Shown here: positions 1 through 64,000 of the stretch, in pieces
How positions within the stretch are numbered: position 1 is the first letter of the stretch
How the letters are laid out: every line of letters starts with the position of its first letter
Origin: a virus
Taxonomy: Duplodnaviria; Heunggongvirae; Uroviricota; Caudoviricetes
Strand: one strand, 5' to 3'
IMG/VR virus record: IMGVR_UViG_3300029570_000316
Length of the DNA: 64,000 nt
The notes under the pieces: generated by a model
Database searches by the model: none
What the model was told of the DNA's origin: nothing
The model's input: the letters and a program-made list of their open reading frames with translations, nothing else
Translations under genes and position numbers: made by a program

Positions 1-372
1 TTAAAGCAATCGCAACTCTTGTTTAATACCAAGCTTTTTTGACTCTTTATTAAAGAATTCTACTTTACGTTTTACTTTATCTTTAAACTTCTCGAACAAT
101 GCAATTAAAGCCTCTTGCTCGGTATCAAAAAGCTCTTCTTCTCTAATTGTATGCTGTTTAGTTCGTTCACGATAGTCGGGCTTATATTTGTAATCTATCC
201 ACCAGCCAGAAGGGTTAAGCTCATTTCCCTCGAACCAAGATACGTTGCAGCATCCCTTTACTATACAGCGTTGTGGGGCTTCAAACCATTCATCAATATA
301 CCAAGCAATATCACCATTCCTATATTTTGGAATGGGTCTTTCCTCTTTATTTGTATATTTATATTCTCCCAT
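1..372 (-). CDS. hypothetical protein
   Basis: Complete minus-strand ORF (123 aa, TAA stop at window start) in a co-oriented gene array; no recognised motif. Confidence 0.45.
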   Translation of the reverse strand: MGEYKYTNKEERPIPKYRNGDIAWYIDEWFEAPQRCIVKGCCNVSWFEGNELNPSGWWIDYKYKPDYRERTKQHTIREEELFDTEQEALIALFEKFKDKVKRKVEFFNKESKKLGIKQELRLL

Positions 373-376
373 ATTG

Positions 377-616
377 TTAATGTTTTACAATTTCCAAATA
401 CTTCAACTTTGCGAATCGGTATGAATTGTATATTTTTACATACGTACATACTCTTGGAGTAAAGGTAGAAATACAACCATCAAAGTTATCAAATCCTAAG
501 ATGATATATTTCTTATCAAGATACCCTGCCACATATGCGCCAATATCCTTGCCTTTAAAAAGAACTCGCTCACCTATATGAGCCTTACAAAATTCCTCGT
601 TTGTCATAACCGCCAT
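377..616 (-). CDS. hypothetical protein
   Basis: 79-aa minus ORF abutting neighbours. Confidence 0.4.
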   Translation of the reverse strand: MAVMTNEEFCKAHIGERVLFKGKDIGAYVAGYLDKKYIILGFDNFDGCISTFTPRVCTYVKIYNSYRFAKLKYLEIVKH

Positions 617-617
617 A

Positions 618-1028
618 CTATTTTAGTTCATCAAAATCAAGCCACTCTATCTTATCGTAGCACTCGTACAGAACTTCTATACGCTGCGTTCCGTCTCCTC
701 TAGTGACAATCCATACATCATCACTCATTGCTCCATAGTGAAGAGCCGTAGGATTTACGCCACCTCCACTATATCGGAACATCACCCACTTTCTTAATGG
801 AGGCTTATCTTCCTTTAGGTCGTGCCATAATGATGCAGCATTCACGTAAGGAACGTTTTCTGTGTTACAATCAGTAACACCAATCTTTTCTGTACTGAAC
901 GTTACCCCGTTCAGTTCATTGTAATCTACCTCATCTTCATTGCTACAGATATTGAGATAAATCTTCTTAGGTAAATTCTTTATTTTCATATCCCTTAAAC
1001 TTAATTTATGAATATTTACCAATTCCAA
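618..1028 (-). CDS. hypothetical protein
   Basis: 136-aa minus ORF; ends TAG. Confidence 0.45.
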   Translation of the reverse strand: MELVNIHKLSLRDMKIKNLPKKIYLNICSNEDEVDYNELNGVTFSTEKIGVTDCNTENVPYVNAASLWHDLKEDKPPLRKWVMFRYSGGGVNPTALHYGAMSDDVWIVTRGDGTQRIEVLYECYDKIEWLDFDELK

Positions 1029-1231
1029 ATGTCAGCGTATCTTTCATCTGGTGGTGTTTTAATCTTTGGGAATATAGGAGTATTGCTGATAACACGATGG
1101 TCGCAACTTCCTGTACTTCCACTAGTAAGTGGCTCTCCGTTACAGACTAATCTATATTTACATTCATCACATTGTATGTAATTCATATCACTTGAATTTA
1201 ATGATAAAAAACTCGGTATCAAGCCACTCAT
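1016..1231 (-). CDS. hypothetical small Cys-rich protein
   Basis: 71 aa with CxxC...C pattern (CDECKYRLVC); small overlap with neighbours. Confidence 0.35.
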   Translation of the reverse strand: MSGLIPSFLSLNSSDMNYIQCDECKYRLVCNGEPLTSGSTGSCDHRVISNTPIFPKIKTPPDERYADIWNW

Positions 1232-1577
1232 CGGAACACCAACCTTTCTTTGGCTTACCGATGGTGATGCTCTCTATCTCCTTCTCAATTCGTGGGCTAT
1301 CCTTTCGGTAGCCGTTGATGAAGAGAACGTGGGTGAATGGGACGAACCTAGCGGTTTTCTTTTCAAGCAACTCTTTGAGTTTGGAATTACTTATAAGCAT
1401 ATCAAATTCTGGGTGTATTGTAACCTTGCGATATTTGTCAGAGCCTTCGTATTTTGCTTCGACTAACCGGTTTATCCAATACGCCTTAATTTCACGATAC
1501 TCCTCGTTTTTTTCGCCAGCAACAATCATGCGATACCATTGCTTGTTAATGGTGAGGGTCAATATTTTCTTTTTCAT
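1188..1577 (-). CDS. hypothetical protein
   Basis: 129-aa minus ORF. Confidence 0.45.
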   Translation of the reverse strand: MKKKILTLTINKQWYRMIVAGEKNEEYREIKAYWINRLVEAKYEGSDKYRKVTIHPEFDMLISNSKLKELLEKKTARFVPFTHVLFINGYRKDSPRIEKEIESITIGKPKKGWCSDEWLDTEFFIIKFK

Positions 1578-1579
1578 CC

Positions 1580-1795
1580 TTACACCTCCTCCCAGTCTGT
1601 TGCGAGAATAGTCTCAGGAAGTAACCATAAAACTGGTGCAGCTCTTCCTACGCTATTATACATTAATGCCTCTGAACCAAGATAGTTCTTATCAATGTAT
1701 GCGTATGTGCCGTCCGCAAAAATCTTACGTCTCACTTTCTTCCCCTCCTTCATTCTTCTCAGAGCCTCCGAGAAGTCAAATGTTTCCTTGCTCAT
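1580..1795 (-). CDS. hypothetical protein
   Basis: 71-aa minus ORF; stop overlaps the rtcB stop region. Confidence 0.4.
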   Translation of the reverse strand: MSKETFDFSEALRRMKEGKKVRRKIFADGTYAYIDKNYLGSEALMYNSVGRAAPVLWLLPETILATDWEEV

Positions 1796-3000
1796 TATAA
1801 TTTTGCTTTAAAGTTGTAAATTGGTTTAATAACATCTATCACATCAACCGTAGGTTTTATTAGCTCAACAATCTCTTCTGTTGATTTATATGCCATAGGT
1901 GCTTCGTCAATCGTCTCTTCGCATACAGAACTAGAATAGATGCCATTCATTTCATTCTTGTAAGAATCCATAGATAACTCTTTCTTCGCTTGCGTACGAG
2001 ACATCAATCTACCTGCTCCATGTGGGGCTGAGCATAACCATTCCTTGTTTCCTTTTCCCTTGCAGATAAGAGAACCATCACGCATATTCATTGGGATAAT
2101 GACTACCTCATCCTTTTTTGCACTGATAGCTCCCTTTCGCAATATACCCTTGTCTGTATCTATATAGTTGTGAATGGTTGTAAAAGAATACTTATCTGAA
2201 TTAGCATCAATATCTACACCTAAAGCATTTACAAGTCTGTTGGCGATAATCATTCTGTTTCGTTCAGCATATTTTTGAACTATGCGCATATCATTGAGGT
2301 AGTCATTGAGCAAATCACCTTCCAAGTAAGAAAGTTCCTTGCTTATATTTTTAGTACCTAATGACTTAATAACACTCTGTATCTCATTTTCTCTGCCTTC
2401 GCTTTTTAGCTTGGCAATAACCTCAGACTTATCAGCTATTTTCTTACGGCAATACTCGTAGGCAAGTTTTTGGTAATAGTTGCATACCCTAACACCAAGG
2501 TTTCTACTTCCTGTATGTATCACAAGAAACTTCTCTCCTTCTTCATTTGCATCTAACTCAATAAAGTGATTGCCACCGCCAAGACTTCCAACAGAACGAT
2601 ATACTATTTCCATGCTGTCAAGACAATCCCAAGCACGGAATTTGCCAAACATACAACCATCAACCAATCCGTTTATGCAGGCTGATACTTCTCCCTCGTT
2701 GACATTAAAACCAGACGGAATCAACTTATTGACTGCTTCATCAAATTTCTGCAAGTCAATATCAACTTTACCAAGTCTTACGACTTTCATGCCGCAGCCT
2801 ATATCTACTCCAACAGTGTTAGGAACTACTCTGTTATCAAGCTCTATTACCGTGCCAATAGTGCATCCTTTACCTGCATGGCAATCTGGCATTATTCTTA
2901 TTTTACAACTATTGTAAGCCTCGCTATTAGATAGGGTTTCTATCTGTTTGATAGCTTCATCTTCTATTGTCTTTGCGAAAATCTTTGTAAACTCATTCAT
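1795..3000 (-). CDS. rtcB: RtcB-family RNA 3'-phosphate/5'-OH ligase
   Basis: 401 aa; RtcB signature motifs seen in translation: CHAGKG, GGGNHFIE, SAPHGAGR. Confidence 0.85.
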   Translation of the reverse strand: MNEFTKIFAKTIEDEAIKQIETLSNSEAYNSCKIRIMPDCHAGKGCTIGTVIELDNRVVPNTVGVDIGCGMKVVRLGKVDIDLQKFDEAVNKLIPSGFNVNEGEVSACINGLVDGCMFGKFRAWDCLDSMEIVYRSVGSLGGGNHFIELDANEEGEKFLVIHTGSRNLGVRVCNYYQKLAYEYCRKKIADKSEVIAKLKSEGRENEIQSVIKSLGTKNISKELSYLEGDLLNDYLNDMRIVQKYAERNRMIIANRLVNALGVDIDANSDKYSFTTIHNYIDTDKGILRKGAISAKKDEVVIIPMNMRDGSLICKGKGNKEWLCSAPHGAGRLMSRTQAKKELSMDSYKNEMNGIYSSSVCEETIDEAPMAYKSTEEIVELIKPTVDVIDVIKPIYNFKAKL

Positions 3001-3173
3001 ATCTCATTTCTTTTTATTTGTTAAACTTATCGCCTTGGTGATGCGGTGGTCTTTTTTACCAACAAAACCATAGCATATTTTGTACTCAAAATCTCTTAAT
3101 CTTCTGTACCAATAATCACTTGCCGTACTTAGATGACGAGCTTGCTTCATTATCTTCTTAGCTAATCTAATCT

Positions 3174-3467
3174 TCATACACCAACTAACTTTCCAATCAA
3201 ACGATGTTCGTGCTTATCGAAAGTAATTCCATACTTGAACATTTCTTCAAAAAGCATAAGACGCTCCTCGTTGGTAGCCAACCGAGTAGATTTCTTTTTA
3301 TCCTCGGTCATTGTGAAATGAGAGCCTACCATTAAATTCTTATATTCCTTATGGAGATAAAGATAACAGAACAGATTATGATATTCTGGTTTCCAACACT
3401 TACATAACACAATCCAATTATTATTTATCACAACTATATTGCCTTCAGCAACAATATCTTCAAACAT
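3174..3467 (-). CDS. hypothetical protein
   Basis: 97-aa minus ORF. Confidence 0.4.
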   Translation of the reverse strand: MFEDIVAEGNIVVINNNWIVLCKCWKPEYHNLFCYLYLHKEYKNLMVGSHFTMTEDKKKSTRLATNEERLMLFEEMFKYGITFDKHEHRLIGKLVGV

Positions 3468-3482
3468 ATTATTTTCTATACG

Positions 3483-3716
3483 CTACTTCTTTTTACGACA
3501 AGGGCAACTCTCAGCGTGGATAACGCAAACACCATGTTTCGTGTCCACAACCAGATAATCGTGTCCTTCCTCTGTGAATACTGACATACCAATCTTCTTT
3601 GCAGGTTCATTGCTATTAGCCAAAGAGCGAATGCCCTCAAAAATCAATGCTCCTACAAACAAACACAAGACAAACCAAACGGCTGACTTAATTAAGTTTA
3701 AAATCTTATTCTTCAT
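3483..3716 (-). CDS. small membrane protein
   Basis: 77 aa; N-terminal hydrophobic helix (VWFVLCLFVGALIF); stop-start junction TAGCGTATG. Confidence 0.4.
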   Translation of the reverse strand: MKNKILNLIKSAVWFVLCLFVGALIFEGIRSLANSNEPAKKIGMSVFTEEGHDYLVVDTKHGVCVIHAESCPCRKKK

Positions 3717-3722
3717 ACGCTA

Positions 3723-3980
3723 CTATTTCTTTCCGTAATACTTCTCTGATAAGCCGTTGAATCGCTCATAGTTCGGCAACTTGGGAGAGATTTCAAACTT
3801 CATCGTTGTAACATCATATCCTCTATCAGTCATTTCTTTGACAAACTCTTTGGTGAAGACCTTATCGAAAAGATAATGAGCATCTGTTTGAGTCATAAAC
3901 CCTAGAGGATGATAAGCACCAATGCAGTTCTCTTTCTTATCCCAATATGCCGTTAGCTTATCTTTCTTTTTAAGAATCAT
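3723..3980 (-). CDS. hypothetical protein
   Basis: 85 aa; ends in tandem TAG TAG. Confidence 0.4.
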   Translation of the reverse strand: MILKKKDKLTAYWDKKENCIGAYHPLGFMTQTDAHYLFDKVFTKEFVKEMTDRGYDVTTMKFEISPKLPNYERFNGLSEKYYGKK

Positions 3981-3983
3981 ACG

Positions 3984-4352
3984 CTACTTCTTTTTATCGA
4001 ATTTATTACCAACAATTGACCATTCAGAACAGTGAACAATAGCTGTAAAAGAAAAATTAATATTCCCAGTAACATCTGAACATTTAAAACCACATAAAGA
4101 ATCATCCCATTTTACTGTGGCTACCCTTTCAAAGTGTGGGCTACTTATAATATCACCTTCCCAAATCTCATTTCCTTCACAATCTTTCAACCCTGTGAAC
4201 ATACAGACTGTAGAAGGGTCAACGTCAGTTATACCATCTTTTATATGGTCTCCTCCTATACATACCCTATTCCCAAGACGTACTAAATCGCCCTCAAACC
4301 ATTTTCCTGAGTTGAGCTGCTTAGCCTTGAATTTTATGTTTTTTATTTTCAT
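3984..4352 (-). CDS. YopX-like phage protein
   Basis: 122 aa; motif TVCMFTGLKDCEGNEIWEGDII resembles the YopX family core (C.FTGL.D.NG..I.EGDI). Confidence 0.5.
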   Translation of the reverse strand: MKIKNIKFKAKQLNSGKWFEGDLVRLGNRVCIGGDHIKDGITDVDPSTVCMFTGLKDCEGNEIWEGDIISSPHFERVATVKWDDSLCGFKCSDVTGNINFSFTAIVHCSEWSIVGNKFDKKK

Positions 4353-4355
4353 AAG

Positions 4356-4673
4356 CTATTCATATAAAATTGTTATTCTTTTACTTTTATCTACCTTCAA
4401 TATAGCTTCTTCTGCTTTATCAATCGAAGAAAACAAATAGTCTGGGCAAAGGTTATATGCACCATAATCCCAATAATGGATAAGTCCAAATAACAATGAA
4501 TGTCTCTTATCTACACGATAAGCAAGGATTGGATTATCCTGAGAATCGTAATGTATGCCTCTAACAGCCTTGCTTTTACGATACATATCTACTATTCTAT
4601 ATGTTGCCATAACTATTTTTTCTTTAAAGGTATACACTCCATTAATGACCTCACCCCATCGCACACAGGACAA
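4356..4673 (-). CDS. hypothetical protein
   Basis: 105-aa minus ORF. Confidence 0.4.
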   Translation of the reverse strand: MSCVRWGEVINGVYTFKEKIVMATYRIVDMYRKSKAVRGIHYDSQDNPILAYRVDKRHSLLFGLIHYWDYGAYNLCPDYLFSSIDKAEEAILKVDKSKRITILYE

Positions 4674-4822
4674 TAGTGTTTACCATCAATCATCTTCCAG
4701 TTTGAGAAGTCTTCAATATCAGTACTTTTGTCGTGGAATAGTGCAGAGCAAGTATCTGTACCGCCAAATACTTCTCCGCATCTATCGCAAACAATCTGAT
4801 ACATTGTAATCGGTCTATACAT
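4613..4822 (-). CDS. zinc-ribbon protein
   Basis: 69 aa with CDRCGEVF...CPVCDG (two CxxC pairs). Confidence 0.4.
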   Translation of the reverse strand: MYRPITMYQIVCDRCGEVFGGTDTCSALFHDKSTDIEDFSNWKMIDGKHYCPVCDGVRSLMECIPLKKK

Positions 4823-5078
4823 AAGCTATTTCTCCTTTCCGTATAAAAGTTCAACACTCTTTCTTAGCACTGCCTCTATATGGTCTCTTTCGAGGTCTCT
4901 AGGCTGTCTAAGAAGCCATTCTATATCTCCGTCTATCAATTCTTGATAGGCTTCCTTACATATTTGCATGCTCATATTTATCTCTTCCAATATTTACCAA
5001 TTAAATAACCGATAACTCCACCCATAAAAGCTACATATAGAACAGCTAGGGTAAGCACAATATAGAATCCAAACATAA

Positions 5079-5498
5079 CTATTCAAGTTTTACACCGAAG
5101 GGAGTTCCGTCGGCAAAGGTGAACCATTCAAAAGCCATTTCAAAATCAAGACGCTCAACATCTGTTTCGATTCCGTCTGTCTTTATTCTTTGAATAATGA
5201 GGTAAACGTCCTTACTGCTTTCTATGACCTTGTATTTAATGAACGGCTCATGTTTTCTTATTTCTTGCCAGCATTCTTCTTCGGTGTTGAATGGTCGGAA
5301 CTTTGCTTTGCTTTGTTGTTTGATGCGATACTCGATATTGTCCCAATACCCAATCTCTTTTATTTCCGTCCAATCATTCATACCTTGCCAGTTTTTGCTT
5401 AATGCACTTGGTTTAATTCTACATTCAATTGCCTTTCCTTCTGCAAAAGCTTGCAAGAAAGGATAAAATTCTTTAGCTTGATTTCTGTCCATAATCAA
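5079..5498 (-). CDS. hypothetical protein
   Basis: 139-aa minus ORF. Confidence 0.45.
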   Translation of the reverse strand: MIMDRNQAKEFYPFLQAFAEGKAIECRIKPSALSKNWQGMNDWTEIKEIGYWDNIEYRIKQQSKAKFRPFNTEEECWQEIRKHEPFIKYKVIESSKDVYLIIQRIKTDGIETDVERLDFEMAFEWFTFADGTPFGVKLE

Positions 5499-5842
5499 TC
5501 CTCCAACTCTATGTTATTTTCAGCTGCGTAGCCGTCTTGTGCCTCTTCACAATAACACCCTTCACAAAGCCAGTCTATACCAAGGTTATGTCCTGGAATG
5601 ATGTTCTTATTGCAATACTCACAGACAGCATCGCAAAGTTCATTTTGTAATTCTTCTCTTGTCATAATACATTCTTTTTTGTTTTGGCATAACTTTTTCT
5701 GTAAATTTAATGGCGATATTGCCAGATTTTTAAATGTACATTTAAGTTATGGTTAAAAAAGTTACTGTTGAAATCTGCCGTAGAGCAGACAATGGGCAAA
5801 TCTGTACTCGTAATTATGCAGATAAGCACCCAAAGACAACTG

Positions 5843-6244
5843 TTATTGAACATCGTCAGCGCAAGACGAAGTAAGAATCTCCTCAATCTTTGAGGTAATG
5901 TAACCAATAAGATAGGCGTATGCTTCTTCATTTTCAGAACAAGGAGGTACGTCTATCTTATTCATTATCTCACAAGCAACGTGGTAAATCTCATGCGCCA
6001 AAGTACCCTTATCTTTGTTAGTCTTAGGGACATTTGGCATCCATAAGATAATATTCCCTGTACTAAGAAGAATTGTTCTTCCAAGGATATTGCTATTAAT
6101 ATTCATTCCTCCAAGAATAGATAGAGCATCTTCTAAACCAAATCTTGAAATCAATTCCTCCTTTAGATAGTCGTAACTTCCAAAGTGAACCATAATGTCG
6201 GTATTGTATATGCCAATATTTATTATTTTGTTTACCTTATCCAT
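5843..6244 (-). CDS. HExxH-motif putative Zn-metallopeptidase (paralog of 11708..12103)
   Basis: 133 aa; LAHEIYHVACE (HExxH) plus downstream EEAYAYLIGYI, both shared with the 11708..12103 product. Confidence 0.4.
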   Translation of the reverse strand: MDKVNKIINIGIYNTDIMVHFGSYDYLKEELISRFGLEDALSILGGMNINSNILGRTILLSTGNIILWMPNVPKTNKDKGTLAHEIYHVACEIMNKIDVPPCSENEEAYAYLIGYITSKIEEILTSSCADDVQ

Positions 6245-6290
6245 ATTCTCTTCTTTTTACCCTCTCCCTTTTACAGGAGAGGGTGGTTAG

Positions 6291-6779
6291 TTAATCTTTT
6301 TTCGGCTTAATACCCCATGCAATGCATCCAAACCTAATGTCTGTATCAATGTTTGAACCATCAAAAACTCTCTCTTCTCCACCAATAGAAGTTAGGGTAA
6401 TACCTATAGGCAATGAAGGATAGAGATATAGCGGAATCAAATGAAGTCCAAGAGTATTTTTCTCGTTGGCAACCTTCTTATCAAACTCCTCCTTTGTAAG
6501 GTGTCCCTTGTCTAATGCAGATTGTAAACAAGAAATTTCTTCCTTAATATCTTCTTCGGATTGCCAACTTCCAAAATGTAAAGCCTTACACTGACTTTCC
6601 GTAAGAGCATTCCAATCAATGTCTTTCTTAAATTGTTCTTGAACTTTTTTCCAAGCATCATTGATACTTTCCTTTTTAAATTCTTCGTCCCACTTTTTAT
6701 ATACTTGGGTACACGCAATTTGATTTGCGAGCCATTTCAAAGTATTATTAACTTTGTTTTCTAATGAAATTTGTTCCAT
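6291..6779 (-). CDS. hypothetical protein
   Basis: 162 aa; followed by an 8-bp GC hairpin at 6259-6290. Confidence 0.45.
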   Translation of the reverse strand: MEQISLENKVNNTLKWLANQIACTQVYKKWDEEFKKESINDAWKKVQEQFKKDIDWNALTESQCKALHFGSWQSEEDIKEEISCLQSALDKGHLTKEEFDKKVANEKNTLGLHLIPLYLYPSLPIGITLTSIGGEERVFDGSNIDTDIRFGCIAWGIKPKKD

Positions 6780-6812
6780 ATTACTTATATTTATGTCCTA
6801 TAAGGACGGTTA

Positions 6813-7433
6813 TTACTCTGTTACTTTCTTTATGCTTTCTGAAAATATTTTGAGCCACTGAGTATCCTTTTCGGCAGCAACTACAGATTTATTATACTGC
6901 TCCAAATTATACTTCATAGACTCTATTAAATCAGTGCGATTAGATTGTTTTTGAATCCACTCATCTTTAGGGATGATATTCTCCACATAAACATGGCGGC
7001 AATCAAAATCTAAACTATCAATTAATTGACTTTCCATAAAGTCCTTAACACCTTCGTATTCTTTGGATGGTGGAGTCCATCTTCTAACTTTGGATAGCAT
7101 TGCATTGTATCTGTTTTTGAGAGCTTCATTCTTTTTAACTCTATCCTCATTATCCTTGATTATACCATTAACATAAGAAAGATACTCAGCTTCAAGTTCT
7201 TCCTTTGTCTTAGGGGATGCAAGATGCTTTTCGTACTCAGCTTTTGCCTCTTCGTATTTCTTTTTATAATAATCACTAGGACATATCTTGTCAGGAATTT
7301 CGTATCTACTAAGGTTAGGATATTTTCCTTCAAATCTTAGGTAGATACCGAAGTTACGCAAGCAACTATTTGCAAATTGCTCAAATGTTATATCTTCACC
7401 ATCATATATTGGTGCTGTAAATGTTGTTGGCAT
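6813..7433 (-). CDS. hypothetical protein
   Basis: 206-aa minus ORF. Confidence 0.5.
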   Translation of the reverse strand: MPTTFTAPIYDGEDITFEQFANSCLRNFGIYLRFEGKYPNLSRYEIPDKICPSDYYKKKYEEAKAEYEKHLASPKTKEELEAEYLSYVNGIIKDNEDRVKKNEALKNRYNAMLSKVRRWTPPSKEYEGVKDFMESQLIDSLDFDCRHVYVENIIPKDEWIQKQSNRTDLIESMKYNLEQYNKSVVAAEKDTQWLKIFSESIKKVTE

Positions 7434-7628
7434 ATCACTATCTATTTATATCCTTACGGATGGTTAGTTACTCTACTTCTACTGACTTCCAGTCTGGATA
7501 GCCGCCCAAGTCCTTTTCTTTTCCACAATTCATTTCAAGCCAGTCTTGCAGGCAATCCTTAACTACTTCTCTGTCCTCTGAATCATCATTAGATTCAATG
7601 ACAACCGTAAACTTATGTTTCATACGCT

Positions 7629-7859
7629 TTACTTTTCACGATGATTAAACTTTTTGATGGCATCTTTCTTTGAAGCTGCCATAATCTTAACACCCTTTAT
7701 TGTAAACTCATGCTGAGCATTTGGCTGACACTTCTGCTTATCGGATGGAATGTTGCCTTTCGGAATAGCTAATGGTGTATCTCCAAAGCATGCAGGTAAA
7801 TCGCCTATCAGATAGTCCAATTCAGTTTGTATGCCAATCATTGATAATAATCCATTCAT
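7629..7859 (-). CDS. hypothetical protein
   Basis: 76 aa; start preceded by the conserved AGCGTATG context. Confidence 0.4.
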   Translation of the reverse strand: MNGLLSMIGIQTELDYLIGDLPACFGDTPLAIPKGNIPSDKQKCQPNAQHEFTIKGVKIMAASKKDAIKKFNHREK

Positions 7860-8021
7860 ACGCCTAGTCTTTTATATATTCATTTACTTCACCCAAAACC
7901 TTTGTTAGCAGGTTCTTTAGAATCTTCAATTCATCATTTGGATATCTATTTATGGGATAACCATCAAGAGTAGTATCACCAAAGAAACTACGACTTATCT
8001 TTAATGAGTGTTTGTTCTTCT

Positions 8022-8348
8022 TCATTTTTCTTTGCCTTTTACAATATTGTACACTTGTTTTAACTCATCTGTTGATAAGCGTTTGAAATCGAAAGAACTG
8101 ATAGCGTAGATGAGATTCTTACGAAGAACCTCTTCTTTAACATCTGATATTTCCTTTTCTGTAGGAACAGATATTCTTCTAACATTCCATCTATCACTAC
8201 CGAATTGCCAGCCAGAATCTCTTCTGAATCTAGCGTTATTAACAATAATTTGAGTCTTTGTCACTTTATCAACCTTGGCGATATGTCTATAAGACATAAC
8301 TGTAACTAGTACATCATCACCAACAACCAAATCTTTAAGCTCTTTCAT
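8022..8348 (-). CDS. hypothetical protein
   Basis: 108-aa minus ORF. Confidence 0.4.
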   Translation of the reverse strand: MKELKDLVVGDDVLVTVMSYRHIAKVDKVTKTQIIVNNARFRRDSGWQFGSDRWNVRRISVPTEKEISDVKEEVLRKNLIYAISSFDFKRLSTDELKQVYNIVKGKEK

Positions 8349-8752
8349 TACTCACCTCCTTTCGTAATCAAGTCAAACAACTCATCTACGAATATCCAAT
8401 CAGACAATTTGAATATATTGACTTGCTCTTCCCACATTTCTTGATATGTATTGCAAGTGGTTTTATCAAGCTCATCGTTCATATCGTAGAGCTTTCTATT
8501 ACCGCATTCTTTTGAGAATGCAAGAACCTTTCCGTTGTCATTACGTGGGACTTCGCTAGCAGGGTGAAACAATCCCTTCAATAGCTCATTGATAGACCAC
8601 TTAGCACCTAGTCCAATGGCTTCTTTGATGTCCTCTTTGTAGAACATTTCTTCCTTTTCATCATTGTTGAAGACTATCTCTTCGCCATTTAACAGAAATC
8701 TATCTTCATAGATTTCTTCCTTGGCAGCTTCTTTTTTCTTATCGTCTATCAT
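8348..8752 (-). CDS. hypothetical protein (weak paralog of 52649..53080)
   Basis: 134 aa; shares the N-terminal MIDDKK.KEAA and a C-terminal DELFDLITKGGE-like ending with the 52.6 kb gene. Confidence 0.45.
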   Translation of the reverse strand: MIDDKKKEAAKEEIYEDRFLLNGEEIVFNNDEKEEMFYKEDIKEAIGLGAKWSINELLKGLFHPASEVPRNDNGKVLAFSKECGNRKLYDMNDELDKTTCNTYQEMWEEQVNIFKLSDWIFVDELFDLITKGGE

Positions 8753-8755
8753 AAC

Positions 8756-9016
8756 TTACTTCTCCTTTAAACGTTCTATTAATTTATCTGCGATTTTGAT
8801 GGCAGAATTAACAACACTGTCATACATAGAGTTAGGACGTTGTACAAGACCTGATGCAACATCTTTTGCTATCTCATATCTTCTCTGCTCCCAAATGTTT
8901 TCTTCGTTATCATTATTCTGGGTAAAGCTTGAACAAAGTATTACATCCTCCTCATTTTGATTGGGTCTTTTGCTACAAAAAAAATATCTGGAGCAGTAAC
9001 TACATAAACCTTTCAT
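8756..9016 (-). CDS. hypothetical protein
   Basis: 86-aa minus ORF. Confidence 0.4.
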   Translation of the reverse strand: MKGLCSYCSRYFFCSKRPNQNEEDVILCSSFTQNNDNEENIWEQRRYEIAKDVASGLVQRPNSMYDSVVNSAIKIADKLIERLKEK

Positions 9017-10044
9017 CCCTCACCTCCTTTCCATTCATCAGTTGTGCCAAGAAGGTGTGCAGTTTCCTCGTTGTAAGGGATGCACTCATCAAAACGCATA
9101 CCTCCTACAGCTTCATACTTTCCACGTTTAAGTTGATATGCAAACTGGCAGAGACTCCAAGCAAAACATTCTTCTCCACGAATATCTCTCATCAAGCACC
9201 AATCCATAGGCTTGAACTCACACTTCTTTGACAAATCCACAATCTGTTTCTTCTCAGCATCCCAAGCTTTGCCTTCTTTGGCTAGAGCATCAAAGAGTTG
9301 CTGCTTTTCCGAGTCCGTGGCAAATCTTTTAATACGACTTATACGACTAAAAAATTCGCCTTCTACTTGGTTGATATATATATACTCATTACGCATATAA
9401 GCATGATAATATATCTTTCTAGTTAAACTAATTCCTCTGACAAGAACTATTGTACCCGAATCAGACATTACTATATCTCCATCCTTGAACTCAGGCTGAG
9501 GTTTCTCTACTTCCAAGGTCTCACGATTGAGATTACCGCCCAATCGCTCCTCGATGGTGCTGATGTAGGTCTGAACAGCATCTTTACCTGCTTTTTGGAA
9601 ATCAGAAGTTAGCAATCGTTCTTTTTCATAGAACTGTTCTGTATCATTATTCTCTTTCCAAAGATAATATTTCCCTAAGAAAGAGCAATATGTATCATCG
9701 ACAAATCTTTCAAATATAATATATACATCCCCATCTTTATTAACCAAGACATCGCCCTTTTTCCAATCGAATTTGCGCCAATCACGCATTTCCTTTGATG
9801 GAAAAACGACACATTCTCCATCATCATCCAATTTGCCGTTTTTATCAAGATACCCTTCTCCACCATTCATAAAACCAAATTTTGAATTATAGAAGGATAT
9901 TTTGAAACTTTTATCATCCACTTCTTCTAACTTGCATTTACCACAAGCGGAAGAATATAACTTCGTTCCTTGCGGCTTATCCTTTAGAATTTCCACTATA
10001 TTAATCTCAGTTTCCATAACTAAACCAATTTTTGCGTTAAACAA
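9013..10044 (-). CDS. hypothetical protein (paralog of 53122..54120)
   Basis: 343 aa; shares METEINI.EILKDKP, KPQPEFKDGDIV and a 31-aa identical block FATDSEKQQLFDALAKEGKAWDAEKKQIVDL with the 53.1 kb gene. Confidence 0.55.
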   Translation of the reverse strand: MFNAKIGLVMETEINIVEILKDKPQGTKLYSSACGKCKLEEVDDKSFKISFYNSKFGFMNGGEGYLDKNGKLDDDGECVVFPSKEMRDWRKFDWKKGDVLVNKDGDVYIIFERFVDDTYCSFLGKYYLWKENNDTEQFYEKERLLTSDFQKAGKDAVQTYISTIEERLGGNLNRETLEVEKPQPEFKDGDIVMSDSGTIVLVRGISLTRKIYYHAYMRNEYIYINQVEGEFFSRISRIKRFATDSEKQQLFDALAKEGKAWDAEKKQIVDLSKKCEFKPMDWCLMRDIRGEECFAWSLCQFAYQLKRGKYEAVGGMRFDECIPYNEETAHLLGTTDEWKGGEG

Positions 10045-10298
10045 TACTGGTAGTAACTCATACTACCAACGTTTTTTGATATTTTTGGCAGCTCACCATC
10101 ATAAGGAGTGACTTTCAAGCCATCAATGAAATCAGCATTCTCAGTTGATACCTCGGTATCATGCTCATTCATAAACACCTTTTGCGCTGTCGTAGAATGG
10201 CTTTCAGCTCTAAGCTTACCGAGTGACCGCCAAACCTGCTTGCTATGGATGAACAATCCATGCAAAGGAATAGTCTTTACTTCTACTTTTGTTCCCAT
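10020..10298 (-). CDS. hypothetical protein
   Basis: 92-aa minus ORF. Confidence 0.4.
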   Translation of the reverse strand: MGTKVEVKTIPLHGLFIHSKQVWRSLGKLRAESHSTTAQKVFMNEHDTEVSTENADFIDGLKVTPYDGELPKISKNVGSMSYYQYCLTQKLV

Positions 10299-10485
10299 AA
10301 CCTTTATTTTAATACATCTATTCTCTATCTAAATAAAACGGGGAATATCGCAATATTCTCATTTCTCTTCTCATCTCAATCTCTGCTAAACGATCAGCTT
10401 TATAAAGATTAATATATGGCTTATCTTTGAGATATTGAATAAATTCGACAACAGAATATTCTTTCTTTTCCATAACCTTAACCAT

Positions 10486-10686
10486 TTAAAGATGATAATA
10501 ACTATTTGATACCCTTGCGCCCAAATCGAAGCAGCCCACGGCATCAGGCTTTAAGAAGCGTTTCTCTAACTTCTCCAAAGCCACTTTATACTTCTGCTCC
10601 ATGTGCTTGCAATGTAGTCTCTGAGCTAATTTAAGTTGCTCAACAACACCCTTGCGAGCAACACTATATTGTTTGTCGGACATCAT
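10486..10686 (-). CDS. hypothetical protein
   Basis: 66-aa minus ORF. Confidence 0.35.
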   Translation of the reverse strand: MMSDKQYSVARKGVVEQLKLAQRLHCKHMEQKYKVALEKLEKRFLKPDAVGCFDLGARVSNSYYHL

Positions 10687-10691
10687 AGCCT

Positions 10692-10931
10692 TTATTCGTT
10701 CACATAGTTGATTACATGCTCTTGAGCTTGCTCATGCAAGTTGTCAAAAGCGTCTTCTATAACTTTGGCTGTCTGGTCGCCATTAAGGTTCTCCAGCATT
10801 TCGCTTACAACCTCTACCATCTTGTCTATAGGTAAGGAACAGAACTTATCAACTAAAAAGCTCTTCTGTTCACTGATTGTCATATCATCAAACAACTCCG
10901 ATAAATCTACTTCAACTTTATAATCTGCCAT
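10692..10931 (-). CDS. hypothetical acidic protein
   Basis: 79 aa, D/E-rich. Confidence 0.4.
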   Translation of the reverse strand: MADYKVEVDLSELFDDMTISEQKSFLVDKFCSLPIDKMVEVVSEMLENLNGDQTAKVIEDAFDNLHEQAQEHVINYVNE

Positions 10932-11089
10932 AATTTGAAATTTTAAAAGTAATTAGTTGTACCACACATCATTTGGCATAAGAGCCAATGTCCATCCATA
11001 CTCTAGTTCATACCTTAATATTTCAAGGTCGTGACTCATTACAGATGAAAGACCTACAAAGTTATTTTCGTACTCCATATCCAAACCAT

Positions 11090-11464
11090 TTAGTTACCAT
11101 ACTTGTAATGCAAATAATTAGCCTCTGAGCCGAAATAAAGCTCGGTATCGCTCATATTTGCCTCCGTCAAGTCATTCTCTACATCTTTATAAGTAGGCAC
11201 GCAATCCTTAACTCTTTGGCAGAACAAAGGATATTTTGAAGAAACGTCTTCTCCGTCTTCATTATAGATATTAATCTTATCTACATTGTAATATGGATAA
11301 GAAGAAATATTTCCATATGAATGGATAACCTTTCTACTCTTAACGGACACCACGATTTCAGCAGGTTTGTTAATAGCATCAAACTCGCAAGTAAAATCAT
11401 CAAGTTGCGCCTCAAAAGCCGCATCATTAAACTTTTCAGATAAGTTTTCAAAAAACTTTTTCAC
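11090..11464 (-). CDS. hypothetical protein (GTG start)
   Basis: 124 aa; lies downstream of repeat cassette copy A (terminator-promoter-5'UTR hairpin). Confidence 0.45.
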   Translation of the reverse strand: MKKFFENLSEKFNDAAFEAQLDDFTCEFDAINKPAEIVVSVKSRKVIHSYGNISSYPYYNVDKINIYNEDGEDVSSKYPLFCQRVKDCVPTYKDVENDLTEANMSDTELYFGSEANYLHYKYGN

Positions 11465-11474
11465 TTTCTTCTTA

Positions 11475-11581
11475 CAGTTTTTATGGTGTGTCTCACCATT
11501 TTTAATTAGTAACCTTTATTTCTTAATTACGATGCAAAGATACAAAGAATATTCGAAATATGCAAGTTATTTAATGTATTT
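11475..11581 (-). repeat. repeat cassette A (5'UTR hairpin + Bacteroidota-type promoter), about 107 bp
   Basis: Shares CAGTTTTTATGGTGTGTCTCACCATTTTTAATTAGTAACC...ATGCAAAGATACAAAGAATAT..GAAATATGCAAGTTATTTAATGT.TTTCTT with the copies at 32747 and 61272. Confidence 0.7.
11531..11541 (-). promoter_or_regulatory. Bacteroidota -7 promoter motif (TAtcTTTGcat on minus strand)
   Basis: Plus text ATGCAAAGATA is the reverse complement of the TAnnTTTG consensus; precedes gene 11090..11464. Same motif at 32794-32804 and 61327-61337. Confidence 0.5.
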
Positions 11582-11636
11582 CTTATAGATTTTAACACTC
11601 TATAATAACACAAACAAATAATTTGCTGACGTTAAC

Positions 11637-11678
11637 ACAAAAATCCCCACCACTACATTATTATATATAGTGATGGGG
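11637..11678 (-). terminator. terminator hairpin (part of repeat cassette A)
   Basis: CCCCATCACTA...TAGTGGTGGGG imperfect palindrome followed by ATTTTTGTG on the minus strand; same element at 61434..61473. Confidence 0.45.
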
Positions 11679-11707
11679 TAAACACCAAATGGTATTTTGC
11701 CTTTGGG

Positions 11708-12103
11708 CTATTTTTCTTCCTTATCTACAATTTCAACGAAATCTCCAATGCCCAAACGAGCCTTGTTGATGCAAGACGCAATCCAACCTATCAAGTAAGC
11801 AGAAGGCTCGTCTCCGTGTTCCATACCAATAGCGTCCTCGATGGCATCGCAAGCGTGAGAAGCCTCATGGCAGCAGTAGTCCATTGACATATCCTTCGAG
11901 CACTGGAACGAAACAAGAACACCGCGCCTTCTGTCGCTTTTCCTGACAGCATCGGCATACGTAACGCCGCCGTAATCACTATCGGGAGCATTGCACTTGT
12001 CAAAACAGGAATCTATCAGCTCTTTCAGGTCTTTACCGATGTGTACCCAAAGTTTCAAAGGGTAGATTCCGTTTCCGTATTCGTAATATCCTTTCTTCTT
12101 CAT
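11708..12103 (-). CDS. HExxH-motif putative Zn-metallopeptidase (paralog of 5843..6244)
   Basis: 131 aa; CCHEASHACD (HExxH) plus SAYLIGWI. Confidence 0.4.
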   Translation of the reverse strand: MKKKGYYEYGNGIYPLKLWVHIGKDLKELIDSCFDKCNAPDSDYGGVTYADAVRKSDRRRGVLVSFQCSKDMSMDYCCHEASHACDAIEDAIGMEHGDEPSAYLIGWIASCINKARLGIGDFVEIVDKEEK

Positions 12104-12384
12104 ACCTCATCGTTTTTATGTTTTTCCCATCCTGCTTTTGAAAAGGCATACCAAGTATCACAAATATCAAGAGCGAGAATGTAGCCTTGGTTAATACAAA
12201 AATCGCTATCAAAGCCTTCGATATGAACATACATCAGTGCTATAGTATCATAAGGAACGCTACGACCTTCAAGACAAGGGTTTTTAAAATTCTTAGTCTT
12301 GTATAAACTTGTAACAATTGGCACTTGAAGAACGTCTGAAATATTCTTAGTGCTAATCTCTATCGACTTCTTAAACTTCTTCAT
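12100..12384 (-). CDS. hypothetical protein
   Basis: 94-aa minus ORF. Confidence 0.4.
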   Translation of the reverse strand: MKKFKKSIEISTKNISDVLQVPIVTSLYKTKNFKNPCLEGRSVPYDTIALMYVHIEGFDSDFCINQGYILALDICDTWYAFSKAGWEKHKNDEV

Positions 12385-12392
12385 ATTCTCAA

Positions 12393-12779
12393 CTATTTAA
12401 ATTTCTCGAAATAGAACTCAATAGGTCTATCAAAGTGCTCTTCAATTAAACCATAAGCAAGCGACATCTTTACTTGGAAAGAAGCCTTACCATTAAGCAA
12501 TCCTTTAGCCTGTCTTGTAATCTCTGAGCGAAATTGTTCCAAACTCATATCACGCTTACGAAGATTACAAGACCTGCAAGATGGCATATAGTTCTCCATG
12601 GTATCATCGCCATGGGATACGACAAACTTTCCCGCCTTGTCGCTCCACCGAGAGTAACACCCTCGATTCTTCGGAACAAGATGGTCAACCTGCATATCCT
12701 TATACTCTATACTCTTGCCGCAATAAGCACAATGACCATCGTATTTGCGATATATTTTAAGTCTATCTTCTTTTTTCAT
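12393..12779 (-). CDS. HNH endonuclease
   Basis: 128 aa; CAYCGK...VDHLVPK...SCRSCN HNH motif. Confidence 0.7.
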   Translation of the reverse strand: MKKEDRLKIYRKYDGHCAYCGKSIEYKDMQVDHLVPKNRGCYSRWSDKAGKFVVSHGDDTMENYMPSCRSCNLRKRDMSLEQFRSEITRQAKGLLNGKASFQVKMSLAYGLIEEHFDRPIEFYFEKFK

Positions 12780-12862
12780 ATTTTCTACTATTTATGTTTT
12801 AAAATAACGCTGACTGCGCTTGTTGTGTAGAGTTTGTGTTGCTTGTAATGAGAGTTACAGCC

Positions 12863-13144
12863 TTATAAGAATTTTACGGGCTGACATTCATCGATTAACT
12901 TGCGTGCTTCTTTAGCACACTCAGCCACGCATTTTTCGACTGCTTCTGTGATGTCTTGGATTTGCCCCTCACGCATATTGCCGTATTTATCGCAAGTATC
13001 GGCTATTATTTTGTAGAGAACACGATTTTGCAAAGCCTCCATATAGTCTACAAAATCCTTGCAAGTTTTGCGTCGAGGTTCTTGCACCCAATCAAGAAAG
13101 TCCTTCTTCCAGTCTTTCCATGTTTTGATTTTTATTACTATCAT
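12863..13144 (-). CDS. hypothetical protein
   Basis: 93-aa minus ORF. Confidence 0.4.
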   Translation of the reverse strand: MIVIKIKTWKDWKKDFLDWVQEPRRKTCKDFVDYMEALQNRVLYKIIADTCDKYGNMREGQIQDITEAVEKCVAECAKEARKLIDECQPVKFL

Positions 13145-13159
13145 TGCTGTTTATATTTT

Positions 13160-13378
13160 TTATTTGTTGTTCTTGTGCCCTATATGATATTTGTTGCATA
13201 TCCTACACCGATACACCGCCATACCTTGTGCCCGTAACTTCGGATTCTGATTCAGAAACTCCCAAGCATCATCCTCGCTTTCATAAGCGACCTTCGCCTT
13301 CCAAGATTGACCCTTTCTAACCCAATGCTCAGGATCTGGATGCAAATGACGAGGAATACATTTATTTCTTTTCTTCAT
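13160..13378 (-). CDS. small zinc-binding protein
   Basis: 72 aa; CRICNKYHIGH motif. Confidence 0.35.
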   Translation of the reverse strand: MKKRNKCIPRHLHPDPEHWVRKGQSWKAKVAYESEDDAWEFLNQNPKLRAQGMAVYRCRICNKYHIGHKNNK

Positions 13379-14004
13379 AACTTCTTCAGAAATTTAAGTT
13401 GAAACCCTTCTGCCTTTTTTATTCCTGGGTATAGCTTCGTTAGAACCTCCCATGCTCTTGTCTTGTGCCGATGCCACATCGTAACCGGATGCACACGCTC
13501 ACCACTTGGTAACACATAGAAATCTGCCTTAATGGTATCAATATGCTCATAGTTTGCAGCTTTATATATAGTTCCCTTGTTACCTATGGACGTATCGGCA
13601 TAAGATATAAGGTACTTGATTTCCTTATGTGTTGCCCTAATATACTTATGCAAGAGAGATAGGCAAATCGTCTCGCTAAACTTTGGCATATCATCAGACA
13701 ACCACATTCTGTCAAATTCCCTCACTTGATGGTAATCCAACACTTCGCCCTTTTCAGCCTTGATGTGCGGTCGGATTCCATACCCTATTTGCATTGCACC
13801 CCTTATCTTATCCTTATACAATACCAAAAGATTCAAGCAACTATTCTTCGTTACCTTGTGTGAAAAGTGATGAGGAACTATGATTGCATCTGCTTGCGCC
13901 TTATCGCACTCCATCAGCTTTATTCCCTTTTCCTTGCATTCGTAACCGATAACAAATCCGCAGAAGCCTAGCACTGGAGACTTGTTCAACTTTCTTCTTC
14001 TCAT
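13375..14004 (-). CDS. hypothetical protein, candidate DNA-modification enzyme (Mom/GNAT-like?)
   Basis: 209 aa at the head of the methyltransferase cluster; AMQIGYGIRP resembles a GNAT Q/RxxGxG/A motif. Function is not established from sequence alone. Confidence 0.3.
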   Translation of the reverse strand: MRRRKLNKSPVLGFCGFVIGYECKEKGIKLMECDKAQADAIIVPHHFSHKVTKNSCLNLLVLYKDKIRGAMQIGYGIRPHIKAEKGEVLDYHQVREFDRMWLSDDMPKFSETICLSLLHKYIRATHKEIKYLISYADTSIGNKGTIYKAANYEHIDTIKADFYVLPSGERVHPVTMWHRHKTRAWEVLTKLYPGIKKAEGFQLKFLKKL

Positions 14005-14005
14005 A

Positions 14006-14230
14006 TCAATGATACCTCCAAAAATAACGTTTGAAATTATCTAGCAAATGCTCTATACAAGCTTTGATTTCGCCTTCTCTCAAGAATCGGTTGCAAAAAC
14101 CTATCAATTCATCACGTACCAACCCTCGTTTTAAGGCTTTGTCTCTCATAGCTCTTATAAGAGCATCCGTTGTTTCTTTATTCCCATTTCTTACAACAGG
14201 ATTGCAACAAAACACCTTGCACATATCCAT
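14006..14230 (-). CDS. hypothetical protein
   Basis: 74-aa minus ORF. Confidence 0.4.
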   Translation of the reverse strand: MDMCKVFCCNPVVRNGNKETTDALIRAMRDKALKRGLVRDELIGFCNRFLREGEIKACIEHLLDNFKRYFWRYH

Positions 14231-14234
14231 AGTT

Positions 14235-14951
14235 TCAAAACAGACTTAACTGCCTACTCATATTCTTTAATTCGTTATTAGCAAAATCTACTTGACGCTG
14301 GTCTATTTCAAAGCCTATATACTTTCTTTCAAGGTTTACGCAAGCTCTTGCCGTTGTACCGCTCCCCATGAATGGGTCTAGAACAACATCACCAACATTT
14401 GTCGAGTTTCTAATTAATATCTCCATCAACTTTACAGGTTTTTCAGTCTGATTAATCAAACCATCCTTATCCTTGCGCTTGTTGGTTGGAATAGGAACAC
14501 TCAGAATGTCAGATGTACCACATTCATTTATCTGTCTATCACCACCTTTGCGTAGCATGATGATATACTCTTTCTGTGCCATATAATAGCGGCCACATAT
14601 TTTTGCGCACTTATCCCATATTAAGCATTTGGTAAAATGGAACTCACTCTTTCCTACCACATCAAGAAAGTGCATTAAATTATAATCATTACACATAAGA
14701 TAGCAATGCGACCTGTCCTTTAATATCCGGTACAAATCATTGATGTAGTCCGAAATATCAATATCGTTACTCTTGAATATTTTGCCCTTTCTTGTTTGAG
14801 ATTCCGTCCAATATCCTCCCATACTCCCTGAGCCACCCCTAGACTGAACCGGATAAGCCACATCGGAACATACGAGGTCTATGCTATCACTATCAATCAG
14901 CTTTAAAAGCTTTCGACAATCACCTTGATAAATTCTATTTAACTCCAGCAT
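14235..14951 (-). CDS. beta-class N6-adenine/N4-cytosine DNA methyltransferase
   Basis: Motif I DPFMGSGTT and an NQTEKP motif; atypical motif IV (SDVAYP). Start trimmed to the internal Met (MLELNRIYQGD), because the upstream ORF extension overlaps the preceding gene. Confidence 0.7.
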   Translation of the reverse strand: MLELNRIYQGDCRKLLKLIDSDSIDLVCSDVAYPVQSRGGSGSMGGYWTESQTRKGKIFKSNDIDISDYINDLYRILKDRSHCYLMCNDYNLMHFLDVVGKSEFHFTKCLIWDKCAKICGRYYMAQKEYIIMLRKGGDRQINECGTSDILSVPIPTNKRKDKDGLINQTEKPVKLMEILIRNSTNVGDVVLDPFMGSGTTARACVNLERKYIGFEIDQRQVDFANNELKNMSRQLSLF

Positions 14952-15648
14952 ATCCAAACATATCTTTTTGATTAAACAATTCTTCCTTAATTCTTCTTTG
15001 TGCCACCTTGAAATAATCCTCATCCAATTCAAAACCAAGGTAATTCCGATTTGTCCGCATACAAGCCAGAGCAGTACTTGCGCTGCCCATAAAGCCATCA
15101 AACACCAAATCGCCTTCATTTGATGATTTCAAGATGCATTGCATAAGCAAGGGGATTGGTTTCTCGTTCTAATGTACCAATTTATCTGATGGAACTCTAT
15201 CAAAGTCCCAAACATCCTCTAAACGCTTGCCGTTTATGGTTCGTCTGCCTTTATTCAAGTACAGGATTGGCTCGTAACATTGACCATATTGCGCCTCTAA
15301 ATCTCCAGCCGTATGGTTGTTCTTTCGCCAAATGAGCACATTCTTAATGGTAAACCCTGCATTCCTCGCTTGTTGCATAAAAAAGTCCAAGGTCTTAGCA
15401 CTACAGAAGATATAAGCAGCACTATCATCCTTCAAGATCCGGTAGCATTCGCTCATATAATCAATAATCAATTGCTCATTATCGTCATTGAGTATTTCCT
15501 TCGAAAAACGATGGTCGTCTGCTCTCCATCCCGTCTTATAGGAGATACAATATGGTGGGTCAGTAACAATTAAATCTACTTTCCCGCTCTCTATTTGTTT
15601 CATTCCTTCTATGCAGTCGGAATTGTATATTCTATCAAATTCAAGCAT
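14935..15648 (-). pseudogene. beta-class N6A/N4C DNA methyltransferase interrupted by a single in-frame TAG
   Basis: ORF 15169..15648 carries motif IV (TDPPYCISY); ORF 14935..15150 carries (E)KP and motif I (FDGFMGSAST). The two are in the same frame, separated only by TAG at 15169-15171. The interruption falls in the conserved H-x-x-x-KP region. Confidence 0.55.
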
Positions 15649-15649
15649 A

Positions 15650-16171
15650 TCAAATCTCTTTTATAGCGTTAATATAAGCTTCATGAGCCTCTTGTTGCGT
15701 ATCAAAGCAACCTATATATATTTTCTTTTTACCTATCTGATACTGCGCTTGCCATTTTCTTACACTCTTATTCCAAGTCACACCCAAATATTCGGAAGAG
15801 GTTTTCTTTGCTATAGCAGAATAAATCACATTGTATCTTGCGGTGCAATACTCCAAGTTGTCTACATCGTTATTCGTCTTGTCGAAATCCTTATGATTCA
15901 CCATCGGCAACGCTTCTGGATTCTCCAAGAAAGCCTGAGCTACCAAACGATGGATATAAAACATCTTGCGCTTTCCGTTCTTGTAAAGCCATACCTTCAG
16001 ATAACCTTTTGGTGTCTTGCAAGGTACGATTTCCTTTAATTGAGACGTTCTCCCAATAGTAAAAACATGTCCCAGCTTGCTAACATAATACCTTTCGTAA
16101 TTCTTTATAGGCTTTATATCACCAAGAAACCTTGTTATACATTTATCTTTCATTGTTACCTCCTTTTTCAA
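15650..16171 (-). CDS. HNH (HNH_3) homing endonuclease with NUMOD4-like N-terminus and C-terminal AP2 domain
   Basis: 173 aa. NYERYYVSKLGHVFT (NUMOD4-like); VNHKDFDKTNNDVDNLEY (HNH_3); YLGVTWNKSVRKWQAQ...EAHEAY (AP2). Confidence 0.75.
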   Translation of the reverse strand: MKKEVTMKDKCITRFLGDIKPIKNYERYYVSKLGHVFTIGRTSQLKEIVPCKTPKGYLKVWLYKNGKRKMFYIHRLVAQAFLENPEALPMVNHKDFDKTNNDVDNLEYCTARYNVIYSAIAKKTSSEYLGVTWNKSVRKWQAQYQIGKKKIYIGCFDTQQEAHEAYINAIKEI

Positions 16172-16886
16172 AGAAACTTGAATATATGGCTTGCGCCTCC
16201 TTTGTATCTAGCAAATCAATATCATTGTAAAACCTTCTGTACACAACGCACAGCCTTTCGTCATTTCCGGTTTCTCTTGCTTTAGCTATTTGCTGACAAG
16301 ACTCCATGAGAAATGCACTTATCTTCTCATAACTTCGCTTCTGTGTCTTCTTTAGCATATCCATGCTTACAAAGGTTTTGTAATGGATGATATGCTTTTC
16401 TTGCTCGTATTCTGTGAGTATAAGCCCTTCCGGAATAGCAAATACTACTCTTCTTGTCTTGTCATCACTATAGAGCTGAACAGCACCTGTAAACGATGTA
16501 TATATCTTTTGCAATATCTTGAGAATCGGTAAGTCTTTTTTCAAAAACCTTTCTGCAAATCTCTTCAGAAAATGAACGCTCATAGCAAAACAATCTTCGC
16601 TATACCCCTCGTTTCTACTCATAGGAATATACTCGTTGGTTTCCTTCAGATAAATGAACAAACCGGAAGCAAATACATCGCCATGTTTTACACCTACAAC
16701 GATGAAATAATCGGCATTAGGTGTAGCAAGCTCAAAGGTCTTTGTTATTTGTCTTACGTTCTGCTTTCTCATTTCACGTTTAAGCTCATTAGCTTTTCGC
16801 ATCTGAAACTCATAGATTCTAGCTTCATCTAAGTTTCGTACTCTACGCATCTCTCCCGATGTCATACTTGCTGTTATCATGCGCAT
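16143..16886 (-). CDS. hypothetical protein
   Basis: 247 aa between the homing endonuclease and the C5 methyltransferase; no motif recognised. Confidence 0.45.
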   Translation of the reverse strand: MRMITASMTSGEMRRVRNLDEARIYEFQMRKANELKREMRKQNVRQITKTFELATPNADYFIVVGVKHGDVFASGLFIYLKETNEYIPMSRNEGYSEDCFAMSVHFLKRFAERFLKKDLPILKILQKIYTSFTGAVQLYSDDKTRRVVFAIPEGLILTEYEQEKHIIHYKTFVSMDMLKKTQKRSYEKISAFLMESCQQIAKARETGNDERLCVVYRRFYNDIDLLDTKEAQAIYSSFFEKGGNNER

Positions 16887-17984
16887 TCCTCCTTTTTTAT
16901 TTTAGATAGCCAGCAATCCCAGATTCTAGTAGCTACATTAGCCATCATAACTGGAGGCACACACATACCACAGGCAAACCAAGGCTTCATACCATTAAAG
17001 TCATAATCCATAGGGAATGTTGAGGCTAAAATCGTATCATGCGCCGACATATAGCTTGGATTATCAAAATACACAAGTCTATCTTCCATTGCTGATATAG
17101 TATTGCATACCTTATTCTTTTTAAGAAACATATTATTGAACATAGAAAGACGATTATCCATCCGCTTGACAATATCACCGATAGAATTGTCCTTTTCGTT
17201 TCTATACTCCCAATACTTCATCATTCCTTTAGGAATCTGTCTTCCATTATAGTCCGAGAACTCATCCAAGACAATTTCTTTCTCGTTGAAGTCCATATCT
17301 ATCTTAGGCACTCGCTCGAACAAATCCTTCTGAACCATAAACGGCTTGCAAAGGTCTTTGCGTAATCCTAGAAAGAACACCCTAGGTCGATTCTGAGGAA
17401 CACCCATATTACGTGCATTAAGCAACCAATGCTGCAAGATATATCCGGCATTATCCATCTGCTTGTAAATCTCTTTCACGTACTCGATAGCTTCACCTTG
17501 CAACAAACCTTGGACATTCTCAAAAACCACCACCTTTGGCTTTAGTTCTTTAGCAAGGTCAATAGAGTAGAAAGCCAAATCGTCAAGCCTTTGCGCCTTC
17601 TGACCTTCTCGGAATACTTTTTCCTTTCCCCAAGCCTTTTGGCGGTCACCTGCAATACTGAATACAGAACATGGGAAACTAGCATCCAATATATCCAAAT
17701 TATGCAACTCTTCTTTCATAATATGGCCCCCCCATATTGATATTGGTAATCAACTCACGAATATCACAATTGAAAGAATACTTGACATCGTGATTCTTCA
17801 AGTACATCTTCATAACCTTTGGGTCTATCTCATTACAGGCTACAACATCGTAGCCAGCTAGTTTGTAACCAAAGGAACTTCCACCTCCACAACAAAAGCA
17901 AGACATCACCTTACCTTTGTCTTTTGTGAAATTAGCATCTTTTTTAGTCCATCTATAAGGGAACTTGTGCTCGTTTTTATACAT
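16877..17984 (-). pseudogene. DNA (cytosine-5) methyltransferase split into two ORFs by a +1 frameshift at a G7 homopolymer
   Basis: ORF 17700..17984 has motif I FCCGGGSSFG; ORF 16877..17719 has PC (SFPCSVFS) and ENV motifs. The ORFs overlap by 20 nt in different frames. A (G)7 run lies at 17727-17733 (minus sense ATGGGGGGGCC); one fewer G fuses the frames. Confidence 0.55.
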
Positions 17985-18078
17985 TTATCTACCATAAAAA
18001 ACAATCGTTAATAAAAACCGATGTATAAAAATAACCACAAGTAATATGGTTGTAAAAAAGGGACTCTAACCCTTGAAT

Positions 18079-18309
18079 TTAGATTCTGTTTTCTTCGACA
18101 ATGCGTCTTAAATAATCATCCGCAGCGTTATCGTCTATTTTTGACTTAAGAGACATTCCTGTGTTATATCCTATCATTAAGGACACATTCTTGCTCTTTT
18201 TCTTGTTCTTTCCATATCGCCAGCTAAAAAACTTTCCTAGCCAAGCTATACCAACAATACCATCTGATACTACTATTGTCGGAAACAAAACAAATACTCT
18301 ATATATCAT
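18079..18309 (-). CDS. small membrane protein (holin-like?)
   Basis: 76 aa; N-terminal TM helix VFVLFPTIVVSDGIVGIAWL. Confidence 0.35.
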   Translation of the reverse strand: MIYRVFVLFPTIVVSDGIVGIAWLGKFFSWRYGKNKKKSKNVSLMIGYNTGMSLKSKIDDNAADDYLRRIVEENRI

Positions 18310-18601
18310 CGCAATCTAATTGAGAGTTAAAAATATATCTGTTCTGATTCAACCAAAGCTCCACGTAGTCAGCCTTGATTTTCAGAAATTCTTCGTATGT
18401 GTAGCATTTCTGCTGCTTACCACCTTTGTTCCAATAATAGGCAACTCCTCCCAAAGAAAAGAAGTCTATCAAGTCCATTTCCTTTCGCTCCGGTTCTTCA
18501 CGTTTTTTCTTTTGCCTATATCTACTTACAGCAAGCAATATGAGACAAACGCAAAGCAACATGGAAACCAGTATCTCGAATATCAACCTTACGTCTTGCA
18601 T
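18299..18601 (-). CDS. membrane protein (holin-like?)
   Basis: 100 aa; TM helix ILVSMLLCVCLILLAV followed by a K/R/E-rich segment. Confidence 0.4.
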   Translation of the reverse strand: MQDVRLIFEILVSMLLCVCLILLAVSRYRQKKKREEPERKEMDLIDFFSLGGVAYYWNKGGKQQKCYTYEEFLKIKADYVELWLNQNRYIFNSQLDCDDI

Positions 18602-18752
18602 CTTATTTTAAACACAAAAACACGAAACTACCGATTGCAAAGTCAAAGGAATAGTGACTCGGACTGCCTTTCGGTATAGTCCATCGGGTTTCGTGTCTCT
18701 AATATCTTATCAATTTCTTAAATCGCCATTTTATCCTTTTTTGTTCTGCGCT

Positions 18753-18763
18753 TGCAAAGATAA
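18753..18763 (-). promoter_or_regulatory. -7 promoter motif upstream of the 18299..18601 gene
   Basis: TTGCAAAGATA; the long 5'UTR contains nested hairpins. Confidence 0.4.
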
Positions 18764-19018
18764 ATAATATTTCGCTAACTTGCAAGCGTTTTAGTGCTTT
18801 TAATACTTTATTTGCATTATTTTAAACTTATCCTTTTTTGAAGTTCATGCCAAACTCTTCTTCCGTTACCTCATACATTACATCACCACATGCTACTCTT
18901 TGCTTGTCTTTTGCCATCAGCAATAAGTTTCTATAAGGTATCTCTTTCACGACTTCTTGGTAAGATAAATGCAGACTATCCATAAAAGATGCAATCTGTC
19001 CTAAGAGTGTATCGTTAC

Positions 19019-19402
19019 CTATGGTCGTGGTTTTGCTATCATCCTTGCCGCACTCTTCGCCAAAATTGATAGCGTCTGAAAATCCTTTATAGAGATTAAG
19101 GAATAAGCCGTTTGTAAGCCATTGACAACCTCTTCAAGCGTTCCTTTAGATAATTCATCACTAATGGATTCATCGCCTTGTATGAATACGGACAACGCCT
19201 TGCAAGCATCATCCAAATTCTTAAGCATGCATAAGACTTCCGCTAAGGTCTTGCCCTCTTCGAAACTATCAAGGTATTTAGCCGCCTTGACCAATTTTAT
19301 AATTGTAGGTGGTGAAACGTAATAAGCCCTTCCATTCACGATTATCGTTACGGTGTCCTCTCCAAGAATTGCATCCGTAACTAATTTACTTGCCTTACTC
19401 AT
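19019..19402 (-). CDS. hypothetical virion-module protein
   Basis: 127 aa, immediately downstream of the tail gene terminator. Confidence 0.4.
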   Translation of the reverse strand: MSKASKLVTDAILGEDTVTIIVNGRAYYVSPPTIIKLVKAAKYLDSFEEGKTLAEVLCMLKNLDDACKALSVFIQGDESISDELSKGTLEEVVNGLQTAYSLISIKDFQTLSILAKSAARMIAKPRP

Positions 19403-19414
19403 GGTTCTGAATAT

Positions 19415-19446
19415 TAAAAAAGGGGAACGGCATTAACACCATCCCC
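19415..19446 (-). terminator. rho-independent terminator after the putative major tail gene
   Basis: Minus sense GGGGATGGTGTTAATGCCGTTCCCC followed by T6. Confidence 0.55.
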
Positions 19447-19469
19447 CTCTATCATTTGTTGCCTATGTC

Positions 19470-20027
19470 TTATTCTTGTTCTACAACCGCAGAGCCTTCC
19501 CATTGGTACTCGCCAGCCACACCATCGATCTCGCTTTCCATAGCAACGGCAGAAATACCCAAAGTGATATTCTTATCCTGCTGGTCACCCTTGGCAACGA
19601 TAGCCGCATTTGAGAAAACGATGTAGTTCCCTGTCTTGGTCTGAGCAACGATACACTTGTTGATATTAGCCAAATCTTGGCTAGAAGACCAACCTACTGC
19701 ATCTGCCTCCGTTGTAGTCTCTTCTCCAGTTGCCTTGTACATCTTACCACCCTGCAAGTCTACCTTATTCTTCCATGAAAAGACACCAATAGAGAATGTA
19801 ATTGTCTTAGCACCCTCATCGGTCTTGTCACGATAGTAAACCTGTCCGTTCAGCTCGTTCTTGTACTCGGTAACACTAGGGTCATCCTGAGAATATCCCC
19901 ATGTTCCCTCATGGCTGTTCTTAACCTCTGTAGCGGTTTTCAACCATGTAGCCAACTTAGCAGGTGTATTTGCCTCGGTAAGAGGAGCACCATACCAAAT
20001 TCTCTTGATTCCAATAAATGGTTTCAT
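19470..20027 (-). CDS. putative major tail protein
   Basis: 185 aa, Thr/Gly-rich beta-type composition; sits in the morphogenesis block and is followed by a strong rho-independent terminator. Confidence 0.4.
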   Translation of the reverse strand: MKPFIGIKRIWYGAPLTEANTPAKLATWLKTATEVKNSHEGTWGYSQDDPSVTEYKNELNGQVYYRDKTDEGAKTITFSIGVFSWKNKVDLQGGKMYKATGEETTTEADAVGWSSSQDLANINKCIVAQTKTGNYIVFSNAAIVAKGDQQDKNITLGISAVAMESEIDGVAGEYQWEGSAVVEQE

Positions 20028-20028
20028 C

Positions 20029-20457
20029 TTATCTTACGTTTAATGTTTCAAAATCAATAGTAATGTTTGCGTAATGGCAACTCAACCTACTCTCTTGCTC
20101 TATGCCGTGGGAACGGATAGAATAGCGATACCATACATCCTCAGCTTTTCCGACCTCATTGTCGGACAGGGTTTGAATAGCCTTCTTTAAAAGCTCGTTC
20201 AATTGAGGATTAGCCTCGCCCTCTATATCTTTGAGCAATATGTTTACCTCTATAGTACAATCGTTGAAATATGTCTTGTCTGCACTCATGCGCTTAGGAA
20301 TGATTACTATCATGCCTTCATCAGGAATCTTCTCACCGACCAAAGGTCTTTCCCCCTCAAGTCCACCCTTTGTCAGATGTCCTTTCAGTCTTCGTTCCAA
20401 TCCCATAAGTTCCAAGTCATCATAGATTACATGACCAGCATCTATTTCTGTTATCAT
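20029..20457 (-). CDS. putative head-tail connector / tail-completion protein
   Basis: 142 aa; position between capsid and tail genes only. Confidence 0.35.
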   Translation of the reverse strand: MITEIDAGHVIYDDLELMGLERRLKGHLTKGGLEGERPLVGEKIPDEGMIVIIPKRMSADKTYFNDCTIEVNILLKDIEGEANPQLNELLKKAIQTLSDNEVGKAEDVWYRYSIRSHGIEQESRLSCHYANITIDFETLNVR

Positions 20458-20744
20458 CGCATATCCTCGATTTCTTTCTTGATATACTGAATACCCGAAT
20501 CTATAACATCATATCCCCTAGAGGAAACATCAGACGCATATTCCGCTTTGTTGCCAATGGTCAAGGTGTGGTCATGTACATTACTATAGTTAGACCTTCT
20601 GAGATTACCTGTGCGGTTTCGGTAGTTTCCGTTAGCCTTATCAAGCTCAACAGCAGTTTTACCTAACCTGTCAAGAAATTCATCTACTTCCCTTTCTCCC
20701 TGTGCAAAGAAAGCGTCTATCTCATCCTTTATAACATCAGACAT
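20454..20744 (-). CDS. putative head-tail joining protein
   Basis: 96 aa; overlapping stop-start with neighbours, typical of connector genes. Confidence 0.35.
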   Translation of the reverse strand: MSDVIKDEIDAFFAQGEREVDEFLDRLGKTAVELDKANGNYRNRTGNLRRSNYSNVHDHTLTIGNKAEYASDVSSRGYDVIDSGIQYIKKEIEDMR

Positions 20745-21051
20745 AGATACTCATATAACCAAGATAATTGCACTTAGGGGCATTATAGACCTTTCCACCT
20801 CCTCGGTAACTTCCATCATCGGAATATACTTTGACTTCATCACCTTCGGAAATCTGGCACTTGTCACAAACAATATGATATTTCGGTGTATATATGCTAC
20901 CATTAACGGTAGTGAAATGCTCGGTAGAGTTGTCATCGCACCGACAACGCCCCATTTCTTTCCATTCCTCAGAAGAGCTAATGACCTCGTTGTACTTGTT
21001 GACAACCTTATTCACGAACTTTTTCTTTAATATATGAGGGGAATATAACAT
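20737..21051 (-). CDS. hypothetical protein
   Basis: 104-aa minus ORF. Confidence 0.35.
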   Translation of the reverse strand: MLYSPHILKKKFVNKVVNKYNEVISSSEEWKEMGRCRCDDNSTEHFTTVNGSIYTPKYHIVCDKCQISEGDEVKVYSDDGSYRGGGKVYNAPKCNYLGYMSIYV

Positions 21052-21062
21052 AACCTAGACAT

Positions 21063-21398
21063 TTACCAAATATCAGACTTATCCGTGATAGTGGAAAGCC
21101 CTAAAGCTGCCACCACTTCATTATCCGGAGTAACACCATACTTACGGCAAAGCCACATATAGTATTGTCCTATCCTAGAGTAGTCCCAAGAGACAGAGAA
21201 TCCATTTTCGTTCACATTGCTCATATATGGGGCAAGCATAAGTTCCTCGATTACGGAAATCATCGCCTTGCCTACAACCTGCGAATTATCAGACGTATAT
21301 TCTTCGTCAAGGTCTATACCTGACGAAATATCTTCCAATTGGGCATCCGTTATGTTCCAAGCACGCAACTTCTGCGAAATGTATTCTCTTATCTTCAT
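21063..21398 (-). CDS. hypothetical protein
   Basis: 111-aa minus ORF. Confidence 0.4.
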   Translation of the reverse strand: MKIREYISQKLRAWNITDAQLEDISSGIDLDEEYTSDNSQVVGKAMISVIEELMLAPYMSNVNENGFSVSWDYSRIGQYYMWLCRKYGVTPDNEVVAALGLSTITDKSDIW

Positions 21399-21407
21399 GT
21401 GACATCA

Positions 21408-21866
21408 TTATTTCTGAGCCTGACTCATAGCCTCAGCGATTTTCTTTGCAGCCTCTTGCTCGCTCTTAGCCTTTTCGTCAAGCTCCTCTTCTACATTCTC
21501 CTTTTCAGAAGTCTCTTCGGTTGACTCGGCAGCATCCTTTTTTGGGGTTTTCTCCTTTTTAGTCTTGCTCTCCTTCTTCTCCTTTAAGACTTCCTTCTTA
21601 GGTGTCTCTTCTGATTTTTTATCTTCATCCTCTTTAGGATTTTCTTTTCCATCATTCAAGACTTCCTTTTTAGGAGTATCTTTAATTTCCTTATCGTCTT
21701 TTGGAGATGCAGAACTATTATCGTTCTGCACCTCCAACATCTTGCAAAGCTTACGTTCGATAAGGGAGTTCATGCGTTCTTCGTCAAAGTCCAAGATTGC
21801 ACCTACTTCATAGATGGTGTTAAAATGGAACTTATCACGGAACGGACTAATTACCTCACCTCTCAT
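21408..21866 (-). CDS. Lys/Glu-rich low-complexity protein with internal repeats
   Basis: 152 aa; repeated TPKKEVL...KE(D/K) units; directly downstream of the capsid gene. Confidence 0.45.
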   Translation of the reverse strand: MRGEVISPFRDKFHFNTIYEVGAILDFDEERMNSLIERKLCKMLEVQNDNSSASPKDDKEIKDTPKKEVLNDGKENPKEDEDKKSEETPKKEVLKEKKESKTKKEKTPKKDAAESTEETSEKENVEEELDEKAKSEQEAAKKIAEAMSQAQK

Positions 21867-21870
21867 AAGC

Positions 21871-22959
21871 CTAACCTACTGCTTGTGTTGAGTCCAAAGA
21901 ATAGATAGCATCAACGTTATTCAAGATAGGAACAACCATTGCTTGTGAGCTGGTGAACTCACGGAGTGGGTCGTTGGTAGAATAACGACTAGCCAAGATA
22001 TACTCATCGGCTGACTGATAAGTAACACCTGCAACTGGTCTTGTAGCTTCGGCTACGTTAGTCCAGAACAAATCACCAAGGTTATCATAGCATGTAAAGG
22101 TCATGTGACCCTTAGCCCAAGGGTTGTGTGTTCCCTTCTTGCCGTTAATCTCGGTCTTGATTGTACGGGCTACACGTACCAAGTTAGTCTGCCACTTATT
22201 TCTGAAGATAGAAGCAATCTGCTCAAAGCTCAAAATAGGGATATTGCTATTACTATTGGTTGCAATGCCTTGATTGAAGGCAAACTGAGCACGAACCTGC
22301 TTGTTCTTGCCAAGCAACTTGATTGTGTAATCATCAAGATAACAAGTAGTGATGGTATTTTGGTCTTCCATCGCCTTGTCGTAAACCAATTGGATGTCAT
22401 CAAGAGGAGTTGCATCCTCTGCGTCCCAAGCCTTAGCACCGTGACCGAACTTATTCTTCTCGGCAAAACCTACATCAATTCGGATACCAGTACCACCGGA
22501 ACGAGTTGCCAAAGCTACACCTGTTGACAGCTCACTGAGGAACATATCTTCAATACGCTCGTAAACCGCCTGAATACAACGAGGAAGGTCTGCAAACAAG
22601 TTACGCAAAATCTGTGGCTGAGGCAAACGTTGCGCAATCATGTTATCCAAATCCTTAAGCTGCTTCTCTGACATGTAAAGCTTCATACCAACCTTTGGGA
22701 TTTGACCCTCAGCGGTTGAAACCTTATCACGGCTCTTCAATGGAAGTTCTGCATCCATTGATACAACATCAGCAGCAACTCGTGTGTATTCCGCAGTAAT
22801 TGATGCCCAGCGTCCGTCCTGACTATATGTGTTAGTCAAGTGGTCTCGGTACATATAGGTCAATGCAGTCTGATTCTTGCCGTTCAACTTCTCTACTACA
22901 CTTGCAACAAGTTGTGGGAAGTATTTATTGACCAACTGAAAATAAAGTGATTTTTCCAT
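21871..22959 (-). CDS. putative major capsid protein
   Basis: 362 aa, immediately downstream of the scaffold-like gene; size and context fit an HK97-fold capsid protein. No direct motif evidence. Confidence 0.5.
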   Translation of the reverse strand: MEKSLYFQLVNKYFPQLVASVVEKLNGKNQTALTYMYRDHLTNTYSQDGRWASITAEYTRVAADVVSMDAELPLKSRDKVSTAEGQIPKVGMKLYMSEKQLKDLDNMIAQRLPQPQILRNLFADLPRCIQAVYERIEDMFLSELSTGVALATRSGGTGIRIDVGFAEKNKFGHGAKAWDAEDATPLDDIQLVYDKAMEDQNTITTCYLDDYTIKLLGKNKQVRAQFAFNQGIATNSNSNIPILSFEQIASIFRNKWQTNLVRVARTIKTEINGKKGTHNPWAKGHMTFTCYDNLGDLFWTNVAEATRPVAGVTYQSADEYILASRYSTNDPLREFTSSQAMVVPILNNVDAIYSLDSTQAVG

Positions 22960-22976
22960 CTGTTATCCTCCTTCTT

Positions 22977-23438
22977 TTAGTCTTTGTCCATGGTTGCATC
23001 AGACTCATCGAACTTGTTTGCATCCTCATCGCTAACCAAAGCAATCTTTGGCATAGCTGTAAGGAACGCATCCGGATAGTCTGCACCATTTGCAGCCTTA
23101 GCTGCTACCTTGTTAACTTGTCCAGCAGTCATAATTGCCGCTGGTTCACCGTTCAGAATGGAACGATAGAGAACACCCGCATACTTGTAATGCTCCAATG
23201 GGTCGCTGGCAGTACCCAAATCCTTATAGTTGCCTGTTTCAATAGGCAATGGCTTGTAAGTTCCCTTACCATCTGTCACGATAACACGACCTGCGTAAAG
23301 AACTTCATCTTTTACGCCTGTCCAATCCAAAGCACGACCGCCCTTGATGTCGCCTTCCCATTTCTGGATAATGACGGAATCCTCACCAAAGACAATTTGC
23401 TTTTTTGTAGTCTTCAATTCCTGATTCATGTTTTTCAA
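22977..23438 (-). CDS. hypothetical protein (head decoration/accessory?)
   Basis: 153 aa between the scaffold and capsid genes. Confidence 0.35.
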   Translation of the reverse strand: MKNMNQELKTTKKQIVFGEDSVIIQKWEGDIKGGRALDWTGVKDEVLYAGRVIVTDGKGTYKPLPIETGNYKDLGTASDPLEHYKYAGVLYRSILNGEPAAIMTAGQVNKVAAKAANGADYPDAFLTAMPKIALVSDEDANKFDESDATMDKD

Positions 23439-23441
23439 TTT

Positions 23442-24299
23442 TTAAAGTGACTGAACTAATGATGCGGCTACATTGTCAACGTCCTCCTTTGTTGGCTCGC
23501 CCTCGCTAGCACGATAGCTGCCCCCGAATTGTGGTTGTTGCAACGCCTTGTAGTTGTTCGCTACCTTGGAGAGGTATGTTTCGATAGCTTCATCTGTAGC
23601 ATCATCGCTCAAGGTGAAACCCTCGTTGATACGACTTTCGGGAATGCCCAACTCCTTAGCCTTTGATAAAATCTTCGCATCGTGGTCTGCCTTTGCCTTT
23701 GCCTTTGCAGCAGCCTCTTCCTTAGCCTTAGCCTCCTCAGCTTGCTTTTGGATAGTTTCTTGCAATTCCTTAATGGTCTTGCTTTGCGCCTCCATCTGTT
23801 CGTTGTAAGTCTTGGCTTGGTCTGTGTTCTTCTGAGTCAAGGTCTCAACGAGTTTCTTGAACTCTTCACGTTCCTTGGTTCTTGCTTCATCTGAAGCTTT
23901 CTTCTCTGCTGCCTGCTCTTCAAAGTATTTTTTGAGATAGTCCGGCATTTCGTTTTTCTTTGCCAATTCCTCCAAGCGTTTCCTTTCGGCTTCTTCAGCG
24001 GCTTTCTTGGCTTCTTCTTCAGCTTTCTTCTTAGCTTCTTCTTCAGCAGCCTTGCGTTCAGCATCTTCTTTAGCCTTCTGTGCCTCCTCGAACTTTTTCT
24101 TGGCATCGGTAACTCTGCGGTCATTGTCCTTTTGCAAGGACTCCAAAAAATCCTTTTGACTAGCAACCACTGTCTCGATGTTGTCATCAGTAACAAGCCC
24201 CATCTTATCAAGCATTTCGGCATGTGCCTGAAGAACTTCATCACCTAACCCAAGAGACTTATACTCTTGTTTTAGTAACTGGAAAATTTTCTCTTTCAT
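23442..24299 (-). CDS. putative scaffolding protein
   Basis: 285 aa; long coiled-coil-type A/E/K-rich segment (AEEEAKKKAEEEAKKAAEEAERKRLEELAKK) upstream of the capsid gene. Confidence 0.55.
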   Translation of the reverse strand: MKEKIFQLLKQEYKSLGLGDEVLQAHAEMLDKMGLVTDDNIETVVASQKDFLESLQKDNDRRVTDAKKKFEEAQKAKEDAERKAAEEEAKKKAEEEAKKAAEEAERKRLEELAKKNEMPDYLKKYFEEQAAEKKASDEARTKEREEFKKLVETLTQKNTDQAKTYNEQMEAQSKTIKELQETIQKQAEEAKAKEEAAAKAKAKADHDAKILSKAKELGIPESRINEGFTLSDDATDEAIETYLSKVANNYKALQQPQFGGSYRASEGEPTKEDVDNVAASLVQSL

Positions 24300-24325
24300 T
24301 CTTTCGATATATTTGTTAAAACTAG

Positions 24326-24336
24326 TGCAAAGATAA
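24326..24336 (-). promoter_or_regulatory. -7 promoter motif upstream of the scaffold/capsid operon
   Basis: GTGCAAAGATA about 30 nt upstream of the 24299 start. Confidence 0.45.
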
Positions 24337-24557
24337 TACGAAAAGGATAATTAACACACTAATCTGTTTGCAAGTATCTCACTTTTGCCTAAAAGTGAGC
24401 AATAAGGGCATTTACAAGCGATTTAAGGCTATTTTATTATGAAATCGTATACTAGTAGTAATACAAAATTAAACTCGCATATAACGAAAAAAAAACGCCA
24501 AACATCCTCACGGACATCTGACGCATGTCGAATAAAAAGAACCTAAACATTAATCAT

Positions 24558-25091
24558 CTAAAAGTTTATAACATTTCGCATATAACCCAAATGATTCAAA
24601 TTAGAATAAAACCGTCCATCACGCTCTATGAATTTACCGGACTTCACAATCTCACCATTATGCAACATTGCAAACTTAGAACCATGAGCTGTCCATTTAT
24701 TCATTTCTTTCATATGTTCATTAGAACCCCAACCATATTTCTTGATAGTAGGATAAATGAAACGCTCAAAGCAAATCTGACTATCCGTTTTATCATGCTC
24801 GGAGCAAATCGGGAGCACTCCATTATGTGCAAACCAATAACCTGCCTTATAGAATGGATGGCAATTCTTGACACAAACAGAACCATGAGTAGCAAATCTA
24901 AAATGTATGATTACATTTTCATTTATATCTCGCTTCATCAATCTACGGATAAATGTAGAGAAATGCAAACTCTTGTAATGGTCAGACTCGCTCACGAACC
25001 CACAACCATCTGGATTTCTCATATATGCAGCCTTCAGCTCATCTACGGATGGCAAAGCAACACCTTTCGGACATACAATAATAACACACAT
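24558..25091 (-). CDS. class-II glutamine amidotransferase-like (Ntn-hydrolase) protein
   Basis: 177 aa starting Met-Cys (MCVIIV...), the N-terminal Cys nucleophile arrangement of GAT-II/Ntn enzymes. Adjacent to the amidoligase gene. Confidence 0.5.
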   Translation of the reverse strand: MCVIIVCPKGVALPSVDELKAAYMRNPDGCGFVSESDHYKSLHFSTFIRRLMKRDINENVIIHFRFATHGSVCVKNCHPFYKAGYWFAHNGVLPICSEHDKTDSQICFERFIYPTIKKYGWGSNEHMKEMNKWTAHGSKFAMLHNGEIVKSGKFIERDGRFYSNLNHLGYMRNVINF

Positions 25092-25166
25092 ATCTTTACC
25101 CTTTCTTTTTTCTTTGTAATACTTTGTTTTTTGTGTCCTAGGGCTTTTACCCTAGGACTACATTAA

Positions 25167-33370: not shown

Positions 33371-34297
33371 TTAAATCAAACCTCGTTCCTTGAACTCATT
33401 CATCAATGGTGTTGCTAAGACCTCAATATCTGGATGAGGCTTTCCGGTCGTTCCAAGACTTCTCAACTCGAAGAAATGCTTCCAATCGCTCACAAATGCG
33501 GTATGAATCAACTCCGTGTTGGTATCAAGAGGAAGTATCGTTCTCGCATCCTGTGGCTTAAGACCATCATCCTTGACCAAAGACAAATACATCATTTCGC
33601 ATACTCTATTGGCAAACCACCATTTTTCTACCGGACTCCAATGCTCATAACTACCGATATTCTTTGATAGGTCAACAAATGTTCCACCATCAAAAGACAA
33701 TGGATTAACCGCATCATCTTTGCTAACCCACTTTGGCTTGTTGATAGCAATCTCGCCTCCGAACTTATCTTTACTATAGTTGCAATATCGGGTGCTTTGT
33801 TCCGCTACGGAATCTACACGATGTCTGTTAGCCTCTCTACTTACCGCAATCTGAGTAGTAAAACGGACTGTTATTCGCTTCTCATGCCATTCCGTAGGCT
33901 CGCAAATATAGTCCAAATCCTCAAACCAGTTATTTTCAACTATCACTCTGTAGTTGGTTGTGATATAGTAGTCACTGCCAATCTGCATCACCTTTGAATA
34001 TTTGTTCTCACGATAGTGCTTGACCAATAAAGACTCCGGTACAAAAAATCCTTCTTCATAGGCAACATGGAGGTAAATCGTTCCATGCTCACACATGGCA
34101 AGATGATTACTGCTTACCATACGCTCAACGAAAGGCTTTGCGCTGTCTTTATCAATCTTCATACTTGACGCATAACATGTACGACCGCACAACTCTATCT
34201 GTTTATAAACTCCATCCATGCCCTCACCTTGGGATAGGATTTCATATCTCGGTTCTAATATCTTCATGTCCTTATAAGTTTTGAAATTCGACCACAA
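33371..34297 (-). CDS. thyX: flavin-dependent thymidylate synthase ThyX
   Basis: 308 aa; ThyX signature RHRVDSVAEQSTRY (RHRx7-8S). Confidence 0.85.
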   Translation of the reverse strand: MWSNFKTYKDMKILEPRYEILSQGEGMDGVYKQIELCGRTCYASSMKIDKDSAKPFVERMVSSNHLAMCEHGTIYLHVAYEEGFFVPESLLVKHYRENKYSKVMQIGSDYYITTNYRVIVENNWFEDLDYICEPTEWHEKRITVRFTTQIAVSREANRHRVDSVAEQSTRYCNYSKDKFGGEIAINKPKWVSKDDAVNPLSFDGGTFVDLSKNIGSYEHWSPVEKWWFANRVCEMMYLSLVKDDGLKPQDARTILPLDTNTELIHTAFVSDWKHFFELRSLGTTGKPHPDIEVLATPLMNEFKERGLI

Positions 34298-34384
34298 AGA
34301 TAACTATTATTTTCCACTCTACCAAAAATTAACACTCAGTTTAACAACACTTATCTATATTGTGAAAAACAAAAACTTTCACCC

Positions 34385-34420
34385 CAAAAAAGAGGAGAGT
34401 GCATCACGCATTCCCCTCTT
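34385..34420 (-). terminator. rho-independent terminator after the tape-measure gene
   Basis: Minus sense AAGAGGGGAATGCGTGATGCACTCTCCTCTT followed by T6. Confidence 0.5.
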
Positions 34421-34444
34421 ACTTTAACATGGCACAAATTAAGT

Positions 34445-37400
34445 TTACAATCTACTCATCTTATCTTTCAATTCGTGTATATCATTGAATGCTTGCAACA
34501 TAGGCTTATGCCAACGCTCTTGTCGCTCATCAATCGACTGCAAGTACATTAAGCTTTGTGCAAGGATAGTCCTACCCTCATCAACAGCTAACCAAATGTT
34601 ACCTACATTACCCATTATAGTATTCACGCTAGCTGTTAGTAAGCTACTCTCTGCGCCACCATCACGAGCCGCAATAGCATCCAACTTGGTATTTATGAGC
34701 TTTGTTTCCTCATACGTTCCCTCTGTTGCAATTTGTACCGCAGTGAAACGACCATTCAACTCTTCTCCAGTATCTTGGCTCATTGATTCAAAAGAACCGG
34801 AAGAAGCGGACTGCTCGTAAGATTGCTTGTAGCCCGTTATTTCGGCTACTTCATCTCTAATCTTCAGTCCTTCTTGAACCATTTCATCATACTTTCCCTT
34901 CAAGGCAGTTATATCTGTCTTTGACAATTTACCACCATTTGCCTCAGCTCGTTCCGCCCATTCGTCATAGAATGCTTGCATATCATTTCCCAACAAATCA
35001 TCCACCTTAGCTTTCAGAACGGCTTGCATAAGCATCTTGGAGAAATTATCAGAGAAGTCTTGAGCAGAGGAATTCATATCCATCAAAGTATCTATGAACT
35101 CGCTCTTCAAACTATCAAAAGATATTTGCGTCAAGCTTTCTGCAAGGTCATCAGCAATTTCCTCTAATGTTCCAGCCTCAGCCGCATAGTCTTTCAACTT
35201 TTCAAGAACTCTACCTCCATAGCCACCCTTACCTGTATTCTTGATAGCCTCAACCATATCTGGATTCTGCAAAATGGCAGCTGCTTCATCAGCAGATTGC
35301 AAGTCGTTAAGATTACCATTCCATTGTCTGCCTATTGCATCGGACACCTTTTTGATTTGCTCTTGCGAAAATCCTCGGAAATAAGCGTTAAAACTGTGAT
35401 GAGAGCCATGATAACCCATTTGCGCCTCCATGATACTCTTTAAATTTTGTTCTTTCTCCTTTTGGAGGTTTTCGGCTTTTTTAGCATCCTCTACGGCTTT
35501 AATACCACTATTCTTGTCTATGGAGTCTCGTAACTTGTCTATAGCATCCGTCAAGATTTCATTTCTATCCGTCAATTTATCTATAGTCCGGTTTACTTCT
35601 TTTGCGTTTCCACCAACTCCAAACAAACTATTGAAGCCACCAAACGATATTGTATTGAGAATATTACCAATACCGCTTATCAAAGACCCTCCTATCTGTG
35701 TGATAAAATCACCACTTAGGATATTCTTCAAGATTCCACTTATAGCATTAAAAACAGTGTCAAGAAGGTTGCTAATCAAAGTTCCAATACCATCTTTCAA
35801 AACATCAAGTATCTTCAAGATGGCAGATACGATTTGACCTATAAATCCAGCTTGTGATAATCCTTCGCTTAGAGCTTTTCCTGCATCCTTTCCAGCATCT
35901 GCGGCTGCATCTGCGGCTTCCTTGCCCATATCCTTCAGACCATCTGCCGCTTTCTTAGCCTCACTCAAAGCTTTCAATCCGTCAATTCCACCTTTAAGTT
36001 GATCGAAACTATCCCAAAGAGCTTCCAAATCAGATAATCCGGAATTTGAAAGGAACTCATGGATAGCGGAAATCGGTTGCGTCACATTCTGTGTCGTTAG
36101 AGCCAACTTCTGACCACTAGTACGAACTTTTGTGTTAGCCGTAACAATCTTCTTTCCGGACTCCGCTAACTGGCCTTGAACTTTATTCAAGTCTTCTTGT
36201 AGCCTTGTTTGCTCAGCAACATTACCCGACTTTTTCGCATTCGCTATCTGATTTTGTAAATCCTTAATGCGAGGTATAAGCTTGGTTTCCGTTTCCGTAT
36301 ATTCATCTTGAGCAATTTTCGCATTCTTCAGAGCCTCTTGATAAGCTACAACGTCCCTTGCAAGGTCTTTCCAACCTAAATCACTTGTATTACCAATCGA
36401 ATTACGGATATTCTGCATAGCATCAACGATATTCTTCTGCTGGTCTGCTCCCAAATTTTGGAACTTATCCGTACCTACGAACTTATCCAGATCTGCCAAT
36501 AAAGGAACAAGCGCATCTTTCATAATGCCACCAACATTTCCGAAGACTTGATACCAGTCTATCTTCTGCATAATAGCACTAGCCTCAACCGAATCCGTCT
36601 CTTTCTTCTGCTCTTCTTTCAAAGACTTTATCTTCCATTGCTTGCTTGAGTCCGAATCCGTAGAGTTTTCAACCTCGCTAATCCTCTTAGCATAATCGGC
36701 AGCAATAGCTAACTTCTGCTCCTGGAATGTGCCATAAGTCTTCAGATAATCGTACATGCTTTGCGCTTCTTTAGCAAGCACATCCTCATTCTGCTTTACC
36801 GCCTTATCCCGAATTGCATTCATCTGATTAGCAACACTCATGCCTATGGTCATATTCATACCATTGACCTTAACCGGATTACCCTTGCTATCCTTCATGG
36901 TTTCATTCAAAACCTCATTCTTATACTCTTCATCGGTTTTGCTCTGTTTCCACATATTAGCCTTACGACCCTTGCCGGAATTAACCCAAACAGCTTGGTC
37001 ACGCTTTTTCCTAGCCTCAACCAATTTGTCTATACCATCTTCTACCGCTTTTTTCTCCTTGTCGGCATTCTCCGTTATCTGAGCCAATTCCTTGCTATAG
37101 CCCTCATTCATCGCATTGATGCGGTTCTTGGTCATATCTTGGATAGCTTTCTCCGAATAGGATGAAATAGACTTGAAATAGTCCTCCTCAGCCTTCTTGC
37201 GTTCATACGCTCTTGCTTGTGGGTCATCCGTTGCACCTGTTTTCTTAGGTGTAGTCTTGGTTGTGTTTGATATTGTTCTACCATTCTTATTTGCATTTCT
37301 TTTGTCTAGTTCCCATTTTGCTAATTGTGCATCATTGAAACTTTGTTGTTGATTTCTAAATACACCATTTGTTTTAAGAATTAAATTACGTCCATGATGC

Positions 37401-40400
37401 GTTTTCTTATAATCACCTTGTGTTTTGGTGTCTCGTAATCTTCTATTCAATAAGTCTTTCAACTGTGAATCTGTCATTGACTTCATCCAAGATGGAATTT
37501 TACTATCATCAACGTTAATTAGTAAATTCAATCCATAAGTTCGACTCCAAACACTAATAAGTTGTTCCGTCGAAGAAGTTAATTCGTCTATGGACATCTT
37601 ATTCCGCTTATTTACCCAATTATTTCGAGCTTGTGTATTACTCCAATCAACTCCTTTTAAGATTACATTGTTTACCGCTTCTTCGGCTCTCTTATAACTA
37701 TCTTTCAACGAAATTACAGAATCAACATGACGCAAAATAGAACTCTTCAAACTTGCTAACTGAAAACTATTGTATCCCATTTTTTTTCCCCATTCTTCAA
37801 ATGGTACTAACATCGAGCGAAGAGCGGTATCATAGTCTTGTGCCGCCTTTGCATATTCTAAAGTTCCCTTTGTGGCATCATCCATACTTTTCTTTAATGA
37901 GCCAATCTTTTCTATCGTACTATCGGGTACAATCTGTTTAAACATCATTTGAACAGCAGATATATCTTCCTTCTTGATATGTTGTCCAAAATCCAACCAA
38001 CTTCCACCTAAATCATCCGCAAACTTATCGTCTAAAGATTTGCGTGCCTCTTCATATTTGGAAGCTATGGACATCAAGGCATTTGCCCTCTCTCTCTCAT
38101 CATTTTCCAATTGTAATGATGCAGTAAATTCATCGTGCTTGTTTTTTAAAGTTTCTAAATTTTCCTTTTCACCATCACATTTAACACCATATTGCTCATA
38201 AACACCAATAAGCTCTTCCTTTGCTTTTTTATGTGCATCGGTACTACTATCAGTATTCTTCATTACATTTAACAAGGCTTCTACCTTATTGGTAGTTAGA
38301 CTAGCCGTTTCGCCAAAATGAGAAGTATCAGCCGATATTTCTTCAGTCTCGTCTCCAAACATAGAAAATACGGAATACAAAGTTGTTCCCAGTGTTATCA
38401 ATGCACCTATTGGATTAGCAGCCATTGCCGCCCATAAACTCTTCAAGGCATTTCCACTACTTCTTACCGCACTAGAAAAAAGATTAACTACCGTAGTCGT
38501 ATATTTTGTACCTGCTGCATAAAGCGCATTTTTGACAGTGGCTGTTGTTGTCGCCAATATCCCAGCTTTCTTTGCAGTGGTATTGGAAGCTTGAGAAACA
38601 GTGTTAATATTATTTTGTATCGTAGCCTGTTGCTTACTTAAATTCTCCTTTGTTTGAGCAATCGTCTTACGTTCGCTTTCAATGGTCGAAATCTTTGTTT
38701 GAGCAGCATTCACTTGTTTTGTTGTCGTTTCCAAACGTTCTTTTGCTTCTAGCGCATTCACGGCATTACCCTCTGCATCAAAAGCTAAGTTTGCGCCACC
38801 AGCAGTTTCCTCAACCAATTTTTGAGCCTCAGCAAAGGCATCTTGGGCATCTTGCAAATCATTCAAGGCTGCTGTATATTGTCTAGCCAACTCAATATCC
38901 CTATCATCAAGATTTGATATTTTCTCCGTGGTTGTTTTCAAATCTTCTTTAAGAGATTCTATCTTTTGTTGACGAAGTTCCTCTGTCTTTCTTTTTTCTT
39001 CATCAAGCTCAATTTGGCTTTGTGCCGTTGCTTGTTGTTGAGCCTGTAAAAGTTCACGTTTCGTTTCTAGTTGGGAACGCATTTGTGCCGAAATAACGCC
39101 CTCTTGCTCGGCTGCATCTAACCTTGCCTTTACAAAATCATCGGACACAGCGGTATCTCCAACAACACTTGCCAAGTCTTGTTGTTTGCTTACTCGCTCT
39201 TGCTTTTTGTCCTTACCCATCGATTTATTGTTTGAGTTCTCCAGGTCTTGCAAACGCTTGATTTCAGCATCAATTCCCTTCATCATATCATCGGCTTGTT
39301 GCGCTTCCTCTGCTTTGCGAATAGAAGCAGCCGCCATTAATGATGCACGATAAGAACCAACGGCTACTATAGCTGTACCAATAGTTTTTATAACCTCTTG
39401 CCAATTCTCTACCATAGCAGAAATAATTGACAATCCGCTAGAGAACACGCCCTCGGATTTTTTGCCGATTTCGTTGAACATCTGCTGGATGGAGTCACCA
39501 ATATTGCTCCACTGACCCTCCAAAGTTTTTGATTGCTGTTCCATCAAGCCTCCGAAGCGTCCACCTGCTTGCGTCATGTTGGCGATAGCTTCCTTGAAGA
39601 TGTCTGATGTCACTTTACCCTTGGAAACAGACTCTTGAACCTCCGTTGTGTTTTGGTGTAAAATTTTACCCAACTCTTCTGCCAAAGGAATACCTCTACC
39701 CATGAACTGACGCAAATCCACTGTAAACATTCTTCCTTGCGAAACGGTCGTTCCATAAAGATAAACAAGGTCTCCAAGCGGAATGTTCAAGCCCGAAGCA
39801 ATGTCACCAAGCTGGACAAGGGTTTTGTTAACATCTTTCGCTTCCGTTCCGTATGCCAAAAGTTGTTTTGCACCACTCGTAACACTGGACAAATCGAAAG
39901 GCGTATGAGCTGCCGTTTGGATAAGTTCATCCATCAATTGTTTGGACTTATCCAAACTACCAAGCATGGTATTGAAAGATATTTCAAGTTGTTGGAATTG
40001 GGAACGAGTATTGAAAATACTACTTGTCAGTTGTTCAAATCCTAAACCGCCAAGCAAAGCAGCCGAAAGCATGTGAGCATCACCAGTTACCCTTTGAAAC
40101 AAGCTAGACATACCCTCTCCGGCAGTAGGAGCAGACTTCATGCGTTCTATCATTTGGTTCATGCTATCGGTCAACATATTTGTGGCATCTTTTGCCGGAT
40201 TTGCTGAACCTGCATACAAAACATACTCATTCCGCATGTTCTCCAAGGTCTGACGAGCACCGACAGCACCTCCTTCTAGGTTCTTTAATTGCGCAGTTTG
40301 ACCTGCCAAAGAACCTTTCAAATAGTCAATATTCTTCTGTAAAGAATCTATGGATGACTTATCCGTTGTAACTCCTAGAGTTAATCTCTTGTTCGTGATT

Positions 40401-40711
40401 TGCTGTTGGATTTTCTCTATTCGGTCTTTGGTAGCTTGCATTTGAAGTTCATAGCTATAAACTTCCCTTGCGGCTGCTTGCATCTTCTTATTAAACTCGG
40501 AAGACATCACGTAAGCGGCTCTTGAAGCAGCTTGTGTCAAGTCCTTTAAGCGATTGCTAGCATCCGCATATTTTTCCGTCAAATCCGCAACAATAGCTGG
40601 GTCGGTTGACTTATTGGTCTTCAACAACTCAGCCCTCAATTTCTCACACTCGGAACGAAGTTTCGTTACCTCTTCGAAATTTGCTCGAACGTCAAATCTT
40701 AATTCTGCCAT
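34445..40711 (-). CDS. tail tape-measure protein (2088 aa)
   Basis: Very long, largely alpha-helical and coiled-coil Ala/Gln/Lys/Glu-rich protein with Gly-rich stretches, typical of a tape-measure protein. Followed by a rho-independent terminator. Confidence 0.7.
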   Translation of the reverse strand: MAELRFDVRANFEEVTKLRSECEKLRAELLKTNKSTDPAIVADLTEKYADASNRLKDLTQAASRAAYVMSSEFNKKMQAAAREVYSYELQMQATKDRIEKIQQQITNKRLTLGVTTDKSSIDSLQKNIDYLKGSLAGQTAQLKNLEGGAVGARQTLENMRNEYVLYAGSANPAKDATNMLTDSMNQMIERMKSAPTAGEGMSSLFQRVTGDAHMLSAALLGGLGFEQLTSSIFNTRSQFQQLEISFNTMLGSLDKSKQLMDELIQTAAHTPFDLSSVTSGAKQLLAYGTEAKDVNKTLVQLGDIASGLNIPLGDLVYLYGTTVSQGRMFTVDLRQFMGRGIPLAEELGKILHQNTTEVQESVSKGKVTSDIFKEAIANMTQAGGRFGGLMEQQSKTLEGQWSNIGDSIQQMFNEIGKKSEGVFSSGLSIISAMVENWQEVIKTIGTAIVAVGSYRASLMAAASIRKAEEAQQADDMMKGIDAEIKRLQDLENSNNKSMGKDKKQERVSKQQDLASVVGDTAVSDDFVKARLDAAEQEGVISAQMRSQLETKRELLQAQQQATAQSQIELDEEKRKTEELRQQKIESLKEDLKTTTEKISNLDDRDIELARQYTAALNDLQDAQDAFAEAQKLVEETAGGANLAFDAEGNAVNALEAKERLETTTKQVNAAQTKISTIESERKTIAQTKENLSKQQATIQNNINTVSQASNTTAKKAGILATTTATVKNALYAAGTKYTTTVVNLFSSAVRSSGNALKSLWAAMAANPIGALITLGTTLYSVFSMFGDETEEISADTSHFGETASLTTNKVEALLNVMKNTDSSTDAHKKAKEELIGVYEQYGVKCDGEKENLETLKNKHDEFTASLQLENDERERANALMSIASKYEEARKSLDDKFADDLGGSWLDFGQHIKKEDISAVQMMFKQIVPDSTIEKIGSLKKSMDDATKGTLEYAKAAQDYDTALRSMLVPFEEWGKKMGYNSFQLASLKSSILRHVDSVISLKDSYKRAEEAVNNVILKGVDWSNTQARNNWVNKRNKMSIDELTSSTEQLISVWSRTYGLNLLINVDDSKIPSWMKSMTDSQLKDLLNRRLRDTKTQGDYKKTHHGRNLILKTNGVFRNQQQSFNDAQLAKWELDKRNANKNGRTISNTTKTTPKKTGATDDPQARAYERKKAEEDYFKSISSYSEKAIQDMTKNRINAMNEGYSKELAQITENADKEKKAVEDGIDKLVEARKKRDQAVWVNSGKGRKANMWKQSKTDEEYKNEVLNETMKDSKGNPVKVNGMNMTIGMSVANQMNAIRDKAVKQNEDVLAKEAQSMYDYLKTYGTFQEQKLAIAADYAKRISEVENSTDSDSSKQWKIKSLKEEQKKETDSVEASAIMQKIDWYQVFGNVGGIMKDALVPLLADLDKFVGTDKFQNLGADQQKNIVDAMQNIRNSIGNTSDLGWKDLARDVVAYQEALKNAKIAQDEYTETETKLIPRIKDLQNQIANAKKSGNVAEQTRLQEDLNKVQGQLAESGKKIVTANTKVRTSGQKLALTTQNVTQPISAIHEFLSNSGLSDLEALWDSFDQLKGGIDGLKALSEAKKAADGLKDMGKEAADAAADAGKDAGKALSEGLSQAGFIGQIVSAILKILDVLKDGIGTLISNLLDTVFNAISGILKNILSGDFITQIGGSLISGIGNILNTISFGGFNSLFGVGGNAKEVNRTIDKLTDRNEILTDAIDKLRDSIDKNSGIKAVEDAKKAENLQKEKEQNLKSIMEAQMGYHGSHHSFNAYFRGFSQEQIKKVSDAIGRQWNGNLNDLQSADEAAAILQNPDMVEAIKNTGKGGYGGRVLEKLKDYAAEAGTLEEIADDLAESLTQISFDSLKSEFIDTLMDMNSSAQDFSDNFSKMLMQAVLKAKVDDLLGNDMQAFYDEWAERAEANGGKLSKTDITALKGKYDEMVQEGLKIRDEVAEITGYKQSYEQSASSGSFESMSQDTGEELNGRFTAVQIATEGTYEETKLINTKLDAIAARDGGAESSLLTASVNTIMGNVGNIWLAVDEGRTILAQSLMYLQSIDERQERWHKPMLQAFNDIHELKDKMSRL

Positions 40712-40891
40712 TTCTTTACTTTTTATTTGGCAAAATTAGCTAATAGTCAAAGGAATATCGAATGAATTAAAAGGTGCTATTTCACAAAAGATTTAAGTGC
40801 AAAGAATAATGTCTAGATACAAAAAAGCCTTCCACATTCACATGCAGAAGGCTCGGTTGTTTACTTATTTTTCTTCTATATATAAAGACCG

Positions 40892-41296
40892 TCAAATCAC
40901 GACAGCCTGTAATTCTTTTGAAATTCCATGTAAGCAATCAAGAATTTGCTGCTTACGTTTTTTGCTAGGCTCATGGATTCCCATTGCATACTGACGCATC
41001 AGAGAAGCATTAATGCCAGCTTTCTTTGCGACACCATTTATATTCAGATATGAAAAATAATCGAAGAAAGAACCTATATCATACCGGAACTCAAACACCA
41101 ATTCAGGCATTTGCTTTCCCTCTTCTTCAAGAAGCTCTTTAATCTCTTCCTTTGCTACAAAAATATCATCCATCGCTTGTTTTGCAGAGTTGCCAAATCC
41201 GACTAGATGGAAGTCTGGAAATTTATCCACCATATAGCAAGAAAAATTCTTTTCTTCTTTACACTTTTCTACTTGTATAATTACCTTTGTTGCCAT
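40892..41296 (-). CDS. hicB: HicB-family antitoxin
   Basis: 134 aa immediately downstream of the HicA-like gene; size and arrangement match canonical hicA-hicB. Confidence 0.55.
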   Translation of the reverse strand: MATKVIIQVEKCKEEKNFSCYMVDKFPDFHLVGFGNSAKQAMDDIFVAKEEIKELLEEEGKQMPELVFEFRYDIGSFFDYFSYLNINGVAKKAGINASLMRQYAMGIHEPSKKRKQQILDCLHGISKELQAVVI

Positions 41297-41373
41297 AATT
41301 CCGATTCTAAACTTTAAAAAGAGGTCTTAAACTCATATCAACTTCTTGCTATATAAGCGAAAAATTGCTGGGC

Positions 41374-41562
41374 TTAAAGCCCAAGCAATCTTTCAAGAAT
41401 ACTGTCGTAAGTCTTTCGAGAAACTTCACGACTGCCGTGCCGTGGCACTGGACATTTAAGTTTTGTTGTTGGACTAAACCAAATGTCGTGATTACCACCA
41501 TGCCGAACCACATAGCAACCTGCTTGGGTCAGCTTTCTCACTAATTGACTAGTCTTCATCAT
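41374..41562 (-). CDS. hicA: HicA-family toxin (mRNA interferase)
   Basis: 62 aa; ...RHGGNHDIWFSP...PVPRHG... matches the HicA/YcfA consensus (GSHxxF...P.H). Confidence 0.7.
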   Translation of the reverse strand: MMKTSQLVRKLTQAGCYVVRHGGNHDIWFSPTTKLKCPVPRHGSREVSRKTYDSILERLLGL

Positions 41563-41616
41563 ATATAATAGAAGAAATTAATAAATAAGTAAAAGACCTC
41601 TTTTGTCCTTAAGACA

Positions 41617-41627
41617 ATGCAAAGATA
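41617..41627 (-). promoter_or_regulatory. -7 promoter motif upstream of hicA
   Basis: ATGCAAAGATA about 55 nt upstream of the hicA start. Confidence 0.45.
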
Positions 41628-41690
41628 TAACTTTTTTGTTATATATGCAAATAAAAGGATAACTTTTTTGTTATATTAACCTCAATTAAC

Positions 41691-41719
41691 AAAAAAAGAG
41701 CCACCCCGAAGGATGGCTC
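41691..41719 (-). terminator. rho-independent terminator
   Basis: Minus sense GAGCCATCC-TTCG-GGGTGGCTC followed by T7; lies downstream of the 41813..42283 gene. Confidence 0.6.
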
Positions 41720-41729
41720 ACTTTACTTT

Positions 41730-41810
41730 ACTATACTAAACAGTTCTATACTGGGCTTCGCTGCACAACACTATACTGCGCTGTACTGGACAACACTTAA
41801 CTAAACTGCC
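41730..41810. repeat. iteron-like direct repeats (CTATACTG core, 4 copies)
   Basis: ACTATACTAAACAG, TTCTATACTGGGC, CACTATACTGCGC, GCTGTACTGGAC, plus AACTAAACTG. Confidence 0.45.
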
Positions 41811-41812
41811 CT

Positions 41813-42283
41813 TTATTTAAAATTAGCAAATACATCACGAACCTTTGCAAGTTTCGCCAATGTATCGTAATACTTAGATTGTTCTTCCATAGGCAAAGGT
41901 CGTACATTGTTTATGATGTCAGCACCTTGCTTTAATGCCTTCTTGATGTCGCTCATCATTTGGTCGTAGCCGTAATTGGCTTGCTCGTTGCCAGGAACAA
42001 TCACGTAGCCATTGCCCCAAACATTACGAAGGCAACATTGCTTATTTTTCAACATGTCCTCACGCAATTTTTCAACCATTGCCATGTACGTAAATTGCTG
42101 TAATTGGATAGCCTCAATATAAGCATCTACATCCTTATCATAATCTTCAAAAGCAAGTTTTGGTAAACCCAACTTCTCTTTGAGCCACTTATGTGGAATA
42201 AGCTGACCTTCTTCAAAGCTAGCTATTAGCTCTTCTTCGAACGCTCCTAGCACTTCATTTGTTAATTCCTTTACACTTTCCAT
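41813..42283 (-). CDS. hypothetical protein
   Basis: ORF trimmed to the internal Met (MESVKELT...), because the N-terminal extension of 41813..42364 reads through a tRNA-like mini-helix. Confidence 0.45.
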   Translation of the reverse strand: MESVKELTNEVLGAFEEELIASFEEGQLIPHKWLKEKLGLPKLAFEDYDKDVDAYIEAIQLQQFTYMAMVEKLREDMLKNKQCCLRNVWGNGYVIVPGNEQANYGYDQMMSDIKKALKQGADIINNVRPLPMEEQSKYYDTLAKLAKVRDVFANFK

Positions 42284-42302
42284 AATCGTTATTTTAACTT
42301 TG

Positions 42303-42345
42303 TTCTCTGTCAAGGATTCGAACCTTGATGAATACCATACAGAGA
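42303..42345 (-). ncRNA. tRNA-like mini-helix (acceptor stem + T arm only)
   Basis: Minus sense TCTCTGT-ATGGTATTCAT-CAAGG-TTCGAAT-CCTTG-ACAGAGA-A: 7-bp acceptor-like stem and canonical T arm, no D or anticodon arms. Confidence 0.35.
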
Positions 42346-42360
42346 AACCCTTTACCACAC

Positions 42361-42424
42361 TCAACTAAACTATACTGTACTTCACTGAACTATACTAGAC
42401 TAAACTTTACTGAACTAAACGATA
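42361..42424. repeat. degenerate ~21-nt tandem direct repeats (iteron-like; ACTATACTG / AACTAAAC core)
   Basis: TCAACTAAACTATACTGTACT / TCACTGAACTATACTAGACTA / AACTTTACTGAACTAAACGAT; related copies at 41730-41810. Confidence 0.5.
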
Positions 42425-42434
42425 AATATCTAGC

Positions 42435-42476
42435 TCCCCACAGAAGAATCGAACTTCTACTAGCACCATGTGGGGA
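42435..42476 (-). ncRNA. second tRNA-like mini-helix
   Basis: Minus sense TCCCCAC-ATGGTGCTAGT-AGAAG-TTCGATT-CTTCT-GTGGGGA: same architecture as 42303..42345. Confidence 0.35.
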
Positions 42477-42483
42477 TAACCAA

Positions 42484-43056
42484 CTATTTCATCACCTTTG
42501 CTTCAAACTTTCCATACATTGCTCGGAATGTGCCTAAATGGTATCTAAGACCAGCAACCTCGAACAACTTAACAATTTGGTCTCGGTCTAATTGACTTTC
42601 ATCATACCAACAAGTGCATTCAGTACTCCACTCTGGGAATATCGCACGAGTAGCAAGAACCTTTGCGCCTCGAATACCAACGGCACGGCAATCTACATAA
42701 ATGCCAAGCTCGTAAAGTTGCTCAGGAGTTTTGTCCGCATCCTTGAACTTCAACAAACCATCATCCATAACACCAAAAGAACGCTCAACCTTAGCACCAA
42801 GACGAATCTCTTTGGCAGCACATTTAACGGCTTGCATGATGTGCGAACTAGGAATAATGTATTCGCCCTTTGTATTCTGATACAAGGATGCCAAGAACTT
42901 CAATCGGCATATCTCCAATTGGTCTTCTTCCGTCTTTTTTCGCTTGGCAGTCAAACCGGAAATCTGCTTTGAGTAAGCATCGAAAGGAGAAACTGTTCTC
43001 GGATTATTCAACATCAATGGACTAACACCAACCAACTTAAAACTAATTGTCTTCAT
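42484..43056 (-). CDS. hypothetical protein
   Basis: 190-aa minus ORF. Confidence 0.45.
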   Translation of the reverse strand: MKTISFKLVGVSPLMLNNPRTVSPFDAYSKQISGLTAKRKKTEEDQLEICRLKFLASLYQNTKGEYIIPSSHIMQAVKCAAKEIRLGAKVERSFGVMDDGLLKFKDADKTPEQLYELGIYVDCRAVGIRGAKVLATRAIFPEWSTECTCWYDESQLDRDQIVKLFEVAGLRYHLGTFRAMYGKFEAKVMK

Positions 43057-43417
43057 ACTTTTCTTTACTTTTAAAATTAAACACGGCAGTTTTACAGGTA
43101 TGCCTCTTACCTTTGGGACAAAACAAAAGCCCCGTCCGCTTATTGTCGTGAGTAGCGAACGAGGCTAAAAGTATAGAAAAGTCCGAAGACTTCTAAATTT
43201 CTTCTTATCCCTGTAACCATGCTCACGACTTCACGGCTAAACCATTTCTGATTTCGTTTGCAAAGGTAAGCATAATTTCTGAAACACGCAAATTATTTAG
43301 TGTATTTCTTTATTCTTTTAAACTTTATTTTCTTTTAGAAACTTATTTTTAATATTACACCTTATTGTATTATAGCTCTTGCAATGTACCAAACAAACCA
43401 TTTCTAAACTAAAACTG

Positions 43418-44164
43418 TTAATATCCTAAGTTTACGACACTCCAAGAGCCATCACTATTCTTCTTGACAACACCATGCAAATCAACGAATTTCTTCTGAC
43501 CACCATAGGTTGAACGTAAAGAATAAGAAACAGTGACCTCACGTCCACTAACGCTTTCTTTCTTCACCTTGAACACATTGGAGCTTTCCGCACCTACGGA
43601 ACTTGTAGCATTGCTAACATTCCACTCTTTTTGAAGAGCATCCTCTATTGAATACAGGTCTTCATCCGAAACATACACATCGGTCTCACTAGAAGAACTG
43701 ATAGCATTTGCTTTTTCGTATTCTCTTGGGTCTTCACGCTTCCCATCTCTCACGATATATACATAATGACATGATTTCAAGTCTTTCACTATCAACGATT
43801 CCAAATTCCAATCTTTAGGATTCCTATAAGGAATTGAGACTTTCATATCATACGCAAATTTCCCATTTTTTCCTTCCACAACACCCTCTACAGTTCCTTT
43901 ATCACTAAAGCTACCTTTCTGATCATTATAACCCTTATTGTTATAAAACTGACTATCAATCACCTTATAGCTTTTGCCAAAATATTTTTTTAAAACCAAG
44001 TCACGTTTTGGCATACAGGAATCCTTGGAAATAGCTCGTATTTCATGTTGTTCCCACTCTTCAACTATCATCTTGTCTCTTTCAGAGGCAACCTTTATTG
44101 CGTAACCACAAATGGCAACAATTACTACAATAATGGCTACGTAAGCTATTTTCTTCATAATCAC
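43418..44164 (-). CDS. secreted/membrane-anchored protein
   Basis: 248 aa; N-terminal signal-anchor MIMKKIAYVAIIVVIVAICGYA. Confidence 0.5.
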   Translation of the reverse strand: MIMKKIAYVAIIVVIVAICGYAIKVASERDKMIVEEWEQHEIRAISKDSCMPKRDLVLKKYFGKSYKVIDSQFYNNKGYNDQKGSFSDKGTVEGVVEGKNGKFAYDMKVSIPYRNPKDWNLESLIVKDLKSCHYVYIVRDGKREDPREYEKANAISSSSETDVYVSDEDLYSIEDALQKEWNVSNATSSVGAESSNVFKVKKESVSGREVTVSYSLRSTYGGQKKFVDLHGVVKKNSDGSWSVVNLGY

Positions 44165-44218
44165 ATTTATTTAAATTGTTAATATACTAACTTTACAACA
44201 CTAAACCTGTTAATTCGT

Positions 44219-44533
44219 TTATTTACGAATTGGATGTATTCCTATGATACGTTCGACATCTTTATCGAAGAATACTTCATATCTTGTACATTTTTTATTT
44301 TTGTCTATATACGCACCATTAATCTTATCAGGAGAGATAACAACATAATAACCACATAATTCTGTATGATTATTAATCATGCCAATCTCATCAGCTTTTT
44401 CCAACAGATTTTTTGCATTTTGCTCTTGTCTTTGTATCTCATTATAAACATAATTAATATTACTACTAGACAAATACATATTCCTAGACAGCGAGTCGTT
44501 GCGCCACAAACTATTATAAGCGACCATAACCAT
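44219..44533 (-). CDS. hypothetical protein
   Basis: 104-aa minus ORF. Confidence 0.4.
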   Translation of the reverse strand: MVMVAYNSLWRNDSLSRNMYLSSSNINYVYNEIQRQEQNAKNLLEKADEIGMINNHTELCGYYVVISPDKINGAYIDKNKKCTRYEVFFDKDVERIIGIHPIRK

Positions 44534-44738
44534 TTCGGCAGAAGCAGGATTGCATTGAAATTCCTCTAACTTCTATACATTGGCGCACTCAAACCCTCTT
44601 GCCTTAATAAGGGCATCTGCTTTGTTTTCCTTTGATGTACAACTAGTCAACAAGAGCACAACAAAAGAAATAAAATATAAGACCTTCTTCATAATCCCAT
44701 ACTTTTAAATAATTGAACTTAGTGGGGAACACCCCACG

Positions 44739-44990
44739 TTACTTATCTATATGCAAAGTTATCGGTTTGCCACAATGAGGACAGATAAGGGAAGCACCCT
44801 GCTGTTCGTTTTCGTCCGCTACAAGCTCAGAAAGAGATACACCTATTATATCGGCAATCTCTTTTGCACGTGATAAAGACATAGTACCATTTATAAGTTG
44901 AGCGGTTAATGATGGCTGAGCGATACCCAACTTTTCTGCAACCTTTGATATGGTAAACCCGCTTTCTTTTATTGCTTTCTTTATATCCAT
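44739..44990 (-). CDS. XRE-type HTH transcriptional regulator with C-terminal CPHCGKPI zinc-ribbon motif
   Basis: 83 aa; HTH-like ISKVAEKLGIAQPSLTAQL; first gene of the minus-strand block next to a divergent promoter region; paralog at 50722..50988. Confidence 0.6.
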   Translation of the reverse strand: MDIKKAIKESGFTISKVAEKLGIAQPSLTAQLINGTMSLSRAKEIADIIGVSLSELVADENEQQGASLICPHCGKPITLHIDK

Positions 44991-45023
44991 AATATTATAG
45001 AATTAATTGTATATTATATTATG

Positions 45024-45034
45024 GTGCAAAGATA
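45024..45034 (-). promoter_or_regulatory. -7 motif for the HTH regulator gene (divergent region)
   Basis: GTGCAAAGATA about 35 nt upstream of the 44990 start. Confidence 0.45.
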
Positions 45035-45178
45035 GCTAAAAGATTTGAAAGTACAAAGGATAAATAGATTTATCTTTATAAAATTAAAAATATTATAGAA
45101 ATCGAGCTATAAACGTGAATAAAGGTTAAATATAGAAAGAAACTTATATTTTTATTTGATAGTATAGAAATAAATCTA

Positions 45179-45186
45179 TATCTTTG
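45179..45186 (+). promoter_or_regulatory. -7 motif (TATCTTTG) for the plus operon starting at 45273
   Basis: Plus-strand TAtcTTTGcat about 85 nt upstream of the first plus gene. Confidence 0.45.
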
Positions 45187-45272
45187 CATCGTGATTAAGA
45201 AACAAAGGTCACAATAACATTATTAATTTAGCTGAGGTTGCACCTCCGAGTCGGCACTCGTAAAACGGTATA

Positions 45273-45608
45273 GTGATTATGGCTATTACATTAAGAAATA
45301 CATTGAGCGAGGTAATGAAGCTTGCTTGGCAGTTCATCAAGAAGAATGGCTACACAATGAGCGAGGCTTTAAAGGTCGCTTGGATGAACATCAAGCTGAA
45401 GGGTCAGATGAAGAAGCGCATCGTGAAGTTCTACTTCCAGAAGGTTGATGGCAGCTTGCGTGAGGCATTCGGCACATTGAGTGAGAAGGTTATCCCAGCT
45501 ACACAGGGTGCAGGTCGCAAGATGAATGACACTTGCCAAGTGTACTTCGATACTGAGAAAGAAGAATGGCGTTGCTTCAAGAAGGCAAACCTTATGAGAG
45601 TTGCATAA
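45273..45608 (+). CDS. hypothetical protein (paralog of 50083..50421)
   Basis: 111 aa; shares ...AWQ..KL......K.V.F.F.K..G..R.AFGTL... and a C-terminal ...RVA with the 50.1 kb gene. Confidence 0.5.
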   Translation: MIMAITLRNTLSEVMKLAWQFIKKNGYTMSEALKVAWMNIKLKGQMKKRIVKFYFQKVDGSLREAFGTLSEKVIPATQGAGRKMNDTCQVYFDTEKEEWRCFKKANLMRVA

Positions 45609-45640
45609 CAGATTTCTAACGATTTAAAAAGAAACTAGAT

Positions 45641-45940
45641 ATGAGCGCAAAGATTATCGTGATGCAAGGCAATATGATTGCAACCATCGAAGAGACGAAC
45701 AAGGACGCATTTATCAAGCGTGGTGAGTATAAAGAGACCGAGCTGGACAGACATAAGCGTGAGGTCGATTTCCTGATTACAAGCATCGCAAACCGCTACG
45801 AAGTGACATTCAATCACAAGGTAGAGCTGAAGGAAAGCCGGAGCATCAAGAAAAGCGAGTATTTCGATAACATCTACTACGTTACCGAGAACGCATTGAA
45901 CAAGCTGAAAAAGCAATACTCATACGAGTGTGACTTGTAA
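45641..45940 (+). CDS. hypothetical protein
   Basis: 99-aa plus ORF in the plus-strand operon. Confidence 0.45.
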   Translation: MSAKIIVMQGNMIATIEETNKDAFIKRGEYKETELDRHKREVDFLITSIANRYEVTFNHKVELKESRSIKKSEYFDNIYYVTENALNKLKKQYSYECDL

Positions 45941-46301
45941 TAGATTTCGTGAGGCACACGCTAAACTGCACCGGACTTTGAACATTAAATATTTAAGAGA
46001 TATGGATAAGAATTTGATGGATGCTCTTTACGTTAAGCATGATGGCAAGATTGGCGTTTTAAGCTCAGATGAGCGCAAGGTGGTATCACAGGTTATCGGC
46101 ACGGATTTGACGCTTGTGTACGACAAGAAAGAGGGTGATACATACCTTTTGATACCATTGACCCGAAACCACAAGTTCGAGTGCAAGGGTAGCCACATCA
46201 TTGTGGATGGCAAGCGGTTCGATTCTGACATCTTTTTCCGCAAGGATGCTTGTCAATGGATTCAAATGCAATCTAATGAAATGCTATCAATGGTAGCGTA
46301 A
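45930..46301 (+). CDS. hypothetical protein (paralog of 49439..49735)
   Basis: 123 aa; shares KIGVL...GTD.TLV...EG.TYLL.PLT.NH.F.CKG...VDG.RFDSDIFFRKDACQWI with the 49.4 kb gene. Confidence 0.5.
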   Translation: MTCNRFREAHAKLHRTLNIKYLRDMDKNLMDALYVKHDGKIGVLSSDERKVVSQVIGTDLTLVYDKKEGDTYLLIPLTRNHKFECKGSHIIVDGKRFDSDIFFRKDACQWIQMQSNEMLSMVA

Positions 46302-46660
46302 CAATATACAAGGTGAGGCACACCGAAACAACTGCACATTATCTTTGAAGTTTAACTATTAAATTTCGTGAGCAATGGAAAGAAGAAGTAATGTGCAGCA
46401 TCGTGCCGAAATAGTTGGTCGTGCTGGCGAGGACAGAAGTCCTCCAAAGTAAAACAAACGTTAATGTTTTAAACAAAACACTAAAGTGTTTGCAAGTTAA
46501 AGAAAATAGCATTAACTTTGCAGCCGAAAGTAATAATGGTTGTGAAGTAACGGACACGACTGACGAATAAAGAAGACATATTAAACAAATGGTTATAAGC
46601 TCCAAGCGTGGAGTCATATTTCGTCAAGCCCATTCCGTTACATTTGTGGGTAGGCGAAAC

Positions 46661-46710
46661 AAGCCCTGTCCATCCTCTCTCACAACATGGTGGACGGGGC
46701 TTTCCTATTT
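46661..46710 (+). terminator. plus-strand terminator closing the 45.3-46.3 kb plus operon
   Basis: AAGCCCTGTCCA...TGGTGGACGGGGCTT stem (with G-U pairs) followed by a T-rich tract (TTTCCTATTTG). Confidence 0.4.
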
Positions 46711-46747
46711 GCAAGAAACCATACTTATAATATTTAAATTGTTTAAT

Positions 46748-47659
46748 ATGAAAGATTTTTTAGAAAAGAATTTGAATGATGCACCCATGCTGGGAGCATT
46801 CGTAAATCAAAGTGAGAAAATCAAGGTTGAAGGCTTTGAACTCATCAAGGTAGAAGAACGTGATGGTAAGCAAGCCATCAATGCAAGAGAGCTGCACCAA
46901 AAGTTGGGTAGCAAGTATCAATTTGCGAATTGGATTCAAGAGCGTATTGAAAAGTACGGATTCGTTGAAAATCAAGACTATGAGGTTTTTAAGGAAAATC
47001 TTAAAAACTCAAAAGGTGGCAGACCAAGCAAGGAGTACGCCCTATCTTTAGACATGGCGAAGGAGTTGTGTATGATTGAGAACAATGAGAAAGGTAGGAT
47101 GATTCGCAAGTACTTCATTGAGGTTGAGAAAAAGGTAAGAATGCAGAGTGTTCCATCTTTGCCCGATTTCACCAATCCGGCTATAGCAGCAAGAGCTTGG
47201 GCTGACCAGTTCGAGAAGAACCAAGTGCTGACCTTGGAGAACAAGCAACAGAGAGAGGAACTTGCCAAGGCATCGCAGGAGATTGTCGGACTGAGCGCAC
47301 AGATTACAACAATGAAGCCTAAGACTACTTACTTCGATGTGATGATGAAGAACAAGAGCACAAGCGTGATTACATCAATGGCGCAGGATTACGGAATGAG
47401 TCCGCAAGCATTCAACAAATTGTTGCATGAGCATGGTATCCAGCACAAGGTTTCTGACCAATGGGTCTTGTACCGCCAATATTTGGATAAGGGATATGTG
47501 AATAGCGAGCCAGTGACCATTACGCACAATGATGGAAAACAAACCATCAAATACAACACGAAATGGACTCAAAAAGGGCGTTTCTTTCTCTATGAGTTCC
47601 TAAAGGAGAAAGGTATCTTACCTTTGATTGAACGAAATAATAATGGTGAGACACACTAG
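46748..47659 (+). CDS. antirepressor (AntA-like N-domain + KilA-C domain)
   Basis: Start set to the internal Met (MKDFLEKN), because the upstream part of ORF 46589..47659 covers a terminator hairpin. YQFANWIQERIEKYGFVENQDYEV is AntA-like; the C-terminal half is KilAC-like. Confidence 0.6.
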   Translation: MKDFLEKNLNDAPMLGAFVNQSEKIKVEGFELIKVEERDGKQAINARELHQKLGSKYQFANWIQERIEKYGFVENQDYEVFKENLKNSKGGRPSKEYALSLDMAKELCMIENNEKGRMIRKYFIEVEKKVRMQSVPSLPDFTNPAIAARAWADQFEKNQVLTLENKQQREELAKASQEIVGLSAQITTMKPKTTYFDVMMKNKSTSVITSMAQDYGMSPQAFNKLLHEHGIQHKVSDQWVLYRQYLDKGYVNSEPVTITHNDGKQTIKYNTKWTQKGRFFLYEFLKEKGILPLIERNNNGETH

Positions 47660-47801
47660 GACAACTGTAAAAGCCCCAATCTCGTTAGAGGTTGAGGCTT
47701 TCTTTATTTTTACATTTACTTCTTATCTAACCCATCGGAGAACAAACACTTTTGCGCTAATTTTCAATGACTTGTATTTTTATTACAAAAGTATTGTTAT
47801 T

Positions 47802-48206
47802 TTACATTTCGGCTTCATTATACTCATAATCCCAGAGGAATAACTTGCCTTTGACGTTTCTAATCGGCTTATCGAACAATTTAGCATTCTTCAAGAACCA
47901 ATGATATTGGAAATCTTCAGCAAATGCATCCGGATAAGCCTCATGGAATTGAATATCATCCAACTCTACGCTGCCGATAATGGCTGACGTTGGCAAGTCT
48001 TTGAAGTCTGGAATAACAATACCATGCTCTTGGCAATATTTCTTCATTGCGCTCTCCTGCCATCCGTCAAGTTTTTCGGGTTTGGCTTGGCTAGCATGAA
48101 TAAGGAAACGACCACGGAACTTTCTATTCCATGTTCTGTTCTCAATGGTCTTGCAGCCGATAGCGATTAACCAAGCATACGGCTGACGAATTGATAATAC
48201 TTTCAT
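47802..48206 (-). CDS. ASCH/PUA-like domain protein
   Basis: 134 aa; N-terminus MKVLSIRQPYAWLIAIGCKTIENRTW, typical of the ASCH domain. Confidence 0.55.
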   Translation of the reverse strand: MKVLSIRQPYAWLIAIGCKTIENRTWNRKFRGRFLIHASQAKPEKLDGWQESAMKKYCQEHGIVIPDFKDLPTSAIIGSVELDDIQFHEAYPDAFAEDFQYHWFLKNAKLFDKPIRNVKGKLFLWDYEYNEAEM

Positions 48207-48334
48207 AAGCTCATTGTTTTATTATTTGCATCCGCAAAGGTAACAAAAACCTTCGAGAAATACAAGGAAACTCTAATTTATTTTCATGTTTTCTAAAAAT
48301 AATCTTGAAATAGCTTGCATCCTACGAGGGTGTG

Positions 48335-48622
48335 TCATAAGTCTGACACACCCTCTTTCTTTCTGATTCTGTCCCAATCCGGTTTTAGCACATCCATCGT
48401 GGCGACCATCGCCTTGTACTTGTCGCCAAGTTCGCCCTCGTTCATAGATGAACGGAAAGTGTACATCTTGTATCGTTCATGCTCTGGCACATATAATCCC
48501 ACCATCAAGGAACGGACTCCATCCACCTCCTGCTCCGGTGCTATCAATACAAGCCCCTCGTTCATGCTTTCCAACTTGAAAATCTTTGAGGTGACAACCT
48601 CATAATAGTCTAGTACATTCAT
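48335..48622 (-). CDS. hypothetical protein
   Basis: 95-aa minus ORF. Confidence 0.4.
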   Translation of the reverse strand: MNVLDYYEVVTSKIFKLESMNEGLVLIAPEQEVDGVRSLMVGLYVPEHERYKMYTFRSSMNEGELGDKYKAMVATMDVLKPDWDRIRKKEGVSDL

Positions 48623-48639
48623 ATTCTTGTCTCCTATAA

Positions 48640-48888
48640 TTAGTTTGTACGTTCAAACACTTCAATATACTGGATAGAGCTACAATCAATATATTTACGT
48701 GTAAACACTACTGTACTTCCACTTCCAATCATAAGTGTTCTGTTCTTTGTATTGCAATTGAAAGAGGTTTCACCACCAACACTATTGAAGTCGAAACTTA
48801 TTTTTGCTCCACCTACCAAGTTGATACTTCCTCTAAGACCTTTGTCCTCGGCTTCGCCTAATATCACATTCACATGACCTGCATCCAT
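48640..48888 (-). CDS. hypothetical protein
   Basis: 82-aa minus ORF. Confidence 0.4.
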   Translation of the reverse strand: MDAGHVNVILGEAEDKGLRGSINLVGGAKISFDFNSVGGETSFNCNTKNRTLMIGSGSTVVFTRKYIDCSSIQYIEVFERTN

Positions 48889-48907
48889 ATTCTCCTATAA
48901 TTAATTG

Positions 48908-49153
48908 TTAAACACCTTCTCTAATAAAGATACGTATGATAGAGTCACTATCAATGTAATCTCTGTTTCCGTTCTCACCAAGTATAGTTATCAAATGCTT
49001 TTTTTTGTTATAAAGAACATCGGCAGTAAAATCAAATAACTTTGATTTGCTAAAGTTTGCATGAGTTAACTGCCCATTAGAGAGTGAAATTCCTGCAATG
49101 CAACCGCACTCCTTTGCATAATCTAAGATATTTTTGATTTCATTAATCTTCAT
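48908..49153 (-). CDS. hypothetical protein
   Basis: 81-aa minus ORF. Confidence 0.4.
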   Translation of the reverse strand: MKINEIKNILDYAKECGCIAGISLSNGQLTHANFSKSKLFDFTADVLYNKKKHLITILGENGNRDYIDSDSIIRIFIREGV

Positions 49154-49160
49154 AACTATA

Positions 49161-49418
49161 TTACTTTAATTCTTGCTCTACAATATCGAAATTATCCCAC
49201 GTTTCTCCTTCGCTGTCTGAGATATGGAAGAAAGAACCTGAGATATTGTATTGATAATCATCGCAATTCAAAACTCGCTTGTAATTTTCCAAAGTGTTCT
49301 TCCCTTTGTGTCTTATCGCTTTTCTTGCCTTATCTATGGTAGAGAAAACTTCTGCGTCAACCTCAACTGCCTCACCCAGTCCATGTTGGTATGAAGATAT
49401 TACTACATATACTTTCAT
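49161..49418 (-). CDS. hypothetical protein
   Basis: 85-aa minus ORF. Confidence 0.4.
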   Translation of the reverse strand: MKVYVVISSYQHGLGEAVEVDAEVFSTIDKARKAIRHKGKNTLENYKRVLNCDDYQYNISGSFFHISDSEGETWDNFDIVEQELK

Positions 49419-49438
49419 CGCTTAAACCTCCTTATTCA

Positions 49439-49735
49439 TTACGCTACCTTGAATAGCATTTCTTTGTTAATCTCAATCCACTGACAAGCGTCCTTGCGGA
49501 AAAAGATGTCCGAATCGAACCGCTCACCATCCACATCAATACTATTACCCTTGCAGACAAAGGTATGGTTCTTTGTCAAAGGTACAAGAAGGTACGTTTT
49601 GCCCTCTCTCTTGCGTTCTACAAGCGTTTTATCCGTACCTAGGATAATAGATACCCTTTCTTCCTTATCGTCCTTTAAAACGCCTATTTTGTCTGTGTGC
49701 TCGATATAGAGCACATTCAAGAAATTCTCATCCAT
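49439..49735 (-). CDS. hypothetical protein (paralog of 45930..46301)
   Basis: 98 aa; about 60% identical to the plus-strand paralog, including the identical block FDSDIFFRKDACQWI. Confidence 0.5.
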   Translation of the reverse strand: MDENFLNVLYIEHTDKIGVLKDDKEERVSIILGTDKTLVERKREGKTYLLVPLTKNHTFVCKGNSIDVDGERFDSDIFFRKDACQWIEINKEMLFKVA

Positions 49736-49739
49736 TTTC

Positions 49740-49988
49740 TTACTCCTCCCATCGAAAAGCGTTAGTGTCTTTTACAACCTTCTTGCTGTCTTCGTCCCAC
49801 ATATAACCATCCGTAAACCATTTAGGGGCTTTACCATTGATTACTCGTTTTGCATCGGCTATGCTAGCATAGCCTGGTTCAACAACATTATCAATGCGAA
49901 CGGCAACCTGACCGAATACGTCCTCCACCTTGGTAATATGATGCCCTTTGTAGAACACTTCTTTCAAACACTTAGCAATTGTCTCCAT
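49740..49988 (-). CDS. hypothetical protein
   Basis: 82-aa minus ORF. Confidence 0.4.
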   Translation of the reverse strand: METIAKCLKEVFYKGHHITKVEDVFGQVAVRIDNVVEPGYASIADAKRVINGKAPKWFTDGYMWDEDSKKVVKDTNAFRWEE

Positions 49989-50082
49989 ATCTCAAATACT
50001 TTAAAAGTCCTAAACTAAAGGGGTGTTTAAAGGCACACCCCCTATTAAGCCTCGCCAAACACCTTAGAACGTGAATATATCT

Positions 50083-50421
50083 TTATGCAACTCGCAAGAA
50101 GTTGTAAGCCTTGAATTGTCTCCATGCGCCCTTTGCTTCATCCCAATAGCGGATGCAATCTCTTGATGCTGCATGCCCTGTACCATTTGGAGTATAGTCA
50201 ATGTGGCTCTGAAGGAGAGTACCAAAGGCTTGTCTTACCTCACCATTCATCTTCATAAAGAAGAACTCTACTACCTTGGTCTTCATCGCTGACTCAAGCT
50301 TTACAACCTGCCAAGCCTGTTTCAAGCACTCAACCCAAGACATTGAACTTGATTTCAACTGATAGGCTCTATGTGCTAACTGCATTACCTTTCTCATCTT
50401 GTTCTTAATTGAAGTAGTCAT
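50083..50421 (-). CDS. hypothetical protein (paralog of 45273..45608)
   Basis: 112 aa; about 40% identity to the plus-strand paralog. Confidence 0.5.
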   Translation of the reverse strand: MTTSIKNKMRKVMQLAHRAYQLKSSSMSWVECLKQAWQVVKLESAMKTKVVEFFFMKMNGEVRQAFGTLLQSHIDYTPNGTGHAASRDCIRYWDEAKGAWRQFKAYNFLRVA

Positions 50422-50516
50422 ATCCTCAAACCGTTTTACGAGTGCCGACTCGGCTGCATAGCAGCAATTAATAGTTAAACTTTAAAGCCTTTATCTCTTA
50501 AAGACATTGCAAAGAT

Positions 50517-50527
50517 AGTAGTTTTTT
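50517..50527 (-). promoter_or_regulatory. -7 motif for minus gene 50083..50421 (divergent region)
   Basis: TTGCAAAGATA. Confidence 0.4.
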
Positions 50528-50672
50528 CTAATATTACCAAATATTTCTATAAGAAATTTCTAATATTACCACTTATTTAACACTTATAAGCTATTTCTAA
50601 ACATTTATTCACTAATTATTAGCTAATTCTAATATTTAACTCTTTTTCTTTGGCAGTTAAAAAAAAATAAGC

Positions 50673-50680
50673 TATCTTTG
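50673..50680 (+). promoter_or_regulatory. -7 motif (TATCTTTG) for the HTH paralog gene 50722..50988
   Basis: Plus-strand TATCTTTGCAG about 40 nt upstream of the start. Confidence 0.45.
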
Positions 50681-50721
50681 CAGCATAATAAATATTAGTA
50701 TTCACTTATATATAATAAGGT

Positions 50722-50988
50722 ATGGACTTAAAGAAAATAATTAGGAGTCATGGGCAAACCATTTCATCTGTAGCTGAAAAGTTAGGTATTACCCAATCAG
50801 CTTTATCGCAACAAATCAATAATGGCTCAATTTCATTTGCGAAAGTAGAACAAATAGCTAGTATTTGTGGTTGCTCGCCATCTAGTTTCCTTGCTATTGA
50901 TGGTGAAACCTTATCGCATCCGGCTATCATCTGCCCCCATTGCGGCAAGCCTATCGAGCTGGAGATTAGGGCAAAGGAGGGGAAATGA
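50722..50988 (+). CDS. XRE-type HTH regulator with CPHCGKPI motif (paralog of 44739..44990)
   Basis: 88 aa; ISSVAEKLGITQSALSQQI HTH and C-terminal ICPHCGKPIELEI; preceded by a plus-strand TAtcTTTG promoter motif. Confidence 0.6.
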   Translation: MDLKKIIRSHGQTISSVAEKLGITQSALSQQINNGSISFAKVEQIASICGCSPSSFLAIDGETLSHPAIICPHCGKPIELEIRAKEGK

Positions 50989-51009
50989 TATTCCTCTCCT
51001 TTTACTCTT

Positions 51010-51810
51010 CTATTCTTTCTCCTTCAAAAAGCCTATACCTGCATGAACATTACCCAACTTATACCAAGACTGGCTTAAAGTCATAACATAACTATTGAAG
51101 GATTCTTCCCCAATATCAAGGGTGAAGTCTTCATCTACATCAGGCTCTCCATGTCTTACGTACCCCTTATTCGGGGTGTATAGCAATCTATGATATGAGC
51201 CGTTCTCACAAATATAAAGTCCGCTATTACGCCAATCGGAACTCCAAAATTCCGGTTTATTCACGTAACAAAGCATTACATCACCATCGTAAATAGAAAT
51301 ACTATGACTTCGCTCATCCTTTTCTCCAACAAAATTTTCGCTATCAACATTGTCAGACTGACGGATAACAGATACGATGGAGTAACCATTTCCAATAAAG
51401 TCCGCTATATCAACATATGTTCTTTGCTCTCTAAGGTCAAATTCTTGTTGGCTTCTTACGCCATCTTTCTCAAATATTACAAGTATTCTTGTGTACTTAT
51501 CACCAAAATTGACCATACTTAGAATCAAGCCGTTGTTCATGTAAGACGCATAAGCTTCTTTGGCTAGTGTTAATACACGCTCTAGATATTCCAATGGCTT
51601 GTATCTAACTAACCAAGACTGACCTTTATGCATCTTTTGCAAGTACGAATACATGTTCATCGCCTCGCATTCATCTATTCCATGCTTCTTGCAGACCAAC
51701 TTGAACTTATCCGGATAAACACTAGTTACAAGTCTATCCAATTCGTCCATAGCTTGCATGGCTTTCAAATAATCATTTGCTTCCATTTTACTAATCTTTA
51801 AGTTTCTCAA
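51010..51810 (-). CDS. hypothetical protein
   Basis: 266-aa minus ORF. Confidence 0.45.
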   Translation of the reverse strand: MRNLKISKMEANDYLKAMQAMDELDRLVTSVYPDKFKLVCKKHGIDECEAMNMYSYLQKMHKGQSWLVRYKPLEYLERVLTLAKEAYASYMNNGLILSMVNFGDKYTRILVIFEKDGVRSQQEFDLREQRTYVDIADFIGNGYSIVSVIRQSDNVDSENFVGEKDERSHSISIYDGDVMLCYVNKPEFWSSDWRNSGLYICENGSYHRLLYTPNKGYVRHGEPDVDEDFTLDIGEESFNSYVMTLSQSWYKLGNVHAGIGFLKEKE

Positions 51811-51994
51811 TTATATAACCACGACCTGTATAGGTACAAGACAAGCCAATATACACTAGCTGATGTAAAAGCCACCATTCCTCAGTGAACGGCAATCTAT
51901 CACACTTCACGAACTCATCTTCATCCTCAAAATCGGATGCCTTTTCCAATATTTCTTCCTTTGTCATTGCTTATATTATTTATTCTAAAATCTA

Positions 51995-52270
51995 TTAAAT
52001 ACACCATCCGCAACTACCTACGCATAGTTTGCATTCCAATTCGTTGCAGATGTTATAATATTCTTCTTCCGTTATATTATAGCGGTTTAGTACTTCCTTT
52101 GTTGGAGGCTTTGGGTCAAAGTGCATATCGGCACAAGCATAAGGCTCTGCATCTTCATGATGATGGTCATATGTATCACCAAAATCATTTTGTTCAGCAC
52201 TTTTTCCATTGATAGTGAATACCTCTGTACGGCAAGGTAACGCATGATGCGTTTTTATCTTTAATTCCAT
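51995..52270 (-). CDS. hypothetical protein
   Basis: 91-aa minus ORF, Cys/His-containing. Confidence 0.35.
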   Translation of the reverse strand: MELKIKTHHALPCRTEVFTINGKSAEQNDFGDTYDHHHEDAEPYACADMHFDPKPPTKEVLNRYNITEEEYYNICNELECKLCVGSCGWCI

Positions 52271-52648
52271 ATCTTAATATATATAAACTACTATTCAAAA
52301 CTAAAAATTATACAATGCCCTCTTAAGTTTAATCCTAATTTCTTCCTTCATTTGCGACACTTTGTCATATGAATCGTAATATCGTCCGTAATTATTATAA
52401 TTAGACCTATTTACGCAATGAAGCCCGATAATAAGCAAATCTAACTCATCATCAGTCAAGGAAACTTTTTTCATAAGCTTACTTCTTTTGATTAAAATAC
52501 TTTTCCAACTCTCGAAGAATGAACAGCCCTCCTATCTTGAAAGACTGCTCTATCACCACTCGATGCTCCTTAAATACGTTTTGACTTCTTGCAAACCGAA
52601 ACGCTTCATTCTCTAGCATAAGCACAAACTTATTAAATTCTGCATCGG

Positions 52649-53080
52649 TCATTTGCATTCACCTCCTTCCTTTGAGAATAAATCATCAATATAGAGCCAC
52701 CCGTCTATAGGCATATTCTCAACAAATCCTTTCCAAGACTTGAATTCTTTGACTTGGGCTAATGAATAATAGTTGCCTACACTATAGTGCAGCAATGTCC
52801 ATTCATCATATCCTTCTGGCTCTTTATTTGTTTGATGCCACAAGTCCTTCAAGAATTCATTGATAGCCCAGCGAGCACCTTCCATGAAACTATCAGAAGC
52901 AGTAGGCTCTTCGTGGTTACTACTGAGCCATCTACTGTGTTGCATTGCTGCTTCTTTTACTTTCTTATCGTCTATCATAACTATTGTTGTATTAAAAATG
53001 TAAATATGAACGTTCAAGAAAACTAAGTAAAACAGCATGTTCTTTATATGCGAAAGAATCTGTTCTTCCCATTCTCTCAA
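52649..53080 (-). CDS. hypothetical protein (weak paralog of 8348..8752)
   Basis: 143 aa; contains MIDDKKVKEAA. Confidence 0.4.
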   Translation of the reverse strand: MREWEEQILSHIKNMLFYLVFLNVHIYIFNTTIVMIDDKKVKEAAMQHSRWLSSNHEEPTASDSFMEGARWAINEFLKDLWHQTNKEPEGYDEWTLLHYSVGNYYSLAQVKEFKSWKGFVENMPIDGWLYIDDLFSKEGGECK

Positions 53081-53121
53081 AGCGTTGCATTTGCCTTTTA
53101 CAATGCTCTATAAGTTCTTTC

Positions 53122-54120
53122 TTAAAAGCTTCGTCCATAACTTACCTCCACATCTTTAGTTGTACCTAACAATGATTCGTTGCCTTCGTAAGGGATGCAG
53201 AACTCCCATCTACCATTAACACATACATAGTCAAGATATTCATCTGTCTTATCTGTATGGCTAAATATATTTGCACGCCATTCCTCAGTTTTTTGATGTC
53301 TAACCAACACATTATCGAATGGTTTCAGCTCTACCTTTGGCTTCAAATCCACAATCTGTTTCTTCTCAGCATCCCAAGCCTTGCCTTCTTTGGCTAGAGC
53401 ATCAAAGAGTTGCTGCTTCTCGGAGTCAGTGGCAAAATTCATTTTGCCCTCAAAAAATGTCCACGCACGAGGCAATGTAGTATAACAATCCATTACACCT
53501 GTATTATTTGTTTGGATTGCATGGAAAGCGTAATAATAGAAAGAACCTTCAGTTTTCAGTCTACTAAAAATGGAAACTATATCACAGTTTTCCTTATGCA
53601 TAGTTACTATATCCCCATCCTTGAACTCAGGCTGAGCCTTCTCAATTTCCAAAGTTTCAAGGTTTAACTTACCGCCACATCTTTTCTCAATATCTCTGAT
53701 ATAACCATAGGCAATATTGTTATCCACCTTGCTATACTTAGCCGTTTCTGTATTTGGCGTGGCATCAAAATAACATCCGTTGAACTTTGTATAGTCATCA
53801 GATGCCCATTCTTTGAAAATGCACATAAATCCACAATCACTGATAAGAACATCGCCCTTCTTCCAAGAGAATTTTTCCCAATCACGCATTGATTTGCTAG
53901 GATAGATGCACAAAACTCCTTCCTTGTACAATTTACCGTCTTTATCGAACCATGGATCTTTATTATGATGCTTAACTTGAAAAGCATCACATGCATCAGT
54001 AACGACATATAACGTAACACTTCCAAACATATCAGTCCAGAGTTTCGTACCTTCTGGCTTATCCTTGAGGATTTCCGCTATATTAATCTCAGTTTCCATA
54101 TCTGACTTTTTTATATTCAT
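53122..54120 (-). CDS. hypothetical protein (paralog of 9013..10044)
   Basis: 332 aa; shares several blocks with the 9.0 kb gene, including a near-identical ~90-nt patch. Confidence 0.55.
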   Translation of the reverse strand: MNIKKSDMETEINIAEILKDKPEGTKLWTDMFGSVTLYVVTDACDAFQVKHHNKDPWFDKDGKLYKEGVLCIYPSKSMRDWEKFSWKKGDVLISDCGFMCIFKEWASDDYTKFNGCYFDATPNTETAKYSKVDNNIAYGYIRDIEKRCGGKLNLETLEIEKAQPEFKDGDIVTMHKENCDIVSIFSRLKTEGSFYYYAFHAIQTNNTGVMDCYTTLPRAWTFFEGKMNFATDSEKQQLFDALAKEGKAWDAEKKQIVDLKPKVELKPFDNVLVRHQKTEEWRANIFSHTDKTDEYLDYVCVNGRWEFCIPYEGNESLLGTTKDVEVSYGRSF

Positions 54121-54360
54121 TTATTCTTCACTAAAATATTTCTTAACAAACGCTCGTTCGGTGAGCCATTTTCCAAACCCCACTCTAAAGTAACGCTTTG
54201 ATTTACCTTTCGCAAACCCATATTCATCACGAGGTGTGTTAACACTTAGGTGTATCTTAGGAACATGGTTCACCGATACGTATGCAGTTATATATTCATC
54301 CGAGAATGCCAAATGCTGAACTTCACGGAACTTTACATTCTTAAAAAACATTTCCTTCAT
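54121..54360 (-). CDS. hypothetical protein
   Basis: 79-aa minus ORF. Confidence 0.4.
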   Translation of the reverse strand: MKEMFFKNVKFREVQHLAFSDEYITAYVSVNHVPKIHLSVNTPRDEYGFAKGKSKRYFRVGFGKWLTERAFVKKYFSEE

Positions 54361-54365
54361 AAGCC

Positions 54366-54794
54366 TTAGTCCTTATAGATTGCATCAAGAATGCTTCTGA
54401 AATTCGGATTATCAATAACGGCTTGGGCATCTTCTTTGTTCTTGAAGTAAATAGCACCTTCGTTATAATTACCACAAGAAGTAATACCATATTCGCTGGT
54501 TCGCATGATATTATGCTTATATTCTTGAGAATTCCAGTCCGGTTTCCAATCTCCATTATAGTACTTAGCTATAGTCATTAACCTAGCTAATGCGATTATC
54601 TTTCCAGCAATCATTTCAGGAACTTTTATATCGGCAGGACAAACACCTTTACCAGCTAAAGCAGATAAAACATCCGCATAGCTGATTTCCTTCTTCTTAA
54701 ATGCTATAATGCCAGCTTTCAAATCACTTTTTTCAACGTCCACTTCCATTCCTTTAGGAATATCTATGACTAACTTATTATCTAGCATTTTCAT
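54366..54794 (-). CDS. hypothetical protein
   Basis: 142-aa minus ORF. Confidence 0.45.
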   Translation of the reverse strand: MKMLDNKLVIDIPKGMEVDVEKSDLKAGIIAFKKKEISYADVLSALAGKGVCPADIKVPEMIAGKIIALARLMTIAKYYNGDWKPDWNSQEYKHNIMRTSEYGITSCGNYNEGAIYFKNKEDAQAVIDNPNFRSILDAIYKD

Positions 54795-55113
54795 TTTTCT
54801 TATGTTTCATTTCCAAAATATATTTTTTATTCACAACCAACTCGAAGAACTTATATTTAGCATGCATGTAGTTGCGACCTAAATCAACTCCACCGACAAA
54901 TTCTTCTCTATACCAAGAGATTGCCGTATATTTTACAATATCATGCTCTTCCGGATGATTCACACGACCATTCCACACATTTGTGCGAACCAGATCGCAA
55001 TACCCATCAGGTAATTTGGCACGTATCATCCTCGTATTCTCCGCATCAATATAGACGTTTTTGTATTCCAAATCTACGCCTAAAATTTCCTGATTAAGCT
55101 TTGCTACATCCAT
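54778..55113 (-). CDS. hypothetical protein
   Basis: 111-aa minus ORF. Confidence 0.4.
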   Translation of the reverse strand: MDVAKLNQEILGVDLEYKNVYIDAENTRMIRAKLPDGYCDLVRTNVWNGRVNHPEEHDIVKYTAISWYREEFVGGVDLGRNYMHAKYKFFELVVNKKYILEMKHKKNENAR

Positions 55114-55693
55114 ATCTTTTCAATCTTAAAACACTACGTTGAAGACCCCTCAGTTTGAACGGATTCTTCTCCAGTATTTTATTCACATCATTTCGTATCT
55201 TGCGGCTTTCCCACTTCTTTGTAAGACGCATAGCCTTTAACAAACGATGGTCTCCGGCTAGCTTTCCTGCATCCATCTTGCCACAATAATAGCCTTGCCT
55301 ATAAGCCCAATATCGGGTTTTATAGACTTCCTTCATTATCTTCTTAGCTTGTCTTATTTTCATGTCAACCTCACTTTCTGCAAAAAAAATTCCATGACAC
55401 CAATCGCTGCTTTCAACATACTTATGTAGTTTAGTACATCTTCCTGCAAGCATACCATTGAAATGTTTACAACGACTGCATTCCTTTGAAGTTCTCAAAA
55501 TTGAACGAAACAAACTAACGTTGGCACTCGGCATATTTACCTTATTCCATCTGATAGTTGCTTTCTGATAGAGATTCTTTAATCTAGGAATGAATCTACT
55601 CTCTTTCTTGAATGTATATTTTGAATCGAAGTAACGTGTGTCCGTTCCTCTCTCCATCATATTCAAGATTTTCTTAGCTTGTCTTATCTTCAT
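55094..55693 (-). CDS. Cys/His-rich protein with internal duplication
   Basis: 199 aa; MKIRQAKKI(L/M) occurs twice (a ~26-nt DNA repeat at about 55336 and about 55666); CSRCKHF...CTKLHK...CH pattern. Confidence 0.45.
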   Translation of the reverse strand: MKIRQAKKILNMMERGTDTRYFDSKYTFKKESRFIPRLKNLYQKATIRWNKVNMPSANVSLFRSILRTSKECSRCKHFNGMLAGRCTKLHKYVESSDWCHGIFFAESEVDMKIRQAKKIMKEVYKTRYWAYRQGYYCGKMDAGKLAGDHRLLKAMRLTKKWESRKIRNDVNKILEKNPFKLRGLQRSVLRLKRYGCSKA

Positions 55694-55696
55694 ATA

Positions 55697-56077
55697 CTAC
55701 TTGTTTTTATAAATATTACATGTCCCCTCATAAATTGTGCTATTTGTATAGATGTCTTTATATTGCGAAATGGAAACCAATCCATTTGCCTTCATTTCCC
55801 TAAGAATGTCATCATACACACTTTCTATTGCTCTTCTCTTCAATTGCTCCATGCCAGATTTGTCACGGCAATAGTATTGCATTTCAAAGTTTGACATTGT
55901 AACTCTTGAATGAAGCTTAATAACTTGTGGCTTTATATATCTAACCTCTATCTTTGGTTTGATACCTAGTTTATCAGCTAACCATTGTTTCCATTTTGGC
56001 TTAACATCCTCTCCATCTAAGCAAGCAAGTAATATATAAATAAGACTAATACTTATATATAAAATTACAATTTCCAT
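55697..56077 (-). CDS. membrane-anchored protein
   Basis: 126 aa; N-terminal TM helix ILYISISLIYILLACL. Confidence 0.4.
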   Translation of the reverse strand: MEIVILYISISLIYILLACLDGEDVKPKWKQWLADKLGIKPKIEVRYIKPQVIKLHSRVTMSNFEMQYYCRDKSGMEQLKRRAIESVYDDILREMKANGLVSISQYKDIYTNSTIYEGTCNIYKNK

Positions 56078-56450
56078 ATGCTACTTATTTTTATCTCCAA
56101 ATAATACGTGTCTTCGATAAGGGATTTCATTTTTTATTTAATTTATGAGCAGTACTATTAGTATGCTCTATATGTTCATTATTACAACAATATGGATAGA
56201 AATATTTATCTGCTCCATACATAAGTTCTTCTATAATATTATCGTCACTATCATTGCACTTAGAATCAATAGTAACTCTAATATTTACTTCGAATATTCT
56301 TTCCATAACTATTCTTCTTTAAGTTCTAACTCTTGCTTGATTAGTTTTAGAAAACTTCTAGCGTGAACTACAAGAACTTTCTTATTTCCTGCGTTCATCA
56401 TTCTAGTATAGTTTTCAATCATATCATCAATAATTGTTAGTGCCGATACT

Positions 56451-56804
56451 TTACTCATATTTTTTCATATTTAAATCTTTAAGTCTATCCTTATAGAAGG
56501 AAGGAACTCTACTAATCTGCCACCAAGAATAGCATTCGTCACTCCAAGGTTCAATCCACACTGGTTCTTTTGTGTCTTTATCTTGGCAGTATACAATTCC
56601 ACGTACTTCATCATTAAGCAAGAAAGCCTCTACATCAAAATCCAAATCGTCTAATGTTGCATAAGTCTTGCAATACTCATTACGTTCCCTAGTGCCTTCC
56701 CTTACGAACAACTCAAAATCATTGAATAAATCTATTTTTAGTATCTCTAAGTTATTGCTTTTAACAACATCTAGAAGAGACTTTTTGACGTTCATTTTGC
56801 TCAT
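56451..56804 (-). CDS. hypothetical protein
   Basis: 117-aa minus ORF. Confidence 0.4.
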   Translation of the reverse strand: MSKMNVKKSLLDVVKSNNLEILKIDLFNDFELFVREGTRERNEYCKTYATLDDLDFDVEAFLLNDEVRGIVYCQDKDTKEPVWIEPWSDECYSWWQISRVPSFYKDRLKDLNMKKYE

Positions 56805-56912
56805 TTCCTATCCCTCTTTTTATAGTCATTGCAATCCATAGGAATATGGTCTGCTAACTCTTGCCAATAACACCTATTATCATAATAACAAGTTTGACAT
56901 TTTTGAATCTTT

Positions 56913-57143
56913 TCATTCATTACTTATTCTTTTAAGTTCGACAGGCTCATCTTTCCAAGACAATTCTTTTCCGATAAGCTTCTTAATGCTTCCTTTAGGA
57001 AGGTAACAGCAACCGGTATTTGCGTACCTCTGCCCATATAAATATACGACAGAGCAAATCCATAATGTATTACTTTCATTTCTGCAAGGTTTTTCTGCAA
57101 AAATATGTTCACAGCCACCTTTATCTACTGCTAACCATGACAT
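56913..57143 (-). CDS. hypothetical protein
   Basis: 76-aa minus ORF. Confidence 0.35.
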   Translation of the reverse strand: MSWLAVDKGGCEHIFAEKPCRNESNTLWICSVVYLYGQRYANTGCCYLPKGSIKKLIGKELSWKDEPVELKRISNE

Positions 57144-57151
57144 AACTAATA

Positions 57152-57493
57152 CTATATTTTTTTAATTAATAAATTACTTTTCTTATCAAATGGTTTATAA
57201 CCACTACGGAGATACCAATCTAGAACAAATCTATCAGATTCATCTTTAACAAATTCCAATCCGATTGTCTTCACTCCATTTAACTTAGCCTGTTGTTCTG
57301 CGAGTTGTAACAGGCGTTGTGCAACACCATTTCTTCTATAAACAACATCAACCCAAAGAGCGTATATTAGAGCATCAGCCTTGCCGAAAATATCACTAAC
57401 ATATAATGGAATAGATATTTGAACAGAGCCATGATTTTCTTCATCAGTTATTAAAATTCTGATTTCATCCTTCCATGTCTGTTTTTGTATCAT
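57152..57493 (-). CDS. GNAT-family N-acetyltransferase
   Basis: 113 aa; VVYRRNGVAQRLL is a motif-A (R-x-x-G-x-A) match. Confidence 0.6.
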   Translation of the reverse strand: MIQKQTWKDEIRILITDEENHGSVQISIPLYVSDIFGKADALIYALWVDVVYRRNGVAQRLLQLAEQQAKLNGVKTIGLEFVKDESDRFVLDWYLRSGYKPFDKKSNLLIKKI

Positions 57494-58086
57494 ATTCTAT
57501 CCTCCAACTCCTTAATTGCCATTTTGTTCTTATAAGGAATCAACCAATTGCGCTTGTCATCATCAAATGAATGCAAACTAATCTGCAATGTGATATTTCC
57601 CTTAATAAACGAGAAGTCGCTTCCCTTGATGCCAATTGTTGATACGTAATGATGAGTATTAGGATATTTCTCCGTAATAATGCGAATAGCCTCCTTGACT
57701 GCATCAATATTGAGGAACGGTTCGCCCATACGAGTATAGTTAATCTTAAACTCCTTGGCCTTACTTGGATCAGCACCAGCCTTACTGATAGCAAACTCAA
57801 CCTGTGCAACAATTTCTTCTGCTGTAAGATTACGATAACGCTTCATGTTACCTGTTGCACAGAACTTACATCTTACTGGGCATCCACTCATTGTTGATAC
57901 GCCAATCATCCAACGTTCTGTACGGTCACCAAGCTCGTTGTTATCGAGCTTATTCTGATGTCTGCCAATAGCGTCCTTTGTATAATAAGGTAAGAACGTG
58001 TCTGTAGTTTCTACCAAAAAACCATCTTCTAGTTGTAAGCAATATACAACTCCATTCTTAAATGTTTTCTTTCTTAATTCTTTCAT
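57490..58086 (-). CDS. radical SAM enzyme (small, subfamily unassigned)
   Basis: 198 aa; CPVRCKFC (CxxxCxxC) cluster plus GEPFL; overlaps the GNAT gene stop. Confidence 0.65.
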   Translation of the reverse strand: MKELRKKTFKNGVVYCLQLEDGFLVETTDTFLPYYTKDAIGRHQNKLDNNELGDRTERWMIGVSTMSGCPVRCKFCATGNMKRYRNLTAEEIVAQVEFAISKAGADPSKAKEFKINYTRMGEPFLNIDAVKEAIRIITEKYPNTHHYVSTIGIKGSDFSFIKGNITLQISLHSFDDDKRNWLIPYKNKMAIKELEDRI

Positions 58087-58644
58087 ATTACTATCTATTT
58101 ATTTATTCTCTTCAATCTTATACAATAATCAATAGCTTTGATTGCTAACCAAATAGCATGCTTCTGCTTATCGTCAATAAGATTATTTCTAATCTCAAAT
58201 AATATTCTCTTTGTTTCTGTAGAATTCATATTATTTCTATTTATGTCTGATGGCGTTAAACATTTAACAATACTCTTTTGAGCTTTATTCGCAAACTCTC
58301 TTTTAATTCTTTAGCTTCACTCCAAGGTGTATATGTTGTAGTATAAAAATTATAACTACGTTCATCTACACAATGTAAGCCTGTTATGAGTAATTCTAAC
58401 TCTTCGTTTGATAATACAACATTTTTATCCATACTGCTATTATTTATGCCAGAAGGCGGTTAAGATTTAACTATATAAAGTTGTTCATAAACAGTAGATT
58501 TCACTACAATAGGTTCAGAACCTAAGTCGTTATCATCTATCTTGATGGCAATTTCCATATCACCCTCTTCATCGTAAACATCTTGAAGCTGTTGAATAAA
58601 TTCACTTATAAGCATTCTATTATATCTTTTATGCCAGATGGCGG

Positions 58645-58977
58645 TTAAACATGTTTGCTAAAATAATGTTCTTTTGTACTTTTTAGATATTCACCACACG
58701 TTTCTTTTGTAAGATATTCCGTATCAGAGTAAGCATTAAACTTGCCTTCTTCCACTTTTCTAAAAAGGAATCTAATATTACCCATATCATCAGAATATCC
58801 TGTGAATTGCAAATGATTTTGCTGTAATGATAACCATTCCAAGTATATTTCGTAGTCTCTTTTAGAGAATTTGAACCAACGTACATTATTCTTGCACCAT
58901 CCAAAGTAACTTGGGTCAATTCTAAGAACCCTTGTAACTGGCATACCTTTATATTTACCAAACGTAATTATATTCAT
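58645..58977 (-). CDS. hypothetical protein
   Basis: 110-aa minus ORF. Confidence 0.4.
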   Translation of the reverse strand: MNIITFGKYKGMPVTRVLRIDPSYFGWCKNNVRWFKFSKRDYEIYLEWLSLQQNHLQFTGYSDDMGNIRFLFRKVEEGKFNAYSDTEYLTKETCGEYLKSTKEHYFSKHV

Positions 58978-58979
58978 AC

Positions 58980-59360
58980 CTACACCTCCATTTCGTGTTT
59001 TAGTCCTAGACCAAAGAGGAGGTGCTGGAGTTCGTGGATATAATGTATCTCCATTATAAAGATTCTGTTAATAGCAACGTAAAAATTTTCGCTAAGCTCT
59101 ATTGTTAAGCGAATATCGTTAACGTTCTTCTCAAAGAATTTCTCATATAATTTCTTCCATCCATTCTTCTCTAGAATATCAGGAGTGAGAGGAATCGGTA
59201 AAATATCTCTGTCTGCAACTAAAGCTGTTTTTGTACTATTAGTTGAAATCAAAGCATAACATATCTTGTTTTGAAGAAAATTTTCTTCAAAATTAACAAT
59301 AGTATAAGTATTGGTTGCAAACTTTACCAAATCTCCTGGAATATATTCTAACTTTTCCAT
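58980..59360 (-). CDS. hypothetical protein
   Basis: 126-aa minus ORF. Confidence 0.4.
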   Translation of the reverse strand: MEKLEYIPGDLVKFATNTYTIVNFEENFLQNKICYALISTNSTKTALVADRDILPIPLTPDILEKNGWKKLYEKFFEKNVNDIRLTIELSENFYVAINRIFIMEIHYIHELQHLLFGLGLKHEMEV

Positions 59361-59365
59361 ACGCT

Positions 59366-59908
59366 CTAATCTTTGCTATTAATGAAATCCTCATACTCAC
59401 CTATCGTGATTTCCACGAAGTCTGGATTTTGCTTCTCAGCTCTAATACTATCATCGAAGTAAACGAAAATGCGTTCTTTGTGACGTAAAAGCTGGGTGAT
59501 GGAGAATCGGCTGACGTACGGAACTTCGATATTCAGTTCCTTCAATATCTTGAAATGATGAGTAAAGGATTTATATGATGTAAGTACTGCTGCTATTGCC
59601 TTACCTTGCTTACTACGCTTGTTAGGCGCAATGCATACATAGTAACCGTCCTCCAATTTTACACCGTCTATCTTCTTCCACACCTTCTTATCTAGCGTAT
59701 CGTAACGCTCAGAAAGAACCCATATAGCAGTAACCTTGTACTCTCTTGAGAGAGTTCTGTTAGGCTGAAAACCTTGCCATTTTTCAAACTCGAAGCCTAC
59801 GGCTTCTTCCACTCTTTTCATGTAGGCTTGATACTCTTTCTCTTCAGCATCGAGAATACCTTTAATGTATTCATAAGCCTTACTTCCCTGTTTTGTTTCG
59901 TATAACAT
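59366..59908 (-). CDS. hypothetical protein
   Basis: 180-aa minus ORF. Confidence 0.45.
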   Translation of the reverse strand: MLYETKQGSKAYEYIKGILDAEEKEYQAYMKRVEEAVGFEFEKWQGFQPNRTLSREYKVTAIWVLSERYDTLDKKVWKKIDGVKLEDGYYVCIAPNKRSKQGKAIAAVLTSYKSFTHHFKILKELNIEVPYVSRFSITQLLRHKERIFVYFDDSIRAEKQNPDFVEITIGEYEDFINSKD

Positions 59909-59914
59909 ATCTCT

Positions 59915-60100
59915 TTACTCCTTAACTTCTTTAAAAATTACATTTTTATGGTCTGAGCGTTCTTTGATGCTACAAGGGTATAGCTGCCATACTTCACAAA
60001 ACTTCTTACTATCAAAGAAGCACCCTTTGCAAGATTCTTTATCAGTCTCAGTAACTTCAAGAGTTACTCTTTCTCCAACTTCAAACTCTTTCATAATCAA
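59915..60100 (-). CDS. hypothetical small protein
   Basis: 61 aa. Confidence 0.3.
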   Translation of the reverse strand: MIMKEFEVGERVTLEVTETDKESCKGCFFDSKKFCEVWQLYPCSIKERSDHKNVIFKEVKE

Positions 60101-60237
60101 AACACTATTCTATAGTCCTTTCCTCTCAAAGTGGGTCTCTTTTTGAGGATGAACTTTGTAAATCTTCAAAATCTATCGGGAAGAGCGCACAATATTTATA
60201 CTTTAATGTGCAGATGAATCTTCCGTTGAGCATAACA

Positions 60238-60480
60238 TCAAACACAAATGTTTTCATTGTTCACCTCCTTCCTTATCATAAAGTAATCTTCTTCAACTTT
60301 ATTATGTAAGTAGTATAAAAGTTTTAACTTTGTGAGTTTTTCTAACTTTCTTACTACATATTTTATAGTATTAGGACTTATATAACCGTCAGTCCAACCT
60401 CTTTTCAAAAGCCATTTAGTACTCTCCTTGTAGAATAACTTCTTGCATTTTCGTTTATTCATTTTCAGTCTCCTTCGCAT
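60238..60480 (-). CDS. hypothetical basic protein
   Basis: 80 aa, K/R-rich. Confidence 0.35.
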   Translation of the reverse strand: MRRRLKMNKRKCKKLFYKESTKWLLKRGWTDGYISPNTIKYVVRKLEKLTKLKLLYYLHNKVEEDYFMIRKEVNNENICV

Positions 60481-60773
60481 AAAGTTTCGTTAACCTCGTC
60501 ATTGTATGTGTGAGTAACCGGATTGTACTCGGAATGGGTCGCATCTACCCTACCTTTCCGGTTAGTGAAATAGATAGCATTTCCATTGTCATAAAACCTG
60601 TACACTGTTATACTATCTACAACAAACAATTTCTCGACCTTGAATTTGTCAACAGAATCCGAGATTTGGACTCTTGTACCCTTACCTTTGCAACCTACCA
60701 AAATGGCAGCAACGGCTATTATCATAATTACCTTTTTCATATCAACTTCTTTTCTTCTTGAAGAATACGTCAT
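60465..60773 (-). CDS. putative lipoprotein
   Basis: 102 aa; MKKVIMIIAVAAILVGCKG signal peptide plus lipobox. Confidence 0.5.
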   Translation of the reverse strand: MTYSSRRKEVDMKKVIMIIAVAAILVGCKGKGTRVQISDSVDKFKVEKLFVVDSITVYRFYDNGNAIYFTNRKGRVDATHSEYNPVTHTYNDEVNETLCEGD

Positions 60774-61045
60774 TCATCGTACCCTAATATACTAAAGAAC
60801 TCATCCATTTTTGAATTTAGATTGTTTGCCATTAACATATATGCCGGAACGGAGCGACCGATATTGCACTCTAACTTCAATGCATGTATCATTACTGAAG
60901 CTTGATGGCTTGAAATCTTAACCCTATCCAATCTGGAAAGTATTTCGCCCTGCGAATCTGCATTACGAAACACTTTCTTGATAAGACTTTCTATGTACTT
61001 ACGCTGCTTGTCCGTCATTGCTCTTATTGTGCTCAAGAGACTCAA
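60770..61045 (-). CDS. hypothetical protein
   Basis: 91-aa minus ORF. Confidence 0.4.
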   Translation of the reverse strand: MSLLSTIRAMTDKQRKYIESLIKKVFRNADSQGEILSRLDRVKISSHQASVMIHALKLECNIGRSVPAYMLMANNLNSKMDEFFSILGYDE

Positions 61046-61259
61046 CCAAAGCCTTCAGACCATTGAAGGTAGCATCCACCAACTCCTTGCTATCGGAAGC
61101 ATCAAAATACCAATTTCCAATAATCTTGCTATTATTTTCGGCAAACATCGTAATACTCGTATGAGTATTTGAAGACGACATCTGGATAGACTCCTTTGTT
61201 CTACCCATGAGGCTGGCAATCTTTGCCAACACCTCTACATAAACATTATTCTTTTCCAC
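60999..61259 (-). CDS. hypothetical protein (GTG start)
   Basis: 86 aa; downstream of repeat cassette copy C. Confidence 0.4.
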   Translation of the reverse strand: MEKNNVYVEVLAKIASLMGRTKESIQMSSSNTHTSITMFAENNSKIIGNWYFDASDSKELVDATFNGLKALVESLEHNKSNDGQAA

Positions 61260-61271
61260 TTTCTTCTTACA

Positions 61272-61380
61272 GTTTTTGTGGTGTGTCTCACCTTTTTAAA
61301 ATTAGTAACCTTGTTTCTTAATTACAATGCAAAGATACAAAGAATATCCGAAATATGCAAACTTTTTAATGTGTTTCTTT
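61272..61380 (-). repeat. repeat cassette C
   Basis: About 90% identical to cassettes A and B; a distal part at 61401..61473 matches 11617..11678. Confidence 0.7.
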
Positions 61381-61433
61381 TATTCTTTAATATATCGTAA
61401 CATATAACACCAATAATTTACTGACGTTAACAC

Positions 61434-61473
61434 AAAAATCCCCACCACTACATTATTATATATAGTGATGGGG
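61434..61473 (-). terminator. terminator hairpin (part of repeat cassette C)
   Basis: Near-identical copy of the 11637..11678 hairpin. Confidence 0.45.
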
Positions 61474-61518
61474 CAAACATTTAAAACAAAATAGCATTAT
61501 GGATTTCTACGATTACTA

Positions 61519-61794
61519 TCAAACTAAATCGTCCACATAAGCCCATTTATAGATGGCGTTTGATTTCGTGAACCTATTCCACCATTCCTCGCCTAAGAAA
61601 TTCAGATGCTTGAAACGCTTGCGAACCTTGGTCAGACCGACAATGCGTCTGTTATACTCAGGCAGCTCTTCAACAGAATGCCAAGCACCTTCTTTTTGAT
61701 ATTTCATTCCCAACTCCAAGGCTTGCTTGGCTACCTGCCTTGCACCTTGACTAAAGTCTATCTTATCAATCAACAATTCTAAGTCCATAATCAA
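61519..61794 (-). CDS. hypothetical protein
   Basis: 91 aa; ends just before the cassette C terminator. Confidence 0.4.
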   Translation of the reverse strand: MIMDLELLIDKIDFSQGARQVAKQALELGMKYQKEGAWHSVEELPEYNRRIVGLTKVRKRFKHLNFLGEEWWNRFTKSNAIYKWAYVDDLV

Positions 61795-62030
61795 ATAACT
61801 TTTATGTTAACTTTGTCTTCAAAAAAAGCTTCTAGCACTTCCTTGGCTTTTGCATCTGCTTCATCCAAGTCTTTGCATTTGACTACTTGAACACCATAAC
61901 CTATAGGGTTACGCAATTCATAAATACCATCAGCCTTTACCAAGCGAAGGAAAATATCTCCACCTTTGAAGCGGTACGAATATCCTCCTGTTGCCTCGTT
62001 CCATTGTCTAACTATGTTCCTCACCGCCAT
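61791..62030 (-). CDS. hypothetical protein
   Basis: 79 aa. Confidence 0.4.
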   Translation of the reverse strand: MAVRNIVRQWNEATGGYSYRFKGGDIFLRLVKADGIYELRNPIGYGVQVVKCKDLDEADAKAKEVLEAFFEDKVNIKVI

Positions 62031-62235
62031 AATATCTTTGCACTTTTAACAATGTAGCACTAGCACCCTCAATGTAGGCTGCGATAATGACATTTCTATA
62101 TAGCTCACTATTTTCCTTATCAATTCCTACCAAGCCTTCTGTTGATTTCAAAGGCTCAATTGTAAATTTATAAGCCTCCTCTACTATCCAGCTAGGAACA
62201 CCATTTGAAATCAAATTCTTACAATACTCATTCAT
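62008..62235 (-). CDS. hypothetical protein
   Basis: 75 aa. Confidence 0.4.
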   Translation of the reverse strand: MNEYCKNLISNGVPSWIVEEAYKFTIEPLKSTEGLVGIDKENSELYRNVIIAAYIEGASATLLKVQRYYGGEEHS

Positions 62236-62700
62236 GATTTTACCTTTTAAAATTAGTGGATGACAAGGGATTTAAACCCTTGTTGGTGTCAACACCTCCC
62301 CAGTGACCTGGTACACGGAATGTTTAATCAGAAAATCCGCTCCAAGTTTGCGAGGGTCGCATTGCTTTCAGTTGCCAATGCCACTCATCCGTTTGTCAGC
62401 GACAGATGCGAATTTGAAGATTGTGCACCATTCCCAACCTTGCCCAAGGGTTTCTGCCGCTGACTAATAGGCATTTGCCAATGGTTGTCGGCAAATTTTA
62501 AGTGTTCACATCTTACGATGCGGTATTAACTATCTCCCTGCCCAAGGGAACAACCATTAGCGATAGGCTATTTGTAGTTATGAAACATTCAAATAAAGCC
62601 GTGCGACTCCTAGTTTATCATCATGCCCCCACGCAAGGCATCACACGGCTTTGGCACGTGGGTATTTGGTAGATTATGGCTTTCCTACCTCGTCTTTCTT
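62236..62700. other. about 460-bp ORF-poor, GC-richer region with multiple stem-loops (candidate structured ncRNA)
   Basis: No ORF longer than 67 aa. Local hairpins include GGGATTTAAACCCTTG, CCCAAGGG...CCCAAGGG repeats and AAGCCGTGCGA...TCACACGGCTTT. Composition differs from the AT-rich flanking intergenic DNA. Confidence 0.3.
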
Positions 62701-63010
62701 ATATCATTCCGCTGCCATCCTGCCGCCCAGTCTACCGGAGCTGCATTACAGCAGTGAAAAGATGTATTCACATTATATAAGGCTGCTCTGAACTCATCCA
62801 ATTCTTCTGCCGAGAACGGACAATCCTTGTTTACCCGCCTTTTCATAATTTCACTACCTTATAGCCAAGCCGACTTGCAAGATCAAGAAAAATATTAAAG
62901 TATTCCTGTGCAACTTCTGTTCCTGATACTACGCCATTTTCAAACGTGAAGTAACGCTTTGTATTGTAAAGCGTATCTTCCAAGCAATAAGTTTCTTTCA
63001 TTTCTTCTTT

Positions 63011-63736
63011 CTAATCAATTGTAAACAACCTTTCGACTGGTCTCTTTGTTATATTCGGGTTAAGAGAGTTTGTTACTTCCTTTTCCCAAACACATCTGAA
63101 CTCTTGGGGCATCTGATACTCGCTGATAAATACCTTATGACCTCTTCTATCCATTTCCATGCACCATATATAGAATCTTTCGTAATCGAAATTCTTTGAT
63201 ACATCATACTTTTTCGTAGCTTTGTAAGGCAAATCGCAATACACTATACTCCTATCCGGTATCACAAGTTCATCATAACTGCCGCTATAAAACTCGACAC
63301 CTTTGAGAAGAGGCACATCACGCATTGTATTTTCTATCTGCTCCCTTATGTAATCTCTTGCCTTTCCGTTCTTGCCGACAACATTATGTCCGCTATAGCC
63401 ACCATCAAAGAAACGTCCATTAAAGCTCGCCATAAAGCCAATTAGTCCGACACCTGCTTCTGTGAAGAATTTATTCTTTCCGTGATAGCAGTCTCTTGCA
63501 AAGTTATACAACGTCTTACTAATATGGTTGAAGACAAACCCATCATTCTGAAGATACTTCCACATTTCGATAAGATACCTATTCTTATCGTTGGCAATCC
63601 TTCGATACGTGTCCGGAACGTTCTCAATAACGCTACAGCCACCACAGAAAGCATCTACAAACGTATCATGCTCTTTGTCCAGCATAATCGGCAATATTTC
63701 ATGCACGATTCTAGCCTTACTACCCATGTACTTCAT
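63011..63736 (-). CDS. Dam-family (D12 class, alpha-type) N6-adenine DNA methyltransferase
   Basis: 241 aa; N-terminal YMGSKARIV, motif I DAFCGGCSV, motif IV DLPY (a DPPY variant). Confidence 0.75.
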   Translation of the reverse strand: MKYMGSKARIVHEILPIMLDKEHDTFVDAFCGGCSVIENVPDTYRRIANDKNRYLIEMWKYLQNDGFVFNHISKTLYNFARDCYHGKNKFFTEAGVGLIGFMASFNGRFFDGGYSGHNVVGKNGKARDYIREQIENTMRDVPLLKGVEFYSGSYDELVIPDRSIVYCDLPYKATKKYDVSKNFDYERFYIWCMEMDRRGHKVFISEYQMPQEFRCVWEKEVTNSLNPNITKRPVERLFTID

Positions 63737-63990
63737 CCTATCATCTTCTTTATCATTTTAACACCTCGGTTGCCAAACTTTCGCTCGACTACCTCATTAT
63801 AACTCACTCCATCAATGGAACACTCATCCGGATAGCACTCTTCAAGCCAATCTGTGAACTTCAGCAAATTGAAGACCAACTCTTTTCTTGCTAAAAGAAA
63901 CCGCATATCAACGAACTTTCCAAAGCTTACTCCGAAGATTTTCTGAAATTCATTACCTATAGGCAAAAAATCGCTTGACTCTATCTTCAT
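63733..63990 (-). CDS. hypothetical protein
   Basis: 85-aa minus ORF upstream of the Dam-like gene. Confidence 0.4.
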   Translation of the reverse strand: MKIESSDFLPIGNEFQKIFGVSFGKFVDMRFLLARKELVFNLLKFTDWLEECYPDECSIDGVSYNEVVERKFGNRGVKMIKKMIG

Positions 63991-64000
63991 TAGCTAACTT

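What the first reader, a model, noticed from the sequence alone, without database searches (positions are those of the whole stretch)
16877..17984. C5-cytosine DNA methyltransferase split by a +1 frameshift at a (G)7 homopolymer
Motif I (FCCGGGSSFG) is in ORF 17700..17984; the PC and ENV motifs are in ORF 16877..17719. The two ORFs overlap by 20 nt in different frames. A run of seven G (minus sense ATGGGGGGGCC, 17727-17733) lies 12 nt upstream of the overlap. One fewer G gives a continuous reading frame (…INMGGHIMKEELHNLD…). There are three possible explanations:
- a slipped-strand, phase-variable methyltransferase switch (well known in bacterial R-M systems, rare or undescribed in phages);
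- a programmed translational frameshift (see the 8-nt-loop tRNA finding);
- a homopolymer sequencing error.
Any of the three changes how this phage's methylome should be interpreted.
Basis: seen in the sequence. Interest (0 to 1): 0.6.

Follow-up and report, generated by a model that had tools for sequence, protein, structure and literature searches.

The report
Poly-G switch in phage DNA methyltransferase
A gut-phage cytosine DNA methyltransferase gene is broken here by one extra base beside a run of seven G's; in related phage genomes that run is 6, 7, 8 or 9 G's long, which turns the gene on or off, a switch familiar in bacteria but only recently recognised in phages.

Summary
On the minus strand a C5-cytosine methyltransferase gene (Pfam PF00145) is split into ORFs 17700..17984 and 16877..17719 by one extra base next to a G7 run (17727-17733).

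The in-frame allele in relatives is G7 followed by one C. The window has G7 followed by CC, an allele found in no other collection searched.

The G run itself is hypervariable:
- In 140 related gut-metagenome and virome contigs it is G7 in 102, G8 in 27, G6 in 9 and G9 in 2.
- Its length differs between gene copies that are otherwise identical, with at least 16 independent changes.
- All 22 off-length alleles examined are otherwise intact.
- Off-length alleles occur in contigs with up to 456x coverage.
- The tract is kept in lineages only 81-86% identical.
- Three other methyltransferase genes of these phages carry variable poly-G tracts of their own.

Best reading: this is a slipped-strand contingency locus that switches a phage methyltransferase on and off, caught here in an OFF state. 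The window also has a unique nonsense codon in a neighbouring methyltransferase, which suggests selection against methylation.

I found no support for programmed frameshifting or rescue by the phage's 8-nt-loop tRNA. Sequencing error cannot be excluded for the single C, but it cannot explain the population pattern.

It is a new member of a known kind.

The parts
17700..17984 (-). N-terminal fragment of the C5-cytosine DNA methyltransferase (94 aa). It has a conserved N-terminal extension and motif I (FCCGGGSSFG), and ends in 11 out-of-frame residues, PYYERRVA and a stop at 17700-17702.
   Evidence: PF00145 profile 2-51. The extension HKFPYRWTK..KDKGKV is conserved in diverged lineages.
16877..17719 (-). 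C-terminal fragment of the same methyltransferase (280 aa, starting at the internal ATG 17717-17719). It carries motifs IV (SFPC), VI (ENV), VIII (QNRPR) and X (GMCVPP).
   Evidence: profile 56-322; alignment to 8YF3. Exactly this 280-aa product is called as a separate gene in 315 blocks of the public collection.
17727..17733 (-). Poly-G tract (G7; C7 on the + strand) encoding Gly-Gly. This is the hypermutable switch.
   Evidence: Lengths in relatives are G6, G7, G8 and G9. The tract is conserved in lineages 81-86% identical.
17725..17726 (-). CC where in-frame relatives have a single C. This is the actual frame-breaking difference in the window (+1).
   Evidence: The allele is absent from IMG/VR and from metagenome contigs, and its 94-aa product is not on record.
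14935..15648 (-). Neighbouring N6/N4 (DPPY) DNA methyltransferase #1, 237 codons, interrupted by an in-frame TAG at 15169-15171 where relatives have CAG (Gln).
   Evidence: 40 of 43 relatives are intact and none has this TAG. TAG is an ordinary stop codon here (24 of 106 genes).
14235..14957 (-). N6/N4 DNA methyltransferase #2, starting MDMLELNRIYQGDC. It appears intact.
13375..14004 (-). Mom-family DNA modification protein, intact. It is part of the same modification gene cluster.
   Evidence: PF25680, E = 2.5e-35.
15650..16171 (-). HNH/AP2/NUMOD4 homing-endonuclease-like gene lying between the methyltransferase genes.
16143..16886 (-). 247-aa gene of unknown function. Its start overlaps the stop of the C5 methyltransferase by 10 nt (16877-16886), and it is conserved in relatives.
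   Evidence: no family match.
26921..26995 (-). tRNA with an 8-nt anticodon loop, CUAUGCAA (ARAGORN anticodon AUGC). It matters only for the frameshift-suppression rival.
   Evidence: The loop varies among relatives.

Best explanation
The gene is a phage-encoded orphan C5-cytosine DNA methyltransferase. Its coding sequence contains a hypermutable poly-G tract, that is, a contingency locus.

Inferred mechanism: during phage DNA replication the polymerase slips on the G run. G7 keeps the frame (ON, 368 aa). G6, G8 and G9 break it after motifs I-III, so the catalytic half is no longer joined to the cofactor-binding half (OFF). Each burst would then contain a mixture of methylating and non-methylating genotypes, and the switch is reversible.

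The window carries an OFF allele in the +1 register. It is either a G8 allele whose last G became C, or a G7 allele that gained a C. Loss of one G (to G6CC) would restore exactly the same protein.

Inferred purpose: bet-hedging between hosts whose restriction enzymes are blocked by the methylation and hosts whose methylation-dependent defences attack methylated DNA. The window genome also has a nonsense mutation in the adjacent N6/N4 methyltransferase, which suggests recent selection against methylation.

Shown: gene identity, tract-length polymorphism, recurrence of changes, intactness of OFF alleles, and conservation of the tract.
Inferred: slippage as the cause, reversibility, the methylation phenotype, and the selective agent.
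For: Identity: PF00145 matches across both fragments. The closest relatives are methyltransferases of Bacteroides and Phocaeicola phages.

Polymorphism:
- IMG/VR, 109 contigs: G7 80, G8 19, G6 8, G9 2.
- Metagenome contigs, 31: G7 22, G8 8, G6 1.
- The window's exact 280-aa C-fragment is a separate gene in 315 blocks of the large collection. Nine were sampled: six G8 and three G6, from SPAdes and MEGAHIT assemblies, with coverage up to 456x.
- Protein clusters: the 368-aa form has 2651 members and the 280-aa form 362.

Hypermutability:
- Tract length differs within gene copies that are 100% identical (for example 12 copies: seven G7, four G8, one G6).
- There are at least 16 independent changes, against 0.37 steps for an average site and 7 for the most variable site.

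Not gene decay: all 22 off-length alleles are otherwise intact over 368 codons.

Not per-assembly bias:
- Neighbouring coding A/T6 runs vary 0-3% and a coding T8 run is unchanged in 12 of 12 relatives.
- The C5 tract and a second tract in the DPPY methyltransferase vary independently within the same contigs.

Maintained by selection:
- The tract persists, with different flanks, in lineages 81-86% identical (ACG/ATG-Gn-CAGGAT, CTG-G7-CAGGAT, CTT-G8-TAAG), and OFF lengths occur there too.
- GGG is a rare codon (6% of Gly codons).
- Three further methyltransferase genes in relatives carry variable poly-G tracts of their own.

Selection for OFF in this genome: there is a second, unique lesion (CAG to TAG) in methyltransferase #1. 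The extra base at 17725/17726 is the only coding indel that separates the window from most of its relatives in the 31.7 kb compared.

Precedent for the logic: an A-tract in the phage T2 agt gene toggles DNA glucosylation, trading sensitivity to TgvAB against sensitivity to McrA/BC (PMC12633550).
Against: - The window's own lesion is not a change in tract length relative to the ON allele, and it is unique. It could be a one-off mutation or an error rather than a product of the switch.
- No reads are available, so heterogeneity within a population, switching rate and reversibility are not shown.
- All evidence comes from consensus assemblies. IMG/VR and the ENA contigs may share source samples.
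- In one contig (L227) three poly-G tracts are each one G short of ON. That could reflect selection or a systematic under-call in that data set.
- One G7 per 64 kb is expected by chance.
- Methyltransferase activity, target sequence and the proposed restriction trade-off are untested.
- Motif X has Met where C5 methyltransferases normally have Asn.
Confidence: 0.7

Rival explanations
1. Plain inactivation. The extra C is an ordinary one-off mutation that killed a dispensable gene in this genome. The nearby G run is incidental to this particular lesion, and the gene is simply a young pseudogene.
For: The lesion is a C rather than a G-length change relative to the ON allele, and it is seen nowhere else. 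Other non-tract lesions occur in relatives: a nonsense codon at codon 51, A6 to A7, a 5-nt deletion, and a stop at codon 146, together in 7 of 63 G7 alleles. A second methyltransferase in the window carries a nonsense codon.
Against: The allele lies in the same +1 register as the common G8 OFF state and differs from it by a single G-to-C change with no gap. It keeps a G7 run, so it can still revert by slippage to G6CC, which encodes the identical protein. The rest of the gene is intact. This rival concerns only the origin of the window's allele; it does not explain the hypervariability of the tract in the population.
Confidence: 0.15
2. Sequencing or assembly error. The true sequence is G7+C (intact) or G8+C, and the extra or changed base is an artefact.
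For: The allele is unique. It sits directly beside a homopolymer, and no reads are available.
Against: The assembly is otherwise clean. Against relatives 99.4-99.6% identical there are only 1-2 gaps in 7.1 kb, and no other coding indel in the 31.7 kb compared separates the window from most relatives. A/T homopolymer lengths match relatives. The change is a C, not a G-length miscall. A second, non-homopolymer lesion falls in the adjacent methyltransferase, which random error would not target. If the truth were G8+C, the gene would still be OFF.
Confidence: 0.1
3. The split gene is still expressed. Either ribosomes shift +1, by slipping on the G run or by quadruplet decoding with the phage's 8-nt-loop tRNA, or the two fragments assemble into an active two-subunit enzyme.
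For: - The tRNA at 26921-26995 has the loop CUAUGCAA (anticodon AUGC, codon GCAU).
- The zero frame of the N-fragment ends GUU GCA UAA. Reading GCAU as four bases there continues AAU UUG GAU (NLD), which is in frame.
- In G8 alleles GCAU lies in frame directly after the tract.
- The commonest relative loop, CUUGGUAA (codon ACCA), also has an in-frame target, AUU ACC AAU, inside the rescue window.
- A Met codon follows the tract closely in every tract-bearing lineage examined. In G6 alleles the stop overlaps it (AUGA), which would favour re-initiation.
- Natural and engineered split C5 methyltransferases exist (my own knowledge: M.AquI and fragment-complementation studies).
Against: - 73% of relatives are in frame, so no frameshift is programmed.
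- In-frame GCA-U is not depleted (65 of 342 GCA codons, 19%, against 20.7% expected). A given quadruplet falls in a 16-codon window about 6% of the time by chance.
- The AUGC tRNA variant also occurs with ON alleles.
- The +1 allele of the other poly-G methyltransferase has no GCAU or ACCA in frame.
- The split falls inside the catalytic domain, between motifs III and IV, an unlikely place for complementation.
- None of this has been tested.
Confidence: 0.05

Closest known systems
Bacterial phase-variable DNA methyltransferases (Type III mod phasevarions; the poly-G Type IIG enzyme cj0031 of Campylobacter jejuni)
   Same: A simple-sequence repeat inside the methyltransferase ORF changes length by slipped-strand mispairing and switches the enzyme ON or OFF (PMC13076061; PMC4889913, listed).
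   Different: Here the gene belongs to a phage and has no visible restriction partner. The likely benefit is protection or exposure of the phage's own DNA rather than regulation of host genes. Up to four separate methyltransferase genes in the phage group each carry their own tract.
Phage T2 agt contingency locus (Gomez, Barrick and Waters, bioRxiv 2025, PMC12633550)
   Same: A homopolymer in a phage DNA-modification gene gives reversible frameshifts. These let sub-populations escape a modification-dependent restriction system at the price of sensitivity to another. It is the closest functional analogue.
   Different: T2 uses an A9 tract in a glucosyltransferase and was shown experimentally in the laboratory. 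Here the tract is G7 in a C5 methyltransferase, and the evidence is natural variation among gut metagenome assemblies with no phenotype.
Poly-G tracts of Campylobacter Fletchervirus phages (Sorensen et al. 2021) and the poly-G noted in a methylase gene of Bordetella phage BPP-1 (Liu et al. 2004)
   Same: Hypermutable poly-G tracts within phage genes. The BPP-1 case is also in a methylase gene (as cited in PMC12633550).
   Different: The Fletchervirus tracts are in receptor-binding proteins. The BPP-1 tract was noted but, according to the preprint, not studied further. I could not read the original paper.
SpCmoX, DNA cytosine C5-carboxymethyltransferase of Synechococcus phage S-B43 (PDB 8YF3)
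   Same: It is the closest solved structure by sequence (E = 1.5e-33, aligned end to end), with the same fold and motif order.
   Different: Neither defining CmoX feature is present. Motif IV is SFPC rather than SPPC, and the residue aligned with Arg-350 is Met. No CmoA gene was found in the window.

Membership tests
C5-cytosine DNA methyltransferase (Pfam PF00145) | Full-length match to the family profile | tested here: met
   The repaired 368-aa protein matches profile positions 2-322 of 324, E = 2.9e-41, 142 bits against a cut-off of 22.
C5-cytosine DNA methyltransferase (Pfam PF00145) | Motif I (FxGxG cofactor loop), motif IV (catalytic Pro-Cys), motif VI (ENV), motif VIII (QxRxR) | tested here: met
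   CFCCGGGSSFG, SFPCSVFS, FENV and QNRPR are read from the translations and align to 8YF3.
C5-cytosine DNA methyltransferase (Pfam PF00145) | Motif X Gly-Asn (Asn-304 of M.HhaI) | tested here: not met
   The sequence is GMCVPP, with Met at that position. The LoVEphage homologue also has GMSVPP. The consequence for the cofactor is unknown.
C5-cytosine DNA methyltransferase (Pfam PF00145) | Enzymatic transfer of a methyl group to cytosine C5 | not testable with these tools
   Needs a methylome or an enzyme assay.
Simple-sequence-repeat contingency locus (phase-variable gene) | Repeat tract inside the ORF whose length sets the reading frame | tested here: met
   The tract lies at codons 84-86 of 368. 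G7 is in frame; G6, G8 and G9 are out of frame.
Simple-sequence-repeat contingency locus (phase-variable gene) | Tract length polymorphic among close relatives, far above background, and independent of phylogeny | tested here: met
   38 of 140 contigs are off-length. There are at least 16 changes against 0.37 per average site, including changes within identical haplotypes.
Simple-sequence-repeat contingency locus (phase-variable gene) | OFF alleles otherwise intact, so the loss is reversible in principle | tested here: met
   22 of 22 off-length alleles have 368 intact codons once the tract is reset.
Simple-sequence-repeat contingency locus (phase-variable gene) | High-frequency reversible switching within a clonal population, with a switch in phenotype | not testable with these tools
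   Needs reads, fluctuation assays and methylome data.
CmoX DNA cytosine C5-carboxymethyltransferases | SPPC motif, an Arg equivalent to R350, and a linked CmoA (criteria of PMC12783734) | tested here: not met
   The protein has SFPC, Met aligns with R350, and no CmoA-like family appears among the 103 window ORFs.
Programmed +1 ribosomal frameshift gene | The frameshift is required and conserved in relatives | tested here: not met
   102 of 140 relatives have an uninterrupted ORF.
Frameshift-suppressor (quadruplet-decoding) tRNA acting on this gene | 8-nt anticodon loop with a cognate quadruplet in frame inside the rescue window | tested here: met
   The loop is CUAUGCAA. GCA-U precedes the stop of the N-fragment. 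The chance expectation is about 6%.
Frameshift-suppressor (quadruplet-decoding) tRNA acting on this gene | Evidence of use: avoidance of the quadruplet elsewhere, or association with OFF alleles | tested here: not met
   GCA-U is not depleted (19% against 20.7%). The AUGC variant is also found with ON alleles.

The most novel reading that the evidence does not exclude
The phage's own 8-nt-anticodon-loop tRNA (anticodon AUGC in this genome, UGGU in most relatives) decodes a four-base codon inside the short rescue window of +1 alleles. The sites would be GGG-GCAU-AUU in G8 alleles, GCAU-AAU just before the stop in the window, and AUU-ACCA-AUA upstream. The poly-G switch would then be a dimmer rather than an on/off switch, and the phage would be carrying a natural frameshift suppressor matched to its own contingency locus.
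Probability: 0.03. Interest if true: 0.9.

Novelty: new member of a known kind. Interest (0 to 1): 0.55.

Why it matters
If the switch works as inferred, a widespread human-gut phage lineage, probably infecting Bacteroidales, does not have one methylome. It has a shifting mixture set by independent poly-G switches in up to four methyltransferase genes. This has three consequences.
- It affects how phage methylation motifs from long-read or bisulfite data are interpreted.
- It affects how host range and escape from restriction are predicted.
- It affects annotation, because gene callers currently report hundreds of 'truncated' methyltransferases that are really OFF states.

It also provides natural, population-scale support for the recent laboratory claim that phages use contingency loci in DNA-modification genes for bet-hedging.

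Tried and rejected
- The top 80 hits of the search for related loci suggested an invariant G7 (78 of 81). That list favours intact genes. An unbiased pattern scan overturned the impression.
- I first thought the true start was Met-27 and that the upstream A6-to-A7 and 5-nt-deletion variants were harmless. Conservation of the N-terminal extension in diverged lineages argues that Met-1 is real, so I repeated the intactness test from Met-1.
- I considered recoding of TAG to Gln as the explanation for the TAG in methyltransferase #1. I rejected it because TAG ends 24 of 106 genes and there is no CUA tRNA.
- I considered CmoX-type carboxymethylation because 8YF3 is the best PDB hit. I rejected it on SPPC, R350 and CmoA.
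- For the tRNA rescue idea I tested quadruplet avoidance and association with OFF alleles. Both were negative.
- No other G/C run of 6 or more exists in the window to serve as an internal control. A/T runs and second tracts in relatives were used instead.
- Liu et al. 2004 on phage BPP-1 could not be read.
- Literature searches found no description of a poly-G phase-variable methyltransferase in gut phages.
- Host assignment is weak. It rests on two MAG bins, Segatella copri and Waltera, and on homologues about 50% identical in Bacteroides and Phocaeicola phages.
Full report
**1. What is in the window**

Read on the minus strand, positions 17984-16877 encode a C5-cytosine DNA methyltransferase in two pieces.
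- ORF 17700..17984 (94 aa) has motif I (CFCCGGGSSFG) and matches Pfam PF00145 profile positions 2-51.
- ORF 16877..17719 (280 aa) has SFPC, ENV and QNRPR and matches positions 56-322.
- Removing one base gives a 368-aa protein that matches positions 2-322 (E = 2.9e-41).
- The two ORFs overlap by 20 nt.
- A G7 run lies at 17727-17733, followed by CC and then ATATT before the internal ATG.

**2. What the lesion is**

The only close GenBank relative, MT835576 (93.7% identical), has an intact 368-aa gene reading ATG-GGGGGGG-C-AT. Of 81 related loci from IMG/VR, 78 have G7+C.
- G7 is therefore the in-frame length. The window differs by an extra C.
- Against the G8 allele L173 the window aligns with no gap at all, so G7CC can equally be described as G8C with its last G changed to C.
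- Either way the window is in the +1 register. Loss of one G (G6CC) would restore exactly the same protein (ATG GGG GGC CAT = MGGH).
- The G7CC allele was found nowhere else. It had no hits in IMG/VR or in metagenome contigs, its 94-aa product is not on record, and it was absent from nine sampled contigs that carry the identical C-fragment.

**3. The tract is hypervariable in nature**

The first list of relatives was biased towards intact genes. A pattern scan that allowed any tract length gave a different picture.

| Collection | G7 | G8 | G6 | G9 |
|---|---|---|---|---|
| IMG/VR, 109 contigs | 80 | 19 | 8 | 2 |
| Metagenome contigs, 31 | 22 | 8 | 1 | 0 |

- The metagenome set includes off-length contigs at 41x, 64x and 78x coverage.
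- In the larger assembly collection the window's exact 280-aa C-fragment is called as a gene of its own in 315 blocks. Nine were sampled: six G8 and three G6, from SPAdes and MEGAHIT assemblies, at up to 456x coverage.
- Protein clusters agree: 2651 member sequences for the 368-aa form against 362 for the 280-aa form.

**4. The variation is recurrent, not clonal, and not decay**

- Among 85 full-length copies falling into 42 haplotypes, tract length differs within copies that are otherwise identical over 1.1 kb. One example is 12 copies with seven G7, four G8 and one G6.
- At least 16 independent changes are needed on the tree. That is close to the shuffled expectation of 21, and compares with 0.37 steps at an average site and 7 at the most variable site.
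- After resetting the tract to G7, all 22 off-length alleles are intact for all 368 codons. Seven of the 63 G7 alleles carry some other lesion.

**5. Could it be sequencing error?**

- Coding A/T6 runs nearby vary 0-3% in the same loci. A coding T8 run in the 2088-aa ORF is T8 in 12 of 12 relatives.
- In contigs that have a second poly-G tract in the neighbouring DPPY methyltransferase, the two tracts show all four ON/OFF combinations. The variation is therefore not a per-assembly bias.
- Consensus errors at 27-29% of assemblies, including very deep ones, are implausible for short-read data (inference).
- One caveat: contig L227 has three tracts that are each one G short of ON.
- For the window itself the assembly is clean. 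Against relatives 99.4-99.6% identical it has 1-2 gaps in 7.1 kb, and the extra base at 17725/17726 is the only coding indel in 31.7 kb that separates the window from most of its relatives.

**6. The tract looks maintained**

One G7 in 64 kb is expected from composition alone. Three points nonetheless set this one apart:
- it is the only G/C run of 6 or more in the window;
- GGG makes up 6% of Gly codons;
- it is the only GGGGGG among 65 Gly-Gly pairs.

More telling, lineages whose protein is only 81-86% identical keep a poly-G at the same place with different flanks:
- ATG-G6-CAGGAT (OFF) and ACG-G8-CAGGAT (OFF) in the 85% lineage;
- CTG-G7-CAGGAT (ON) in the 82% lineage;
- CTT-G8-TAAG (ON) in the 81% lineage.

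More distant homologues lack it: the roughly 50% identical Bacteroides phage LoVEphage and a 79% identical lineage.

**7. Other methyltransferase genes do the same**

| Gene in relatives | Tract and lengths seen |
|---|---|
| DPPY N6/N4 methyltransferase #1 | GAGAGT-G6/7/8-TGAGC, or TCG-G7/8-C |
| A DLPY methyltransferase | GTG-G7-AGTGTTGGAT, split |
| A DIPY methyltransferase | TGT-G7/8-TAAAATT, split at G7 |

Apart from one small unknown ORF and one intergenic site, every variable poly-G tract I found in these phages lies in a methyltransferase gene.

In the window, the C5 gene sits in a modification cluster: Mom, N6/N4 methyltransferase #2, N6/N4 methyltransferase #1, an HNH/AP2 endonuclease, an unknown gene, then the C5 methyltransferase. 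A D12-class methyltransferase lies at 63011..63736.

**8. A second lesion in the window**

Methyltransferase #1 (15648..14935) has TAG at 15169-15171 where its 99.6% identical relative has CAG. Forty of 43 relatives are intact and none has this TAG. TAG is a normal stop codon in this phage. Two unique, non-homopolymer lesions in two methyltransferase genes of an otherwise clean genome point to selection against methylation in this phage's recent past (inference).

**9. Mechanism proposed**

- Slipped-strand mispairing on the G run during phage replication toggles the frame.
- OFF alleles separate the cofactor-binding N-terminal part from the catalytic part.
- Progeny are therefore mixed for self-methylation, a bet-hedge between restriction systems blocked by methylation and defences that target methylated DNA.
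- The same logic has been shown experimentally for an A-tract in the phage T2 agt gene, with TgvAB set against McrA/BC (PMC12633550).
- Slippage, reversibility, activity and the selective agents are inferred, not shown.

**10. Rivals**

- Programmed frameshifting is not supported, because most relatives are in frame.
- The 8-nt-loop tRNA (CUAUGCAA) does have its cognate GCAU in frame just before the N-fragment's stop, and directly after the tract in G8 alleles. The commoner relative loop CUUGGUAA has ACCA in frame upstream.
- Against that, a given quadruplet falls in such a window about 6% of the time, GCA-U is not avoided in phage genes, the other methyltransferase's +1 allele has no such site, and the AUGC variant occurs with ON alleles.
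- Fragment complementation is conceivable, since a Met codon follows the tract in every tract-bearing lineage and forms AUGA in G6 alleles. It is untested, and the split lies inside the catalytic domain.
- A one-off mutation or an error remains possible for the single C only.

**11. Comparison with known systems, and novelty**

- The protein is a PF00145 member with one oddity: Met replaces the motif X Asn.
- Its best PDB match is the carboxymethyltransferase SpCmoX (8YF3). It fails the CmoX criteria of SPPC, Arg-350 and a linked CmoA.
- As a switch it matches bacterial phase-variable methyltransferases and the recently described phage contingency loci.
- A poly-G in a Bordetella phage methylase gene was noted long ago but, according to the preprint, not studied further.
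- I found no description of this in gut phages.

Verdict: a real feature, a new member of a known kind, of moderate interest. What adds to that interest is the population-scale evidence and the multi-gene pattern.

Noticed in passing
window 15169-15171 (minus strand), within 14935-15648: In-frame TAG in the DPPY N6/N4 methyltransferase #1 where relatives have CAG (Gln). It is unique to this genome, so two methyltransferases are knocked out in one phage.
   Followed up: yes
window 26921-26995 (-); relatives L205-L225: The tRNA with an 8-nt anticodon loop (CUAUGCAA) has homologues whose loop differs: CUUGGUAA in 19 (like the Thr-derived suppressor sufJ), CUAUGCAA in 5, CAUGGUAA in 2, and a normal 7-nt UUUGUAA (Thr UGU) in 3. 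An expanded and changeable anticodon loop is conserved in the phage group.
   Followed up: partly
L058/L069/L070/L071/L082/L175 (~5400), L227 3802 and 5050, L230 3621, L095 8351: Three other methyltransferase genes in related phages (DPPY, DLPY and DIPY N6/N4 types) each carry their own variable poly-G tract. The window's copy of the DPPY gene lacks a tract (…ESGKVDLIV…).
   Followed up: partly
L203 (Bacteroides phage Versailles, ON453897) ~1610-1640: The homologous methyltransferase of this cultured phage is also split, just before motif IV, next to a GAGAGAGAG repeat. It is annotated as a shortened methyltransferase plus hypothetical proteins.
   Followed up: no
window 17996-18001: The T6 run (minus sense) just upstream of the methyltransferase start codon is T7-T9 in 13 of 101 relatives. 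It may be a promoter or leader length polymorphism.
   Followed up: no
window 17940-17945: The A6 run at codons 14-16 of the methyltransferase is A7 in three relatives of different haplotypes (L076, L078, L079). This frameshifts the N-terminal extension and is a second, weaker slippage site.
   Followed up: partly
window 16877-17984, motif X (…ACGMCVPP…): Met occupies the position of the near-universal motif X Asn (M.HhaI N304; Arg-350 in the carboxymethyltransferase CmoX, the closest PDB hit). The LoVEphage homologue also has Met. The cofactor or chemistry of this Bacteroidales-phage clade may not be standard.
   Followed up: partly
window 19443-19447; L169, L096, L159: The intergenic GAGGGGG just before a start codon (GATAGAGGGGGATGG) is G8 in one relative and G6 in two.
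   Followed up: no
L087 ~2700, L095 ~10757: A poly-G tract (G7 or G8) in a 66-aa ORF of unknown function. G7 gives the full-length product.
   Followed up: partly
whole window: The window is rich in defence and counter-defence genes: five DNA methyltransferase genes, Mom, a Tad2-like anti-Thoeris domain, RtcB, an amidoligase, a radical SAM protein, ThyX, and several HNH endonucleases.
   Followed up: no

What the first reader, a model, noticed from the sequence alone, without database searches (positions are those of the whole stretch)
41720..42483. Two armless tRNA-like mini-helices plus iteron-like direct repeats flanking one small gene: candidate ori / att / RNA element
In the 200-bp gap 42284-42483 there are two elements (42303-42345 and 42435-42476) with identical architecture. 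Each has a 7-bp acceptor-like stem enclosing an 11-nt linker that begins ATGGT, followed by a perfect T arm with canonical loops TTCGAAT / TTCGATT. They have no D or anticodon arm. Between them, and again at 41730-41810, are 3-5 copies of an ACTATACTG / AACTAAAC-type repeat. Possible readings:
- tRNA 3'-half remnants marking an attP core (phage integration into tRNA genes), although no integrase is present in this window;
- tRNA-like structures used as processing or priming signals (RNase P / CCA-adding enzyme substrates);
- an iteron-based replication origin.
One of them is 'translated' by the N-terminal extension of ORF 41813..42364, which is why that ORF is trimmed here.
Basis: seen in the sequence. 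Interest (0 to 1): 0.6.

Follow-up and report, generated by a model that had tools for sequence, protein, structure and literature searches.

The report
Phage VIPR guide-RNA locus, tRNA-like punctuation
The flagged region is the non-coding part of a phage VIPR system, a recently described CRISPR-like RNA-guided DNA-silencing weapon. Its guide RNAs are aimed at rival phages and, unusually, are separated by miniature tRNA look-alikes that probably recruit the host's tRNA-cutting enzymes.

Summary
Both mini-helices are real. They lie on the minus strand at 42476..42434 and 42345..42303. Across 25 distinct versions they show strong compensatory covariation: a 7-bp acceptor stem, a 5-bp T stem and a UUCGAWU loop.

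The "iterons" are misread. On the minus strand they are period-5 arrays (AGU-NN) of 14-15 and 18-19 units. The background maximum in the window is 3 of 12.

The upstream gene (43056..42484) is a Vipr protein (profile E=1.8e-46 to PDB 36pp, SUSP1 Vipr; Cas7/Csm3-like fold). The enclosed gene is vap1-like. So this is a VIPR locus as described in bioRxiv 2026.04.26.720920, and the arrays are vrRNA guides.

With the published 1-nt-skip code:
- The 3'UTR guide matches the tape-measure gene of sibling phages.
- The intergenic guide matches a gene next to the tape-measure gene in VIPR-less relatives.
- A rival guide matches this window's own tape-measure gene at 32/34 bases.
- Skipped bases fall on codon wobble positions, and no carrier targets itself.

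Three features appear new: tRNA-like mini-helices replace the pseudoknot tail or ribozyme spacers; the repeat is AGU rather than GGY, tracking H17N/D177T changes in Vipr; and sibling phages target each other reciprocally. The attP and origin readings are not supported. Processing by RNase P/Z is inferred, not shown.

The parts
42484..43056 (-). vipr gene (190 aa), an RNA-guided filament-forming RAMP protein
   Evidence: The family profile hits PDB 36pp_D 'SUSP1 Vipr protein' at E=1.8e-46 over the full length; the single sequence gives 8.4e-21. The AlphaFold model (pLDDT 93.5) matches Csm3/Cas7 RAMPs. PHROG 4652, no Pfam family.
42434..42476 (-). tRNA-like mini-helix B (7-bp acceptor stem, 11-nt AUGGU linker, 5-bp T stem, UUCGAUU loop, discriminator G). 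It directly follows the vipr stop codon and precedes guide tract R2.
   Evidence: Sequence; covariation over 25 versions; covariance-model score 56.3 bits, which is circular because this sequence is a member of the model.
42346..42421 (-). vrRNA guide tract R2: 14-15 pentamers (AGU-NN). The NN string is TT TC AA TT CT AT TC GA AC AT TT TG GT AA (GT).
   Evidence: 12/12 AGT in phase against a background maximum of 3. The tract differs completely between close relatives while the phase is kept. There is a 12-repeat perfect 1-nt-skip match in relatives L226/L228/L229/L231, with skipped bases at wobble positions.
42303..42345 (-). tRNA-like mini-helix A (discriminator A at 42303). It follows R2 after 'AGGGUU' and ends 19 nt before the vap start codon.
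41813..42283 (-). vap1-like accessory gene (156 aa). The listed ORF's 27-codon N-terminal extension, which runs over mini-helix A, is spurious.
   Evidence: BLASTP to the gene following vipr in Felixounavirus HY02 (E=2.8e-13) and Pseudomonas LESphi2 (E=6.3e-14). HY02 Vipr is 185/190 identical to SUSP1 Vipr. Homologues are 156 aa. PHROG 5926.
41718..41812 (-). vrRNA guide tract R1: 18-19 pentamers (AGY/UGU-NN) in the vap 3'UTR.
   Evidence: There is a 1-nt-skip match to the antisense strand of the 'MAQLEFNI' tape-measure allele of sibling phages. The window version scores 28/36 and the L001 version 30/36; the first 14 repeats score 26-27/28. Controls reach at most 25.
41691..41719 (-). Intrinsic terminator (GAGCCAUCC UUCG GGGUGGCUC U7) that ends the operon and forms the 3' end of the R1 vrRNA.
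   Evidence: Sequence. The 123-nt 3'UTR segment (41690-41812) containing the hairpin folds with z = -3.9. The hairpin is conserved in all 21 relatives.
40437..40486 (-). Target site inside this phage's own tape-measure gene (codons KMQAAAREVYSYELQ) for the 3'UTR guide carried by rival sibling phages (L007 type).
   Evidence: 32/34 NN bases match, with 15 consecutive repeats perfect and skipped bases at wobble positions. Phages that carry this guide lack the site, scoring 22-24/34.

Best explanation
The region is the RNA-coding part of a type II-like VIPR (Viral Interference Programmable Repeat) operon, read on the minus strand: vipr - mini-helix B - guide tract R2 - mini-helix A - vap - guide tract R1 - terminator.

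**Shown by homology and by the published mechanism.**
- Vipr protomers bind one pentamer each. They sequester the conserved trinucleotide (here AGU) and present the two variable bases.
- The concatenated NN dinucleotides pair with double-stranded DNA while skipping every third target base. This forms a filament that blocks transcription.

**Shown here computationally.**
- R1 is aimed at the tape-measure gene of sibling phages that carry the other tape-measure allele.
- R2 is aimed at a 200-aa gene next to the tape-measure gene of VIPR-less relatives.
- Siblings carry a guide aimed at this phage's own tape-measure gene.
- Together this indicates reciprocal inter-phage interference.

**Inferred.**
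- The arrays sit inside a protein-coding operon, so the guides must be cut out. The tRNA-like mini-helices keep the acceptor/T-arm stack, the T loop and a GG-containing linker that could form the tRNA elbow. They probably recruit host RNase P (5' side) and RNase Z / CCA-adding enzyme (3' side).
- This would define guide ends and separate the vipr and vap mRNAs. A retained mini-helix would also serve as the structured 3' cap, a role played by a pseudoknot in SUSP1 vrRNAs.
- The AGU (rather than GGY) repeat is explained by replacement of the two residues that read G1 in SUSP1 Vipr: H17 to N, and D177 to T.
For: **Locus identity.**
- Vipr homology. RAMP fold.
- vap1 homology.
- Published VIPR definition and rules: bioRxiv 10.64898/2026.04.26.720920 and 10.64898/2026.04.26.720927.

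**Arrays.**
- Period-5 arrays are unique in the window.
- In 21 close relatives the mini-helices are almost invariant, while the arrays come in at least 10 unrelated versions that all keep the AGU phase.

**Targets under the 1-nt-skip rule only.**

| Guide | Skip 1 | Skip 0 or 2 | Order shuffles (max) |
|---|---|---|---|
| R1 | 28/36 | 22-23 | 25 |
| R2 | 26/30 | 22 | 24 |
| Rival guide (L007 type) | 32/34 | 22 | 24 |

- Sources.
- Skipped bases fall on codon wobble positions in all three cases.
- There is no self-targeting. This includes L010/L015/L016, which combine the R1 guide with the targeted tape-measure allele but have a diverged site.

**Mini-helices.**
- 40 of 41 loci with Vipr at or above about 49-54% identity have an array followed within about 7-18 nt by a mini-helix. 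All are on the vipr strand and none on the other strand.
- Covariation.
- The 3' trailers (N73-C-A/U-A, no encoded CCA) resemble those of the phage's own tRNA genes.
- Mini-helix B is conserved although no array precedes it in this lineage, which argues for a processing or boundary role.

**Protein-RNA co-variation across 80 loci.**

| Vipr residues | Base at repeat position 1 |
|---|---|
| H17 + D/E176 | G 82-100% |
| H17 + T176 | mixed G/A |
| N17 + T176 | A 70-100% |
Against: - There is no expression or end-mapping data, so processing by RNase P/Z is inference.
- R1 works with a plain terminator hairpin as its tail, so a tRNA shape is not required for guide function.
- The L148-type loci have no mini-helix before their first array, so 5'-end definition cannot always depend on one.
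- The window's R1 matches its best target at only 78% overall: the last four repeats and two internal dinucleotides mismatch. The published threshold for natural targets is 80% or more.
- The R2 target loci were retrieved with a pattern that already required 10 perfect repeats. Only the extension (2 more perfect repeats, wobble phase, relatedness of the contigs) is independent evidence.
- In SUSP1, GGY>AGY is listed among guide mutations whose perturbation abolished silencing, so AGU function depends on the inferred change in protein specificity.
- The VIPR papers are preprints and their figures were not readable here.
Confidence: 0.85

Rival explanations
1. The mini-helices are not cleavage signals. 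They are retained structural 3' tails of the vrRNAs, functional replacements of the SUSP1 pseudoknot. They would cap the filament, set the register or protect against 3' exonucleases, with the tRNA resemblance serving only stability or CCA-tagging.
For: - Each array is followed by a mini-helix at a short, fairly constant distance, as the roughly 40-nt pseudoknot tail follows SUSP1 repeats.
- The pseudoknot caps the 3' end in the cryo-EM structures.
- The linker GGU resembles a repeat trinucleotide.
Against: - Mini-helix B in this window and its 21 relatives has no array in front of it, yet is conserved.
- L181 and L192 also start with a mini-helix.
- R1 uses an ordinary terminator hairpin.
- Some enzyme must still cut between units that sit inside an mRNA.
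Confidence: 0.3
2. The mini-helices are remnants of tRNA 3' halves that mark a phage attachment core (attP), left by integration into tRNA genes.
For: The T arms are canonical and resemble those of the phage's own tRNAs.
Against: - Both acceptor strands are present.
- There are 1-4 copies per locus, always co-oriented with vipr and next to arrays.
- Compensatory changes occur in 11 of 12 pairs across lineages, which decaying remnants would not show.
- The elements lie inside a transcription unit closed by a terminator.
- Not tested: identity to a host tRNA.
Confidence: 0.02
3. The direct repeats are iterons of a replication origin or other double-stranded-DNA protein-binding array.
For: The region is dense in short direct repeats and A+T-rich.
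Against: - The unit is 5 nt with 3 conserved bases.
- The arrays are strand-specific and have totally different sequences in phages that are 95-98% identical in flanking genes.
- The variable bases encode 1-nt-skip matches to rival phage genes.
- The effector homologue lies next door.
- No initiator gene is adjacent.
Confidence: 0.02
4. The arrays are binding sites for a TRAP-like ring protein that regulates translation or termination of vap. This was my own first hypothesis, based on the (N)AG triplets with 2-nt spacers.
For: The period and triplet/spacer geometry resemble the 11 (G/U)AG repeats bound by TRAP (own knowledge).
Against: - No TRAP-like gene was found.
- The adjacent protein is a Vipr, which is documented to bind exactly such pentamers, one per protomer.
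- The spacers are informative: they match targets. A pure protein-binding site does not predict this.
Confidence: 0.02

Closest known systems
Type II VIPR systems of Escherichia phage SUSP1 and a Pseudomonas fulva prophage (bioRxiv 10.64898/2026.04.26.720920 and .720927)
   Same: - Homologous Vipr (about 27% identity, profile E=1.8e-46) and homologous vap1.
- vrRNAs of 9-19 pentamers with three conserved and two hypervariable bases.
- A structured element 3' of each tract.
- Targets found only with the 1-nt-skip rule, with skipped bases at wobble positions, on either strand, in competing phages, and with no self-targets.
   Different: - The repeat trinucleotide is AGU rather than GGY, matching H17N and D177T in the protein.
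- The tails are tRNA-like mini-helices or a terminator instead of a hairpin/pseudoknot. HY02/SUSP1-clade tails were checked.
- The arrays are embedded between vipr and vap and in the vap 3'UTR rather than flanking the genes.
- The targets are tape-measure alleles of sibling phages rather than a satellite or prophage regulators.
- The host is probably a member of the Bacteroidales.
Hammerhead-ribozyme-interspersed vrRNA arrays (VIPR types I and V, same preprint, fig. S19 legend)
   Same: A conserved structured RNA sits between successive guide tracts, and its evident job is to cut the primary transcript into single guides.
   Different: In those arrays the spacer is self-cleaving. Here it is a tRNA mimic that would depend on host RNase P / RNase Z. 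The preprint text, legends and supplement contain no mention of tRNA.
tRNA-punctuated processing (own knowledge): engineered polycistronic tRNA-gRNA arrays, plant mitochondrial t-elements, MALAT1/mascRNA, MHV68 tRNA-miRNA transcripts
   Same: tRNA or tRNA-like modules are placed between functional RNAs so that RNase P and RNase Z release them. Acceptor/T-arm mini-helices are known minimal substrates of these enzymes.
   Different: - These are natural, in a phage, and reduced to a 43-nt acceptor/T-arm unit with an 7-15-nt linker.
- They are coupled to guide RNAs of an RNA-guided DNA-binding system.
- Cleavage has not been shown.
Class 1 CRISPR Cas7/Csm3 backbone filaments
   Same: The fold is shared. 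Both bind one protomer per fixed RNA step, with thumb-induced base flipping.
   Different: There is no CRISPR repeat-spacer array, no Cas6/Cas5/large subunit and no adaptation genes. The guide is non-contiguous, with 2 of every 5 nt pairing.
TRAP-trp leader (G/U)AG repeats
   Same: Triplets recur with 2-nt spacers and are bound one per protein subunit.
   Different: The protein is unrelated, the spacers carry information, and the target is DNA.

Membership tests
VIPR system | Vipr protein: minimal RAMP (RRM core, G-loop, thumb) homologous to characterised Vipr | tested here: met
   The profile hits PDB 36pp SUSP1 Vipr at E=1.8e-46 over 1-189. The model matches Csm3/Cas7 at prob 1.0. R138, R179 and an aromatic residue at the W178 equivalent are conserved.
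VIPR system | vrRNA: tandem pentamers with a conserved trinucleotide alternating with hypervariable NN (9-16 units) | tested here: met
   R2 has 14-15 units and R1 has 18-19 units. The phase is conserved and NN is hypervariable among 21 relatives.
VIPR system | The conserved trinucleotide is GGY | tested here: not met
   Position 1 is A in 84% of units, position 2 is G, and position 3 is U in 90%. The preprint's methods allow 'YNNNG' and other related consensuses, so this is a variant rather than an exclusion.
VIPR system | Invariant structured 3' tail after the repeat tract | tested here: met
   R2 is followed by mini-helix A and R1 by the terminator hairpin. The structure differs from the SUSP1-clade pseudoknot.
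VIPR system | NN dinucleotides match targets in competing mobile elements under the 1-nt-skip rule, and not under other skip lengths; no self-targets | tested here: met
VIPR system | Adjacent vap accessory gene | tested here: met
   The 156-aa gene is homologous to the gene downstream of vipr in HY02 (SUSP1 clade) and LESphi2.
VIPR system | vrRNA expressed and co-purifying with Vipr; sequence-specific transcriptional silencing | not testable with these tools
   Requires small-RNA sequencing, pull-down and reporter or phage assays.
tRNA-like mini-helix (RNase P / RNase Z / CCA-enzyme substrate class) | A 7-bp acceptor stem stacked directly on a 5-bp T stem, supported by covariation | tested here: met
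   95.9% of cells paired and 11 of 12 pairs with double changes, with 0/500 shuffles as high. Caveat: my detector required this geometry.
tRNA-like mini-helix (RNase P / RNase Z / CCA-enzyme substrate class) | Canonical 7-nt T loop (U54 U55 C56 R57 A58) closed by G53:C61 | tested here: met
   The GTT.GA..C columns are invariant or at least 90% conserved, and the closing G:C pair is present in 25/25.
tRNA-like mini-helix (RNase P / RNase Z / CCA-enzyme substrate class) | Actual cleavage by RNase P / RNase Z and CCA addition | not testable with these tools
   Only context is available: no encoded CCA, and trailers like those of the phage's own tRNA genes.
tRNA gene | D arm and anticodon arm (cloverleaf) | tested here: not met
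   A 7-15-nt linker replaces both arms. There is no ARAGORN or Rfam tRNA call at these sites.
Iteron replication origin | Several near-identical direct repeats of about 17-22 bp next to an initiator gene | tested here: not met
   The unit is 5 nt with 3 conserved bases. The neighbours are vipr, vap and hicAB.
attP at a tRNA gene | Sequence identical to the 3' part of a host tRNA gene, with an integrase nearby | not tested
Covariation and copy number argue against this reading.

The most novel reading that the evidence does not exclude
A sub-clade of phage VIPR systems has replaced the pseudoknot tail or ribozyme spacers of its guide arrays with 43-nt tRNA acceptor/T-arm mimics. Host RNase P, RNase Z and CCA-adding enzyme would then mature the guides out of an mRNA. 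This would be a natural counterpart of engineered tRNA-gRNA arrays and a vrRNA architecture not described in the VIPR preprints. In the same clade, two Vipr residues (H17N, D177T) re-specify the sequestered trinucleotide from GGY to AGU, which would give orthogonal Vipr/guide pairs. Sibling phages use these guides to silence each other's tape-measure alleles.
Probability: 0.5. Interest if true: 0.75.

Novelty: new variant of a known kind. Interest (0 to 1): 0.62.

Why it matters
VIPR was reported only in April-June 2026, as an RNA-guided DNA-recognition system with a non-contiguous code and a proposed ancestor of the CRISPR backbone proteins. How its guides mature is largely open. This locus adds four things.

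1. **A candidate host-dependent maturation route.** tRNA-like punctuation is directly testable: look for CCA-tailed ends, and test RNase P/Z cleavage in vitro.
2. **A natural specificity switch.** AGU repeats go with N17/T176, and GGY repeats with H17/D176. The switch is supported by co-variation over 80 loci. It could give orthogonal Vipr/guide pairs for multiplexed programmable repression.
3. **A clean natural example of reciprocal guide-target warfare.** Near-identical gut phages aim guides at a structural late gene (the tape measure) rather than at lysis-lysogeny regulators.
4. **Evidence of wider spread.** The system appears abundant in human-gut (probably Bacteroidales) phages that the preprint text does not mention.

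Tried and rejected
- **Rfam.** The E-value search of 41000-43500 and the gathering search of the whole window gave only noise and the five known tRNAs.
- **blastn against GenBank phages.** The only match was a 135-nt stretch in an unannotated faecal phage.
- **Pfam.** Nothing for either gene.
- **Single-sequence folding.** The arrays are unstructured (z = -0.22), which fits a protein-bound guide.
- **TRAP-like hypothesis.** I dropped this first idea after the Vipr hit.
- **Literature searches.** Searches for pentanucleotide repeats and tRNA-like mini-helices in phages found nothing relevant. The VIPR preprints were found only through the PDB name.
- **(AGTNN)x8 pattern scan of viral contigs.** Most hits were plain microsatellites. 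The informative hits were the variable-spacer arrays next to vipr homologues.
- **Self-targeting scan of the window.** It found none; only the arrays themselves appear, at skip 3.
- **Exact 10-repeat target patterns in IMG/VR.** Both R2 and R1 patterns gave 0 hits. The genome-collection scan gave only two chance-level hits at 21-23/30.
- **Covariance model on the window.** Beyond the two mini-helices, which are members of the model and therefore circular, it found only weak hits to T arms of the phage's real tRNAs.
- **Not attempted.**
  - Structure prediction of Vap, because the alignment is shallow.
  - An integrase search.
  - A host-tRNA identity search.
Full report
**1. What is in the sequence.**

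All genes around the finding are on the minus strand. Read on that strand, the layout is:

| Feature | Window coordinates |
|---|---|
| 190-aa gene | 43056..42484 |
| Mini-helix B | 42476..42434 |
| Repeat tract R2 | 42421..42346 |
| Mini-helix A | 42345..42303 |
| 156-aa gene (true start ATG 42283, MESVKELT) | 42283..41813 |
| Repeat tract R1 | 41812..41718 |
| Intrinsic terminator (GAGCCAUCC-UUCG-GGGUGGCUC-U7) | 41719..41691 |

Each has a 7-bp stem and an 11-nt linker starting AUGGU. A 5-bp stem with a UUCGAUU or UUCGAAU loop follows, then the 3' strand of the 7-bp stem and one discriminator base. ARAGORN and Rfam do not call them.

The "iteron-like" repeats are something else. In phase on the minus strand, R2 reads AGUUC AGUAA AGUUU AGUCU AGUAU AGUUC AGUGA AGUAC AGUAU AGUUU AGUUG AGUGU GGUAA AGG. 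R1 has 18-19 such pentamers. AGT occupies the same phase in 12 of 12 consecutive pentamers of R2. Nowhere else in the 64 kb, on either strand, does it exceed 3 of 12.

**2. Comparative evidence that both features are selected.**

Twenty-one IMG/VR relatives have an enclosed gene 85-98% identical to the window's. All keep the same layout. The mini-helices are nearly invariant. The tracts between and after them occur in at least ten unrelated sequence versions, and every version keeps the NN-AGU period. Selection therefore acts on the three phased bases, while the two spacer bases are hypervariable.

A pattern scan for (AGTNN)x8 in viral contigs returned mostly microsatellites. It also returned variable-spacer arrays beside different mini-helices in more distant phages. 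Those phages encode homologues of both flanking genes at 34-58% and 35% identity.

**3. Identification.**

Neither protein has a Pfam family. A profile of the 190-aa protein family hits PDB 36pp, "SUSP1 Vipr protein", at E=1.8e-46 over its whole length.

That name led to two 2026 preprints. They describe VIPR systems, which consist of:
- a minimal RAMP protein (Vipr);
- an accessory gene (vap);
- vrRNAs made of 9-16 pentamers, in which a conserved GGY alternates with hypervariable NN, followed by an invariant structured tail.

According to the preprints, Vipr polymerises along the RNA with one protomer per repeat. It hides GGY and presents NN, which pairs with double-stranded DNA while skipping every third target base. 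The outcome is transcriptional silencing of competing phages.

My AlphaFold model of the window protein (pLDDT 93.5) matches Csm3/Cas7 backbone proteins. The 156-aa gene is homologous to the gene following vipr in Felixounavirus HY02 (E=2.8e-13) and in Pseudomonas phage LESphi2 (E=6.3e-14). HY02 Vipr is 185/190 identical to SUSP1 Vipr. The 156-aa gene is therefore vap1-like, and the locus is type II-like.

**4. Functional test of the arrays with the published code.**

I extracted 34 distinct arrays and scanned the window plus all fetched loci with NN strings separated by 0, 1 or 2 wildcards. Only the 1-nt-skip rule gave outliers.

*Guide R1.* The window's R1 matches the antisense strand of the tape-measure gene of sibling phages that carry the "MAQLEFNI..." allele.
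- L114 4591-4643: 28/36 overall, and 26/28 over the first 14 repeats.
- The L001 version of the guide scores 30/36.

*Rival guide.* The 3'UTR guide carried by those siblings (L007 type) matches the "MAELRFDV..." tape-measure allele. This includes the window's own gene at 40486..40437. The score is 32/34, with 15 consecutive perfect repeats over codons KMQAAAREVYSYELQ.

*Controls.* With skip 0 or 2 and with shuffled NN order, R1 reaches at most 25/36 and the L007-type guide at most 24/34.

*No self-targeting.* No carrier has its own guide's site. Even L010, L015 and L016, which combine the R1 guide with the targeted allele, have a diverged site at 21-25/36.

*Guide R2.* Exact 10-repeat patterns gave nothing in IMG/VR. 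A metagenome scan returned nine loci.
- Five are chance-level, at 20-25/30.
- Four (L226, L228, L229, L231) share one site with 12 consecutive perfect repeats (26/30).
- The site is antisense to a 200-aa ORFan directly upstream of the tape-measure gene.
- These four contigs are relatives of the window phage, with 68-82% nucleotide identity in several segments.
- They have no vipr and no arrays.

In all three guide-target pairs the skipped base is the codon wobble position, as the preprint reports for natural targets. The window has no self-target.

**5. AGU instead of GGY.**

In the SUSP1 structure, G1 is read by H17 and D177. G2 is read by R138 and W178. Y3 is read by R179 and neighbouring residues.

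In the window protein the G1 contacts are N17 and T176. R137, F177 and R178 are retained. Across 80 Vipr loci the residues co-vary with the first base of the repeat:

| Vipr residues | Base at repeat position 1 |
|---|---|
| H + D/E | G in 82-100% of repeats |
| H + T | mixed: G 44-83%, A 12-38% |
| N + T | A in 70-100% |

There are two exceptions with much U: L192 and L202.

The preprint's methods mention alternative "YNNNG" repeats, so an AGY-type consensus is probably within what the authors saw. The residue-base correlation is my inference.

**6. The mini-helices.**

Among 80 loci retrieved with the Vipr family profile, the results divide by clade.
- **Sub-clade closest to the window (Vipr about 49-100% identical, 41 loci).** In 40 loci an array is followed within about 7-18 nt by a mini-helix. 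Patterns are A-M-A-M, or M-A-M-A in the window lineage, L181 and L192. All are on the vipr strand and none on the other strand.
- **Other loci at 46-50% identity.** These have long tandem arrays without mini-helices.
- **GGY clades, including the SUSP1 clade.** These have hairpin/pseudoknot tails.

Twenty-five distinct mini-helices align cleanly.
- 95.9% of cells pair.
- 11 of 12 pairs show double changes: 93 cells, against 22.8 in shuffles.
- The covariation score is 0.859 against 0.226, with 0/500 shuffles as high.
- Slid registers pair about 50%.
- The pair equivalent to G53:C61 is G:C in 25/25.
- The loop is UUCGAUU-like, and the linker nearly always contains GG.

So the elements retain the tRNA "top half" plus a possible elbow contact. 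None encodes CCA. The bases after the discriminator (C-A/U-A) resemble the trailers of the phage's own five tRNA genes, which also lack CCA.

The preprints' text, legends and supplement never mention tRNA. They list pseudoknot-tailed, staggered, single and hammerhead-interspersed arrays.

**7. Mechanism: what is shown and what is inferred.**

*Shown by homology or computation.*
- This is a VIPR operon.
- R1 and R2 are guide tracts.
- Their NN code points at rival phages' genes.
- The mini-helices are conserved, covarying RNA structures with tRNA acceptor/T-arm geometry.

*Inferred.*
- The guides are embedded in the vipr-vap mRNA, so they must be excised. The mini-helices are the obvious signals for RNase P (5' side), RNase Z (after the discriminator) and the CCA-adding enzyme. 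This is analogous to the hammerhead spacers of other VIPR types and to engineered tRNA-gRNA arrays (own knowledge).
- Conservation of mini-helix B with no array upstream supports a boundary role.
- A retained mini-helix may also replace the pseudoknot as a 3' cap. R1 shows that a plain terminator hairpin suffices as a tail.

I put about 0.95 on "VIPR locus with functional guide tracts" and about 0.55 on RNase P/Z processing. Tail-only gets about 0.3.

**8.

The attP and iteron-origin readings are not supported (see the rival explanations). The processing-signal reading is the nearest to what the evidence suggests. The trimming of the ORF was right.

**9. Novelty.**

The kind of system is known, but only since April 2026. 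This locus is a variant in four respects:
- tRNA-like punctuation or tails;
- an AGU repeat with matching protein substitutions;
- placement of the arrays inside the operon;
- reciprocal targeting of tape-measure alleles among sibling gut phages.

Caveats:
- There are no expression data.
- The preprint figures could not be read, so the authors may have seen these elements without naming them.
- R1's overall match of 78% is just under the published 80% criterion.
- The R2 target was found through a pattern that pre-imposed 10 perfect repeats.

Noticed in passing
window 26921-26995 (-): One of the five clustered phage tRNAs has an 8-nt anticodon loop (CUAUGCAA). ARAGORN reports 'tRNA-???' with the 4-nt anticodon atgc, and Rfam scores it 59.6 bits as tRNA. 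It could be a quadruplet-decoding or frameshift-suppressor tRNA, or an odd Met/Ile tRNA.
   Followed up: no
window 40892-41562 (-), and 41627-41676: A hicA toxin (Pfam HicA_toxin, E=1.3e-12) and a hicB-like gene are wedged between the VIPR operon and the tape-measure gene. Relatives carry a different hicAB allele (45% and 35% aa identity). Upstream lie two exact copies of an 18-nt palindromic motif, ATAACTTTTTTGTTATAT, which is probably the operator.
   Followed up: partly
window 43261-43292 (-): There is a match to the Bacteroidetes promoter consensus (TTTG, 20 nt, TAccTTTG) about 200 nt upstream of vipr. A Muribaculaceae MAG also encodes a 63%-identical Vipr (P0014). Together these suggest a Bacteroidales host. 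The roughly 190-nt leader contains hairpins that were not analysed.
   Followed up: no
window 40437-40486 (-), in the tape-measure gene 34445-40711: The window phage is itself a target. Sibling phages carry a guide that matches this site at 32/34 bases, with skipped bases at wobble positions.
   Followed up: yes
loci L182-L201 (Vipr 46-50% identical): Up to ten AGY-NN arrays lie in tandem directly after vipr. They are separated by about 12 nt, C is as common as U at position 3, and there are no mini-helices. Some loci also have arrays on the opposite strand. These may be the 'staggered' or another array architecture.
   Followed up: no
L130 2622-3243; L070 (minus strand, about 3480-4150 in reverse-complement coordinates); L058 1-85: L130 has about 124 AGTNN pentamers in one block. 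L070 has at least five arrays after a vap-like gene, separated by a conserved roughly 70-nt spacer with a hairpin rather than a mini-helix. L058 has an array just upstream of a terminase large-subunit gene.
   Followed up: no
L012 2680-2775: One close relative has an additional 19-unit array upstream of mini-helix B, where the window has none. This suggests that arrays are gained and lost as array + mini-helix cassettes.
   Followed up: partly
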